Below are positions 1-64,000 of a DNA stretch of 64,000 nucleotides, piece by piece; positions within the stretch are counted from its first letter, which is position 1; each line of letters begins with the position of its first letter. The notes under the pieces were generated by a model, which did no database searches, was not told the DNA's origin, and worked only from the letters and a program-made list of their open reading frames with translations. Source of the DNA: Octopus vulgaris (Eukaryota); contig OX597814.1 of the NCBI GenBank assembly GCA_951406725.2, positions 96,410,001 to 96,474,000 on the forward strand. Reading direction: 5' to 3'. A program made the position numbers and the translations under genes.

Positions 1-1074
1 TCTTTTTATGTCATCCAAGGAATTGAAATTTTCACCATTAAGACTATTCTGCAGAGACCTGAATAAGTGGAAATCCGAAGGAGCAATATCTGGTGAATAT
101 GGAGGGTGGGATAACACATCCCAGCCGAGCTGCAGCAATTTTTGTCTGGTGCCCAAAGAAACGTGCGGTCTTGCATTATCATGTTGGAAAACAACACCCT
201 TCCTGTTGGACAATTCTGGACGTTTCTCGTCCAGTTGTGTGCAGTATTTCTCAGAATTAATTTTCTGGTTACTTGGGAGAAGCTCATAGTACAGATTTCC
301 TTTCCAATCCCACCAGACATAAAACAGGACTTTTTTTGGGGAAGACCCGCTTTTGGGGTGGCTAAGGGTGGCTTATGTCGCTTACTCCAGGATCGCTTTC
401 TCTGAACATTTCGGCAGATAATCCATTTCTCATCACCTGTCACTATTTGCTTTAAAAAAGGCGCGTTTTCATTCCGTTTATAAAGCTAATCACAGATGGA
501 AATGCTATCCGAAAAGTTCTTCTCACTCAACTCATGTGGTACCCAAACATCGTAGCGATTTGTGTACCCAAGCTTTACCAGGTGCTCATGAACGACGGAT
601 TTTGATAGGTTGAAGCTTTCTGCCAATTCTCGGGTCGTGCAATGTGGGTTATTCTCAATTAATGACTTGATTTGGTCATCATCTGTAGTGGATGGCCTGC
701 CTGATCGCTCTTTATCAATAAGGCTACAATTTCCAGCTCGGAACCTTGCGAACCACTTCCGTACAACTCTTTCGGATAAAGAAACATCACTGTAAACTGC
801 GCATATTTCTTTGGTTGCTTGTGAGGCATTTTTCCCTTTACGGAAAAAGAAACGCATCAAGTGCCGAAAATGAACTTCCTTATCTTCTATTTTAAAGGGT
901 TACAGAATTAACATAGGTTATAGGAACATATACCTTCTTCCACGAAAAGATAGCTTGCACTGTGCTCTAAATGGAGGTGTAGTCAAATCTTATTTTATGT
1001 ACTCAATCATGTTCTAAAATAAGTCTAAAGGTTAGCTACTATAAATCGGCACGAACTTTCCGGACAACCCAATA
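1..1074 (-). mobile_element. Mariner (DD34D) transposon, frameshifted; 3' end runs off the window
   Basis: The ORF at 486-860 has an HTH region and WVPHEL. The ORF at 6-443 starts with TGDEKW. Another frame near 1-110 reads HPPYSPDIAPSDFHLF. A TIR-like end (TTGGGTTGTCCGGAAAGTTCGTGCCGATT on minus) is followed by TA at 1073-1074. Confidence 0.93.
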
Positions 1075-3420
1075 CTTCTGTTACTGAGAGAACTTCATTT
1101 TCTTTTCTTAAACTCGTGCTGCGCAACGCTTTTGCAATTTATTCTTCTCAGAATCTTCCCACTAACTTGTTGAGCACAATCAGCGTTAACACAATTATCT
1201 TCCTTCATTCCAATAACAATACTTCTAAGGCTTGGATTTCCTTTTAATGAAAATCCAGGATTTCTTGGTATTAAAAATTTGGTGATGTTGCTATATCTAC
1301 AATGATTTTCTTCAGTTTCTATGTTGATACTTCTTTCTTTGTTCAAATCTGATGTACATTTATAATAGACTAGCAGCATAGCCCGGCGTTGCCCGGGTAT
1401 GTAAGAGCCCCTAGTAGGCAACGACTAATCCCAATCTAGTCCTTTCCCTCTAGGGAACGAAGGCGCATGTGTAGGTTGCGATGTCTTCTCTTCACTCGAA
1501 TACTTCTGTGTATACGATGTTCCTAGCTGTCCCTTTGGGCGAAAACATGAAAACATAATTGTGCCTCCCAACGCGTGAACAGCCCACGTAGAGTTGACCG
1601 TGGTCGAAGCACTGTTCGCCCAACTGTAACCCAGCGACTTGTAGCGTTTGGCCTTGGGATTTATTGATGGACATTGTGAAGCAGAGTTTAACAGGAAACT
1701 GAGAACGCCTGAAGTGGATTGGTAGGTCAGCGCCCGACGGTTGAAGGTGCATGCGTGGAATGAAGACGTCCTCTCCCTTCCCACAACCGGTAAGTGTTGT
1801 GGCCGTTATTAAATGTGGTGGCAAATGTTTCACAACCAGACGTGTGCCGTTGCACTGTTTAGGTGGAACCAAATTCCTGATGAGCATAATGGGTGCACCG
1901 ACTTTTAACTTCAGGATGTGTGGCGGCAGGCCTGGCGGTTCAAGTGAATTCAGGAATTCAACAGGATAATCGGCAAGCTCGGCGGGGTCTGCTGTCCTAT
2001 CAATAGATTTGTAGACGTGGACATCACGAGGAATAGCTTCAAGTAGCTGGATATTGATGGAGTTGAGAGTTAAAAAGGCCGAGTTGCGTCCCCTAGACAG
2101 TCTGTGGTTTGTGTTTCTGATTCTCGACCCCATGTCGAATTTATCAATTTTTTTTCAGAACTGGGGGAACTTTTCAAAACTTTCGCTGCGTTAGTTTTGA
2201 ATTATGACATTGGGCTATGTGTGTGTCAAGTTTCATCAGAATCGGTTGAAAGCCGTGGTCAGGGTGAGGGTACAACCTGACAGACACACAGACACACAGA
2301 CACACAGACAGACAAACTGCCGTTTATATATAGAGAGATGTAATATTTGTCAGTTCGTATATGACATAATTTATTTGTGCTCAGACTGTAAACAATACGA
2401 GCCAGACAGGAGTTCCATTTATCCCGCTTTCTCTTGTCAGCCCACCTGTTGTCTTTATACTCCTCATCAATACTTGCTCTATGACTAAATCTCAAATAAG
2501 TGCCTCCTTTTCTGATGATATAAAATCCTTGCTGAAAATGTTGGCACATCTCTGAATGTGACATGTACAGCCTTTGCATTTTCTGGAAATACATATCGAA
2601 TGATCTGATGTAATTATTGTGCTGGGATACAGCAAAATATGGCATCATTTTGTGGATTATATTTAGATGTAAGTTCTAATTATCAGTTCTCTCTAATTTG
2701 ATGATGGTTAGCAATTTCTTCAACAAATCTAAGTACTAAATCCTAAACTGTTTTTTATGTCTTCTTTTTCTTCTTGGACGAGCTTTTAGGATATGACTTG
2801 TAGAATGTCAGAGCTTTGCAGATGGGTTCAATGAGCATTCCAGTGCCACTGTTTTGATCCACAATTGCTGGTCACATGTCGCAATTGGTGTAGCTCTGTG
2901 TTCTCTGCTATGTAAACTAATGTATCACAGCGTGTAGCAAATACAAGATATTTCGTCAGAATTTAGGCGAATGATAGCCATGAACAAAATATACGATTCT
3001 TTTAGATAGTCATTTTGTGAATTAACTGCATCATTCTTGACCAAGAAGGATATGTGCATTTTAGTGATTGACATGTTCTGTACAGAATCTCTACGTTACT
3101 ACTTGGGTCCATTATTCCATAATAAACTTCGAGTTGCTGTTATGGCGGCTTCTTCATCCCTCGTCTTTGCAAAACAAAATAATGCTCGATGTTGACCTTT
3201 CCCACTGCAGCTATATATCATCAGACGTGATTGACATTCAAGGAATCAGTTGCCTGTGTGATGTAACTAGTATAACTGTTGCGATCATACCCCATCCATA
3301 GAATGTGGTATAACCATCAAAGAGGGGAGGTGTCGTGGCCAATATTGTTAGTAACACATTGCACGAGTGATTTTACAGTCAGATTTGAAATTCTAGTTCC
3401 TTGACTGATTGCAGCACACT
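1075..3420 (-). mobile_element. Decayed unclassified DNA-transposon-like coding remnant, split by a Helitron
   Basis: Minus-strand peptides run across stops and frameshifts: LERTDN*NLHLNIIHKMMPYFAVSQHNNYIRSF, DLVIEQVLMRSIKTTGGLTRESG and SLRSIVIGMKEDNCVNADCAQQVSGKIL. They match a recalled family of uncharacterised invertebrate transposase-like proteins. Confidence 0.65.
1370..2338 (-). mobile_element. Non-autonomous Helitron with both ends intact, carrying a PIF1 helicase C-terminal fragment
   Basis: The 5' end is TC (TCTCTCTATATATAAACGG at 2338). The 3' hairpin CCCGGGCAACGCCGGG is followed by CTAG at 1370. The element sits in an A|T site with no TSD. ORF 1492-2133 has LEPPGLPPH, NGTRL, SINKSQGQTL and HGQLYVGCSRV. 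Confidence 0.95.
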
Positions 3421-4865
3421 ACTGAAGTTTATTCACTTCAGAACAACTGTAGTAGAATTCAAAGTTACTCAATGTACCAACCAAGAATCTAGGTACAACA
3501 TAATTGTGGAATTTCGGTTCAGTTGTCTTTATCAAACTGTCTGATGACAGTATCATTGTCTTACATATAAAATTATATATAAAATCAAACACACATGCAC
3601 ACCCACACATACAGACACAGAAACAGATACCCAAACACACATACACACATACACACACACACGCACATACATACATATTCATATACATACATGTAAATAT
3701 ACGTACTTATGGATGTTCTGTTTTTAATTGAGTGTTCTTGTACTGACGGAGTTAGACGGAGTTAGTTTCTAACAAAGATACTAAACTCTATTGTTGGAAT
3801 GTGATAATAAGAATGATATCATATTTTAAACTTGAGAAAAGCTTTGCATATTTTTACTGTTCCACTTACAACTTGTATTTGTAACGTGCGCGTTATCTGG
3901 TTGATTTCTTTTTCTGGAAACCCAAATTTCCCCAGATTGTCACACACAAGCAAAAACCAAATGCTCTAATGTGAATTCTTAATCTGGGTATAGAAACTGA
4001 AGGTTTTGAAATATATACTCATAGTTATTCTATTTCTCTCAGATTTTCGAAGAGATATTCGCTTCAATTGGGCAGCTGACCCCTATGACAGTCCATAATT
4101 CTTCTTTGGCCTATCATATTTGCACTTGATAAAAGTTTTGATGGGAATGTTTCACCAATATTTCTTATTTATAATTATGTATGTATTCAATTACAGTGGT
4201 ATTCCCCATATTTACCTTAGGACAATGTTTTTTTCGACGGCTTTGTATATTGTTTATGCTGAGCGTTTCATATTTAGGTCTTTGAGATACGCTAATCCAG
4301 GTGTTGGGGCTTTATGAGAGATCGTCAGGAAGAAAATGCTCACTGCCCACGCGTAGAGTATTGTTCTCTTTGCTTTTCAGCACTAGGTTTATATTATCAA
4401 TCTTTTTTGCTATCTTAGAGATACTATACGACATTCGAAGTCTTTCTGCACTGATCTCAAGCTTCTACCTCCTTTATCAATATCTCTGTTTCTGTGGAAG
4501 TTTCCAATAGATGTCAGAATCTCGCGGGTTTTAATGTTTAAGTGGATTTCCTGCAGATCAGTCAAGCTTCACAAAAATTGTTATCAGCACTAGTACTGCG
4601 AATACATTGCGAGGTGTTGTAAGAGAAGAGTTCCGACAGCTACATTTTTCTGAGTCTTGTGAAATATTATCGGGTCACTTTATCTTTATTCGCAACACCT
4701 TCAAAAACTTTTTTTAATCAATACCCGAGTATTTGTGGCTATTTTTGTGTAGAATAGGAGACCTAGAATGTTCAGGTTTTGGGTTTCGAGGATCGATTTT
4801 CAACATTCAATAATCAGATACGAACATTCCTTTTGGCCAAATCCAAATTCCGTTCCTATATCAGT

Positions 4866-5100
4866 TGTGTATGTATGTATGTATGTATGTATGTATGTAT
4901 GTATGTATGTATGTATGTATGTATGTATGTATGTATGTATGTATGTATGTATGTATGCATGCATGTATGTATGTATGTATGTATGTATGCAAGTACACGC
5001 ACACAAGCACGCACACACATGTATCCACACGTGTGTGCGTGTGTGTGTGTGAGTGTATGCATGTGCCGACATATGTTTGTATGTGTGCGTGTGTGCATGT
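4866..5100. repeat. (ATGT)n and (GT)n microsatellite
   Basis: Direct reading. Confidence 0.95.
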
Positions 5101-6116
5101 CCTTGTGGCTATCGTATTTATATTTGAGAAAAACTAATAGACAAAAATAAAATTGAAAATTCTGCTCTGAAATGCAGTGATTCGCCCTTGTAACTTTCTG
5201 ACATCGGAAATATAGTGAATTAATGATTGGCCCACTGGAAACCTGTAACTATAAAGCGCTATTATTCGCCATTTGTGGTATAATATAAAATAAATAATTA
5301 AATACCGGGACGGATTTAATCGACTGGATCTCCGCCTACAAGAGTTAAAGTCTTGCGTTAAAGTTAGAAATCAATAAAAGCTAACATTATTATTGTGTTG
5401 GCGATGTTATCACTGTTAGTAAACTAGTGGGTGGTTAATCAATGAATATTCAGTTAAACTAGAATTAAGATACATTTGTTTTTTGATGTTTTTTATCTTT
5501 TTTGTTTCTTGCATTCCTTATTAGGTAAAAGAATTTGATAGGTTTGTAGACTTTAACAAACTCCTGGTATCAATTGACTATTCATAGACTTTAGCTTCCA
5601 TTATATTTAATATCTTTTACTATCTTAAACTGACATTTACTACAAAGCACAATGTAAATAGCAATGGTATTTTCACACAGACTAAAACTATACACAAGTC
5701 ATTCAATAATGCTTAGGGGGCCATTTTCAATTAACCTATATAAAGTTAGTAAATCTACCGAGAATTTTACTTTAAATGATACGTCTTATTACCATTAACA
5801 AATTAAATAGTATTTAGCTTATTTCACCATTTGTAGACTCTGTAAACTCAGAATAGATTAATACGTTAAGAAATAATGCAATTATTAAAACATTAGTCAA
5901 CAACTAATACTATTCATATGGTGACAAATGTTTGATCAAGATTGCGAGTAGTCCAGACTAATCAATTACTGTTCCTGATTAATCTGATCAGTTTATAAAT
6001 AGAATGGTTTTAGAATTCTCGCAATGAATTAAAACATACATATACGCTTCCACTTAAACAGTGATATACACTGTTAGTAAATGTTCGCAAGTATACACAG
6101 CGACATACACGCTATG

Positions 6117-6117
<1 letters not shown>

Positions 6118-6209
<92 letters not shown>

Positions 6210-6310
6210 AATAATTTTATAACTTCGTTTAACCGAAAAATAATTTCGTTAAACCGAAGAATAAAAGTAGGACTGCAGCTTGAAGTGCGTCGACCAATTA
6301 GAGCGTTTCA

Positions 6311-6346
<36 letters not shown>

Positions 6347-6349
6347 GAG

Positions 6350-6414
<65 letters not shown>

Positions 6415-6415
6415 G
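6118..6415. repeat. (CA)n, (TA)n and (TCTA)n microsatellites
   Basis: Direct reading. Confidence 0.95.
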
Positions 6416-7252
6416 CCTAGCTATCATTTAAAACTACAACAATGCGAGGAAGACCATTGTGACAAGCGGTGTATAACAACATCTGTTACTCTGGTCGATC
6501 AAAAGTGGACAAAGACAAATGGCTCTGAATGGCTTGGATAGCTTGGATGACAAAGATAACAAATGAAGGTACACTAAATACCACTGAAGATAAAGCTTTG
6601 ATTCATTGAAATAAATGTCACTTAAAGGCAAACATGTGTTTAGAGGAAATTGTGACCGATTCTGAATGAGAAAGGGAGATAACGTTAAGCAATCAGCATT
6701 TCTCCAGAATTAATATGCCATTGAAGAAAATGCAATCTGTTTTTGCTGTTGGGACACACACACACACTTCCTCACCCCCACACAAACACACACACACACA
6801 CACACACACACTTATGTATATCCAAAGAACAGAAATGAGTTTATGTACGCAGCGTATTCATGAATAATGTGTATATTTGCGATTTACTGACTAAATAAAT
6901 ATCCCATGGCAAAATCTTGTATGGCGTCCTACTCATTGAACCGTATGTAATTTACATAGCATATTACTCTACTTCCGTTTAGCTATGAAGCTTAGTATTA
7001 GCAGATTTGTGCATAGTTTTGATAATATTTTTACACAAAGACCAGAGGTTATGAAACTTTAAGTAAACAACTACCTTTACACCACCTCCACAGAAAAAAA
7101 AATTCTCTTTAATATAGTGAAACAAAAACGACAATCAATTTAGTGGAAAATTCAGAACTAAGCTACACCATTCAATGCTGTTAAACTTTAATGTTGCTAG
7201 GCTGAAATATCTTTTCCAGATTCTGTCTCTTAAGCACGAAAATAATAATGAT

Positions 7253-7468
7253 GGTTTCAAATTTTTGCATAGCGCCAGCAGATTTTGTGAGAAGGGTAAG
7301 TCGATTATACTGATTCTATCTACTCAACTGTTCTTTATTTTATCGCCCCCGAAATGATAAATGGCAAGGTCGAGTCCCGTGGAGTTTGAACTCAGAACAT
7401 AGAGTCGCACGAAATGACGCAAAGCATTTTGCTCGGCATATTAAAGATTCTGTCAGTTTGCTGTCTTG
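7253..7468 (-). mobile_element. tRNA-derived SINE, family A (head GGCGGTGAGCTGGCAGAATCGTTAGC)
   Basis: Reverse-complement match to the many copies in the window; B-box-like GAGTTCAAACTCC. Confidence 0.8.
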
Positions 7469-7517
7469 TTAAACTTTCATATTATCACGCTGAAATATCT
7501 TTTCAGATTCTGTCTCT

Positions 7518-7563
<46 letters not shown>

Positions 7564-7630
7564 GATGATGATGATGATGATGATAATGATGATAATAATA
7601 ATAATAATAATAATAGCAATAATAATAATA
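7518..7630. repeat. Compound trinucleotide array (TAC)n(GAT)n(AAT)n
   Basis: Direct reading. Confidence 0.95.
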
Positions 7631-7811
7631 ACAAGAGCACACAGAGAGCGCAGACCTCCGCCAAGGCAACACCAACGTTCTTTCAACGATTAGCCGAGAT
7701 GATTTTTAAAATGAGAATATCTGAAATAAACTCGACTGCTCTTACAAACTAGAATACTAAAAATGAACCCGATTGAAAACAATACCTCCGCCTTAGCGAA
7801 GGCGGAGGTAA
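7630..7811 (-). mobile_element. Internally deleted Helentron-type non-autonomous element (HINE/DINE-like)
   Basis: Terminal palindrome TACCTCCGCCTTCGCTAAGGCGGAGGTA, a sub-terminal inverted GGCGGAGGT, and a short 3' stem-loop GCGCTCTCTGTGTGC. Confidence 0.6.
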
Positions 7812-8352
7812 TGATGCAGTACCAGGCAGTGGCTCTTGTGGCTTCTGATCTTAATTGATTGGAAGTGTTATCACATACATTGTTTTGTCTTAGTATAAAA
7901 GATGGGCTACAGCAAATATTCTGCTCAATACCAGATTTGCTTGTCAGTTGTTTGACCTTAACCAGTTGAGCATGTTCTTTAGTGGCTGACGATATGTGCA
8001 TCTCTGATCACGAGTAGAAGTAGTGGGGGAGCATCATAGCCGTGTGTTGAGAGGGATTCTTTGGAGTTTGAATAATTCACCTCTGGAAACATGGGCGTTT
8101 CGTTCAGTATCCTTAAACAACCATTATTCAGAGACCTTTTGAGCTGGATGGGTTATTCGACCAGAAGAAAATTCTAACTGGGCCCCAACTGCAAAGTCAT
8201 GTGCTGTTTATCTTGATATGAGATCACCATGTCGTGCACATATGATTGTGATGCATGTGCCTAGTGTACCCTTATCAGACAGGTAGTCATGGTGGGTATG
8301 CTGGGCTTCGTGTATTTTACCCCAGTGTCACTTTGATGGCATGCACTGCTCT
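7812..8352 (-). repeat. Dispersed non-coding repeat, second copy at 62170-62335
   Basis: Shares GAGATGCACATAT.GTCAGCCAC...ACTGACAAGCAAAT.TG(T)GGTATTGAGCAGAATATT with the 62.2 kb copy in the opposite orientation. Confidence 0.75.
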
Positions 8353-8359
8353 CTAACTC

Positions 8360-8414
<55 letters not shown>

Positions 8415-10334
8415 GCTTCAAATTTTGGCATAGGGCCAGCAGATTTTGAGGAAAGGGGAAGTCGATTAGGACAGAATTAGGACAAAAGTGAATTATCAGT
8501 TGTACTGAGAGGAGAGATGTCATAGTACTAAAAAAAGAAAAAAAAAACAAAACTATTGAACACCCATCTCAAGAAATGCTACGGAATAGTTACTCTTAAT
8601 CTCCTACGTGCTACCCTGGCTCCTCGAAAACAATCCTGTACAGGATATTAATGTTATCTGCTTCCAACAGTTATCAGTCTATGTTATTTTTCTCAAGGCT
8701 CTTCGACCTACTGATGTCTCTTTTCACGATCTACAGCCGAAATTGGGCGAACTAATTATGATGCTATAAAATTTGAACGTAGAAAAATTCGGTAAAGGTA
8801 CAAAATTCGTTGTCAAAATTCTAATGTCTTTTTCATCGAAGTCACCTTTATGTCCGGTTTCGCCCCAACCCAATTGTTCCCATTTCACACGTTCTTCTCA
8901 TCCCCATACTCCATTAGTTTCCAGTAACACTACCTTTTTCTGTGTCGGAGACAGTCCCTCGGGTTTTATAATTGCATTGAAATCAATTCACGTTTCTCTT
9001 ATTATCAGCTTTATATTTTATGTATATATGTTGGACCATGTAAAAATCTTTTCCTTAGAGCGTCAAAATTGCAGAACAGGAAATGTTGCCTGCAGTAGAG
9101 CTCTTGCTGAATAAAACACACTTTTGTTAGAACTGCTACTATTTAACATGTTGCATAATAATAGTATTGCAAGAAAATATATAAAGTAAAACATGAAGAT
9201 AGTATTTTCTTAAGCCATAAAAGTAAAATTATCAATAAACAGTCTTAAAAGCTTTACGCATCATAGGAATGTAAAAAAAAAATAATCAGCTTTAGACATG
9301 TATCTGCATAGATAGAAAAATCGCAGATATAATTATATACAGAAGCTACATGAAATCGTGTAAGTTGTCAGGTATGTTGGAAAGAATTGTTGGCACTCAA
9401 GTAACACCGGGTACCTATTGCAGTTTATTATAAATTTGTAATGAAAGCCAAGGTCGTAGTATTTGTTTATGCGGACGCATATTTGTGTGTATATGCGTAC
9501 AAAAGAGATAGAATGAATAAACTGGCTTCATGGAGATTACCAGAAAAGGCTTAGGAAAATGAATAATGTTTATAAGCATTACAAATGTAATCAAACGTCT
9601 GTAATTTAAAAGATAAACAGCATTTTTTCAGACTCCTTTATGTGCTGCCACAGTTGCATGATCAAGAAGTACGCTTCTTAACTTTACTGTAACTATCGTA
9701 CCCAAAGGTTCGATCCCAGCATGGTAAGTGTCTTCTATCATAGCTTTTGTTCGACCAAAACTAGCTGAGTGTAATTTAGTAGGCAGAAGTTGCTCGGAAG
9801 CTCGTTGAAGGCCTCCGTTCCTGTTCTTGGGTGGCAGAATTCATCAGTTGGGAACTAGAGGTAGACGAAGGTTTGAGAGGCTGAGGTTGCAAAGGTATCA
9901 TTCAACTTTATGACTGGAAAAGCAGGGAACGCCACCCCTTTGTATACCTCCCCCCCATTTCCATCACCGATGTGAACCCAATATCGTACAACTTTGCTTG
10001 AGTTAACGAACTTTTGACAGAATTAAGACTAAAGTGAGTCACCCACCAGTTGTACTGAAAGGTAGGATATCTGAATACAAAAAAAAACAAAACAAAAAAC
10101 AAAACAAAAAAACACGCATACACACACACACACACACACATAAAATATGGAGTACTCATCTCAAGAAATGCTACAAAACGTTCACCCAATAACTCCCAGA
10201 TTTATAGAAACCTTGAGTGGCTTTGTGAATCTACTCGAAAATGATTATGCCGGATATTAACGCTAACATCTTTCAACAAGTATAGATATAGGTCAATTTC
10301 TCAATTCTCTTTGATTGACTTGATCCTTGGGTGC

Positions 10335-11260
10335 TATGTCGGAGTGAAGTCAGTGCATGTGACCTGTTATAGAGAAGATTTTTTGCGGACCTACCAGTGG
10401 TATATGCTGCATATTGTACCGACCAACTATGCGCTCATCTCTTTTAGGCCAGTCTTTTTCAGTGTCGCAGTGATTGCTGTTGTCGCAGCTGTTCCAAACA
10501 CACAAGAAGCACTTGTTTTTGGTATATCTCTGCTGCAGTCCTAGGAGGAGGGAAATCATCTTTAAATCACCACGAATATTCCACTTATGAACTGGGTAAT
10601 TAACTCCTTTCAGAAAGAGTTCCATTGATTCATAAGTTTCTTCCATACCGACAACATGACCCATAGGAATAGAAGGTTTTTTTCATTACCATTATGTAAC
10701 AACACAGCCTTGAGACTAACCTTACTCGAGTCTATGAATAATCCCCATTCGTTAGCCACATGCTCGTGTCCTAGTTTTTGCATGAGTGCATTAACGCTAG
10801 TACAGAAACAAGCATTATTTTCTTGCTTGGAAAAGGCAGATAAGCCTTCATGGTGAGAACAGAAAACGAAACTTTTCGTACCTTGCTGTAAGGGATTCCG
10901 TTGCTGTTGTCTGGATCCCAAACCTTCAGCCTTCTCCTTTGAAAATGTCAAGTCTCTTACTAAGTCGTTCAAATCTTGATTAAACAAGTGTGGCTCATTT
11001 TTCTTAGTATCAGAGGATTCATCGTGCGACATGTCAAGGTCTTCAAGTGAATCATGTGAGAGAGGAACTGGGACAGGGTTCTCGAAGTCATGTGGGACCG
11101 GCTTTAGAGCCGACTTACAATCTGCATACTTAATTTTTGCTTTGGTTTTCTTTGAGAAATCATTGATTTTAGTCATGTAAAAGTAGCAATCACAAACATA
11201 TCTAGCCGAAAGTATAGTTTTAATCTTGCGCATGTGCATAACTCAAAATCCTGACGCGCT
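10335..11260 (-). mobile_element. Chapaev3 (CMC superfamily) transposase remnant
   Basis: Peptides CDCYFYMTKINDFSKK..SALKPVPHD, EWGLFIDSSKVSLKAVLLHNGN and KWNIRGDLKMISLLLGLQQRYTKNKCFLCVW are characteristic of Chapaev3; the ORF is frameshifted. Confidence 0.85.
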
Positions 11261-11884
11261 AGAAGAAATCTGAGTGTAGATTCAGAATCAACATCCTCGA
11301 TTTAGTCTAAAACATATGCTTGTACTCCAGTAGTAAAATCTTTGTTGTCCACTATAATCGAAGCATTTGTAGCAAACCAGACACACTTGCTTCCTTCTTG
11401 GCGTTCTACGGCATCTGTCACAAGATATGAATAACATAAAGTTGTCGTTCATAATAATATTTATGATCCAATTTATCATTAAAAATTTCCAATAAATCAG
11501 CTTGTTGTATTCTGCTTCGTCTCAGTTTAGAGAATGTCTTAAGTTCTAATTTACAGTAAGAAGAATACGGTTTTAACTCTTGAATTGTTCAGCATTATGA
11601 CAATGAAATTAATTGATTGTATTTATTTAGATATTATAAATGTTTTGAAAAAAAACCCCGGAAGAATTAGAAGAACTGAGACTTATCAAACTACTTAATA
11701 CAGCTACAAAAATTATAAATATAAATATGATATTCTTATTCCTTGTTTGCATCAAGGATTCAGCAATAAAGTCTTTTGATGGTAACAGGAATGACAACTA
11801 ATTAACCCGGAAAGCAAAGCATAAAATGAAAATAATAATGGAGGGAAGAAATTATGGAATGTCGTACTGAATAATATGATATTT

Positions 11885-12040
11885 AGTGGTGCCGAGTTCT
11901 GAGTTCAAATCTTGTCATGGTAGATTTTGCAATTCATCTTTCTGGAGTCGATAAAACAAGAACTAGCCGTATACTAGTGTGTCAACAAAACAAGTACTCG
12001 TCATATACCAGTGTCAACATTTCCCTCCAAAATTGTGACT
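11885..12040 (+). mobile_element. SINE family A fragment
   Basis: GAGTTCAAATC...TTCATCTTTCTGGAGTCGATAAAACAAG. Confidence 0.65.
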
Positions 12041-12851
12041 GTGTGACAATGCCACATATCAGTCATTTCGCAGCGTTATGAAGCAGGTCAAAGAACTCTT
12101 TTGTGCAAGAATGAAATTCATAGCCAACTTTGCCTTACAGAAAGATGTATATGTTTTAGTAGTCAAATATCTCAAGATGTAAAATAGAAACATCCTTCTA
12201 ACCGAGTCAAAATATTACACAAACCATATGTCTGATAAATAAAAATTTGTTCGCATTCCAGAAAATTGTTTATCCACGATTGTTCCATATAATTCCTCAA
12301 CACTGATTCCTTCATACAGTGTAAATAATTGACGGAATTGTAAGCTTTGAGCGAATTACGAAGTTAGTCAGCAAACGCTGACTTTCGACAGTTAGTGATA
12401 TTTATAGTATGATATTCTGGAACAATCCTGGCTATTGGAAAAACTATTTAACAATTTATCTTTCCTATGGGCCACAATTTTCAGTATTTGTTGGTATTGA
12501 TTTTCATTATAAAGCATATTTTGGTTCGTGAAAATATAAAAAGACACTCATGTCAATAATAATTTTGATCTTCTGGTCTTTTGTACTTTATCAAACTATA
12601 TTTTGCTCAAAATTTATTTACACTATGGAAATATATAAACAATCTATAAATACCTCTTCGTGTCTGCTGTGTAAAATGGCAACATTAAAAAATATTCTAC
12701 TAAACATCACTGTCTGCTTGAAAACGTTACTGATTTATATGATTACTTGACTATATTTATATGTTTGTCATACAATCAGAATTTGAAATGAATTTGCATC
12801 AAATTTATATTAGATCAAATTCTGCTGGTGGTAGATAATGCACATACTAAC

Positions 12852-12896
12852 CGTGCTGTACGTGCATCTGGAATTATGGAGGGGTCAGAAGAGAGT
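12852..12896 (-). CDS. Candidate isolated 45-nt exon (LSSDPSIIPDARTA)
   Basis: Acceptor cttgtttcatccgtag, donor G/gttagt, one open frame, phase 2-2; no homology recognised. Confidence 0.2.
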
Positions 12897-13059
12897 CTAC
12901 GGATGAAACAAGATGACATTATCAAAATATAGGTGGTGTTAATTTTTGTTAAGGTTTCTTAAATACTAGCTGGCCCCGTGCCGTCAAAAATGACATCTAG
13001 TCGTAGTATTTTATACATAAAAAGGGTACAATAAGGTGGAAAAAATCAAACAGTGCTTC

Positions 13060-13098
<39 letters not shown>

Positions 13099-13290
13099 CA
13101 TATGTATGCATTTATATGTATGGGTTGCACAGTATGTAGCGAACGCGGTTTTCTATACTTTGTCACAGCCCGCTTCCTTCCTATTTAAGTGTGTCTGTTT
13201 ACATATGTATGTGTAAATGCCCTGGTATCTATAATTCTATTTTCAATGTATCTTTCTAAATAAACATACACTCGCTCAAATATATAAATA

Positions 13291-13332
<42 letters not shown>

Positions 13333-13687
13333 GCCAACATTCACATTCCTCCCATTTACATGCACACACTTATACTCACACAGAATTGAAGCGCTGTTTG
13401 ATTTTTGTTTCACCATTGACTTTTCACCATCCCACTTCCATCGGTGAATCACCCCTTCCTTTCTCATTCATATGTTGTGACGGAGAAATACACTGGTGTA
13501 TTATTACAATAAGATTATTATAGCAGAAGATACACGACGCTCTCTTTGTCACTTCCTCTCTCTCTCTCATTGCTATCACTTTCTCTCATTCCCTCAGTCA
13601 TGACTATTACTCTTATTACTTCTCCTTCACCGAATTACTATTTTCTCTCCTCTCCCTTCACCATTCACTCCTACTCCGTAATTTTGG

Positions 13688-13767
<80 letters not shown>

Positions 13768-13769
<2 letters not shown>

Positions 13770-14038
13770 AGGCGCAATAGCCCAGTGGTTAGGGCAGCAG
13801 AATCGCGGTTTCAATTCCCTGGCCGGGCGTTGTGTGTGTTTATTGAGCGAAAACACCTAAAAAGCAGCAGGGGGTGGTGATCCCTGCTGTACTCTTTCAC
13901 CACTCTTTCTCTCACTCTTTCTTCTGTTGGCCTGCTCGCTTAGCCAGCGGGGTGGCGTCGTTCGAAGGGTAAAACAATGCGAGTGCATTGTGACCAGCGA
14001 TGTGTAGCAACATCTGATGGTCTGGTCGGTCACGTGAT
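13768..14038 (+). mobile_element. tRNA-derived SINE, family B
   Basis: Head GGAGGCGCAATAGCCCAGTGGTTAGGGC with a B-box-like GGTTTCAATTCCC; its tail (CATTGTGACCAGCG...CAACATCTG) also occurs near 6455. Confidence 0.75.
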
Positions 14039-14334
14039 ATATATATCTACAAATACATAAAAACACTACGCCCATTATTATATTAGGAGATTACTGTTGA
14101 GCATTTCCTAATTTTACAGAACAGTTTGGGAAGTCTATCAACAGAACTATTTACATACATTTGGTTTCAATAGTTAGCCATTGTTGTCAAATACAGTACA
14201 TAACACTCGCTTTGGTTAACTATGTAACTTGGTATAATGCGTGAATTAATCTTATTGTTGTACACTTACATATAAAATAGGTGAAACATCAACTAATTGA
14301 CGTTTTAATACATTCTATTATATGCACAAGGCCT

Positions 14335-14470
14335 GTAATGTTGGGGAATAGGGAGAGTTGATTACAGCGACCTCAGTTCTCAACTGGTACTTATTTTATT
14401 GACCTCCTAAAGGATAAAAGGCAAAGTCAACTTCGCTGGAATTTGAACTCAGAGTGTTAAGACGGACGAA
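14335..14470 (-). mobile_element. SINE family A fragment
   Basis: Similarity to other copies. Confidence 0.75.
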
Positions 14471-14499
14471 AATGATATTTTGATATTAACTATACTGTA

Positions 14500-14720
14500 A
14501 GGCAACGACCTGGCAGAATCGTTAGCACGACGGACAAAATGTTTAGCAGCATTTCGTTCGTCTTTACGTTCTTAGTTCAAATTTCGCCGGGGTAAACTTT
14601 GCTTTTCATACTTTCCGGGTCGATAAAACAAGTACTAGTTGAGAACGGTGGATATAATCGACTTAAACCTCCTTCAAAATTGATGGAATTTGAAACCAAT
14701 AATCTTTTCTACTCTAAGCA
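14500..14720 (+). mobile_element. SINE family A
   Basis: TGGCAGAATCGTTAGCACG...AGTTCAAATTTCGCC. Confidence 0.8.
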
Positions 14721-14915
14721 CAAGGCCCGAAATTTTGGAGGAGGGGACCAGTCGATTATAATCTACCCCAGTAAGCAACTGGTGCTTAATTTATCGACCC
14801 TGAAAGGATGAAAGACAGAGTCGACCTTGGCGGAATTTGAACTCAGAACATAAAGACAGACGAAATACTGCGTAGCATTTCGCTTGGCGTGCTAACGTTT
14901 CTGCCAGTTTGCCAC
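14721..14915 (-). mobile_element. SINE family A
   Basis: Reverse-complement copy lying tail-to-tail with the preceding one. Confidence 0.8.
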
Positions 14916-16305
14916 CTCAAATTTGAAGCTATATTTTTATGTGTTTTGAGTTTAAATCATGATTTCAATCTTCATCCTTCCAGGATGATACGACGATACA
15001 ATGGAGTCCTACAAAGTTTGAGGCACCCTACAAACACAAGATATCAGTATTGATTTAATAGGAAAATTCGAGTTGTGAATAGGCTACAGGGCAGGACCAC
15101 AGGCCATCTAGTATTTAGTTTCATCCATCAACGTTCTAGGTTCAAATCATACCAGTGTTTTCTTTCATTTTCAGTCGTCATCGGTCGCTAAAATATATTC
15201 AAAGGATGTACTAGTACTCTATTTAGAACTGTATCAGTTAATATTCATCCCAACTCGTGTCCATGGTTATTACTCTTGACTCCCAAAATATCCTTCACTT
15301 CTTTCATACTTTTGAGTGTTTGTGTTTGGTGTGTGTATGTGTGTGTGTGTCTGTGTCTGTGTGCGCGCGCACATATCTCTATATATCACATAGGAACAAA
15401 TCCCACAAGGTATTTTGCATTTTCTACGACACTCTAACGACTCTACCAATCCACTCTATTGTCAATATGCAACAATGCTAGAGATAATCGTTAGCTTTTG
15501 ATGAATCAGTGGAGAAATGTGTTACGAAAAGCTAATGATTTATGATAACCGATCTTTAAAATACAGAAAAAAGAATATGATAGACTTTAACGAACCGTAA
15601 GTACTAGACAGTCGATAAACTGTGGTTTAGAGACAGTCCCAGTAGTAAGCACTGTAATGGAAAAATCCCAGAAGAAACCTGTCCGATGAAGCAAATAAAC
15701 GGGCAACATAACTGGGGAATTCTCATGCGAGACAAATCAAAAGATTTCTGGTATGCGACATAGGAAAAACCAATCTCCAATGAATTTGACTATTTGAAAA
15801 CTGTACTGAAAGCTACTGAACAGGGAAAGAGAGACTGGAAAAGGTACAGAGGAAAATCATAAATATTTAATGCTAGCATTTTCAATATGTTGCAAATGGC
15901 TGTAGTAATTGTAAGGAGAAAAGAGATTACTTTTCTTTAGAAATGTGATATAATGTAGCATGTTACGTAGAATTGAATTTATAATGGAAGATTGAAGAGT
16001 TTGATGAATTTATAATGAAAGATTGAAGAGTTTGATGGGGATAAAAGTTCACTCTGAAGTGAACTTTTGAGGGTGTAATAGAAGGAGACTCGTCAGAACC
16101 GGTCGTCTTGTTGGATTGGAGGGATCGGTTATTTTTCACACTTAGCAACTTGAGAATATGTTTGACGCTAAACACTATTTTAATGATGACCTTTCTGAAA
16201 GCATTGTGGTGGTGATTAAATGTCTTCCAGTTGATAGTGGGGATTAAACTATAAACAATATTTTTGTCTGTACAACCGAACCACTTAAAAGCTGAGGGTA
16301 TCAGT

Positions 16306-16312
16306 GATGTGT

Positions 16313-16397
<85 letters not shown>

Positions 16398-16410
16398 TGT
16401 GTTTGTGTGA
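16306..16410. repeat. (GT)n microsatellite
   Basis: Direct reading. Confidence 0.95.
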
Positions 16411-17399
16411 GTGTAGAAAGTGGAGAGACATACTTTGAAACAAAAGTTGACTTACATCAATGGTCAAGGGTAGCCAACGAAGGACTAAAAGAATTGACAA
16501 GTAAGCTGACTTGAAGTATCAATAGTTCGCTCTGCAGATGGTTGTATAAAAGAGATATGTGAGATGAGTTGCTTGATTGAGTAACCAGTCGTCATACAAG
16601 ACGATGAAAGAAAAGGTATCTTACGTAACTTCACACGGATACCTCACCCACCCGTACACCTTCACACAAAGATAAAGTTTGCAAGGTGACAGAAAAGTTT
16701 AAGGGTGTTTTGAGAGTCGGAATATGAACTGGGGATGCGATCTAGGAAGAATACTAATTGCGTCAGTTCAAAACAGGGTTATAACGTATATAATTGATGT
16801 CAAAACATATATCATTAGATATCCTTCTGTTCTTTCTAGATATCACTGATCACTTCATCCTCATAAAAAAAGTCATTAACTTCGAACAATCTCTGATGAA
16901 GATATGACAAACTAGTAACCTTCAACAGTGCCTAAAACACAATTGATACACATGGCAGGGAAACATTTTTGTGCATCACCCTCCCTACTCATGATCAATA
17001 TGACTCAAAGTTGCCTTCGTAATGATGTGAAGATGTCACATGTAGGATAAATTCTGATTAGCGGTTGAAGATACTTCTGTTCTCTCTAGTCACAAAAACT
17101 TTTCAATATAGCACGGGTTTCATAATATCTCACCTTTCCTTTATAAATCTGAGACCTTTCCAAATCAACATTTTTACAGCTTAATCAAGATGGGCAGTGC
17201 ACATGACTCTTTATTTTTTGTGGCAGGATCTTCGAGAGCTATAGGAAAAAGACCTTTCAAAAGATACTTGTAACAGAGGGAACTCCGCTAAAATTACCAA
17301 AGAACCGGCTAATGATATTAAACTAGGTAACAGATTTACGCTGTTGCTCAAGATCTTAGAAGGCAAAAAACTAGGACAAAAAACCACCAGGCATTCCAA

Positions 17400-17560
17400 C
17401 TCACTGGATTGGGCTGCTACTTTAGTTTACCAACCCTGAAAGGATGAAAGGAAAACCTGGCTTCGGCGGAATTTGAACTGTGAACGCAGAGAGACGGAGC
17501 AAATTCCGCCAAATATTATTTTTATCTTACACTCTAACCACTCTGCTAATTCACTGCTTC
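17400..17560 (-). mobile_element. SINE family A fragment
   Basis: GAAAGGATGAAAGG...CGGCGGAATTTGAACT. Confidence 0.7.
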
Positions 17561-18949
17561 AACAGCAATAGTTACAGCTTCCGTTACTGTTTGACGATTC
17601 AGTAAGGAAAATGTTTTATGGTGAACTAACCAACAACAATGGATGCTAACACATTAAACATTATCGAGCGATAAATTAACTTTCAATAGTAAATAGTTTC
17701 TAGAGAAATGATTCAACGACCATCAAGAAACGTTAGCATTTTAAACTCTGTTATCATTGCAAGCCATGAATTAACCTCATGATATTTTTACCGAGAAATA
17801 TTTTAATGTCACGAAATTTCAAAAAGCATTCTACTTATTTTCAGTCAAAAGTTCATTCTCAGAAAAAGTTTTGTCTGATTAGGTTATTGTATTTCAGGAG
17901 GTATGTCTTTTAACAGTTTTCGCCTTCTCAATTCAATTTACAAAACAAATTGTCCATACATTGTGATTCAGTCTTCGGGATTAATCCACTATGATTATTT
18001 CATAATAATCACAAGTTTTATGTAATAAATGTCATCGCTTACACGATAAAAGTTTCCTCAAGTACATCATGGTCAAACAATTTCCTGAGTTCACTTAAAT
18101 CTCAACAATTATCGATAGTCTACAAAGCTCCGGTAGGCCTACATACAGTAGTGCTTTCACATCTGGGATGTCGCTTCTGTACACAAAAACAACTGAGACG
18201 GCACTCAGTAAAAGGCTGCTCAACTTATCGGCATAATGTTACTCACAGACGAATCCCAGCCTCTTCTACAACTATAATGGCTTCCGCTTCTAGGGGTTGA
18301 TTTGGCTTATGCTACCACCAATAAGACACTCCCGTTCTACTCATCTCCTCTCATTACTTGTTGAGTTGAATTCACCTTTCAAAATAGAAAAAAAGAAAAT
18401 AATCAGAGTTCGGAGAAATGTGTCGTTACCAGTAAGGCAATGCTAGTGTGTGGCGGCACATCCCTCCTAACTTGTATTGATCAGTTTCATCAGCGACATC
18501 GTCCCAAAATGTTAATCTATCAATGAAATGATAATTTATTTATTTATTAATGACTATAAATTAGTAAAAAAAATCGTGCAAAACATGACTAAGTTTACTT
18601 TGCTAACGGAATATGTACTAACATATCATTAATGCCATGGTTTTGTATCATAATATTTTATTTAATCGTGGAGGAAATATATTACTGTCGTATAATAGAC
18701 GTATTACATAATTGTCAACAAGAGCCTTTGTGCCTGATATTGGCCTGTAGTCAGACTGTAGTTTGGTTGTAATTTGGACAGTATCAGACGTAAAGCTTGA
18801 CATTTTTAAGATTCCAGACTTGTTTCTCTTATTGCGTAATAAATCCCCTCCACTGAATAGACATTCGAGATACGAGGATAGAAGTTGTAACTTTTGCTTA
18901 TAAAGGATATTTGCATGCAACTTCATGAGAAACTCACATGAAAATGGTC

Positions 18950-20330
18950 ATGACACGATGCAATACTTTGACAGATTCATCATTACGAAGCATTGATAGC
19001 TATCACTGAAACAATTAGATGACATCGATGAGACTTCACATACCACAATGGAGAAGAAAATTTTAGCTAAATTGGTGAATTGCTTGTTGAAGGATATCTC
19101 AAGCTGAGACAATTGATGTATTTGATAAATTTCAACAGTGTGATAACTAAAAGTCGAGGAGAGCGTTGAGCCATTGGGTGAAGCAAGGAGGTTATTTCTG
19201 TGATTCTCAAAATTTTCACGTTTGCACTAAAAAGTGCCTTTTTCAATACTTTGCTGTTTTTCATTGTAGATACTGAATTTACCAAAAATATCTATTGCTA
19301 ACAAGTGAGTTAGATGGATCTGTATCAATTATTGATTCATCGCAGATAATATCAAGGACAGTGTTGTATAGCTACATAAAGTGGTGCAAACAGTTTCTTA
19401 CGGCTATCTAGCGGACGGCAATAATTTTCACTACTTTTTTCGCAAAATTGTAATATGGAAAAGGCGCTCGTTCTGTGAATTTCCTTTAATGGCATTGTTA
19501 CATACAACGACTGCTGACATTAATTTAGTTTTACAGCATTCCTCGACCATTGCGTTATTCAACAAGAAAATCAAATTTTATTGTTGAATAACGCAAGGCA
19601 TACCAACCATTGATGAACTTATCTTTCATCAACTTTGAACCCTCTTTATGTCATCATAGAAGATGCATAGTTCCTACAGAGCCTGAAACTACGGAACTAA
19701 AATTGATCTCCATATCTTTGAAGTATTCCTGAGTCATTTTCATAGGAGGAACCATCAGTAATAGCATGATTTTAGTCGTTGTTAGACTTTTCTAAGATAA
19801 CATCTCGTCTATCAGTGTACTATCATTCTCAACTTGGCTGTATGCCAGAAATAGGCTACTATTACACATAACCGATTCACCATGTTGACGATCGAAATAT
19901 CAGCTTCAAAATTTATTAACTACTTATATTTTCCTCCATACCATATACTATTTCGTCTATGCTGCAACCACCTGTAACATTGCTCAATGGAAGACTACTT
20001 CCCAATGCGCTATCTTGCTGCGGAATACTTCTCATAAAAGATGAACACCAGTTTTTACAAAACCTCACCAATAGAAAGGAGCCTTCCAGCTTTAGTTATC
20101 AATGGTGATGATTTGAAGCTTCCAGTCAAAATTCGATGATGTTGGTGTAGGCTTGGCCAAGACAGCGGTAATTCTTCTTCGACTGTTGCATTTCTGCAGT
20201 AAATTCAGGAATTGTTCACATGGTTTGTTGGATAATTCATCAAATTTGTTTGTGTAACGTGCGTTCAGGCGACAATGTTTTGTAGACTCATTGCTATGCC
20301 CAGAATTGCATATCAAACATTATAGAATGT
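18950..20330 (-). mobile_element. Highly decayed Tigger/pogo (CENP-B-like) transposase
   Basis: Three segments lie in the expected order: HTH-psq-like (QFLNLLQKCNSRRRITAVLAKPTPT), CENP-B HTH-like (CYRWLQHRR..FRSSTW) and DDE_1-like (VKILRITEITSLLHPMAQ, cf. LPPNTTSLLQPMDQG). Confidence 0.55.
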
Positions 20331-20526
20331 GGCAGTCATGAGAAGCTGTAAAATTCCCAGGTTTCAGACAATCAGAGTTAAAAGAGTTAAACTGATAGAC
20401 ATTTTTTTATTCTGGAGGAAGCCACTGCAAATTAATGGATTTCGAGTACGGTTGTTGCTAGGCAGAAAAGCAATCAACAAAATAAAACAAAATTTAAATA
20501 AAATACACTTCACTAATACACGTAAT

Positions 20527-20727
<201 letters not shown>

Positions 20728-21194
20728 AATCTATGTAATTAACTGAACCATTCTTGCCACAACATCCAATCAAAATAGTTTGAATATTGTTACGCTGAAT
20801 TAAGTTCATATATGTGAGTGCATATATTACAAATTAACTTGTTTTTTTTTGTCTCTCTACTTTTGTCCACGCCTTATTCCTTTCAAATTGTCAGAAACAT
20901 GATCAAATGAATTCTTTTGTGTATATCCATATGGTGCACGAGCGGTTTAATGTACTCACAATTTGATATACAACTTAAAACACAGGGCAGCTGGTGAATA
21001 ATTCTATGTCTGCATGCGTTCGAGTTGACATCATTTAGGTCAAGTCATCTATTTATCGCTATAACTGCTCAGTCGACTGATGGCTGCGAGTAAAAGTTGA
21101 TTCATTGCGCATGTGCGCAATCATTGTACCCATTATGAATATATACATATATACATGTGTGTGTGTGTATGCTGTAGGTATGGAAGATAATAGG

Positions 21195-21410
21195 ATCTCA
21201 AAGCAGCTGTGCTATGGTAAGTTGCGCACTCTAAATCGTCCTCAGCATACACTGAAAACAGAAAAATAATTAGAAAGACGGCATGAAAGGCAATCTGAAG
21301 GAACTGCGCATCGATGTCAAGAAATGGAAAGAACTAGCTCCGGAAAAAGTTGAGTGGAGGAAACATATAAGGGAAGGTTGTGAAACTATTGAAGAGGGTC
21401 GCCTTAAGCA
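21195..21410 (+). mobile_element. RTE-clade LINE ORF2 3' fragment
   Basis: LKQLCYGKL...KDGMKGNLKELRIDVKKWKELAPEKVEWRKHIREG. Confidence 0.75.
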
Positions 21411-22159
21411 CGAAAGGTTAAAGTATTTCTAAGGTTTGGTATGTCACCCTTTTGAAGACTCTTGAAAGACCAACTGTATACAACGTCGTCGCCTTGATCT
21501 GGTGATTCAACGCGTGTAATATATAGAAAAATTTGTGACTCGATTTCTTGTCTGAAAAGATATATGACAGTACAAAAAGAACATTTCTCACACAGTGACC
21601 CAATCATCTCTATGCTTCAAACCATGCAAATTAGCAGCGGGACTGAATAGTAATCTGAAAGGTTATGGACAGAAAGTCAGAAATACCATTAACAAAGAAG
21701 AAGCACCTAGAAATGGTAATCATTTGCTAAGTGAAACAATCACTAAATAATATATATAGCTATTATTAAAATAATGTTTTGTCTGTTACTGTTTCCGGTC
21801 GATAGTGTACTCTGTGTCTTCTTACCTCTGCTTTTCATTCGCCTTTCTCCGTAATGTGCATGTGTCTGTTCGTATAGTTATAAATGTGTTCTACCTATAT
21901 GTTCTCTCAATCTGTGTGTATGTTTTTCTTCGCCCGTTTTCGTCACTCCCGAAAGCAGAGATACACACATATGCACACAAAGACAGAGCAGCAAGAAAGT
22001 GATAAAAATAGATTGAGGTAGAGGACTAGAAAGTAATCTGATATACACATAAAATAATATTTCGTGGAGTGAAACTGACATCTGACAATGTATGTTAACC
22101 AAAGATACTCTGAAGTAAGAGATAGACAGTGTATGAAAGCAGGAGTCACATAATATGAA

Positions 22160-23410
22160 ATATATGCATTCCAGAGTTTTGAGATTTTTTTTCAGAAGAG
22201 ACGTCTATTAATTTCAAAGAAGGACATAACTTTAATCTCCTTCAAAGTAGGATCTTCTGACTTCAATGCACTTGTTATACAGCTCTGACCACTCTACAAA
22301 GACCCCATAGAAGTCCTCCAAAATAAAGGTGTCAAGGTCTCTTGTCAGATCTACCTTCATCTTCTCAATCTTTTCTCACGACAGTCCCCGAGGTTCTCCT
22401 TCAGCTTGAGGAATAACCAAAAGTCACAGGGAGCAAGGTTTGGATTGTAAGGAGAGTGAGGAACAGTTTTTATGCATATCTCAGTCAAGTAGTTGGTTAC
22501 CAGGATGAAATTATGGACCGGTGAATTGTCCTGGTACAGGTGCCACCGACGTCAGTGGAAGAGCTCTAGCATTTTACAACAAAATATCTTCCTAAACTTC
22601 CTCAAAACCTCCACAAAGTACTGTTTGCTGACTGTGTGACCAGAGGGAACCGAATGGATGTATACGATTCTCTTGCTGTTGAAAAAGGGGATCCTCTTGA
22701 GTTTACGGTAGACTTTATTTGCTTAGCCTTCTTGGATCTGAAGGAGCCAGAATGCGTCCATTGGGCACTCCGTCCTTTGATCTCTGGATCATAAGAGTAG
22801 ATCCAACTTTCGTCAAAGGTCACCAGAAACTTAAGTACTCTTGGATTGGAAGTAATGAGCTCAACTATCTCCTTGCTGTTACCAACACGTCTTTTTTCTG
22901 TTCACCACTGAGCACCCTGGGAAAAACTTTGCATACATTTTGCGTATGTTCAGACCTTCATGTATGATCCTGTACACAGTGGCCACACAGATTCTAAACT
23001 GTATGCTATTGTATTTGCAGACACACAAAGGTCTCCCCCCAGAAAATTTCGAATTTTCCCAATCAGCTCTGATTTTCTGAGGTCCTTCTTCCTCCTACAG
23101 CCTTCATCGTTTCTCATCTCTACTCTATCGTCCTTGAACCGCTTGTGCCAGTGAAAAACGGATGCCCGGCTTATACAAGTTAATCCATAAATAATCTGGA
23201 ACATTTTATAAGTTTCTGTGACGTTTTTGCCCAGTTTAACACAAAACTTTATTGCATAGCCAGCTTCCAAAATGTCTTCACGTCCCGACTGCATTCTGCA
23301 AAGTAGTCAGTTATGCTTTAAATGTATAGCTACAAAAGTTACAATAATCTAGAACAGTTATAACTGCCTCTCCTGGAAAAGGCTTCAGATCTGGTGGAAT
23401 GCTCCTCGTC
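22160..23410 (-). mobile_element. Mariner transposon, degenerate, near full length
   Basis: AIKFCVKLGKNVTETYKM (HTH), TFDESWIYSYDPE, PHSPYNPNLAPCDFWLF; decayed TIRs sharing GCATTCC at both ends. Confidence 0.88.
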
Positions 23411-23804
23411 CAACTCTGTCTACAGCCTCTTCCATTCCATATGTGTGTGTGTGTGGTGGGGGAGGGGGTCTCCGCGTGTGTATATCTATGAGCATGTAAA
23501 TTCATTGACATAAAACGTAATGACAGAGCAGTGAATCATCATATTAAGATAAATATGTGAATATATTTCAAAATCGATTAAATTTTCAAAATAACATCTC
23601 AACTAACATGCTCAAATGTATGTAACTACGTGCAGTGGTCCCAGAAAGAGAATTCTGTAGATAGCTAACGAAATCTCTGGTGCATAAAATAGTAATATAC
23701 ATTTAGATATACGGATTGCGGAGATATTTTGAAAGTGTAATGGATATTAATTTGAATCTTTTCAATCATATATTCTCTGACTTTCAGTAAGTGAATTGAA
23801 TACT

Positions 23805-24160
<356 letters not shown>

Positions 24161-24639
24161 ATAAATTGAAAGGTATAATGAATAAACGCTCCAATCAGTC
24201 AAAACGATTTAATATTCCCAAATGATAAAAAATCGAATATAAACATACATTATTATATAAATATGAATATATATTAAAACAATAGGACATCCAAAGGCGA
24301 CTAAAAATTTAAGGCAATGGGGCTAAAATAATATAAATATAAATATATAAAAATACAAGAATATAAATATAAAAAAATAAAGCGAATGGTAACCGGAACA
24401 AAATCCATTCAAGCCTATCTCCACGATCATTTCAAATGATGCTGCTTCACATCGTTAATGTACAATCTATAAAGGAAGATTTACAAGGGATTCACATTTC
24501 TGGTTATCACTTTGTTTCTCCTTTCGTCGCGCTGTCACATGAGCACTTCCTCTGCAGTCCTATTTTTATTTTTGTTCTTCGGTTTAACGAAGTTATAAAA
24601 TTATCCTCTTATATATATATACAAATTCTATAATTATAT

Positions 24640-24910
24640 GCTTCACCAAATACCGAAATTTAGAAATAGCAGTTAAACTACTATTTTACTACCATAAGAT
24701 ATCTCCCAGACAGCAATACTCAACAACTCACGCAGGTAACAAGAAAAAGCAACGAATCTACTTTTTTTCCTCTTTTCTCTTTACTTGCTGAACTCCTAAT
24801 TATAATTATACTCATAATTATAGCATTTTTGTATAAGTTTACCGATAACGGTTCTTTTAACATACTGAACTGCTTGGTAAAATTATTAATTATTAATTAA
24901 TTAATTCTAC

Positions 24911-24978
<68 letters not shown>

Positions 24979-25200
24979 ATGCATATATATATGTATATAT
25001 ATATATATATAAAGTTAATCCAAACAAGAAAACAAAAAAACACAACAACGCGAGGACGTGAAACAAATATAGTATTATTGGACGCTCAGGAAAGAAGGTT
25101 TAACGTTTCGAGCGGAGCTCTTCGTCGGAAAGATAGGAGAAGGAAAGATCCTGAGAAGGGAAGACAGAGGAAAAAAAATCGCCAACGGTACACACGAGGT
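24640..25200. repeat. Dispersed repeat segments, probably Penelope-terminal derived, around a (TA)n tract
   Basis: CCGAA(A)TTTAGAAATAGCAGT is shared with 35080-35200 and 42820-42930 (reverse); a minimal hammerhead-like motif lies at 25101-25133. Confidence 0.45.
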
Positions 25201-25201
25201 C

Positions 25202-25262
<61 letters not shown>

Positions 25263-25295
25263 ATGTATGTATGTATGTATGTATATATATATGAA

Positions 25296-25326
<31 letters not shown>

Positions 25327-25624
25327 GCGCATATATACATGCATCAATACAGGAGTTAGGGGTATACTTCAAGAGCCATACTTGAAAAGAACAATATCCA
25401 TCCGCGCCTATATAAAGGCACAGTGTACAATCTGGTAATTATTAATGCTCGTGTATTCATTTTATACGTGTATTCATTTTATACAGAATGACTGCCGGAT
25501 CACACACGATACTCATTACATAAGTGCGGCCGAATATTGTACTTTTCGAATATGAAACTTGAAGTAGCCCACCCATAATTACTGTATTTCTTAAATGATA
25601 TTTCATTCACAGAGCATTGAGACC

Positions 25625-25858
25625 TTTTTTTGTTAAATCGAATAGTACGCGCGCGCTCACATACACACTCGCGCACACGCAGGCACACACGCACATATGC
25701 AAGAACACACAAGCACGCGCACACATACATATATGCAGACATACACAGACTTACAAACATAAATACATATACTCCGTACATGCATGTATACATAAATATA
25801 TAAGTGTATATTTGAATACAAGTATGTGCACACACACACACACACACATACACACACG

Positions 25859-25925
<67 letters not shown>
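25625..25925. repeat. (CA)n-rich microsatellite
   Basis: Direct reading. Confidence 0.95.
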
Positions 25926-25928
<3 letters not shown>

Positions 25929-26219
25929 ACTAACGGAACATCCTATTTTGCCCAGACTGAAAATAGTTGTAAATGGCCGAAAATTGTTCTTAATGAAGGC
26001 ATTTTCTGTGTCATAGAATTTCTCTTGAAAATTTATTGCCCATGTAATTGTCTTCTTTTGCATTTATAGCAGTTCAGTGGCTAATATATTCTGCATGAGA
26101 TTCGAACACACTATTAGTACTATAATTTAATTGTGTGAATGACTTATAGTTAATACTGGCGAATTAAGGAAGAACACGGTGGAAACGATTTTATTCCATT
26201 TGAAACTATTATTGAACAT

Positions 26220-28620
26220 ATTTAACTTTTATTCTTTAATTTTTTAAAGAAATTCAAAAAGGATTTGAACAGGAGTGTTGAATAGTGAACCACACAGGGT
26301 ACTGAAATAATTCTTATAACGTTTGGAGACCGAGTGATCCCCAAGAAAAACTCATATATCCAAATACTGGAACTGCAATACGTGCACCGATAAAGAAATG
26401 ATAGTAAGATCTGCGATTTAACCAGGCTTATATGATGATATATCATCATATCCTTGGGAATTCTGAACACTTGTATTAGACCTCAAAATAAACAATGTTT
26501 TTGGTTTTATCAGTAGTGATATATAAAGAGATTAAGCAAACTTCCTCGTGAGCATCGCTCATAAAAACTGGACAGTAATAATGCAATCCAGCAACTGTTT
26601 GTTTTTTGGCAAATCGTGTGTTACTAGAAACAGAATTGATTTTAAGTTGAAATGGCACGTCTGGTTAGAGAGGAATTCGGAATAAAATTGAACACGTTCC
26701 TTTGGAGTCTCCAGCAATAATATTAGCCTCAATGGCATGTGGTATAAACTTTTCAGCTGTTTTTTTTTTTGTTTTTGCACTATTTCATAGCCTCGAGTAA
26801 TATTATTGCGAAATCTTTTCTTTAGCTGAAGACTGTGTGGAGATATGCCTAAAAGTTGAAAATTTAAAAACATTTCTTTAGTTTAATGAATTCCTTCATT
26901 CTTGTTCGTGACAATTTTTAGTGATTTCTAAGTATGACTATTGTCTAGAAGTTCCTGTCACAGCTGCCAGTTGATGTCCTGGATCGTACCAATATTGGAT
27001 GCTCTCTTGCACAGCCTCTTAAGCTTCTTATGTATTAGGTAACGTTATTACAGATTAGGGAACACTTTATATATCAATTCATCTGCTGTCTTACCCAGTG
27101 AGCTAGTGACTGATAGGAACCAGGTCAAATCTCCTCCCAGCAACTTATAGCAATGTTTTAGTAAACTGAGCAGACGATCACTAGAAAGATGGAACCTAAG
27201 GGTGTAAACAATTTGAAAATTTTAAACTTTGGTCTAGAGCGGTGATAAGGATTTAAGACAAACACGGATTTTGTAAACTTATCTGGTTTCAGAATTCTCT
27301 ACAAAGCAGCAGACAGGTGCAGTATTTTTATCTAAGTTCAAGGGTAGTTTGAAAGTATACTGTTCTACAGGCTCTTTAAGGAAATGTGATGGAGGAACAA
27401 CAACAATAGCTATGCTTTTATGTTAACGATCTTTGGCAAGCAATAGACTGATCAGAAATGCTCTTTCTAGTTTCATCAGGAGCACCAAGGTATCACATTT
27501 TAGCATCTTGTCACCGAACACTTTCAAAAACAGAAAACTAGACTGCCCTGTCCTCTTTGATGAGTTTGTGTTCATTGCATTGATACATTACCACAATATA
27601 TAATTTTTCTTTGAATAACGGGAGGTCATATTTTCTGAAGTTCTCGAATATATATATTCTTGAGCTTGTTTTTGATATAGTTGAAGGCCGCATTGTGGAA
27701 TTTATCTGTGTACTCATCCATACCGGGTGAATCTGTTCTTCATTCTTAAAATATTTAGAAATGTCATCACAACAATTGACACAAAGTTGAAACGGATAGG
27801 ATGGTTCACAGCATTTTAAGAACATGGTGAAAAAATCTAAGACTCTTGGCTATTTGAAATATAGAAGCTTCTAATAACGTTGCATCCCACAGGACATAAT
27901 TCTCCAGCAATCCGAGTCTAAAGCATGTCTCTATATATAGTACAGATTCCACTATTGACTGTTCGGAGATCTTGAAATGTATTGGGGCTTCACACTTCAT
28001 GGAGCCATTGTAAAAAGAATAATTCAGCTTGATTTGGGGAGTACAGCATACACTCCCAATTGCACTGTATGTATCAGAGTCTACTAGTAAGAGCTGATTG
28101 GAGAAGATAAAGCTAACCAAACTCTGATTTATTCACATTATTTCTGATTGCATCTAATAAATTTATATATGTCTTCTTTCAGCTCTTTTAAGTTCTAATA
28201 TAGCTAGCTCATTCCAACTGCATCATAGCAAACATGTCTATTGTATACTACGGAATGAGTGTTGGATGTAGTTAGCTGGATGAATTGTCTTATAGCATGA
28301 AGTGAATAGCTTTAGAAGTCCGTGAATGAGAATGATTTTGAAGAAGTTTCATCCAGACTGTGGTGTTCCAAAGGGATATTCAGTTTTCTTATTTACAAGA
28401 CGGAGAACATACTGCAGAGAATAAAACAAGCGAACTTCCTTATTTTTGACAGTATTTTTTTAATATTCATCAGAATAATGTCCCTTTTGCCCTGTGATTC
28501 TCCAATCATGTTGGCAGTAACGTCATTGCATTCAAGTACATTAAGACGGCGTGCATATTCTCCAGAGGGCCTATTTTTTCATGAAAGGCAATATGAAATT
28601 CTAAGGGACTCAAACTGATA
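26220..28620 (-). mobile_element. Degenerate Helitron Rep-helicase coding remnant
   Basis: In order on minus: RPSGEYARRLNV..KRDIIL, CFRLGLLENYVLWDATLLEASIFQ, TFKLPLNLD, DRLLSLLK..LLGGD, then a PIF1 C-terminal-like segment; many stops. Confidence 0.8.
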
Positions 28621-29194
28621 CATACTTGAAAATTCTGACAAAGTTGTTCTTCATATGGACCGTCTCTTCGTATTTTCCTTGCTCTTCTTTCTATTCGTCC
28701 AGTTCTTTTTTTTTCATGCTCTTTCTTTTTGTTTCCAACTTCAAGCTTTTTTTCCCCCTTGAATTAATCACAGCATTCATAGTTACAAACATTTTTGTTT
28801 CTCTATTTTACCTAGCAATTGCATGTATAATTAAATTTTCTCTGAAGCTTAAAATTGCACGGTGTTACAAACCGTTAATAAAATGAAAAACTACATTTGG
28901 TCGTGACTATAATTTGGATTCACATCTACTAAACATGACTAAACCTTTTAATTAAAATCGATTAAAAAAAAGGAATGATAAACAGTAAAAAGCAGAAGCA
29001 AGCGAGAGGAAGTAAATGATGATGAAGTATATGTAGAGAGAGAGAGAGAGAGAGAGAGAGGGTGGGACAGAGAGAGACACACACATTCACACGCATACAG
29101 ACGCACGCGCGCGCAAAGACGCACGCACACACAGGCACACACACACACACACTCATTATTTACAGATGTGTGTGTGCGTGTGCGGGCACCAATA

Positions 29195-29672
<478 letters not shown>

Positions 29673-29719
29673 AATGTCTGTATGTATATATACATTCATA
29701 CATATACATATGTGTGTGT

Positions 29720-30664
29720 GTGTTTCCTTGGGGCTGGCCATATTGGAGCAATCTCAAGTGTAACCAACCGAAATTGCGAAGATAATCTGGAACTCGACTG
29801 AGGATAGAAAACTCCGAATGACCCGTCCTTGTTTTCTTCGTTTCGTCTGTCTGGATGTTTTGTTGACCCCTTTTTGTATCACCTAATTGTCTGGATGTTT
29901 TGCGTTCTTGTCCCATTTTTGTATTTTTTATATATAAAAAAGATATAGTGGCGTACGTACACTTTGGTCCCTTATATGCAAGTATATATTTATCTATTTA
30001 GCTATATATTGATCTAAATTTTGTAAGACTCTATTCTTTCTATTCTTTCATTCTTTCCTTCTTTCTATCAGCCCTTTCACGCTTACTTCGTTCATTCCAC
30101 TCTTCCTTCTTTCGTTCCCCTCTCTCACAGTTTCTGGCCTTCTCCTCATGGTCACTTTCCCTCTTCTTTTCACATTACTGTGGCTCTGTCATTTTTTCTC
30201 GCCCCTCCTTAATTCTTCTATCCCTCTGCTTCTACTTCTCTCTCTCTCTTCTCTTCCCACGTGACCGATGTTCGGCCAAGCCTGGCCTTTCTTTCTTGAT
30301 TGGATTACCATCTGTGCAACATCTATTTTCCTCCCTGTGCCTGTCAAATCTTATGTACTTGCCGTAAGGCTTTACTTCTACATACGCCAGCTTAATTTCA
30401 TTAGTCCTTAATCGAAAGATACCTGTTGTTATGTCCTGTTATTTGTATTTGTGTAACATTCTCCGTTTTTCCGTCCTTGTTTTCGTGTATATTCGCTGCT
30501 TTCTTCCAAGGAATCTAATGCTCTTAGTTTGTCCTTGGGGCTGGCCAGATTGGAGCAATCTCGAGCATAACCAGCCGAAATTGCAAAGATAATCTGGAAC
30601 TCGACTGAGGATAGAAAACTCCGAATGACCCGTCCTTGTTTTCTGCGTCCTTGTCCCATTTTTG

Positions 30665-30712
<48 letters not shown>

Positions 30713-30870
30713 CTCAAATTTACAGAAAACAAAGACGAAGACAGGAGACAGGTGTAGAAACAACAAGAAGGTGTATTAGTTTAAGGCTCGGATAAAATTG
30801 AAAAGTTTTTTATGTTTCGAGCCTACGCTTTTCGACAGAAAGTATTAAGAGAAAAAAATGGAGAGAGGCT
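29720..30870. repeat. Two direct copies (29720-29930, 30525-30670) of a dispersed repeat, plus a Penelope-terminal-like segment at 30700-30870
   Basis: CCTTGGGGCTGGCCA.ATTGGAGCAATCTC...GGAACTCGACTGAGGATAGAAAACTCCGAATGACCCGTCC occurs twice. Confidence 0.8.
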
Positions 30871-31604
30871 GAAAACAACGGAAAGAGAGAAATCATGCAG
30901 AGTTCAACGGTCCAACATGGTGAGATGACTGGAAAAAATGAGGTTGAATGAAAGGGAGGTAATAATAATAACGTTAATGATGACCCTCAGACAACTAAGG
31001 TGCGCAAGCGCGCGTGTGTATGTGAGAATGGTGTGTATGAGTTTGTATGTGTGAATGGGGACGAGAGAGTCTAACATGTATGTGTATGTGTAGTGTGTAG
31101 CAGTTGATGTGTGCTTGTTCAGGTGCTGTATGCACGTGTGTGTGTATATATACATGTGTGTACATCTCTCTCTTTTTCTCTGTTTATATATATATATATA
31201 TGTATGCAAATGTGTGTGTGTCTGTATGTGTGTGTGTGTTTTAATGAAAAAAAGGTTTATTTACACCCAAGTAGCAATGTAATAAAATTTGTTTGAATAT
31301 GCACCTGGGTCTTAGAAAATTACTAGTGCTTTTTTTTTAATTTTCAAAATTTATTAAAACACCGTATCAGTTTCAATAATTTTTTGTTTTTCAGTAGTAA
31401 ATAAAAAAATAAGCTGGGAATTTAAAAGAAAGAGAATACACAAGAGGGAGTTTCATAGCAATAAAACAAGCTCAAAAGCAAATGTACAATACGTTTCAGA
31501 GCAAAATTACATGATGAAAATTGAAGTGTTTAATAAGTTTCACAGCAATAAGAAATGGCGAATGTTCAAATGTTTGCTAAATTTCATAGCAAAAATACAT
31601 GTGA

Positions 31605-31930
31605 AAGCGCATGGCTCAGTTGTTAGAGCGTCGAGCTTACGATCGCGAGTTTATGAGTTCGAATCCCGGATCGGGCTACGTCTTGTGTTCTTGAGCAAGA
31701 CACTTTTTTATGTTGCTCCAGTTCATTCAACTGTAGAAATGAGTTGCGACGTCACAGGTGCCAAGCTGTATCGACCTTTGCCTTTCCCTTGGATAACATC
31801 GGTGGCGTGGAGGAGGGAGGCTGGTATGCATGGGCGACTGCTAGTCTTCCATAAACAACCTTGCCCGGACTTGTGCCTGGGTGGGTAACTTTCTAGGTGC
31901 AATCCTATGGTCAGTCATGAAGGGGGCCTC
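31605..31930 (+). mobile_element. tRNA-derived SINE, family C, with a CORE-like central region
   Basis: A box TGGCTCAGTTG, B box GAGTTCGAATCCC, then GTGTTCTTGAGCAAGACAC...TTGCTCCAG. Confidence 0.8.
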
Positions 31931-32066
31931 ATTACATGACGGAAATTTGAAAGTTTCAATAAGTTGCGTAAAAATAAACTATGTTAGCAATTGGGTTGGA
32001 TGTGGTGCTGATGAAAAAGCAATAACTCTTGAAATATGCATATACACTCATTATTTATTTTTAAGA

Positions 32067-32255
32067 AGGCGGTGAGCTGGCAGAATCGTTAGCACATGAG
32101 GCAATATTCTTAGCGGCATTAGGCCCGTCTTTACGTACTGCGTTCGAATTCCACCGAGGCCGATTTTACCTTTCATCTCTTTCGGTGTCGATAAAATAAG
32201 TACCAATTGAGCACTTCTCCTCCCCTCAAATTTGCTGGCTTTGTGCCAAAAATTA
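32067..32255 (+). mobile_element. SINE family A
   Basis: AAGGCGGTGAGCTGGCAGAATCGTTAGCAC...GTTCGAATTCC. Confidence 0.85.
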
Positions 32256-32396
32256 ATAAATTATGTAAAGAATTGGACATGGTGAAGACTTAAAATATGA
32301 GAAAAATGTTTTACAATCATTGTCGTGCTGTGTGCGACAGAAGTGTCAGTCAATTGCTTTACTCGTTCGAATGTGGAACTTGAAGTAATTTTGAAG

Positions 32397-32508
<112 letters not shown>

Positions 32509-33097
32509 AAGACAGGCTCAAGTACTGATTAGCTACTTGCTTAACGATGTCGCTTATTTTTATACACCTGTGGCCTAACGTTCTTGCCACTTATCGTTCG
32601 ACAATTGTCCAGATTTCCTATTTGTTGGCTGTCTGGGGACGTTAGTTATTTATCATCCATTCTGGTCACTTGTTATTGTTTGACAGTAATGTAGCTTCCC
32701 GGTTGGCTGACCCATTTAATGTACATTTGTTTAGGTCGCCTGAATGCTTAATAGCACAACATTTTTCCTTCTGAGTCCTATTTTAACCATAAACAAGCCA
32801 ATTGATCAATCCTAGAGTGGTGTCAGCAAACAGCGTTGAAAATATAATTAAATAGATGTTTGAAGTTAGGGTTTCGCATCCTGGAGGCTTCCCGTTTCTA
32901 TAACTTTAGATCTACTTTTATTATTTTTGTTGTTTTAGTTGTTTTCACATTCTGCTTTTTTTTCATAAAGTATTTAGACTTGGTTCATATTACTTATTAA
33001 ATGTATTTTCCGTATTTAATCGGAATTAAACTGCGGTGTTCTTGATAAAATGATAAAAGGGAAAATTTTGATACGTGGGATGTTTGATTGTCAGATG

Positions 33098-33515
33098 GGA
33101 TCTTTTCGGTTTGAACGGCAGTTTTTTCTAGCGGTGTCATATGAAATTGCCACCCATAATTATGACCCTAGTATCGATCTATTGTATTTCAATCTGTTTT
33201 AGGGTTAGGGTTAGGGGTGGGGGAAGGGTATCTGTTTTCTTCACAAATGTAAATAAACCCAATCTGTTTCTTAAACGAGGGACATATTCATACGGCACAG
33301 AATGTTTTTTTTTACCTCAATAGACGTATTTGATTGGTTGAAATTGCAGAAATTGAAGAAAAAAGACAACAAATATCTTACAAACTATAGAATTTTCTCA
33401 ATAAAGCCAAGAGAAAAAGATGTTTTATAAACACATTCTACCAGTATACGAAGTTTAAAATTTTTTAGTTACCTAGAAATTATGTTAAAAACTGCCGTTC
33501 AAACCGAAAAGATCC
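33098..33515 (+). mobile_element. MITE, 418 bp, 28-bp TIRs, about 9-bp TSD (Mutator-like); strand arbitrary
   Basis: TIR GGATCTTTTCGGTTTGAACGGCAGTTTT; flanks tgtcagatg / ttcagatg; second copy at 45905-46316. Confidence 0.92.
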
Positions 33516-34150
33516 TTCAGATGTTTGTCAATGGGTATTTTCTGGTACAGGGATCTTGTATCTGTTCACAATGGACCGTCATTCTGTGTATCATAGTTAA
33601 TTCTGATTAAACCATGATGTCTTCATTACACGCATTGCATTTGATAACATAAATCAGAATTTTTGATGCACAAATAAAGTTATATATAGTAAATGTATGA
33701 CCTTCATATGCCGAGCTCTCTATGAGGTTGATGCAGATTCTTCTATTAGAGCGGTTCCATTGGGGCTGTATTTTTGGTGTGTTATTTCATATTGGTAATT
33801 TTAAAAAAGACTTTGGTTGCTTTTTATACTTTTACTATTTGAGTGTGTGTGTATGAGTGTGTGTTTCGAGTGCCCTTTTTCATTTGTGAGCCGTTCATCA
33901 AACTAGGAATGTTCTGATGCCTGTTGCATGATTCAATGTTTTTTAGATTGTGTGTTGATATGTGAAATAAACTATTCAATGTATCAGGTTGTTAATTTCT
34001 TTTCGTAATTCTTGAATTTCTATTGTTTCTGCATATTCTACTCCGTTATTGCTTAAAATAACTGGATATTGTCTCTCGAATAAAATACTTTAAAATGTTT
34101 ATAGTCATTTCTTCCGGGTTTTTGGATGGGATACAATTGTACAGATTCTG
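33516..34150 (-). mobile_element. Penelope-like element remnant (RT thumb to GIY-YIG endonuclease), interrupted by the MITE
   Basis: LKYFIRETISSYLSNNGVEYAETIEIQELRK and KILIYVIKCNACNED..MIHRMTVHCEQIQDP. Confidence 0.65.
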
Positions 34151-35022
34151 CTTTCTGGATTATTGTGGTTATGTACAGACAGAGGAACCAAGGGAAATGG
34201 CTAGCCCGGGCAGTTCAGGTCTGGGGCATAAACAAGTAAATACGAATAAGAAAAGGTGGTATGTAGTAACACATGTAAAAGCACCGCCATAGAGCGAAAA
34301 AAAAAACGGAGTTTAAAGGCGCCATAAGGATTAAATTACCAGCTGAACGTTACCCGGAACACATGAATGGAGTGGTGATTGACAAGGAAAGGTTGAAGAA
34401 CTATTTGAAGGTGATGTGAACCCTTTGGGGGAAGAAACTGAATTTGAAGAACTATCAAAAGTAGTAACATACGAGGAGTTAATACCTCTAATGAATGGTA
34501 ATAAAGGAGTACATTAAAGGAAAAAAAAGGAAAGAAAAAAGAAAAAGACTTTTTAACAAAGGAGAAAAAGAAAAGAAAAAGGAAATAAATTTAAATTTAA
34601 AAAAAAAACGGTGAAAAAGATGAAAAAAGAAAAAAGAAAACTTTCATAACTTATATAAATTAACAGTAAAACGGTACTGCTTGAGAAGTGGGATTCAATG
34701 CAGCCATTTCATTATTATCATATCATTATACATTTGTTTTCATTTTCATTCGTTTTATGTTTTATATCCCCACAGTAGTGTTTTGTCTGTTCTTATGCTG
34801 TCCCCTCTATGTTATGGCATGGGCGCCAAATAAAGAAACGCAGAAGCAAGACAGCTGCGGCATAAGTCACGTCTTCTTATTTGAACATTTTGAAAATCAG
34901 TATAAACTGTGAAACCGCTTAAAGCTTTAAATATATTATTAAAAAACATTTTAACTATTCTCAGTGCATTCTCAACTTCTGTTTTTCCTATATTTCTACC
35001 CGTGTGGAATAAAATAACTTTG

Positions 35023-35066
<44 letters not shown>

Positions 35067-35193
35067 ATACTAAGTAATTAAGGGTTTAGCAACGATTTGC
35101 CTCACCACACACCGAATTTAGAAATAGCAGTCAAAAGAGTTTTGGCTATTCTTTCTACTTAAAAGGGAGATCCCAGTAAAACCATAGCACTTA

Positions 35194-35244
<51 letters not shown>

Positions 35245-35371
35245 ATACTCGCTAAAGAGGCCTTAAGGCAACAGGTTTTGGGATCTGATGATACGTCATA
35301 AAGCTAAGCACTTTATGAACGTAAAACCTAAAGTAATCCCATAAACCGGCCTTATCTAACTTTAATATATA

Positions 35372-37218
35372 CTAGACTACCCGTGACCCGTTGGGTCACC
35401 AATATTTCAATGGTATCTTACTTACGAAACATTTTCCCCATTTGCCGGTTTGGCTATTTGTAATAGTACTCGAAAAAACTGTGCACCTCGGTAGCCCGTG
35501 GTTCGATTTACGCAAAACTTATTCCATTTGTATTCGCACGAGCATCCGATTCATGATGTTGCCTGCTTTTGTCGCTTTCCCTTCGTTTCGCCAGACGCTC
35601 AGCTCTCCGAGCGTCCGATTCCTGATTGCTCCTGCTTCTGTCTCTTTCCCCCTCTTCCACCAGACGCTCAAGCCTTGCTTTATCAGTTTCATCGGGTACT
35701 TTATCGCAAATAGCTGTTATGTGGTAGCAGAGTGTGCTAGAAATAGCAGCTAAATCTTTAGAGGGGAGATACGTTGAATGCACTCGAAATAAACTTATGG
35801 AAAAAATATTTCACACGAAGGTTACGAATGCATCTTTTACGAAATATTTACCCTATTTCGAAAGTCATTTTCACTTTAAAATATTTTTAAAATATGCCAA
35901 AAGTTTTTTGTTATGATATTCACATGAAAATATATATTTTTTAAATCATTAAAATATTGTCTGTTTAAAGAAAGCTAGAATATAAATTCTTATTGTACAA
36001 ACAACTTACATTTTTGAAATCACATTCACCTAATGATATTTCTAAGTGATTAGAATATTGTTTTTAACAAAAGCGAAAATAGAAACATTTACTGTAAAAA
36101 AAAATCGTATATTTTTTCGTTGGTAAGTTAAAGTCACTAATGTGTCTAATCGAAAGGTTAGAGTTTCTTTCCTTTCAGGGTTAAGTTATTTTCGGAATAT
36201 TTTCCCATTATGCACCGTTTTCGGTCTTTATAATACCGTTTCGCTGACGACATCGTGCTCATCGCTGAAAACACGGATCAGCTTCAGACCATGCTGACGG
36301 AGCTCGACATCAAAAGCTCTGCAGTAGGTCTCAAGATGAACCGCATGAAAACAAAGTTCGTGCAGTCAGGCAACGTACCAACAGGTCGAATGGTGATCGG
36401 CAGTGATGAAATAGAGGAGGTAAGGGAATATGTCTACCTGTGGCAGGAAGTGAATATGTGCCGAGATATCGAAAAGGAGATCTCACGGAGAGTAAGGGCC
36501 GGATGAAAGGCGTTTAATGGCATAAGGGATGTGCTCAAGGGAAGGTTGGACTGGACCACCCGCGCCAACCTCATTAACAGTGCAGTTCTGCCTGCAATGT
36601 TATATGGCAGTGAAACATGGGCTACCACAAAGAGAGAAGAGCAAAGACTGGTAACGGCTCAAAGAGCCATGGAAAGGTTAATGCTTGGTATCTCGTTGAG
36701 AGAGCACATCAGTAGCGAGATCATCAGAAAGAAGTCCGGCGTGAGAGATGTCATCGCAGAGTATACACGCAGCAAGTATAGATGGGCTGGACACGTCGCC
36801 CGGCTCACCGATAATCGGTGGGCCCACGCATTTGTCGAGTGGTACCCGCGCGAGCGGAAAAGACTACCCGGAAGACCTCCACGACTGTGGAGTTACGATT
36901 TCAGGAGGACGATTGGGTCACATGGATGAGAAAGGCGCGATCCAGGGAGGAGTGGACAGCGTGCTGTGACCAGCGCTGTCAAATGGACGCCTGACGGACT
37001 TGTCGGTCAAGGTGATATCAAGGTCAAGGTCAAGGTGATAATACCAAAACACCCAATATCTCAAGAACCGTTGGTCCAACTTACACGAAACTTGTTTTAT
37101 TCTGTTTGTATTCTCATTTCAGGGGCACTTTACTTTCAAAATATTTTCCCATTATACGCCAGTTTGGCTGTGTAACATTGCAAGCAAGTAAGCAAGATTG
37201 AAGTTCATTTTTGATAGA
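35372..37218 (-). mobile_element. Non-autonomous Helitron with a RepHel N-terminal fragment, interrupted by an RTE LINE
   Basis: The 3' hairpin GTGACCCAACGGGTCAC is followed by CTAG at 35372. A TCTATC-type 5' end lies near 37218. ORF 35508-35783 is an R/E-rich low-complexity segment typical of RepHel N-termini. Confidence 0.7.
36238..37037 (+). mobile_element. 5'-truncated RTE-1-type LINE, young, 8-bp TSD
   Basis: FADDIVL, VLPAMLYGSETW, RWAGHVARL, GRPPRLW; one stop (RAG*KAF); (CAAGGT)n tail; TSD ATAATACC at 36230-36237 and 37038-37045. Confidence 0.95.
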
Positions 37219-37409
37219 ATATATATATATATACAATTTTGTGCACATTTATTTGTTTTTTGATATGGAAAATGCATTGTAATTATGATTAAAAAGATTA
37301 AAATTAGAACATGCTCTTTTCTAGCTATTTAGAAGCTTCGATACACAGACACACATACACACACCTATGTATATATAAGTATATATATGTATGTATGTAA
37401 TTATGGGTG

Positions 37410-37469
<60 letters not shown>

Positions 37470-37623
37470 CATACATACATACATACATACATACATACAT
37501 ACATACATACATACATACGAGTTTATGTCACCGTAAGTTGGCGGTTCGGCAAAAGAAACCGATAGAATAAGTAGGCTTACGAAGAATAGATCCTGAGGTC
37601 GATTTTCTCGGTAGGTTTCCATA

Positions 37624-37830
37624 TATTATATCATACCTTGATACTGTCTGGACTGGGTTCTTCGTTGTTAGGACTCTGATAAAGAGTTAAACACTATTGT
37701 TTGCAACTGTAGCTACTAGATTTCAAGTTTATATAAACTAACTGGTTTCTTCTTTCTCCAGAGTTAGTCAAGTGATGAGACCACTTTAAGGGTCGAAACT
37801 GGATTAATGCTGTTCATCTTTTTTGTAGAA
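37624..37830 (+). repeat. Diverged relative of the 305-bp hammerhead repeat
   Basis: Shares TATTATATCATACCTTGATACTGT.TGGACT with 39527-39557; carries GTGATGA-GACC..GGTC-GAAA at 37772-37798. Confidence 0.7.
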
Positions 37831-37879
37831 AAATAGGTAATTTGTCGTGTGTGCATGTCGAGTGCGTAGGTTTGTGTGT

Positions 37880-37934
<55 letters not shown>

Positions 37935-37936
37935 CT

Positions 37937-38101
37937 CAGGCGTGGCTGTTAGGTAAGAAGCTTGCTTCACAACCATATGGTTCCGGGTTCAGTCCCACGG
38001 CGTTGCACCCTAGGCAAGTGTCTTTTACTATAGTCACAGGCCGACCAAAACCTTGTGAGTGAACTTAGCAGACGAAAACTGAAAGGAGCCCGTCGCATAT
38101 A

Positions 38102-38160
<59 letters not shown>

Positions 38161-38455
38161 ATGCGTGTGTGTGTGTGTGAGTATCCGTGTGTCCGTGTTT
38201 GCGTGTGTGTGTGTCCGTGTGTCCGTGTTTGCGTGTGTGTGTGTGCATGCCTTTATGTCTGTGTTTGTCCCCAACTAGTGCTTGACAATCGGTGTTGGTG
38301 TGTTTACGTCTCCCTAAAGTTGGCGGTTCGGCAAAAGAACCCGATAGAATAGTACCAGCCTTAACAAACAATAAGTACTGGCTGTCAATTCAATCGACTA
38401 AAAATTCTTCAAGGTGTTGCCCCAGTAATGACTGAAACAAGTAAAAGATAAAAGA
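37937..38455 (+). mobile_element. tRNA-derived SINE, family D, with an internal microsatellite
   Basis: GGCGTGGCTG..GGTAAGAAGCTTGCTTC..GGGTTCAGTCCCA; 3' part GGCGGTTCGGCAAAAGA; other copies at 37515-37612, 42420-42660, 44495-44720, 44755-44900, 48035-48175, 50800-51200 and 51415-51565. Confidence 0.8.
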
Positions 38456-38459
38456 TATA

Positions 38460-38636
<177 letters not shown>

Positions 38637-39091
38637 AGATCAGGTTTACATATTATTTATTTCTGCTATATTTATAATTGCATTTATCTCAATAAATATA
38701 ATTATTTATATTTCACTGTATATCTAATAATTTTTTTATATGAACTTAGGTTACATTAATTCAATGCAGTATTAAAAAATAAAAGTTCGTTGCTTCTGGG
38801 ATAAAATAAATCAGAAACTTGTGTGCCAAATTTGCTGGAAAACCGAAAATATAAATAATCATGAAAATTTTTTGTATTTTTTTCTCATTGCAAATATCTA
38901 CTTCTCGTTAGCTTTTTAATGAGCTGAACTATGCGTTAAACATGTTAGCCTTCATATATCTAATATATTTAATTTATATTTAAAATAAATAGTAAAAGGA
39001 ACATGAACGCTTGAGATATACTTCACCTTCAAAATTATTGACAAATGTACTTCTAAAAAAGTCGATATATACGTAAATACATACATACATG

Positions 39092-39151
<60 letters not shown>

Positions 39152-39392
39152 GTTGTGATAATGAAGTCAAACCCAAATAGTGATATTTTGAAATTTAATA
39201 CGTATATATCAGGTTTGCGTAATGTATAATAGGAAATGCATCCATTATATAAACCTTCTTTAGTTAAAACATTTCAAAATATGAAGGAATTAATGGAAAT
39301 ATTTTGGAACTTATTGTTATAGCAGTAAGTCGGCTACTAAAGTTAGAAGGATGGACATGTATATAGAGCGGGAAAACATACATACATATGTC

Positions 39393-39462
39393 AAAATGAT
39401 GCGGACGTCTCTGATGAGAACCTAATAAGGTTCGAAAATCGATGAAGGTTGTTCATCCTTTT
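39393..39462 (+). ncRNA. Type I hammerhead motif, cleavage triplet mutated (UGA instead of UUA)
   Basis: CUGAUGA, stem II GAACC/GGUUC, GAAA, then AUCGAUGA; stem I AUGAUG..GACGUCU against AGGUUGUUCAUC. Confidence 0.6.
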
Positions 39463-39697
39463 TTACAGTCTGCGGAGAAATGGCTAAAATTTGCCCTGTT
39501 TGTAATTATACCATTTGTTACATACTTATTATATCATACCTTGATACTGTGTGGACTAAGATCCCCGTTGACAAGCCGCTGGTATTTATAGAGTGTTAAA
39601 CACTTTCGGTACGTAAATTAGGAACTCCTTCATAGAGTAACTGCTGCATTTGTTGAGTATAAAAACAGTTTGGCTGATTGTTTCTTTGGTGACTGTC

Positions 39698-39766
39698 AAA
39701 ATGATGTGACGCTTCTGATGAGAACACCATAGGGTTCGAAAATCAATTAAGGTCGTTCATCATTTT
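39698..39766 (+). ncRNA. Type I hammerhead ribozyme candidate, UUA cleavage site (cut after 39749)
   Basis: CUGAUGA 39715-21; stem II GAAC/GUUC; GAAA 39738-41; short stem III in AAUCAAUU; stem I CUU/AGG, GACG/CGUU and a perfect AAAAUGAUG/CAUCAUUUU. Confidence 0.75.
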
Positions 39767-39820
39767 CTTTTCAGTGTGCGGAGAAATGGCTAAAATTTGC
39801 CCTGTTTATCATTATACCAT

Positions 39821-39897
<77 letters not shown>

Positions 39898-40364
39898 TGA
39901 GTAGTTGAATGAATTATCTTATTAAGGATAATTCGAATTAACCGATACCTGGGTAGCAAATTCACATCAGAAAAAACACGGTTGAAGTTACGTGCCTAGG
40001 GCATAGATTACCACACACACAGGCACTCATTTAGAAAAGAAATTAACAAAATCCACCTTTCATATGACCTGCACCCTTGAACCTTTAGAACCTTCTAGAT
40101 TCTTCTACATTCAACCACTTTGACGTCACTCCTTATAAAGGAATATTTTAAAGAGACACTCATTATCGCTATGGGCTCCGTGTGAGCAATCATCTAAAAG
40201 TCTTTTGTGTATTTTGATGTTGACATAAGTTCCTTGCTTTTCCTGAAGAGAAAGCGGCATAATGTACTCCTTATTCCTTCGCAATTAGGAATATGCAGCC
40301 TTCGAAACATATGTCGAAAATAAAGGAATTTTGTTAATTCGTCGTTCAGCTCCACTCTTTCATA

Positions 40365-40401
<37 letters not shown>

Positions 40402-40473
40402 TCATTAGTTAATATAACCGATAAAGAAGTACATTCAAAAACATTAGAGCTAAGTACTTTATAGGTACAAAAC

Positions 40474-40878
40474 TAATGGTCACTCTGTCCTACGAAGAAA
40501 GGCTGAGGACGCTCGACCTTTATTCTCTTGAAAAACGCCGCCGCCGTGGTGATCTCATTCTCGCCCACAACATCATAAGCGGAAAGTGTAACCTCTCGAA
40601 AGAGCTGTTCTTCACTCCTGCTCCAGAGCGTCGGCTGCGGGGTCATTCCCAAAAGCTCTACCTGCGACGATTTCATCTCAATCGAAGGAGAGGAGCTTTC
40701 TCCGTCTGGGTTGCGGATCCGTGGAACAAGCTGCCAGACGAGATGGTGAAGATGCCGACGACCGCTTTGTTCAAAGCCTCCCTGGACCTCAAGTGGCCTG
40801 AACTCTTTACATGAACACCACCCTGTACTTAACTCCATGTCCCCCTACATGGCCTTGCTATTTGCTTTTGAGCCAAAT

Positions 40879-40926
<48 letters not shown>
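40474..40926 (+). mobile_element. CR1-type LINE 3' end with a (TAAC)n tail
   Basis: LSYEERLRTLDLYSLEKRRRRGDLI...LRGHSQKL...WNKLPDE; the ORF fragment is uninterrupted. Confidence 0.92.
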
Positions 40927-42028
40927 AATTTACCTTCTAAACGCTTACACACACACACACATACACACATATATATATTAAATTTCTGAGCTGAAAACAG
41001 AAATACACTGTAGGGTATAGTATATTGTATATATTTTGTTAAAACCTTTCACTCTTATTAAAGCAAAAATATTTTATGGAGCTCACTTCATATCAATTAC
41101 GGACTATAATAGAGGTTTTGATCCGTTCGCTTACATGCAGATATTGCTAAAAGACCAATATCTGTTGCTAAGGAAAATTATATGAAAATTACATAAAAAA
41201 AGAGCTCTGAAATTGCAATTAAATATAAATATTTCATGATATCGCGTCTTAGCAAAAGCCGGATATACCTACTGGCACAAGAAAGATGGTAATTAAATTG
41301 GAAAGAGTGCCAATGTAACCATATTGGCAGAGACATAGATGGTACATACACATACACATCCTGAAGACAGTTTCTCAAAATAAATAGAGCTACAATAATT
41401 TTGTATATGTCTTTCCAGGCATCAATACTTACAATAAAAGATGTCAAATCACAAAGATATTCAAGATACATTAAGGACTATAAACACCAACTGTCTGATG
41501 GAAGTACGTTTCAGTTTCAAAATATGAAATCATTTATCAGATGGAAGAAACACTTCAAATGTTTTTTTTTTAAATAATTAAAAGCATAAAAATAAATAAA
41601 ACCTGAGAAATATCCCTAATATGTAGCCAAGCAATAGATAATCCCAATTATTGTGTATGCATTATGTTTAACAAAGATATTTCGATTTTGTTTTACGATT
41701 TTTTTGTGTGTGTAATACTAATTTGTTTTAGATATATTTATAGTAGCTTTATTTCAAAGTCTGTCAAATCGTTACCAACTATCTATAGCAAACATATTCA
41801 CATTGCAATGCAGAAATGTGAGAGCTATTTTTACTTTTCATCAGCTTAAATAAGATATACCGTTGCCTTGCCAGCCGATGATGCTTAATACAAAATTACA
41901 ATCTAACAAATGTATTTTTCAAAAAATATGAAAGAACAACATGCATCACTTTTAACATTTTCCCAATAATCTCAGCGATTTGAATAATGGATGAGGGATT
42001 AGTATATCTTGCTTTAATGGATAAGACA

Positions 42029-42070
<42 letters not shown>

Positions 42071-42819
42071 TTCCGACACGTTACGACCGCTGACTCAGGG
42101 ATAAGCACTTTTTTGTATATTTCTTTTCTACCACTTCCTTCTTGACCTCTGCTTTCCTCTGCTCGATGTTGATATATTCACCGAAACCCATTTCCTCCTC
42201 CTATATATTTCACTAGCACTAAGCCCACACTAAAATATTTGACAAATCCTTACACACCAACCCCACCTCTCATTTAACCCTGAAAACATCAACACACAAA
42301 AGTTCATGCAAAATATCAACCTGCACTGAACTCCAGTCTCCAATGTAGTCTGTCCTCAACTTTTGACACGTGGGACAAAGTAATATAGAAATCTGTTGGT
42401 CTATTGGTAGGAATGGGAACAGTTATCTTTTTATATTTTACTTGTTTTGGGTATTGGACTGCGGTCATACTGCGGCCCTTCTATACCCCTCGCCCGAAGG
42501 GTGGAGTCGAACAAATCACACTCCTCCTACTGTACGTACATTTTGTTTAATGACTGATGCTTATTATATCGGTCGCTTCTGTTCAACTGCAAGGCTGCAG
42601 AGATGCAAGCAAACCAACTCCGATTGTCAAGAGGAGTGGGGACAAACAAAAAGCATACACATATATACATAATTTAACAGCCTCCACACACATACATTTG
42701 TATGTATGTATGTATGTACGTATGTGTGTGTGTATGTATGTATGTATGTATGTATGTATGTATGTATGTATGTATTAATTTATGCATATGTGTATATCTG
42801 TATATATAGCGAGATGGCA

Positions 42820-42932
42820 TCTGAGATCTCCTTTTTAGTAGAAGAAATAGCTATAACTCTTTGACTGCTATTTCTAAATTCGGTCTGTGGTAAGGCAATT
42901 CGTTGCTAAACCCTTTATTGCTTAGTATTACT

Positions 42933-42993
<61 letters not shown>

Positions 42994-43811
42994 ATATGTA
43001 TATATATATATACATTATTTTCTCTCTGTTTATTTCTGTATTTATTTCTGTTGAAGAGCATAGGCTCGAAACATAAAAGACTTTCTCATTTCCCGAGCGT
43101 TAAACTAATACATCTGTTTGTTGTTTGCACACCCGTCTTCGTCTTTTGTTTTGTTTGTTCAAAATAATTTTTCCTTCGTTCAGACTGAAGAGCCCTTATT
43201 GTTTGTGTTACTGTTATTCTCCTTGTCCTGTTTTTTACTGTTTTTATTTGTATTGTCTTTACTGTCCTGTTTTTGTTACCACTTTTACCCCTCTGCAAAA
43301 AATGTCAAATCTTATTTAATTTGCTTTGCTGGAAGGATTGTTTCAACTAAGTCGTGTCTCGCCTTTACATTCGAAACACGGAGTAGACAAAACAGAGGCG
43401 ACTGAAGAAGGAGAATTTTTCTTGTGTTGTATGTCTTGTACTCTGTTTTTTCGTTGTTTAAAAAAAATGTCCGTTTCCTTGATGTTGTTTTTATGTTTTC
43501 GTTTCTCATTGTGTTCGACGTTTTTTGATGTCCTGTACCCATATATGCATGTATATATACAAATAGATGTAGGTACGTACATATATGTATATATATATGC
43601 ATGTGTTTTATTTATTATTTTGTTATTATATATACATATGTAAGTACCATCTGCTGGCAATATATGTGCACAGAGTGCAGTGCTGCACCGATAACCAATT
43701 GGCGAAGATCTACCTGGGTTTAAACTAATAGTAAAACATGGAACAGCCACTTTGATGTAGCGATTAACTTTACTTGTTAGCATAGTTACTACTCTCATCT
43801 CTTCTTGAGAT

Positions 43812-43848
<37 letters not shown>

Positions 43849-43999
43849 TGTATGTGTGTGTGCGTGAGTGTGTGTGTGAAACGTAAAAGACTTTCTCATT
43901 TCCCGAGCGTTAAACTAATACATGTTTGTTGTTTACACACCCGCCTTCGTCTTTTGTTTTCTTTGTTTTTTTTTGTAAATTCCAACTATATATATATAC

Positions 44000-44061
<62 letters not shown>

Positions 44062-44209
44062 TATGTATACACACGCACACACACAAAATAAAACTAGCAA
44101 AAAATTACTTTTTGTCTTCTCTCCTTGTGCTGTATGGGCATTTAATGTGGTTTTAGAGTTAGACTTTGGCTAATATTTTCAGCATGGTGGTATCTCGTAG
44201 ATACAATAA

Positions 44210-44260
<51 letters not shown>

Positions 44261-44261
44261 A

Positions 44262-44329
<68 letters not shown>

Positions 44330-44430
44330 GATAGATCGTTAGCCACTACACACATTAGCGTTATACTAATACGTCTGTTTGTTTTGTACACCACCTGTCT
44401 TCGTCTTTTGTTTTTTTCGTAAACTCTCCC
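42820..44430. repeat. Cluster of Penelope-terminal-like dispersed repeats and microsatellites
   Basis: GAAAC(G/A)TAAAAGACTTTCTCATTTCCCGAGCGTTAAACTAATACAT at 43068 and 43878; a related reverse segment lies near 30740-30840. Confidence 0.55.
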
Positions 44431-44437
44431 TATATAC

Positions 44438-44493
<56 letters not shown>

Positions 44494-45142
44494 GTGTATA
44501 TGTCTTTGTGTCTGTGTTTGTTCCCCCACTATCGATTGACAACCGATGTTGGTGAGGTTACGTCCCAGTAACCTAGCGGTTTGGGAAAAAAGATCGATAG
44601 ATTAAGTGCTAGATCCTATAAAGAATGGGGTCGATTTCCCTGGCTAAAAAAAAACCTTTAAAGAGGTGCTCCAGAATAGCCACAGTCAAGTAATTGAAAC
44701 AAGTAAAAGAATAAAAGAATGTGTGTGTGTGTGTGTATTTTATACGTACTCGATGGGCTTCCACACAGTCACCGCGCACCAACTTTATTCACAATTCATT
44801 AATCGGTTCTGGGTTATAACATAAAGCACTTGCCTAAGATGCCACGTAGTGGGACTGAACCTGAAATAAAATGGTTGCAAAACGAGCTTCTTAATCACGT
44901 TGTCATGAGGAAGCGTTTCTGTGAGACAGACGAGTGCGCTGTCGAAGTACAGTACAACAGATGGTAAATGTTCAGTACAGCAGACAACTATGTGTACCTC
45001 GTGTGTGAATGGCGTGTGAAATAGGTGTGTTGTGTAAATGTCATTTTCCTTTGAAGTAAACAAACTTCATTTGTTCCTCTTCGATTTTTTAATTACCTGT
45101 TCACATGCACACACACACACACACACGGATATGTATATGTGT

Positions 45143-46434
45143 ACGTGGTGGTATTAAAAAGTTCCCGGACTAGTTCTGTAGCGCACCAACAGATGGCAGC
45201 ATACGGATGCGTCCGCAGTGAGAGCTAGCAGTGACCTTCACGAGGGAATATGCCGGGTGACATTGCTGCGTTTACTTCGCAAATAGTGAAAGTTGTGTTT
45301 TTGTGATCACGTGTATGCTGTAGTCTGCGATTTTGTCATGGACAGCAACAAAAAGCCAATGTGAAATTTTGCGTTAAACTTGGGAAGTCTGTTACAGAGA
45401 TATTAAACATGCTTCGGCAAGCATACGACGACGAGGTAATGGGTCGTACGCAATATTTCGTGTGGTACGAGCGCTTTAAAAGTGGAAAACTTGCCGTGCG
45501 CGTCACCCCCGGAAATGCGTTAGTGTGCATCGATAATTCGTCCTCCGGGGTCAGACGTGAATCGCGAATTCTATTGCGATGTTTTGAAGCGTTTGAGGGA
45601 GGACTTTTGCCGAAAGCGAGTGGATCTGAGGAGCGCGAAGAATTGGATTCTTCATGGCGACAATGCTCCCTGTCACCGAACTTTTCTCCTTCGTGAGTTT
45701 CTCGCCCCAAACAACATACTATCGCTTCTGCACCCGCCAGACTGCGGACTTCCATCTCTTCTCCAATAGGAAAACGCAGCTCAAAGATTGCCGTTTAAAC
45801 ACCGTTGTCGAGATCCAGAGCGAATGGCAGGAGGTCCTCGACTCGCTTACGGAAAACAACTTCCAGCCCGGATTCCAAAAGTGGTAGGAACATTAGGACC
45901 GGTGGGATCTTTTCGGTTTGAACGGCAGTTTTTAACATAATTTCTAGGTAAGTAAAAATTTTAAACTTCGTATACTGGTAGAATGTGTTTATAGAACATC
46001 TTTTTCTCTTGGCTTTATTGAGAAAATTCTATAGTTTGTAAGATATTTGCTGTTTTTTTTCTTCAGCTTCTGCAATTTCAGCCAATCAGTGATGTCTATT
46101 GAGGTAAAAAAAACATTCTGTGCCGTATGAATATGTCCCTCGTTTAAGAAACAGATTGGGTTTATTTACATTTCTGAAGAAAAAAAGATAACCTTTCCCC
46201 CACCCCTAACCCTAACACAGATTGAAATGCAATAGATCGATACTAGGGTCATAATTATGGGTGACAATTTCATATGACACCGCTAGAAAAAACTGCCGTT
46301 CAAACCGAAAAGATCCGGACCGGTGTACTGCTGCGCATGGTGACTATTTCGAAGGTGATGTTAAACTTAGATAAGTAAGTTATTTTTTTTTTATTAAACA
46401 TAACTAGTTTGGGGAGCTTTTGATACCAACTCGT
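45143..46434 (+). mobile_element. Internally deleted mariner, interrupted by the MITE
   Basis: KFCVKLGKSVTEILNMLRQAY, WILHGDNAPCH, C-terminal DRCTAAHGDYFEGD; TIRs ACGTGGTGGTATTAAAAAGTTCCCGGACTAGT / ACGAGTTGGTATCAAAAGCTCCCCAAACTAGT. Confidence 0.88.
45905..46316 (-). mobile_element. MITE, second copy, perfect 9-bp TSD
   Basis: TSD GGACCGGTG at 45896-45904 and 46317-46325; removing the MITE restores the mariner reading. Confidence 0.95.
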
Positions 46435-46589
46435 CTCTCTCATTATTCAAATATATGTGTGTATGTGTGTGCGTGCAGGCACACGTGTGTGTATGTGTGT
46501 ATGTATATTTATGTATATATGCACACACACACACACACACACGTACACACAAACGCTTATAGGAGGATAAGTATATAATTATACACACT

Positions 46590-47775
46590 CTTGTTTCTGT
46601 AATTTATTAATACAAAGAGCAGGAGTTGTACAATTGCATAATTTTTCTACACGATCACCTTGTTTTTCGATGCACTTCGTCCAGCAGTTCATAAGCCTGC
46701 TTATTCCATCGGAGAAGAAAGCTTTCGCCTGTTTGCGCAGTCATTTATGCACCACTTCTTGCACTTCATTGTCCGTAACAAATCGACAACCTTCGGCCAT
46801 ATAGGTAACAGGTGAAAGGGGTGAGATCTGGACAGTATGCAGCGTGTTCCAGCCTCTCGTAACCCAATTTTAAATGGTTTCAACGGCGTGGGTGGCCATT
46901 AATGGGCGTGCATGGTCGTGCAACAATAACAATAGTCCTTGACATTTAGTATGAATTGCTGGTTTCAAATTGTGACCCAGCATTTCCTTATAGCCTACAC
47001 TGGTGACTGTAGTTCCCTTTTCCAGTTGATGTTGGAGTATAGATCCTTTTGTGCTCTCCCACCAAATGGTTAGCTTCATCTTCTCTGCGGAAGTTGACTC
47101 TTAAATTCTTTCCTTTTTTTTTTGCTGGCGATACTATACCTTTTGGATTCTGGCTTAAAGTGAACGTCCAAGCTTTCATCTCCTGTAACAATTCTCTCCC
47201 AAAACATTTTCCCATCATCTTTGTTACGGTCAAGTAAGCGGTGACAGATTTCTACACGATTGCGCTTATGCGCTTCGGTAAGCTTTCATGGCACCCCGCT
47301 CGAAACACTTTATTGAAGCAAAGCTTGTCGTGGAACGTTTCGCGTGTAGAACTAATTTACAGAGAACATGCCATTTCCCCGATGATCACTCGTTGGTTCA
47401 CTAACTTGTTGAATCTTCACGTCATTGGTGGGGGTTGATAGGTTCCCTGCTCCCACTTCGGGTTTCGCGCTTATCCGGCCATTTTAGACTTTTTGATCCC
47501 CTCATACATACTTCTACGCTGTCCCCATTTTGTACTGAAAGTGTGCAATGAAAGTCAACACTCGACACGCCTACAGACCAGAGGAATGGGATCATTGAAC
47601 ACTGTTCTTTCTTGGTGTACACTGCCAGTGGAGCGGTTATATTTACTCAAGATCAAACCTCGATTATGTAACCACAAGGGTACCACATTTTGGCATGTAA
47701 GCGCTGAAAGCAGTGTGACCAACCTAAAGAAAGTTTTAGCAAAGTGCGGATAATTTTGAACTTACAACTTGTACT
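46590..47775 (-). mobile_element. Mariner transposon, degenerate
   Basis: LLLHDHARP, HAAYCPDL, HDKLCFNKV..LTEAHK; TIR-like TACAAGTTGTAAGTTCAAAATTATCCGCAC. Confidence 0.82.
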
Positions 47776-47934
47776 TACAAACGAAAGGGATGAACACTCA
47801 ACACACGATGTTTAATTTATGTTTAATGTTTATCTGTCATTTAGGGACTCATCCGATTGTTACTCAGTTTAGCACACGAAGCGACTACGATATGAATCAT
47901 CAACTAATTCCTGACACGCACACACACATACACA

Positions 47935-48017
<83 letters not shown>

Positions 48018-49199
48018 ACGATAGGCTCACTTTCCATCAACTAATTTTAACACGCTATAGAGTATTAGTCAACACGCGACTGCCGTCAGATACACTGTTT
48101 AAGATGCCGTGCAGTAGGATCGAACCTGCAAGTCTATTAATGAAAAGCAAACTTCTTAACCTGACCGCCATACTTGAGCTTATTTAAATTTATAGTTTCT
48201 GGGCGGAGCTAGAAAGTATTTACCGTATATTTCCGATGTTCAATGAGGTTTTGCGCAATTCTCATATTTATTCCAGATATTGATTTATAAGCAGTCTGTC
48301 TGAGAGATCCAAGCATATCAAACCTCCAGATACCGCAAAATCATATACTCAGTTGTTACACCATAAATTTCGCACTATATTTTTATACGCATCATTCTCT
48401 TGGCTCTTGGATTGGTGGCGGCTTGTCGACTTGCTTATGGCTGTGTGTGTTCATGCAGCTCACTCTGACATACGCCCTTTTTAACTCTGGTTCGCCCCTG
48501 AGATTCGTTTTGTCCCTCGCTTACATACCAACGACCTTCTTGTCGTCTCCTCTACATAGGCATTGTTCGATTCGACCGCACACCTCATCCCTATCTAATT
48601 CTCTGTACACAGCCGTCATCCCCATGCAGCCAGTTAAACCGGAACTGACTCTATAAACATCTATCTTTAAAATATGCTCCAGTGTCCACATGCCAGTAAT
48701 ATCTACCTCAACAGCACAAATATAAATCTCTCTACATACCGAGAAAACATAATCAATATCCCTGCAAAATATGAACATAATATAACTAGAAATCTCAAGG
48801 ACACTACAACTACAAAATCCCATCATCGCTAATTCTCTCCTACGAATATACGTTCCCAACAAAGATTGCGTCACAAAGATAACTTCCCTTTGAGTGGCTG
48901 GAATACTTTATTTACCCAACAACTATTAATCATCTACAAAGATGCTAAAATGGCCTCTGCACATCGAAGTAGGCTGGCCTTGTGCTATCTCCACTCAAGT
49001 ACTTTATTATCGTCTCTCTTCCTTTCGTCATTCATGTTGTGTCCCTTTCCCATTCTCCGGACTAACTTCTTCGCCTAATCCTTCGTCTCCAACTATCGAA
49101 TCCCAGGAATTCCTTCTCTACTCATGTGTTTCCTGTAGTCACCAACTTATAGGTGTCAATGAGGAACATTAAACACATTGGTCTTGCTGGTCTCGGACA

Positions 49200-52100
49200 G
49201 CCTTTGAAAGCCATGGACGCAATCATTTTAGAATAAAAATAGAAAGAAAAAGGCAAAACTAGAAATATTTTATCATAAATTACGCAGTATAAAGAAACTG
49301 CTTGCTGCATATAAAGCAATGTCAATTTAACAGCCGGCAATAAAATATTTCAGAATCGTGGCATCATGACCGACTGAAAATGATGTAGTCTGATTCGTCG
49401 ATTAATATTTCTCTTGGTATTCTTCCAGAATGTACCAAAAACATTTATAAATTGTATGAATACGAAGTGTTCTTGAAGTTGTGCATCTGCCTTGGTATTG
49501 TGGGCGTGGTACGATTAGACACATAATGGCAGATACTGTGAGTTGATGCTTGCTGCGAAAACAAATTCTGCCTATTGCATGTCTAGTGTGCCTTGTACTT
49601 TTAGCAGCTTCGTTCCGCTACGTAGGTGGTCTGTGTGTAACCTACGATTGAGCGAGGAGTGCAGCTCTATATTCTTTTGCAGTTTGCCGTGACTTTTCTG
49701 GAATGATTAGTGTAGCAGCAGGACTAGAAATGCTTTGTTCTTTTTTTAAAATATATTTTGACAATTGTAACGTTTGCGAGTGTTGTTTAGGTGTTTCCGA
49801 GTCAATGTTTTCGCTTTTTTTATATTTTTACTGACTTGTGTATAATGTACCAATGTAGGGTGATGTTGGAGTGGTGAAACTATTAGCGGATCGAGAAAAG
49901 TATCGTGCTGCATTTCTTCCAGCTCTGTGCATTCTGAAATCAACGCCTGCTGGGACATAGTACGAACTTGTATTGACCCAAGTCAGTGACCGTCTTTCCC
50001 TTGATTAAATATCACTGGCGTCGGGATAGAAGACTTATATTTGCGAGCAACTGCCAGCCTTCCTCAAAAAAATCTTGTCTTTAAGTTTGTGCATTCATGA
50101 GCAGAAACAAGAGAAACATGGTCAAACATAACCGACGGAGATTCTAGTTTGTGTGTTGCAAATGAATTGAGGATTATTTATAGAATTTGTACATGTTATT
50201 TTCAGTGTGTGTGTGTATGTGTGTGGGGTGGGGTGGGGTGGGGTGGATGTGTATGCTACGTTTATGATCTTGAGTGTTGTCTTTGTTTCTATTTGTTCTT
50301 TTATATCGCTAAGAAGGAAGAATGTTCTGAGTTGGTCGGTGCTAACTTTATATTTAATGGTAAAACCAGATTTGTAGCAGCTTGATGTGCGCGCGGAGCA
50401 CTAGTACTATAAGTATGTGTAGAATGATGTTGTGGAAGAAATTTCTGTTATCTCCTGCATATGAAGTTCTGTGCATATTTCATGAGGGTGTGAAAGAGAT
50501 TTTGCAGACACAGAGTAAAGAGAGCAGATGAAAGGATGAATCTTTGCTTTACGCTATTGATTCTAGATGGTTTATTGCAATCTTTGCATGCATTGTGTCA
50601 TGAAAAATAATAATTTTCAATCAGCCTTTCCCGTTGTTTTATAGAAGTTGCTTAATATTTTATTTGCAAGTGAATGGAATGGAATGGAACTGCAGTTAGA
50701 AAGCTTTATGCTTTTGTTTTTGTTGTTGAAACCGGACATGTATATTTGTGTGATGTGTAGTAGCTTATTTATTGTTTTATTCTTTTACTTTTTAACTGTT
50801 TTCAGTCATTAGACTGCGGTCATACTGGGGCGTTGCTTTGAAGAATTTTAGTCGAATTAATTGCTCCCCCCCCAACCAGAAGTTATTTTTTGTTAAATCT
50901 GGTATCTATTCTATTGGTTTATTTTGCCGAACCCCTAAGGTTACAGGAACGTAAACAAGCCAGCATCGGTTGTCAAGCAGTGGTGGGAAATAAAATGACA
51001 CACACACATACATACATACATACATACATACATACATACATACATACATACATACATACATACATACATACATACATGTATGCATACATACGACGAGTTT
51101 CTTTCAGTTTCCGTCTCCCAAATCCACTCGGACCGAGGCTATAGGAGAAGACATGCTGTGGGACTGAACTTGGGACCATGTGGTTGGAAAGTAAATTTCT
51201 TACCACATAGCCTGATCTGCGCTTATTTATTTATTTATTTATCTATTTATTCATTTCTTTGTTTACTATTTTCTTAACTAGATGCGGGAGGACAAAGTAA
51301 ATGATGTTTTCTACCCTTTCAAGACTGGCAGGAAGAAGGGAGGAAGCCATCGGATATTTGAAATAAAGGCCTCCAAATGGCCAGGTGATGGAGTTAAACA
51401 TGTCTTCCTCCAACAGGCTTCCAGACAGTTTCCATCAACCGAATTCCACCCATAAGGCATTAAGTCGACCTAAGGTAATATTAGAAGATGCTTAACCAAG
51501 GTGTCACATAGTGGGATCAACCCCTAAAGCACGTTGCATCGAAGTGATCTTCTTAAACATACGGCCATATCTGATTGTAGGGATTTAACCATATCGTGGA
51601 ATGGGAAGGATGAAAATTTCTGAAATGCTAAAAGTGTGTCTACCAGGGTGATCCTTTGGTTGATGCTGCTTATTGCTTCTTTTTGCTTGTTATGTTTTAA
51701 AACTGTTTTAATCCAGTTTGCAGGTTCTGGGTAGTTGGCAGTGCTCCTGTCACTAGTTAAAGATGTTGGTGAAGGAAAATGTTCCTGGTGAATGGAAAAA
51801 GATTCTGACAGTCCCCCAAGCATTTGATATTTGGAATTACCCACTGCCTTTTTTTTTGTCAGATATAAAAATAGACTTAAGGTGAGGTCTTTCTGTGTAT
51901 CTTTTGTGCTCATGTATTCTCTTTTTGATTTAGGTTGACTGATTTGGGGAAAAGTGATGAATAAGTTTGCTTATTGCTGTAATAACAGCTGAAATTACTG
52001 ATATATAATGTGCTGTGGTGTGGCAGTTGTTAGAGCTGTTATGCTGCTAATTTCTTCATATAGTGTTATGCTGTTTGTGGTTCATGGTGGATACAATCTT

Positions 52101-53300
52101 TGTCAGTTTCCAGCCTTTCTTTGTTTTTAATTAATTCCTTAGGTTATAATTTGTAGTTCTCTTGTAGGAAGCATTGGCACATGAGGTTGACCTTAGCATT
52201 TTTCTGATTGAATATTCTTGTTTAGTTAAGGTTATATGTTTATGTTGCCTTGAAGATATGCTACTTTGAGGCAAGCTCTACAAATATTTTGTCAAGTATT
52301 TGCATTGCAGTGTCTATTGTGGTGATTGTGCTGATAGTGTTGTTGACACGATTTTAATCGGGAACTGTAAAATAATTTGTTGTTGATGGATGTGATTTCT
52401 CTAGAATGGTAGAATGGTTTGATCTTTGTGAAAATGATTTTGTTTTTTTCAGTGTTATGTGATATGGATTGGAAGGCAGTCACAAGTGATTCAGAAAATT
52501 TTTCGCCATGATATTATGCTAATTAAATTCATGGAGAAGAAGCATTATTATGAAAGGAATCAGTGTAGCTTCGTGAGTTATGCTGGAGTGTTTGCGTAGG
52601 CTGTTTAATATATATATAGAGCTTAATTTATTCTAGAGTTTTCTATATTGTCTTCGTACATGCAAATACCGTGAACAATTAAGCCGTCTTAATCGTGGTA
52701 TATTAAGCTGTTGTAACTGGAATGCTTGAAGTTGGTGAGAATAAGTTTACGTCTATTCCATTAGCATTTATTTTAGGTTTCTTGTGTTTTTATCATCAGT
52801 TCATATATTTCTAATAATCTTGTCATCCTTGTTGACTATCATTTGTATTGTCGATGTACTGGATACATGACTTTGTATATGTTACAAAGCTTTCACTGTG
52901 GTGGTTTGTCTTACTTTATTACGATGTAATCAGCGAGGGTGGTGGATTTTAAGGAACCTGTGTTAAGGTTTTAGCTTTGTTTCTTGCATCATTGCTGTGT
53001 GAATATAGTGTACAATGATGAAGTCTTTTAGCTCGTCTTAAATTTAGATAATCTGTGTGAATAGTGAACATGATACGAGGTCCACACGCAGTGCATAATC
53101 AGAACTAGAGTATGAATCTAACGGCAAGTTTTGCCAAGATGTTTGCAGCAATTAAATTCAGTACTGCAGGCTAGTGAATTTTGTCTAATTTGCAATTTTG
53201 TCAATCTTAAATCAACATGTTGTTCCTGTTATTACGTTCTCTATTTTTCGTTAGAAAGAATTGGCTATTAGAAAGTTAATTTCCTTTGCCATTTCAGTAC
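49200..53300 (-). mobile_element. Very old LINE ORF2 remnant (L2/CR1 group), interrupted by SINEs at 50800-51565
   Basis: Weak ordered motifs: KAVGNSKYQML..NYPEPANW..QRITL, YAGD, YRAALLAQ..GRICFRSK; many stops. Confidence 0.45.
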
Positions 53301-53476
53301 CGTTACCCACACACTCTCATCAAATAATTATTTTAGCTTTAGAACGATCTCGTAATCACACAGGCACTTGAATCTCAATGTGCCACATTACTGACAATTC
53401 CTTTTCTTTGAATATTGCTTTTTTATCCTTCAAGCTATTCTAGGATAAAAATAGAAATTTGATTTTTTTTCCTTAC

Positions 53477-53548
53477 TGATCTTCGAAAATATTTGGTGGT
53501 AGAGATACAAAAGGAAAAGACGTGTACTGCCGAACCATTTCTCTTGCA
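53477..53548 (-). CDS. Probable exon of an unknown gene (72 nt; all three frames open)
   Basis: Acceptor tctttgttttcatatgcaacag, donor A/gtaagg; in phase 2 it reads AREMVRQYTSFPFVSLPPNIFED. Confidence 0.55.
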
Positions 53549-54596
53549 CTGTTGCATATGAAAACAAAGATATTTAACAGATATCCTGAATTATGTCCCT
53601 TCTTTCAATAATTCTATTTGTCAGGGACGAGCGTAAAAAGTGTTTATTAAAATCTTCGTTTAAATATGATTTTTGAAATACTAAATATTATTTTCAAAGT
53701 ACTTTACAGATAATTTTCTTTCATCTTCAGCGTATGTGTTCTTGTGAAAATGATTAACAATGTAGCTATAAGCACCTAATTACAATAACAATGCAATATG
53801 TTATCTTTGAGAAGTAATTATCTGCTTTAAAAATAATTGTCAGATCCAGAACTGGAGACTTAAAGTTCGTATTTGACGTTTTTATTCTCTTTTTATTGAA
53901 GTTATTACTATTGCAAAAGAAGCAGCAGGTGACTGGATGTATGGGAGCGATTAATGAGTCTTAGTTCTTGTCGCTCTCATTGAGATGTGTTCGTGGTTGA
54001 AACATTTGATTCTTACTCTTTCCAGCTAGCTACAACGAACTAAATATATGGATAATAAATGTATATAACGATAAGGCTCACTTGTCATAAAACAGCTGGA
54101 GTAGCTATTTGATTAGTGAATTCTTCGTTAAGCTACAGTGCTAAAAATTCTCCTAAAGACTAAGGATAGATAAGAGAAAAACGTCTCCATTGTTATTACT
54201 TCTAGAGATCCTAAAGTGGATGAATGATCAGAGGTTCAATCAATCTCCCACAACATTATTCACTGTAACAAGGAGTAAATCACTTCGCCATCATTTGGAA
54301 AGCAGAAACTGCGTGGAAGCCCGTCGTATACATACATATATTTATGTGTGTCTTTCTATCTGCGTCTCTTTCCTCACACTGGTTGAAAGCTTTTGGATTA
54401 TAGACACAATCTACCCGACGGGCTCCTACACCATTTCCTTCAGCCCAATTTCACTCACAAGTATGGGTCCATCCGATGCTAGAGAAAATGGCATTCGCCC
54501 AAATTGTCACACATCAGGATAGAATCCTGGACGTCGTACTTGCCTACAGCTTATTATGTAGAGAGATCTTAATTAAAAAGAATTAAAATAACGATC

Positions 54597-54790
54597 GGTT
54601 TCAAATTTTGGTACAATGCAGCTATGTCGGGGAGGGAGTAAGAAGGTAAGTCGATTAGATCGACCCAAGTGCTCAAATGACAAATATTTTATCAGCCTCG
54701 AAAGGAAGAAAGGCAAAGTTGACTCGGCGGAATTTGAACACAGAACGTAATGCTGTTTGACATTTTGCGTGGCTTGCTAGCGATTCCGCT
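54597..54790 (-). mobile_element. SINE family A
   Basis: Similarity to other copies. Confidence 0.75.
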
Positions 54791-54863
54791 TTTATGCAAA
54801 TAAAAAAAAAATGTGGAAGAAAAGAAAATGAATAGTTAATAAAAAAACAATTCTTTTACTTAC

Positions 54864-54977
54864 ATAGAAACTATAAATTTTACTTTCAATGGAGTTTGCA
54901 CGATAAGATCTGTTGATGATACTGGAAATGTGAATTTCATGTAGACTTCACATTCAATGCTCATTACAGTGAAATAG
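54864..54977 (-). CDS. Probable exon of an unknown gene (acceptor position uncertain)
   Basis: Donor T/gtaagt; open frame YFTVMSIECEVYMKFTFPVSSTDLIVQTPLKVKFIVS, phase 2-2; alternative AG acceptors exist. Confidence 0.5.
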
Positions 54978-55077
54978 CTGAATCCGTTTTGACCTATGGG
55001 ACTTCTTAGTTAATTTTTTTTAATCCACTTCAGATTTGAAACAGTTTTTGTTTGACGCCAATATCATAAGCGATATA

Positions 55078-55256
55078 AGGTGGTGAGCTGGCAGAATTGT
55101 TAGCATGCCGGGCAAAATGCTCTGCGGCATTTAGTCAGTCTTTACATACTGAGTTCAAATGCCTTTCATCGGAGTCGATAAAATAGGTACTGGGGTCAAT
55201 GTAATCGATTTATCCCTTCTCCGAAATTGCTGTCCTTGTGCCAAAATTTGAAACCA
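55078..55256 (+). mobile_element. SINE family A
   Basis: GGTGGTGAGCTGGCAGAATTGTTAGCATGCC...AAATTTGAAACC. Confidence 0.85.
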
Positions 55257-55312
55257 ATATCATAAGTAATATAAAATTTCAGGAAGTTCAGTAAAATACA
55301 TAAATTTTTCAC

Positions 55313-55453
55313 CGACTTTCTCTGTGTGATTTAACAAAATTTGATGACACCTTCATAATTGGGTTCCAGGTGCAAACAACTTTGAATGAAGGAAAGAACC
55401 CAAATTCACAGATTCTCCATTTAATAAGCTTTCTGACACTTTCTTTGCCTAAA
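55313..55453 (-). CDS. Probable exon of an unknown gene (141 nt, phase 2-2)
   Basis: Acceptor ctcgctttcag, donor G/gtgaaa; LGKESVRKLIKWRICEFGFFPSFKVVCTWNPIMKVSSNFVKSHRES. Confidence 0.5.
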
Positions 55454-55580
55454 CTGAAAGCGAGCTATTAACATTGACAATAAATATTCCGTATTTTTAA
55501 AAAAACTTCTGAGGAGTTTGAGATTTAAGAAGTAGATCAAAAGTGTTGGCACCACTGAAATCATACATACACGATTTTAC

Positions 55581-55792
55581 TTGTGTTGAACTTGTTTTTG
55601 ATAATCTTCACATGCAGTCTGATCCTTGGCTTTTTGTTCAATGTTTGAATCTGTGGACCAAATAGCTTGGTATTTAGTTGCAACCGCATTAAAACCATAT
55701 AAAAGGCCTTTTGTTGATTTGCATGTGATGATCATCTGGTATCTGGTATTCTCTTTATAATGAGCATATGACTCTACCATAAGGTAACGCAG
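55581..55792 (-). CDS. Probable exon of an unknown gene (212 nt, phase 0-2)
   Basis: Acceptor ttctgtccag, donor A/gtaaaa; LRYLMVESYAHYKENTRYQMIITCKSTKGLLYGFNAVATKYQAIWSTD...ACEDYQKQVQH; an upstream ATG/gtaagt at 55980-55972 could supply the start. Confidence 0.6.
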
Positions 55793-56169
55793 CTGGACAG
55801 AATTACTACTGGTAGGTAAAAGTAGAAAAAATATATAAAAATAGAAAGAAAATTAATGCCTTTTGAAAACATTTAGCGCTGAATTTTCGACTAAATTTAG
55901 TGGATGCGTATACTATGCAATATAATCAGGAAATTCATTTAGCTCTTTAAACCTTGGTTGTAAGCTCCTATACTTACCATCTATATTGCTGTTATTGTTA
56001 AAACTTAGGTTACAGCAGCAACTGTCATCGTTGTCATTGATGATGATGACGGATAATGATTAAAAAAAAACATACAAATATACAAGTATATATAAATATG
56101 TATATATAAATTTATCTGAATTGAGTATGTGGATAATTTGAAAGCTAAATGGCAAGTTTTAACATTGGG

Positions 56170-56510
56170 AGTCTTTAGTTACACAATGTTGTTGATTTAT
56201 GTAGCCGTTGTCACTAGAGCTGCAGCGTCCTGTGTCGTTCTTGACAGTGTTATATACAATTGGCCATGCACTAACAGTTCAGTTAGGAAGAACGGGCCTA
56301 TTTTGCTCAGTGATTGACGTTGAAACTTATTAACTGTAACTGAGAAGACCACGCGAACTGGAACCTGTAAGGGTGAGTGGTAGTGTGGTGTCTGCAGATG
56401 TCAGTTTAAATCTTGATAAAATTACATGTCTTCCATAACATTCTCCTTTGGCAACAATATTCCCTTCAGTCATTTGTTCACATAAATAGGTATTAGAATT
56501 CTGAAAATAA
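56170..56510 (-). mobile_element. Helitron PIF1 helicase C-terminal remnant
   Basis: GRHVILSRFKLTSADTTLPL, then after a frameshift VTVNKFQRQSLSKIG..HGQLYITLSR. Confidence 0.8.
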
Positions 56511-57346
56511 CTCATTAACCTTATTTAAATTTCGCAATAATATTACAACATACCCGTTCTACAATAACTACTTCTTTCTCCTCTTAATTTTTACTTCATT
56601 CCGTTTTTTCTTTCCTTTGTCGATGGCGTCTTTGTTTCATTCGTGATTATCTTTGGTTGCCGTTCGTAATTCATAATGTATATGTATAAATAGACTAATG
56701 TTTTCAGGATAGGCACAACAGTTTTTAGTAATTGTTGTTTTAGAATTGTTGGTTAAAAGTTGAATTGTTTATCGTATCTATTGTGATAGGGATATAGATT
56801 CTGTAATAAAAGGAAATCTTTCACAAGAGAGAAAAATAGCGCTCACTGACAAAAAAATATTACAGAAAGTCAAAAAGCGACATGCTGATGTATGAGTGAT
56901 TTTCAGGGCTGATCGAGTTTCCTAAAGATAGTATCAGAAAAAAAAATGAAACATTTAATAATAATATTTCTACGCAAGACAAACCTTTCTCATACACAGT
57001 GTATGTAAAAAAAAAAGATAGAAGTATAATTTTAGCAAAGCCAATACCAAAGTGAATACTTTAAATTTCCAAGAATCCCACCACCTTACACACACACACA
57101 CATACGCGCGCTTGCTTGCACACACTTGCACATTTTATTGCGAAGTGACATGAAAGGTAGTTTCAGATTATTGTTGAATTTCAAAGTCAAAGCATATCAT
57201 ATTAGTAATACTTATTTCTACAGTTTAACGTTGATATTATTCTACATTAATATAAACTTGTTATTTGAGCTATAGTTTTACGTAACGGTCTAAGTGTAAA
57301 GTAAAAACAGTACACAACAAAATGTTTATTACCTGTCTATTCATCT

Positions 57347-57772
57347 TGACTTGATTTAATAGGGTTACTAATTATCAGTTCATTTGCCAACAGAATGTGG
57401 CAGTCCTATAATGGACGATGTTACGACTGTTTAAGCCCCAGGAAAACATCTTTTCCAGCTGGCTATTGACACACAGTCTGTGTCCGTATAGTGTTTCCAA
57501 GGGATGTTATCGCTCCCTTCTCCAGCCAGTGATTGTCTCACACTGAGGACGGGTATATACCCAGAAACCATGGTCTGTGAATATCACGTAAGGCTGGAGA
57601 TGGGAGCGATGACCACCCTTGCAAACACTAATCGGACACAGACTGTGTGTCGATAGCCAGCTGGAAAAGATGTTTTCCTAGGTCTTAAACAGCAGTATCA
57701 TCGTCCTTTATAGGACTGTCACATTCTGTTGGCAAATGAACTGATAATTAGTTACCCTATTAAATCAAATCA
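57347..57772. repeat. Long inverted repeat: 181-bp arms (57347-57527, 57592-57772), 64-bp spacer
   Basis: The arms are reverse complements with roughly 15 mismatches by eye; 57773-57835 is a further partial, diverged copy of the arm. Confidence 0.95.
57529..57587 (+). ncRNA. Type I hammerhead ribozyme, GUC site (cut after 57575)
   Basis: CUGAGGA 57543-49; stem II GGG/CCC with loop UAUAUA and a C.A at 10.1-11.1; GAAA 57564-67; palindromic stem III ACCAUGGU; stem I UCACA/UGUGA, internal loop, then GUGAU/AUCAC. Confidence 0.8.
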
Positions 57773-58329
57773 ATGGGGTTTAAACAACAGTAACATCGGC
57801 CTTGATAGGATCGCCACATTCTGTTGGTTAATAAACTTTACTATTCCGTACTGTTACTGTATATCTCTCGCTGAGAGATTTAAAACAAGTTATTATCAGT
57901 GTCGACAGTATATTAATTATCCATTGTCAATGGGTTTACAGTTCTACACCTCTAATTTATAGTGTATTATTAATGCTATGAATAATCTAATTCGTTCAAC
58001 CGATTCTATTTATGAGAGAAAAAAATTAATCTTTGTTGTCTTATGACGAGTTTAAAGCACCGAAAGGGGAAAATCATTATGGTAAATCTATCAATTAGCA
58101 TCCGACAAGAGTTAACTCTACTCATTTACAGTTGTCATTCAATTCGATTTTTGTAATGTTTTTGATTTAAATGCATTGGAACTCAGATTGTTTTGAATGT
58201 TGTATCAACTTCAAGCACCCAGTTGTTCATAAAAGGTGAAGGTTTATATTACTATAGTGATACAGCATGTACAGAATCACTGAATTGGAATTAAAAGCTT
58301 CAAAGCGTTTAGAGCAAAAAACCTTGAAT

Positions 58330-59150
58330 ATGCAGGGCTTTTACTAAATGCTGTGCTGTTCAGACGTGAAACGGGGCAAGACAAGATGGTGAAGTGGCAA
58401 TAGATGACGAAGACGATGTAGACATTCGACAAATCTGCTCGACCTTTCAGATATAGCTTCCTCTTATCCCATTTCAGAGTGAGACTGGCCACTCTGCTCG
58501 TTACCTCGTTATAGTTCTTGTCCAGTTGGAGATTTTGACCTAACAAAAGCTCGAGTAATTTAACTGGTCCTTCAATTCGACGTCCTACGACACTGTCAGA
58601 TGGCATGAGCTGCCTCTCCAAGTACAGAGCTGCATTCCTTCTGACTTATGTCGGCTAATCTTTGCTCCTATCACCTCGATGTGTTTGGTGTCCGATACTA
58701 ATACTTATTTCTTTATTACCCACAAGGGGCTAAACATAGAGGGGACAAATAAGGACAGACATAGGTATTAAGTCGATTACATCGACCCCAGTGCGTAACT
58801 GGTACTTAATTTATAGACCCTGAAAGGATGAAAGGTAAAGTCGACCTCGGCGGAATTTGAACTCACAACGTAACGGCAAACGAAATACTGCTAAGCATTT
58901 CGCCCTGAGTGCTAACGTTTCTGCCAGCTCGCCGCCTTACTAATACTGTGCGATACTAATACTGTGCGGTCCGATACTAATACTGTGCGGTCGTCCACAT
59001 ACATCGACACAGAACTTCCACACCCGAAATCATACGTAATCTCCCTTATCCTACCTAATTTCCGCAATAGTGGCTCTAGAATCAATGTATACGAAAGACG
59101 CGCGAGTGAACTACCTTGACTGACTGAGCGCATGTTATGATTTCTGCATA
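58330..59150 (-). mobile_element. Tx1/L1-clade LINE RT fragment, interrupted by a SINE
   Basis: SVSQGSSLARLSYTLILEPLLRKL..SMYVDD; VVGRRIEGPVKLL..EVTSRVASL..LYLKGRA. Confidence 0.8.
58706..58938 (-). mobile_element. Full-length SINE family A with a 9-bp TSD
   Basis: TSD ACTAATACT at 58697-58705 and 58939-58947. Confidence 0.92.
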
Positions 59151-59679
59151 CATCTGCGAATCCATTTCCACTTTGTTTGTAAGGTTCGGTGTTTACCGTG
59201 TTTATTGTATTATAGTTTCTTCTGGTAGCGGTGTTGTTGGTGGTAGAGGTTGTATTAGTCTCAGTATTCTCTCTGTCTTGAGTGTCAAAGTTGTTGTTCT
59301 TAATAGTATTTATAATGATGTGGAGTGTGTTGGTAGTGTTGCCATTCCTTTGCGTTTTGTTGTTGTTCTTGTCATTGATACCTTTATTCTTATATTTTCT
59401 GTTGACTGTAACAGTTTGTAATTGGAAACAATTTTCATAATGGCTCTTCCAAGAGTCATCTCCTCTCCTGAATTGAGACGTCAAAATTCGTCCCGAAAGG
59501 GCAACATTTTCATTTAGTCAACTAGCCTCAGATGATACTGGTTCGTTTAATAACAAAATAGTACAACAAAAATCAAAACAACTTTGCTCTTTACGACAAC
59601 ATTCGTTTACGAGCTCCAAATCGACGTTTTTTACTTGCAAATGCAACAAAATCAACAACAACAATAATAACCCTTTCTA

Positions 59680-59810
59680 CTAAAGGTACAAGGTCTGAAA
59701 TTTTGAGGGAGGGAACTAGTCGATTACAAAGACCCCATTTTTTTCATTGGTACTTAATTTATTGACCCCGAAAGTATGAAAAGCAAAGTCATCCTCGGTT
59801 GAATTTTAAT
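59680..59810 (-). mobile_element. SINE family A 3' fragment
   Basis: Similarity to other copies. Confidence 0.7.
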
Positions 59811-59865
59811 GATAATAATAATAATGATGATGATGATGATAATGATGATGATGATGATGATGATG

Positions 59866-59936
<71 letters not shown>

Positions 59937-59950
59937 AAGAAGAAGAAGAA
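59810..59950. repeat. Compound trinucleotide array (GAT)n(AAT)n(GAA)n
   Basis: Direct reading. Confidence 0.95.
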
Positions 59951-60790
59951 CAGGGTGAAGGAAGTGTAGCAACTGTTGTTGCAAAGAAAGTAAAATTAAT
60001 TGTAAAGGTGGGATTAGAAACCTCTGCATAGCAAATATGTGGCCCGTAGCAAACAAGCTGATATTGACCAGCAGCTTACCCATCAATGGCTACGAAGCTC
60101 AGAGCTAAAGGCAGAGGGTGAAGGCTTCATTTTAGCTGCTCATGATCAAAGCTTATAGTCCCGGAACTACCAATTCAATGTAATGAAAAATGGAGTCGAT
60201 CCAAAGTGCGAATTCTGCAATGATGAGAATGAAACAGTGGACCACTTAATCTCTGGATGTTAATATGTTGGTATTATAAAATCAAAACTGTTGGCAAGTG
60301 GTATAAGCATCACTCTGAGGCTGTAGCTGAGTGAGAGAATACAACAATTCTTTGTTACTGTCCTGTATATCCAGACAGAACCAGCGAAGCTAATAAACTG
60401 GATATTATTGTAAGCGAAAACAATATTAGAATTTGTTTATTGATTGACATGAATATTCCTTGTGATAATAATATTGCAACAAATGTAACATCTGAAGATG
60501 GTTACAATACCAGTGGTTGTAGCAGCATTAGAAATGATCAAAGAATGGACTCAAAATTATTTGAGAATGATTCCTGGCTTACCATCTCAGCAAGAAGCGC
60601 AAAATATTGTTTTAACTGGTGCGTCACACGCAATGAGAGAAGCATTGTCGCTGTGAGAAGGCTAATCTTCCATATGAATAATCTGGTGTGTTTACTTTAA
60701 TGGCCTATCAAGTTATATACAGTGAGTTTCTTTGTCCTAGGTGTCAGGAAGACACTCAGTAAGAAATGAAAACAAGATTGAAGGAAGAAG
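59950..60790 (+). mobile_element. R4/Dong-clade LINE 3' fragment (CCHC finger and RLE endonuclease region)
   Basis: HQWLRSSELKAEGEGFILAAHDQSL, DPKCEFCNDENETVDHLISGC, LIDMNIPCDNNIA; trinucleotide tail. Confidence 0.85.
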
Positions 60791-60807
60791 AAAACTCATA
60801 ATAATAA

Positions 60808-60880
<73 letters not shown>

Positions 60881-60881
60881 T

Positions 60882-60917
<36 letters not shown>

Positions 60918-60946
60918 TTAGTAGTAGTATTTTGTAGAAGTAGTAT

Positions 60947-61005
<59 letters not shown>
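60787..61005. repeat. (TAG)n array with an embedded (CAG)n
   Basis: Direct reading. Confidence 0.95.
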
Positions 61006-61469
61006 ACAAGTCTAATAATATATTTAAACTTTTTGGTAAACAAACTGTTACACAAAACAATCTCAAACGACCTCAATCTGCCGTGAGTTGTGCAACAGCC
61101 AATGTTAGTAAGTAAAGTTTGTGCTTTGATGTAGAAACCGAGTGTTGTAAAATATTTAATACTGTGTCTGTGGCTAACATTGTGTAGACAATAAGAGTTA
61201 TGAGTAACACTGATAACAACTCGAAAAACATATATTTTCCACTTTGTTACATGTATATAACTTTGTTTGTTTACTGCTTTGATAAGCATTTTGAACCAAG
61301 AGATTTTCTTTTAACAGGTTATACGACTTGAAATAATAAGCTCCGAAGATTTTTTATTGTTAAATAAATTATATTAACAAAAAAGTTATAAACAGTGATA
61401 ATTAGCTAACTAGAACGTGATACAAATGGGAGCCTGCCCTGTAACTACATAATGTTGTTAAACAGCTCT

Positions 61470-61915
61470 CAATGAGTGAAGAAAAGAGCCCTAGGGGGTA
61501 TACATAATACTTAACTTCACATATTGTGTGACCTGGAAGATCAGCTAACAAGTGCAAAAGTTTATCAATGCTGTAGAGATGTGGTTTCCTAGACGAATGA
61601 TGAAGGTGCCAAATGCAGATAAACTGACAAACGTCGAAATGCTTGAAGGAACAAAGACCACCAGAAAACTTAACAAAAGGAGACAACAGACTCACTTTGT
61701 TGGACATCATATGAGAAGAAAAAAACGTTAAGCATTTGGTGACAACCGAATAAGAAGAAGAAAAAGAAGAAGCCGGGGAAGACGGAGAAAAGAGTCTTGA
61801 TGACTTTAACTGCTGGCTTCAAAAAGACCAGCTAACGTTCTAAGTTATGTGTGGGAAGGGAGGGAGGGAGGGAGGGGAAGTACATGATCGCCAATGCTTG
61901 CAGGCACAACACATG
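61470..61915 (+). mobile_element. RTE-X-like LINE 3' fragment
   Basis: TWKIS..INAVEMWFPRRMMKV..TNVEML..HFVGHHMRRK..MIANACRH. Confidence 0.75.
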
Positions 61916-62169
61916 TAAATGAAAACGGAAAAGAAGATATTGATAAATAAATAAAATGTTAAAACGCTTTCAAAGAGATTTCGACAAATTGTTTCATTCG
62001 GCATACAGGAAGATAGCTTAAAGGAAACTTTTCAGCTAGATTACATTGCTTAATACAATTTTTGTCCTTGGGTAGCAACTGCTATTTCCTATTTGCTTAC
62101 CCCTTGGAAGTAATGAAAAATGGCTAATATTTCCTTCAAACTTGCTTTTGTTACATTTATTCCAACCCC

Positions 62170-62335
62170 GAAGAATCCCTCTCAACACATGGCTATGATA
62201 CTCTCCAACTACACCTACACATGGTCAGAGATGCACATATTGTCAGCCACAAAGGAATACTTAAGTGGTTAAGGCCAAGCAACTGACAAGCAAATTTGTG
62301 GTATTGAGCAGAATATTCGCTATAACGATATTTCT
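62170..62335 (+). repeat. Partial copy of the 7812-8352 dispersed repeat
   Basis: Reverse-complement similarity to 7890-8070. Confidence 0.75.
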
Positions 62336-62554
62336 GCTTCAGCTACTCCGTACTGAATCTGTCTGAAATGTAATGGAAAATAGGCCAGTTTGAAAACATT
62401 GGTGTCCAGGTCACAAAAGTAAAGTTTGAGGGGAATAATAGTCATTTCTTTTGCTTTTTAGATAGAAGAAAATAGGAAATAATACTTACTGACCAAAGAC
62501 CAAAAAAAAAAAAAAATTAAAGTTTTGTGACATAGTATTATTATTAGAGTGTTT

Positions 62555-62766
62555 GTGAAGGCGGAATGCTGACAGAATCGTTACCACGCCGGGCAGAATG
62601 CTTAGTGGCATTTCATCCGTCTTTATGTTCAAATTCCGATGCGGCCGACTTTGCCTTGCATCCTTCCAGAGTCGATAAAATAAGTACTGGTCGAGCATCT
62701 GGGGTCGATGTAATTGACTTAACCCTTCACTCGATATTTCTGGCCTCGTGCCAAAATTTGAAACCA
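62555..62766 (+). mobile_element. SINE family A
   Basis: GAAGGCGG..GCTGACAGAATCGTTACCACGCCGGGC..GTTCAAATTCCG. Confidence 0.85.
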
Positions 62767-63317
62767 TTATTAAAGTGTTCGTGTATATGATTAGACTATT
62801 TATGAATGCACTGTAGTGTTTCGTTAGCTTTTACTGTAGTGGAGCATAAAAAAAAAATCTAATCTAAGTGTGACATCTAGCAAATAAATTAGTCTTGACT
62901 GTCCTTCACTGTAGTAGAAAAACTGGGTTGCTTTAAAAATTTTGATGAAATTCTTAAGGATGTTGATTTGAACTTGTTGACAGTCGCTTTCATCTGTGTT
63001 GCAAAATAAAGATAAAAATTGATCATTCAGCAAAAATTATCACTCCACCCAAGCTTTCAGAGTCAAATTTATTACGTCTGTCAAATCTCTACCACTCTAC
63101 CTTGAACTTCGATGCCATCACAGAAAATTCCACCCACTTGCCGAAACATCCTACATTATCTCTTCCTTTTAAAATTATTCCTTCACTCATTCATTTATTG
63201 CATAAAAGGTTAAGTCCAAGAAATGCTCTTATATTTCATTGTTTGAATAATCCTTTCTCTCGAAAAACTTCGAAGCCACTACAAATAAAATCTCTAAGTG
63301 TATATATATAGAGAGAG

Positions 63318-64000
63318 AGCATAATTAAATCTCAGAATGAGATTGAAACAGTAATCACTCGATAATGTAAAGTATAGAAGCCATCTTATCATGGCTAACC
63401 ACATTGGGGAGGGGGTGTTACTGTAGCTTTATAGCCCCAAGAGATCGTCGTCTCTAGCTGGCTTTAGACACAATATCAGTGCCTTGGAGTATTTGCAAAG
63501 GGAGGCCATCCTTCCTCGCAAGCCTGAGTGATACGCTCGAACTAGTTTCGGGATTTTTGTCCCTTGTCAACGGGCGGTAACCACCAGGTCGCGATGAAAG
63601 TGAAGGCTGCTTTGCAAATATATAAGTTTTTCTAGTGGCGTCTGCCACTGATGTCGAAAAACTAACAGTAAGCATAATTAAATCTCAGAATGAGATTGAA
63701 ACAGTAATCTCTCGATAATGTAGAAGCCATCTTATCATGGCTAACCACATTGGGGAGGGGGTGTTACTGTAGGTTTATTCTGAGATTTAATTATGCTTAC
63801 TGTTAGTTTTTCGACATCAGTGGCAGACGCCACTAGAAAAACTTATATATTTGCAAAGCAGTCTTCACTTTCATCGCGACCTGGTGGTTACCGCCCATTG
63901 ACAAGGGACAAAAATCCCGAAACTAGTTCGAGCGTATCACTCAGGCTTGCGAGGAAGGGATGGCCTCCCTTTGCAAATACTCCAAGACATTGATATTGTG
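63318..64000. repeat. 353-bp unit in 1.3 tandem copies followed by an inverted copy (Penelope pLTR / retrozyme-like)
   Basis: Direct repeat 63318-63426 / 63671-63772; inverted arms 63469-63691 / 63777-64000 (runs off the window). Confidence 0.92.
63527..63585 (-). ncRNA. Type I hammerhead fold with a decayed core (UUGACAA for CUGANGA)
   Basis: Stem II GGGA/UCCC, GAAA, palindrome AACUAGUU, stem I CGCCCG/CGAGCG plus GGUGGU/AUCACU; mirror copy on + at about 63883-63941. Confidence 0.55.

What the first reader, a model, noticed from the sequence alone, without database searches (positions are those of the whole stretch)
39390..39821. Retrozyme-like tandem repeat with hammerheads spaced 304 nt apart
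Each non-coding unit has CUGAUGA, stem II, GAAA and a long bulged stem I. The two stem III sequences (AAUCGAUG, AAUCAAUU) imply a palindromic consensus AAUCGAUU. That is the arrangement used for dimeric cleavage by newt satellite-2 and Penelope-type hammerheads. Cleavage of a tandem transcript would release a monomer of about 305 nt able to circularise, as for described metazoan retrozymes. Here copy 1 has lost its UH site. I know of no description of this family in octopus, but could not search.
Basis: partly seen in the sequence, partly recalled or inferred. Interest (0 to 1): 0.8.

Follow-up and report, generated by a model that had tools for sequence, protein, structure and literature searches.

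The report
Decayed hammerhead retrozyme-like repeat copy
This is an old, largely inactivated insertion of a short non-coding mobile element that carries a self-cutting hammerhead RNA motif. Elements of this kind are already known from mussels, corals and amphibians, so this is a new family of a known kind, and nothing points to a working gene at this locus.

Summary
Two hammerhead-like motifs lie 304 nt apart (CUGAUGA at 39411 and 39715) inside a direct repeat. A type-I hammerhead descriptor hits copy 2 only, and hit none of 300 shuffles of the window.

The feature is not a tandem array. It is one 1.48-unit insertion (39389 to about 39827) of a dispersed family:
- The genome holds 1,046 hammerhead motifs within 3 mismatches of the consensus, against 0 in the reversed control.
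- Copies share a fixed 3' end about 80 nt past the cleavage site, joined to (TA)n or (CA)n.
- 5' ends vary, and no copy exceeds about 2 units.
- Copies insert into microsatellites.

As a circle it folds much better than shuffles (z -3.7).

This architecture matches non-LTR retrozymes and non-autonomous derivatives of Penelope-like elements (PLEs). The window copy is about 8% diverged from the consensus. Copy 1 lacks U16.1 and copy 2 has a broken palindrome, so release of a monomer from this locus is unlikely.

No autonomous partner with the same terminus was found, and no RNA evidence was available. The same hammerhead module also ends a 1.64-kb non-coding family and heads a SINE chimera family.

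The parts
39371..39388 (.). 5' flank, a (CATA)/(TA)-type microsatellite remnant (aacatacatacata) that marks the target-site side
   Evidence: Across the family, 49% of 5' flanks carry a microsatellite against 14% of control windows.
39389..39445 (+). 5'-truncated upstream unit (family positions q248-304). It holds hammerhead copy 1: core 39411-39417, helix II 39418-39433, GAAA 39434-39437, helix III 39437-39444 reading AAUCGAUG. U16.1 is replaced by G at 39444, so this copy is disabled.
   Evidence: fails the descriptor.
39446..39749 (+). One complete 304-nt unit in cleavage-to-cleavage register (q1-304). The whole window insertion is 7.9% different from the family consensus.
39690..39773 (+). 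Hammerhead copy 2 domain. Helix I 5' strand 39690-39714, CUGAUGA 39715-39721, helix II 39722-39737, GAAA 39738-39741, helix III 39741-39748 (AAUCAAUU, with the central G changed to A at 39745). The predicted cut is after A17 at 39749. Helix I 3' strand 39750-39773.
   Evidence: the only descriptor hit in the window, 0 of 300 shuffles. for the folds.
39750..39827 (+). 3' tail module (q1 to about q80) ending in ...TTATCATTATACCATTACATAT. This is the constant 3' terminus of the family.
   Evidence: 3' ends fall at q64-90 in 40 of the 41 copies examined (q45 in L062).
39824..39893 (.). (AT)35 microsatellite joined to the 3' terminus. It is either the tail or the target.
   Evidence: 80% of family 3' junctions carry a microsatellite.

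Best explanation
Window 39389 to about 39827 is an old, 5'-truncated, 1.48-unit insertion of a dispersed non-coding retroelement family. The 304-nt unit carries a type-I hammerhead ribozyme about 80 nt upstream of the element's 3' end. In kind it is a non-LTR retrozyme, that is, a non-autonomous element built and inserted in the manner of Penelope-like elements (PLEs).

Shown:
- The family consensus has a complete hammerhead core, a 5-bp helix II, a long bulged helix I, and a 2-bp helix III capped by the palindromic loop UCGA. Two hammerheads can pair through an 8-bp AAUCGAUU helix.
- Copies share one 3' terminus joined to (TA)n or (CA)n.
- 5' ends are variable and total length stays below about 2 units. 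Short copies are a single truncated unit. Long copies are a truncated unit followed by a full unit, which is the partial-tandem layout described for PLE insertions.
- Copies sit in microsatellites.
- Catalytic-core positions are substituted about 2.2 times less than the rest of the unit.

Inferred:
- Source copies were transcribed, and double-hammerhead cleavage gave 304-nt monomers that a cellular RNA ligase could circularise.
- A PLE reverse transcriptase/GIY-YIG endonuclease nicked a microsatellite. It primed on the TA-rich stretch at q75-90 and copied back through the intact or religated cleavage junction for up to about two unit lengths.

Whether the template was a circle or an uncleaved linear RNA of about 560 nt is unresolved. 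The 2-unit ceiling fits a PLE-style single template jump or a linear transcript at least as well as free rolling-circle copying.

The window copy itself is decayed and most likely inert.
For: - Anatomy and chance test.
- Family size and dispersal: 2,028-2,698 first-look candidates. 87 exact and 1,046 motifs within 3 mismatches, against 0 in the reversed control.
- Consensus and palindrome.
- Fixed 3' end and variable 5' ends.
- No copy above about 2 units with a trimer query.
- Microsatellite flanks: 5' 49% and 3' 80% against 14% in controls.
- Circular monomer MFE -80.5 against -63.2 +/- 4.7 for shuffles, z -3.7, GC 38%.
- Dimer helix III forms in the cofold.
- Core substitutions 24 observed against 54 expected, base-matched, p = 2e-6.
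- The 1.64-kb family B carries the same hammerhead plus tail with a different helix I 5' strand that still pairs.
- PLEs are abundant and young in the same genome, and the one 3' end read (the 781-aa-family copy L037) also runs into (AT)n.
- One 775-aa-family PLE copy (98-100% identical over the 201-aa piece searched to >=150 other copies) lies in the tail microsatellite of retrozyme copy L005.
- Definitions come from PMC7229834, PMC4209133, PMC8557442 and bioRxiv 10.64898/2026.07.22.740005.
Against: - There is no RNA evidence of any kind, whether for cleavage, monomers or circles.
- Rfam hammerhead models do not recognise the motif.
- Within the family there is almost no covariation: 5 double changes against 125 broken pairs in 1,191 cells. 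The structure therefore rests on the consensus, the core constraint and the family B comparison.
- No PLE with the same hammerhead or tail was found in 12 GIY-YIG loci or in the PLE pieces next to retrozyme copies.
- Described animal retrozymes usually form multi-copy tandem arrays. This family never exceeds about 2 units.
- The family looks extinct. Mean divergence is 8.5%. Of 30 multi-unit copies, 18 keep no descriptor-passing hammerhead and only 1 keeps two.
Confidence: 0.7

Rival explanations
1. The family is a SINE-like element that moves as linear RNA. The copied template is an uncleaved linear transcript of about 560 nt (start near q135, end near q85). The hammerhead fold serves mainly as the 3' recognition or priming module for the reverse transcriptase, or as a trimming device. 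It is not the maker of circular intermediates.
For: - There is a ceiling at 1.84-2.0 units.
- 5' ends cluster at q117-152 both in copies below one unit and in 1.8-unit copies.
- Every copy contains the uncut q304|q1 junction.
- The module shared by families A and B begins exactly at the hammerhead (q264) and runs to the tail.
Against: - The catalytic core specifically is under constraint, not the helices.
- The palindromic helix III is a hallmark of dimer-cleaving metazoan hammerheads (PMC4209133).
- The monomer folds as a stable rod when circular.
- The 5'-end cluster coincides with the most GC-rich segment of the unit (q105-140), so it could equally be a reverse-transcriptase pause.
Confidence: 0.3
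2. The unit is merely the terminus (pseudo-LTR) of a coding Penelope-like element, and the window holds a solo or truncated terminus of it.
For: - PLEs carry hammerheads near their 3' ends and insert as partial tandems into microsatellites (PMC8557442, PMC4209133).
- Vertebrate retrozymes are related to PLE termini (bioRxiv 10.64898/2026.07.22.740005).
- The same terminal module sits on a longer 1.64-kb element.
Against: - None of 50 family loci has RT or EN coding sequence contiguous upstream of the hammerhead.
- Family B has no conserved ORF and no similarity to the PLE loci.
- Twelve GIY-YIG loci show no similarity to the unit.
- The 304-nt unit has its own 220-nt body, present in all long copies.
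Confidence: 0.1
3. The feature is a satellite DNA of the newt satellite-2 type, meaning a locally amplified tandem array.
For: Hammerheads at unit spacing, and a dimer-type helix III.
Against: - Copies are dispersed over at least 30 contigs.
- Nothing exceeds about 2 units among the 40 best of 2,698 candidates for a trimer query.
- Tandem Repeats Finder finds nothing at period 304 here.
Confidence: 0.03

Closest known systems
Metazoan non-LTR retrozymes (Cervera & de la Pena 2020, PMC7229834), for example the Mytilus galloprovincialis 350-390-nt repeats
   Same: Type-I hammerhead, a non-coding unit within 170-400 nt, GC below 50%, no LTR, PBS or PPT, a highly self-paired predicted circle, thousands of genomic motifs, and co-existence with PLEs in a mollusc-type genome.
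   Different: There are no multi-copy arrays, since this family stays at or below about 2 units. It has a sharply defined 3' terminus 80 nt past the cleavage site and a microsatellite tail. No expression or circularity data exist. The family appears extinct.
Hammerheads in the terminal repeats of Penelope-like elements (Cervera & de la Pena 2014, PMC4209133; Craig et al. 2021, PMC8557442)
   Same: The hammerhead lies near the 3' end. Insertions are a 5'-truncated copy plus a full copy in tandem. Microsatellite targets are preferred. Helix III is short and palindromic, implying action as a dimer.
   Different: There is no RT/GIY-YIG ORF and no detectable similarity to the PLE copies sampled here. 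Helix I is long (4+7+5 bp) and helix II is 5 bp, rather than the short helix I and long helix II of minimal PLE hammerheads.
Newt satellite 2 and axolotl retrozymes
   Same: Helix III is too short to work alone, and its palindromic sequence favours a double hammerhead.
   Different: Those form very large tandem arrays, and self-cleavage and circles have been demonstrated for them.
Schistosoma Sm-alpha SINE-like repeats with hammerheads (from my own knowledge and as cited in PMC4209133)
   Same: A hammerhead carried by a short dispersed non-autonomous retroelement. Here a hammerhead is additionally fused to a tRNA-like SINE (family C).
   Different: The window's own family has no tRNA-like part. 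The fusion to the SINE is a minority variant.
Plant LTR retrozymes (PMC4918200)
   Same: Two direct repeats, each with a hammerhead, flank a short unique segment. The element is non-coding and a circular RNA intermediate has been proposed.
   Different: Those have type-III hammerheads, true LTRs with PBS and PPT, 4-bp target-site duplications, and Gypsy-type mobilisation.

Membership tests
Hammerhead ribozyme, type I | Conserved core C3-U4-G5-A6-N7-G8-A9, G12-A13-A14, the A15.1-U16.1 pair, and a non-G at position 17 | tested here: met
   The family consensus and window copy 2 meet every position. Window copy 1 fails at U16.1 (G at 39444).
Hammerhead ribozyme, type I | Three helices around the core, with helix I open | tested here: met
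   Helix I is 4+7+5 bp with internal loops. Helix II is 5 bp plus a 6-nt loop. Helix III is 2 bp plus the loop UCGA, or 8 bp as a dimer. 89.5% of cells are paired against 20-50% for slid partners, but that structure was derived from the consensus.
Hammerhead ribozyme, type I | Compensatory covariation supporting the helices | tested here: inconclusive
   Only 5 double changes against 125 broken pairs in 1,191 cells, so the copies are decaying neutrally. Indirect support comes from family B, which closes helix I with a different 5' strand.
Hammerhead ribozyme, type I | Match to the Rfam covariance models (for example RF00163) | tested here: not met
   No hammerhead hit at the gathering score or at E<=10 on 39200-40000.
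Hammerhead ribozyme, type I | Site-specific self-cleavage | not testable with these tools
   This needs in vitro transcription.
Non-LTR retrozyme | Non-coding unit of about 150-450 nt with a type-I hammerhead, low GC, and no LTR, PBS or PPT | tested here: met
   304 nt and 38% GC. No ORF above 67 aa within the element (a 74-aa stop-to-stop frame at 39771-39995 runs on through the microsatellite into the flank), and no tRNA-like part.
Non-LTR retrozyme | Occurrence as tandem repeats in multiple copies, from dimers to many-mers | tested here: not met
   At most 1.84-2.0 units among the 40 best of 2,698 candidates. Most copies in the sample not chosen for length are below one unit.
Non-LTR retrozyme | Stable, highly self-paired predicted circular monomer | tested here: met
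   MFE -80.5 kcal/mol against -63.2 +/- 4.7 for shuffles, z -3.7.
Non-LTR retrozyme | Expressed as linear and circular monomer RNA | not testable with these tools
   No transcriptome data were available.
Non-autonomous derivative of a Penelope-like element | PLE-type insertion signature: fixed 3' end, 5' truncation, partial tandem of at most 2 copies, and microsatellite targets | tested here: met
   PLE features are as described in PMC8557442.
Non-autonomous derivative of a Penelope-like element | Sequence relationship to the terminus of a resident autonomous PLE | tested here: inconclusive
   No similarity to 12 GIY-YIG loci or to the PLE pieces near family copies. Only a small part of thousands of PLE copies, and of their 3' regions, could be read.
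Autonomous Penelope-like element | ORF with RT and GIY-YIG endonuclease between the terminal repeats | tested here: not met
   No ORF in the unit. No RT or EN contiguous with the element in 50 loci.
tRNA-derived SINE | tRNA-like head with internal polymerase III boxes | tested here: not met
   ARAGORN finds nothing in 37500-41000, and Rfam finds no tRNA at the gathering score.
Satellite DNA | Long head-to-tail arrays | tested here: not met

The most novel reading that the evidence does not exclude
The roughly 85-nt hammerhead domain (q~240 to the T-run at q14-19) may be a free-standing, exchangeable cassette. It ends two different non-coding retroelement families, and it is fused to the exact 5' end of an abundant tRNA-like SINE in at least 40 copies.

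If those fusions arose by the reverse transcriptase switching templates onto a small hammerhead RNA ending in oligo-U, as in the human U6-L1 chimeras, then a discrete hammerhead RNA was abundant in the germline. The hammerhead fold itself would then be what the microsatellite-targeting reverse transcriptase recognises.
Probability: 0.2. Interest if true: 0.65.

Novelty: new member of a known kind. Interest (0 to 1): 0.4.

Why it matters
Hammerhead-bearing retrozymes are the proposed ribozyme-based route to circular RNA in animals. They have been described in cnidarians, bivalves, amphibians and other groups. I found no description for cephalopods in the searchable literature.

This family adds a well-resolved case in which the insertion architecture can be read directly:
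- the 3' end is fixed 80 nt past the cleavage site;
- no copy exceeds two units;
- the targets are microsatellites.

These features tie animal retrozymes mechanistically to PLE-style integration. They also show that the copied template always had an intact or religated cleavage site.

The finding also matters for repeat annotation. Such copies, and the hammerhead-SINE chimeras, would otherwise be labelled 'unclassified SINE' or 'unknown'. The locus in the window itself is of no functional consequence.

Tried and rejected
- Rfam at the gathering score and at E<=10 on the locus, and on 15 loci, gave only microsatellite-driven microRNA noise and no hammerhead.
- Tandem Repeats Finder found no period-304 array.
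- My first DNA pattern used the wrong loop length and found nothing. I corrected it.
- Covariation counting within the family was uninformative because the copies are neutral relics.
- I compared the two repeats within single elements, to test whether they were identical at insertion. There was only a slight excess of shared private variants (1.07% against 0.67%) and of identity (85.1% against 84.2%), which cannot discriminate between models.
- I tested for a 'master dimer' with repeat-specific differences. Only two weak positions differ, so I rejected it.
- I searched for the autonomous partner in three ways. These were GIY-YIG Pfam hits, blastn, tblastx and tblastn between families A/B and the PLE loci, and a relaxed hammerhead scan of PLE flanks. 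None gave a link.
- The PLE beside copy L005 is a much younger, independent insertion.
- A literature search for the motif and SINE strings found nothing.
- I did not test the organism's identity.

Full report
**1. The observation**

The region contains two copies of a hammerhead-like segment. CUGAUGA lies at 39411 and 39715, which is 304 nt apart. Each is followed by a helix II hairpin, GAAA, and AAUCGAUG-A (copy 1) or AAUCAAUU-A (copy 2). Sequences on both sides can close a long bulged helix I.

The repeat finder confirms the direct repeat at 83-85% identity. A type-I hammerhead descriptor I wrote hits the window once, at copy 2 with the cut after 39749. It hits none of 300 dinucleotide shuffles. 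Copy 1 fails because U16.1 is G at 39444.

Rfam's hammerhead models see nothing, even at E<=10. Tandem Repeats Finder reports no period-304 array. Only 1.48 units are present.

**2. What it belongs to**

The whole 438-nt structure, not just the unit, recurs across the 2.8-Gb genome at 82-88% identity on many contigs. There were 2,028 first-look candidates, of which 40 were scored.

The 304-nt consensus in cleavage-to-cleavage register has these features:
- CUGAUGA at q270-276.
- Helix II GAACC/GGUUC with loop CAAUAA.
- GAAA at q293-296.
- Helix III A-A/U-U capped by UCGA.
- A17 at q304.
- Helix I of 4+7+5 bp.

The 28 specified bases of this motif occur 87 times exactly and 1,046 times within 3 mismatches. 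The reversed control gives 0.

**3. Architecture of the insertions**

I mapped 30 high-scoring loci and 20 loci chosen only for an exact hammerhead onto a trimer of the consensus.
- Copies share one 3' terminus (3' ends at q64-90 in 40 of 41 copies examined, most at q75-88) reading ...TTTATAATTATACCATATGTTACA(TA)n. It is joined to (TA)n or (CA)n.
- 5' ends vary from q54 to q279.
- In the sample not selected for length, most copies are shorter than one unit and carry a single hammerhead.
- The longest copies reach 1.84 units.
- With a 912-nt trimer query, the 40 best of 2,698 candidates never exceed about 2.0 units. Long arrays therefore do not exist in the assembly.
- 5' ends pile up at q117-152, both in one-lap and in two-lap copies. 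This is next to the most GC-rich segment of the unit.
- Microsatellites flank 49% of 5' junctions and 80% of 3' junctions, against 14% of control windows.
- Many targets are the internal (TA)n of an abundant tRNA-like SINE.

Taken together, the signature is a fixed 3' end, 5' truncation, a truncated copy followed by a full copy, and a preference for microsatellites. This is the signature described for Penelope-like element (PLE) insertions (PMC8557442).

**4. Evidence on function at family level**

- The unit is non-coding and has no tRNA-like part.
- It is 38% GC.
- Folded as a circle it reaches -80.5 kcal/mol, against -63.2 +/- 4.7 for shuffles (z -3.7).
- In a homodimer cofold the two helix III palindromes form the 8-bp intermolecular helix of a double hammerhead. 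The isolated duplex is -6.1 kcal/mol.
- Copies differ from the consensus by 8.5% on average (range 6.0-11.8%), and the window copy by 7.9% (JC 0.083).
- Helices decay like the rest of the unit and show almost no compensatory change.
- The twelve non-CpG catalytic-core positions carry 24 substitutions where 54 are expected after matching for base (p = 2e-6). This suggests selection on the core in the lineages that propagated.
- Only 1 of 30 multi-unit copies keeps two descriptor-passing hammerheads, and 18 keep none. The family is essentially extinct.
- If the calibration published for Octopus vulgaris repeats applies (JC 0.09 is about 25 Myr, PMC13282606), the burst is a few tens of millions of years old. 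I did not verify the species.

**5. The window copy**

Copy 1 lacks U16.1. In copy 2 the central G of the palindrome is changed to A. Its self-duplex is lost (+1.6 kcal/mol), and the copy 1 x copy 2 duplex is only -1.5 kcal/mol.

Releasing a monomer needs two cuts. This locus can at best make one inefficient cut, after 39749.

The 5' flank is a (CATA)/(TA) remnant and the 3' side is (AT)35. No clean target-site duplication can be read. The sequence downstream (39894-40361) is another repeat.

**6. Related families sharing the hammerhead**

Family B:
- It is a 1.64-kb non-coding element with about 205 first-look candidates.
- It ends in the same roughly 130-nt module (q264-304 plus q1-88) and has no upstream hammerhead.
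- Its helix I 5' strand is unrelated in sequence (UGAAC...GCCU). It still pairs with the shared 3' strand.

Family C:
- It is an ~85-nt hammerhead-only module running from q~240 to the T-run at q14-19.
- It abuts the exact 5' end of the tRNA-like SINE.
- At least 40 copies span the junction.
- None of about 19 unselected SINE copies has it.

The module also occurs next to other sequences (L049, L050).

**7. PLEs in the same genome**

- GIY-YIG matches number 5,955 first-look candidates, with many intact 781-aa frames.
- A second family has 775-aa frames, 18,846 candidates and copies 98-99% identical. Some are head-to-tail at 4,271-nt spacing.
- A copy of the 781-aa family ends in (AT)n.
- A 775-aa-family copy lies in the tail microsatellite of retrozyme L005. 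It is far younger than that retrozyme, so it is an independent event.
- I found no sequence similarity between the retrozyme or family B and any PLE DNA that I could read.
- The autonomous partner is therefore not identified.

**8. Mechanism**

Shown: the insertion signature, the intact hammerhead consensus, its capacity to dimerise, and the constraint on the core.

Inferred: transcription of copies with two hammerheads, double-hammerhead cleavage to a 304-nt monomer, and ligation to a circle. Target-primed reverse transcription by a PLE enzyme at a microsatellite would then follow, primed on the TA-rich stretch at q75-90.

A firm deduction follows from the position of the 3' end. It lies about 80 nt beyond the cleavage site, so every copy was made from RNA in which that site was uncut or religated.

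The 2-unit ceiling argues against unrestricted rolling-circle copying. It fits either a PLE-style single template jump or second lap, or an uncleaved linear transcript of about 560 nt. I cannot decide between these without RNA data.

**9. Comparison and novelty**

The family meets the descriptive criteria of animal non-LTR retrozymes (PMC7229834), with two exceptions. It does not form multi-copy tandem arrays, and expression as circles could not be tested. Its helix III is the short palindromic type of metazoan type-I hammerheads that act as dimers (PMC4209133).

The recent proposal that animal retrozymes derive from PLE termini (bioRxiv 10.64898/2026.07.22.740005) agrees with the insertion signature found here. 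The sequence link itself was not found.

I found no mention of hammerheads or retrozymes in cephalopod repeat papers, and no paper containing these sequence strings.

Verdict: a new family of a known kind. The window holds one dead copy of it. The exchangeable hammerhead module and the hammerhead-SINE chimeras are the most interesting loose ends.

Noticed in passing
L044:480-2125 (also L046, L047, L051, L053, L063-L072): Family B is a 1.64-kb dispersed non-coding element with a defined 5' end. It ends in the same hammerhead plus an 80-nt tail and a (TA)n tail. It shares only about 130 nt with the window's family and closes helix I with a different 5' strand.
   Followed up: partly
L054:1970-2218 and L043:1978-2222: Family C is an ~85-nt hammerhead-only module ending at a T-run. 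It is fused to the exact 5' end of an abundant tRNA-like SINE. At least 40 genomic copies span the junction, yet none of about 19 unselected SINE copies has it. The cause could be a composite master or repeated template switching.
   Followed up: partly
G000 genome-wide, e.g. L037, L042, L005:258-1448(-), and C1:27841632/27845903/27850174: There are two very young PLE families with intact 781-aa and 775-aa frames. The second has 18,846 first-look candidates, copies 98-99% identical, and head-to-tail spacing of 4,271 nt. I found no canonical hammerhead in the 3' flanks I could read.
   Followed up: partly
window 33523-34143 (-): A degenerate PLE coding fragment, 32-36% identical to the young families, lies about 5 kb upstream of the finding.
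   Followed up: no
window 37932-38095 (+): This is a copy of the tRNA-like SINE, preceded by (AC)n. The SINE family carries an internal (TA)n that is a frequent target of the retrozyme family. The SINE's own 5' ends also abut microsatellites.
   Followed up: partly
window 39894-40361: The sequence just downstream of the (AT)35 tail is itself a repeat, with matches in L053, L038 and L016. I did not identify it.
   Followed up: no
family consensus q288-296 and q14-19 (window 39733-39741 and 39763-39766): The helix II 3' strand plus GAAA reads GGTTCGAAA, which resembles a polymerase III B box. In the consensus a TTTTTT run follows helix I. The hammerhead-only modules end at that run.
   Followed up: no
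G000:C20:40843341-40843973: This is the single longest copy found. It spans 2.0 units (q84 to q82 two units later) at 82% identity. It could be two full copies or two adjacent insertions.
   Followed up: no
window 39200-40000 and L056, L061: Rfam release 15 hammerhead models miss this family at E<=10 at the window locus. For the near-consensus copies L056 and L061 no hammerhead appeared among the 150 matches shown (66 lower-scoring ones were not displayed). Microsatellites there produce many spurious microRNA-family matches.
   Followed up: yes

What the first reader, a model, noticed from the sequence alone, without database searches (positions are those of the whole stretch)
57347..57835. 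Hammerhead ribozyme at the apex of a 181-bp hairpin
The 64-nt spacer of a long inverted repeat is almost entirely a type I hammerhead. It has an intact CUGAGGA/GAAA/GUC core, a palindromic stem III, and a bulged stem I facing a 6-nt stem II loop. The only defect is a C.A at 10.1-11.1. A plus-strand transcript would form a rod-like RNA of about 425 nt that could cut itself at the tip and leave a long duplex, a possible Dicer/ADAR substrate or replication intermediate. The simpler reading is a Penelope-type inverted terminal duplication joined just upstream of the ribozyme. No ORF and no TSD were seen.
Basis: partly seen in the sequence, partly recalled or inferred. Interest (0 to 1): 0.85.

Follow-up and report, generated by a model that had tools for sequence, protein, structure and literature searches.

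The report
Head-to-head retroelement copies, hammerhead at tip
The long hairpin is two truncated copies of a short, old, Penelope-like retroelement inserted head to head, one copy keeping the family's own hammerhead-type ribozyme motif; it looks like a recurrent, neutrally decaying insertion by-product, not a purpose-built RNA.

Summary
The sequence features are real. The arms are 182 nt and 91% complementary, with a 64-nt spacer that holds a CUGAGGA / GAAA / GUC hammerhead core with helices I and II.

The hairpin belongs to a dispersed repeat of about 350 bp, with at least 3,500 first-look candidates in this 2.8-Gb genome. The family shows the structural hallmarks of Penelope-like elements (PLEs):
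- partial tandems;
- two alternative 3' ends separated by an optional tail;
- insertion into microsatellites;
- frequent inverted, 5'-truncated partner copies.

Head-to-head copies recur, in 5 of the 40 best single-arm loci. Their junctions differ, their tails are often unequal, and their arms group by locus. The architecture is therefore re-made at insertion and not inherited. The ordinary unit already folds into a 144-nt hairpin with the ribozyme at its tip, and the window's junction (CAGCC) lies at the base of that natural stem.

The hammerhead motif is a selected family trait. Helix II shows G-C to A-U covariation and loop 3 stays palindromic as AU or UA. The C.A at 10.1/11.1 is ancestral, not a local defect. 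No Rfam model matches. Helix III needs a second copy, which this locus lacks.

The arms have decayed about as much as solo copies. No autonomous partner element was found. The finding is ordinary and of modest interest.

The parts
57346..57376 (-). Inverted copy of a 31-nt non-family extension, at the outer end of the left arm
   Evidence: 29/31 identical to the reverse complement of 57743-57773. The sequence occurs nowhere else in the genome.
57377..57527 (-). Left arm: an inverted copy holding only the family's 3' region (arm positions 1-151), 5'-truncated before the ribozyme
   Evidence: 92.7% identical to the family consensus on the minus strand.
57523..57527 (.). Junction microhomology CAGCC. 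It is shared by the end of the inverted arm (…CTCCAGCC) and the ordinary upstream sequence (…AACAGCC).
   Evidence: Crossover mapped against both parental sequences. Homology to solo copies starts at query base 178 = 57523.
57529..57587 (+). Type I, dimer-type hammerhead motif (core 57543-49, GAAA 57564-67, C17 57575, predicted cut 57575|57576)
   Evidence: Direct reading. Family-wide covariation. No Rfam match.
57592..57742 (+). Right arm: the 3' region of the plus-strand copy. The whole plus-strand copy is 57523-57742 and lacks the last 6 nt of the usual E1 end.
   Evidence: 93.5% identical to the consensus over unit positions 1-216.
57743..57773 (+). 31-nt non-family extension, mirrored at 57346-57376
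57774..57894 (+). Separate 5'-truncated copy of the same family (last 70 nt of the arm plus the optional tail, ending at the E2 end). It is not part of the hairpin.
   Evidence: 93% identical to the consensus over 121 nt. It explains repeats D1 and I2.

Best explanation
The locus is an old, complex insertion of a short (about 350 bp) non-autonomous retroelement that behaves like a Penelope-like element (PLE), that is, a retrozyme-type derivative.

The ordinary unit reads: 5' part, then a 64-nt hammerhead, then a 151-157-nt 3' region, then an optional tail of about 57 nt. Its RNA is itself a quasi-palindrome. About 40 imperfect base pairs extend helix I, so the ribozyme sits at the tip of a natural 144-nt hairpin.

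In the window, two 5'-truncated copies lie head to head. The plus-strand copy (57523-57742) keeps the ribozyme. The minus-strand copy (57377-57527) stops just short of it. They are joined at a 5-nt microhomology at the base of the natural stem.

Inferred mechanism. During target-primed reverse transcription, one of two things happened. Either the nascent cDNA, once past the ribozyme, snapped back on its own complementary stretch and copied itself and 31 nt of adjoining DNA. Or cDNAs primed from both cut DNA strands were joined where the element is self-complementary.

The result is a by-product. It recurs in the family with different junctions, and here it has since decayed neutrally. The hammerhead motif is a genuine, selected feature of the family's source elements. 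In this solitary copy it is unlikely to cleave efficiently.

Shown: the anatomy, family membership, recurrence with variable junctions, neutral decay, and covariation in the ribozyme. Inferred: the reverse-transcription mechanism and the PLE identity of the mobilising enzyme.
For: Family and unit.
- The hairpin query has 3,240 first-look candidates, and most hits cover only ribozyme plus one arm. A single-arm consensus has 3,550 candidates.
- Alignment of 18 solo copies gives the unit and shows upstream partial tandems.

PLE hallmarks as described in PMC8557442 and PMC11167929.
- Partial tandem copies.
- Two alternative 3' ends: E1 (…AAATAAACTTTACTA) and E2 (…AAAACAAGTTGTTT). They are separated by an optional tail that contains the stem-loop TCTCTCGCTGAGAGA.
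- Flanks on both sides are (TA)n, (GT)n, (ATT)n or (TATC)n microsatellites.
- Inverted 5'-truncated partner copies.
- The genome is rich in PLEs with intact RT plus C-terminal GIY-YIG ORFs.
- A purified PLE protein cleaves and extends both DNA strands and starts reverse transcription at two internal sites (PMC11167929).

Recurrence, not inheritance.
- The 9 aligned hairpin loci show at least 5 junction classes, all at stretches shared by the 5' part and the reverse-complemented arm.
- Two further loci join arm to arm with no ribozyme between them.
- Tails are unequal between the two arms in 6 of 8 other hairpins.
- The two arms of one locus are sisters in L005, L012, L027 and L003. The hairpin label needs 7 changes on the tree.

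Natural quasi-palindrome. The ordinary consensus folds as a 144-nt hairpin with the ribozyme at the tip, -66.6 kcal/mol, z = -7.6.

Neutral decay. Each window arm has 9-10 differences from the consensus and only 2 are shared. Arm identities to the consensus (93%) fall within the range of solo copies, 87-97%.

Ribozyme selected at family level. Among 84 intact cores genome-wide:
- loop 3 is CCUAGG in 65, CCAUGG in 15 and non-palindromic in 4;
- pair 10.4-11.4 is A-U in 39 and G-C in 25;
- position 11.1 is A in 82 of 84, and position 10.1 is C in 60 and T in 17.
The covariation score is 0.148 against 0.108 in shuffles, with 0 of 500 shuffles reaching it.
Against: - No autonomous element sharing sequence with the unit was found. 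Thirty GIY-YIG loci share no DNA with it. No family copy lies within 55 kb of any of 148 GIY-YIG hits. The PLE assignment therefore rests on structural hallmarks only.
- The optional tail is about 57 nt, longer than the 30-40 bp described for PLEs.
- The window differs from the other hairpins. Both arms end at the same position and carry the same 31 nt, which is unique in the genome. Copying of one arm from the other fits this, including a DNA-level event after insertion. Two independent primings fit it less well.
- The sample of hairpin loci is biased towards hairpins, because both arms score against the query.
- No target-site duplication was found.
Confidence: 0.75

Rival explanations
1. 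Post-insertional DNA-level palindrome. An ordinary solo copy inserted first. Later, a replication template switch at the element's natural quasi-palindrome (quasi-palindrome 'correction') replaced its 5' part with an inverted copy of the arm plus 31 nt of flanking DNA.
For: - Both arms end at the same family position and carry the same 31-nt sequence, which is unique in the genome.
- The junction sits at a microhomology inside the natural hairpin.
Against: - Only 2 of about 10 differences from the consensus are shared by the two arms. The duplication therefore dates to about the time of insertion.
- Head-to-head copies recur in the family with unequal tails and microsatellite flanks on both sides, which points to the integration step.
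- The end product is indistinguishable from cDNA snap-back that runs on into target DNA.
Confidence: 0.15
2. Functional hairpin RNA. The locus is kept because its transcript forms a roughly 425-nt rod that nicks itself at the tip and feeds Dicer or ADAR, or acts as a replication intermediate.
For: - The core is intact. This is one of only 15 genome copies matching CTGAGGA-N12-16-GAAACCATGGTC, and one of 84 when loop 3 is allowed to be WW.
- The fold is extremely stable.
Against: - The arms decay at the same rate as solo copies, with 17 uncompensated mismatches.
- Other hairpins have different junctions, and some lack the ribozyme altogether.
- The dimer-type helix III has no partner copy nearby. 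The only other copy in the window (63416-63534) is degenerate and on the other strand.
- The hammerhead fold is about 8 kcal/mol worse than a competing rod fold.
- The only Rfam hit is a generic hairpin match to MIR837, 32 bits against a gathering score of 117.
Confidence: 0.05
3. Foldback or MITE-like DNA transposon whose long terminal inverted repeats happen to enclose a ribozyme-like sequence.
For: Long inverted repeats with a short spacer, no ORF, and many copies.
Against: - Most family copies are single-armed, with a fixed 3' end and variable 5' truncation or a partial tandem.
- There is no target-site duplication.
- Arm ends are unequal in most hairpin copies.
- Junctions vary between loci.
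Confidence: 0.02

Closest known systems
Penelope-like elements: pseudo-LTRs with hammerhead motifs and complex tandem/inverted insertions (PMC8557442, PMC4209133, PMC11167929)
   Same: - Partial tandems.
- An inverted 5'-truncated copy abutting the 5' end.
- An optional tail between two reverse-transcription start sites.
- Insertion into AT-rich or microsatellite DNA.
- A type I hammerhead with a short helix III and a palindromic loop 3.
   Different: - The unit has no RT/GIY-YIG ORF, and no autonomous relative with homologous sequence was found.
- The tail is about 57 nt, not 30-40.
- The G10.1-C11.1 pair, called highly conserved in PLE hammerheads (PMC4209133), is replaced by C.A.
Metazoan non-LTR retrozymes: 170-400-bp repeats with type I hammerheads, proposed to be non-autonomous PLE derivatives (PMC7229834; bioRxiv 10.64898/2026.07.22.740005)
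   Same: - Unit size of about 350 bp and low GC content.
- A type I hammerhead that should need dimerisation.
- A strongly self-paired RNA.
- Occasional true tandem dimers: the two L022 monomers are 98.5% identical to each other.
   Different: - Most copies here are dispersed 1.0- to 1.5-mers with a single ribozyme, not multimer arrays.
- Expression and circular RNA could not be tested.
Axolotl HHR_Amex2 (PMC7229834)
   Same: A natural type I hammerhead with a mismatch at the base of helix II (U.U there, C.A here) and a 2-bp helix III capped by a tetraloop. It self-cleaves weakly as a monomer and much better as a dimer.
   Different: The mismatch is different and the loops are different. Activity of the present motif is unknown.
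LINE-1 5' inversions by twin priming (from general knowledge, not checked in a paper here)
   Same: An inverted 5' segment created during target-primed reverse transcription and joined at microhomology.
   Different: Twin priming inverts a different, upstream part of the RNA and does not create a palindrome. Here the same 3' region is present on both sides.

Membership tests
Hammerhead ribozyme, type I | Conserved core: C3-U4-G5-A6-N7-G8-A9, G12-A13-A14, A15.1-U16.1, and H17 at the cleavage site | tested here: met
   CUGAGGA at 57543-49, GAAA at 57564-67, U57574, C57575. The bare-core descriptor is expected 0.07 times per window by chance.
Hammerhead ribozyme, type I | G10.1-C11.1 pair at the base of helix II | tested here: not met
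   C57550 faces A57563. Family-wide, position 10.1 is C in 60 and T in 17 copies, and position 11.1 is A in 82 of 84. Canonical hammerheads elsewhere in this genome do have G-C.
Hammerhead ribozyme, type I | Helices I-III supported by covariation | tested here: met
   Helix II pair 10.4-11.4 is G-C in 25 and A-U in 39 copies. Loop 3 and helix III stay palindromic as AU (15) or UA (65), with 4 non-palindromic. Covariation score is 0.148 against 0.108 in shuffles, 0 of 500 reaching it; helix I is almost invariant. These counts are of copies, not of independent events.
Hammerhead ribozyme, type I | Match to a curated covariance model (Rfam RF00163 and related families) | tested here: not met
   No hit at gathering score or at E<=10. 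In the whole-genome RF00163 search only 73 of 263,122 candidates were scored, none from this family.
Hammerhead ribozyme, type I | Site-specific self-cleavage | not testable with these tools
   Needs in vitro transcription of monomer and dimer constructs.
Penelope-like element (non-autonomous derivative) | Partial tandem copies forming pseudo-LTRs, with 5' truncation | tested here: met
   An upstream partial copy (arm 3' end plus tail plus 5' part) is present in L006, L008, L009, L013, L023 and L025.
Penelope-like element (non-autonomous derivative) | Inverted 5'-truncated copy adjacent to the 5' end | tested here: met
   Ten other loci. Five of the 40 loci found with a single-arm query. Junctions are variable.
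Penelope-like element (non-autonomous derivative) | Optional 30-40-bp tail lying between two reverse-transcription start sites | tested here: inconclusive
   Two alternative ends, E1 and E2, are clear, but they lie about 57 nt apart. The window's own 31-nt extension is not family sequence.
Penelope-like element (non-autonomous derivative) | Preference for AT-rich or microsatellite targets | tested here: met
   Microsatellites abut the element ends, often on both sides. The window copy itself is not in a microsatellite.
Penelope-like element (non-autonomous derivative) | Sequence shared with an autonomous RT plus GIY-YIG element | tested here: inconclusive
   None in 30 PLE loci. No co-location within 55 kb.
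Non-LTR retrozyme | Tandem arrays of 170-400-bp monomers, each with a type I hammerhead | tested here: inconclusive
   The unit is about 350 bp. One clear tandem dimer was seen (L022, monomer spacing 347 bp). Most copies carry a single ribozyme.
Non-LTR retrozyme | Expression as linear and circular RNAs | not testable with these tools
   No transcriptome data were available.

The most novel reading that the evidence does not exclude
Head-to-head insertions at the ribozyme's natural quasi-palindrome might be a systematic source of long hairpin RNAs, each capped by a hammerhead. If transcribed, these would be nicked at the tip and processed into small RNAs, or heavily A-to-I edited, so the element family would generate its own silencing triggers. 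A related possibility is that the conserved C.A (a potential A+.C wobble) at the base of helix II is a built-in attenuator or pH switch of cleavage.
Probability: 0.07. Interest if true: 0.55.

Novelty: new member of a known kind. Interest (0 to 1): 0.25.

Why it matters
Three points are of some value to specialists; none changes a general picture.

1. The family is a natural record of PLE-type integration. The variable head-to-head junctions all sit at microhomologies inside a self-complementary RNA region, and the tails are often unequal. This is in vivo evidence consistent with the in vitro finding that a PLE protein extends both DNA strands (PMC11167929).

2. A hammerhead lineage that keeps C.A in place of the 'highly conserved' G10.1-C11.1 pair, while still showing compensatory changes in helix II and loop 3, is missed by Rfam models. 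It widens the sequence space that descriptor searches should allow.

3. Long hairpins capped by ribozyme motifs in repeat-rich animal genomes should be read first as retroelement insertion by-products.

Tried and rejected
- Palindrome extending beyond the 31-nt extension. By eye I thought the left flank mirrored the tail and 5' part on the right. The alignment score (22-24) lies within the shuffle range (mean 18, maximum 28-33), so I rejected this.
- Source locus for the 31 nt (3' transduction). A 64-nt probe across it finds only the two copies at this locus.
- Target-site duplication. The longest shared word between the flanks is 5-7 nt and is not positioned as a duplication.
- Rfam. There are no hammerhead hits. 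The MIR837 hit (32 bits against a gathering score of 117) is a generic hairpin match.
- Autonomous partner.
  - BLAST of the unit against 30 GIY-YIG loci found nothing.
  - tblastn of PLE ORFs against the family loci found nothing adjacent.
  - A coordinate cross-match of 127 family sites with 148 GIY-YIG sites gave a nearest distance of 55 kb.
  - Canonical hammerhead loci found with RF00163 share no sequence with the unit.
The census of junctions therefore rests on 9 aligned hairpin loci plus coordinates only for the others.
- Pfam on four neighbouring ORFs gave no domains.
- A propagating hairpin subfamily. L005 and L011 share the window's junction class, but on the tree arms pair by locus and not by side.
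- The organism was not identified. I judged a large protein search not worth its cost for this question.

Full report
OBSERVATION

The inverted repeat is real. The arms are 57346-57527 and 57592-57773, 182 nt each and 91% complementary, with 64 nt between them. The 501-nt plus strand folds into a single rod at -324.9 kcal/mol with z = -35.6. The arms differ at 17 positions, so this is not a fold-back read or an assembly artefact.

Read directly, the spacer contains a type I hammerhead layout:
- Helix I: 57529-33 with 57583-87, and 57538-42 with 57576-80, separated by an internal loop.
- Core: CUGAGGA at 57543-49.
- Helix II: GGGU with ACCC, loop AUAU, flanked by C57550 and A57563.
- GAAA at 57564-67.
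- Helix III: two base pairs closed by the palindromic loop CAUG.
- C17 at 57575.

A bare-core descriptor hits only this site in the window, against 0.07 expected by chance.

Several points weaken the motif as a working ribozyme in this copy:
- No Rfam hammerhead model matches, at gathering score or at E<=10 on 601 nt. A second family member gives none either.
- The copy has lost one helix I pair: C57537 faces A57581, where the consensus has G.
- The monomeric hammerhead fold scores -7.8 kcal/mol against -15.6 for a competing rod fold.

WHAT THE SEQUENCE BELONGS TO

The window lies at G000:C1:96410001-96474000 in a 2.8-Gb eukaryotic assembly. The hairpin query has 3,240 first-look candidates, and most scored hits cover only the ribozyme plus one arm.

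Aligning 18 such solo copies gives a unit of about 350 bp with four parts:
- a 64-nt hammerhead region;
- a 151-157-nt 3' region (the 'arm'), ending …AAATAAACTTTACTA (end E1);
- an optional stretch of about 57 nt that contains the stem-loop TCTCTCGCTGAGAGA and ends …AAAACAAGTTGTTT (end E2);
- about 85 further nt that run into the next ribozyme.

Copies stop at E1 or at E2. They are usually flanked by (TA)n, (GT)n, (ATT)n or (TATC)n microsatellites, often on both sides. Several are preceded by a partial upstream copy of variable length.

These are the features listed for Penelope-like elements. PMC8557442 describes 5' truncation, partial tandems forming pseudo-LTRs, an inverted 5'-truncated copy next to the 5' end, an optional tail, a microsatellite insertion bias, and hammerheads in the pseudo-LTR. 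PMC11167929 reports that reverse transcription starts at two internal sites, with the tail being the stretch between them.

The genome carries thousands of GIY-YIG candidates, including a family with intact 781-aa ORFs. A copy I read has RT followed by a C-terminal GIY-YIG domain.

I found no autonomous element that shares sequence with the unit. No family copy lies within 55 kb of 148 GIY-YIG hits. The PLE assignment therefore rests on structure and not on homology.

THE HAIRPIN IS A RECURRENT BY-PRODUCT

Ten other loci match on both strands. That search favoured hairpins because both arms score against the query. A search with a single consensus arm is less biased: 5 of its 40 scored loci have an inverted partner, and two of those join arm to arm with no ribozyme between them.

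Nine hairpin loci were aligned and mapped against the two possible parents, the ordinary 5' part and the reverse-complemented arm. The crossover differs between loci:

| Crossover | Loci |
|---|---|
| at CAGCC | window, L005, L011 |
| at TATAGTGTTTGC | L003 |
| at …TGTGTGTCG | L021 |
| inside helix I | L004, L026, L027 |
| ambiguous | L012 |

Every crossover lies where the two parents share a few identical bases.

In 6 of 8 other hairpins one arm carries the optional tail and the other does not. The two arms therefore began at different reverse-transcription start sites.

On a tree of all arms, the two arms of one locus are sisters in L005, L012, L027 and L003. The hairpin label needs 7 changes, and left arms never group with left arms of other loci. 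Shared private substitutions say the same: 13, 9, 9 and 8 in L005, L012, L026 and L027, against a control mean of about 2.

The hairpin is therefore re-created again and again and is not copied as such. The architecture is not unique, but the junction is not a family constant either.

WHY THE RIBOZYME IS AT THE TIP

The ordinary unit is itself a quasi-palindrome. Its consensus folds into a 144-nt hairpin with the hammerhead at the apex, at -66.6 kcal/mol and z = -7.6. Any template switch guided by this self-complementarity will place the inversion point next to the ribozyme.

Two mechanisms fit, and both are inferred:
- Snap-back. After copying the ribozyme, the 3' end of the cDNA pairs with its own earlier part and copies it.
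- Priming from both strands. cDNAs primed from both cleaved DNA strands are joined where the element is self-complementary. A PLE protein has been shown in vitro to cleave and extend both strands (PMC11167929).

Unequal tails favour priming from both strands for most loci.

The window is different. Both arms stop at arm position 151 and continue with the same 31 nt (57346-76 and 57743-73, 29/31 identical), a sequence found nowhere else in the genome. That is best explained by one arm, together with 31 nt of adjoining DNA, being copied from the other. Snap-back running into target DNA would do this, and so would a DNA-level template switch soon after insertion.

The palindrome does not extend further out, and there is no target-site duplication. 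Bases 57774-57894 are a separate 5'-truncated copy that ends at E2.

NO SIGN OF SELECTION ON THE HAIRPIN

Each window arm differs from the family consensus at 9-10 of 151 positions, and only 2 of these differences are shared. Both arms are 93% identical to the consensus, inside the 87-97% range of solo copies. The duplication therefore dates to about the time of insertion, and both arms have since drifted independently, leaving 17 uncompensated mismatches.

THE RIBOZYME MOTIF AS A FAMILY TRAIT

A genome-wide pattern search found 84 copies with an intact core, against 0 for the control pattern. Among them:
- Loop 3 is CCUAGG in 65 copies, CCAUGG in 15 and non-palindromic in only 4.
- Pair 10.4-11.4 is A-U in 39, G-C in 25 and G.U in 6.
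- Position 11.1 is A in 82 of 84.
- Position 10.1 is C in 60 and T in 17. It sits in a CpG, so T is probably decay.

On 26 aligned copies the hammerhead structure gives 89.5% paired cells, against 21-46% when the partners are slid. The covariation score is 0.148 against 0.108 in shuffles, with 0 of 500 shuffles reaching it. These counts are of copies and not of independent events. They amount to roughly three source types.

Preservation of the loop 3 palindrome is the signature of hammerheads that act as dimers (PMC4209133). A mismatch at the base of helix II has a precedent in axolotl HHR_Amex2, which cleaves weakly alone and well as a dimer (PMC7229834).

The C.A is therefore ancestral and conserved, not a lesion of this copy. 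It does fail the 'highly conserved G10.1-C11.1' criterion (PMC4209133). Canonical hammerheads with G-C do exist elsewhere in this genome.

The window holds no second plus-strand copy that could supply the dimer partner. The only other copy (63416-63534) is degenerate and on the minus strand. For an anole PLE, ribozyme mutants did not affect insertion in vitro, and cleavage needed the element's protein (PMC11167929). Efficient self-cleavage of this solitary copy is therefore unlikely, but this is untested.

VERDICT

The finding is correctly observed. It is a new member of a known kind and of modest interest.

The main open points are:
- the identity of the mobilising element;
- whether the window's inversion arose during or just after insertion;
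- whether the C.A hammerhead variant is catalytically active.

Noticed in passing
L024 about 1730-1900, L028 about 1745-1900, L014 about 2170-2250 (locus coordinates): In three family loci the E1 end or early tail is followed by the same unrelated repeat (…CTTTTACTCTTTTACTTGTTTCAGTCATTTGACTGCGGCCATGCTGG…GTCGAGCAAATCGACCCC…). This may be a second abundant short element that inserts at, or is fused to, this family's 3' end.
   Followed up: no
G000, e.g. L069-L072, L074, L082, L083 (about 42-nt motifs); L060, L061, L064, L073, L079 (about 108-nt motifs): The genome also holds canonical PLE-type hammerheads (GUACCUGAAGAGACCC…GGGUCGAAACAUGUGUUGUAC) with G10.1-C11.1. A second class carries an insertion of about 60 nt in helix II. 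Both score 30-45 bits with RF00163 and are unrelated in sequence to the family studied here.
   Followed up: partly
G000, many sites, e.g. L035 and L040; open frames of 781 aa listed: A young PLE family with many copies that keep an intact 781-aa frame. A copy read in L035 has RT (YLDD) followed by a C-terminal GIY-YIG domain. It shares no DNA with the hammerhead family.
   Followed up: partly
window 33523-34158 (-): A degraded PLE RT/EN fragment, 30-43% identical to the 781-aa family ORFs and containing 12 stop codons.
   Followed up: no
window 63416-63534 (-): Another, much more diverged copy of the same family (75% identical to unit positions 55-174), on the opposite strand.
   Followed up: no
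window 58373-58606 (-): A stretch 53% identical at protein level to an ORF in PLE locus L053 that is not the PLE protein itself, probably another transposable-element fragment. Pfam finds no domain in the enclosing ORF 58277-58645.
   Followed up: no
window 59754-60089 and 60737-61115: Long simple-sequence tracts, seen as homopolymeric amino-acid runs in the ORF listing.
   Followed up: no
L022 1155-1287 and 1502-1658 (-): A true tandem dimer of the unit with monomer spacing of 347 bp; the two arms are 98.5% identical. The second monomer starts at …GAGTATCATG…, 2-3 nt downstream of the predicted ribozyme cut site. This could be chance or a 5' end made by cleavage.
   Followed up: partly
window 57567-57575 and the family consensus: In the CCAUGG subfamily, helix III and loop 3 read ACCATGG, a good start-codon context. 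In the consensus only 32 codons stay open, and the larger CCUAGG subfamily has no ATG. In the anole PLE the ORF starts inside the hammerhead (PMC11167929), so the 'arm' might descend from the start of a parental ORF.
   Followed up: no
L012 about 1560-1600 (locus coordinates, minus strand): A 19-nt internal duplication (GGATGTAACATCCAGAAACCT) inside the hammerhead of one hairpin copy.
   Followed up: no
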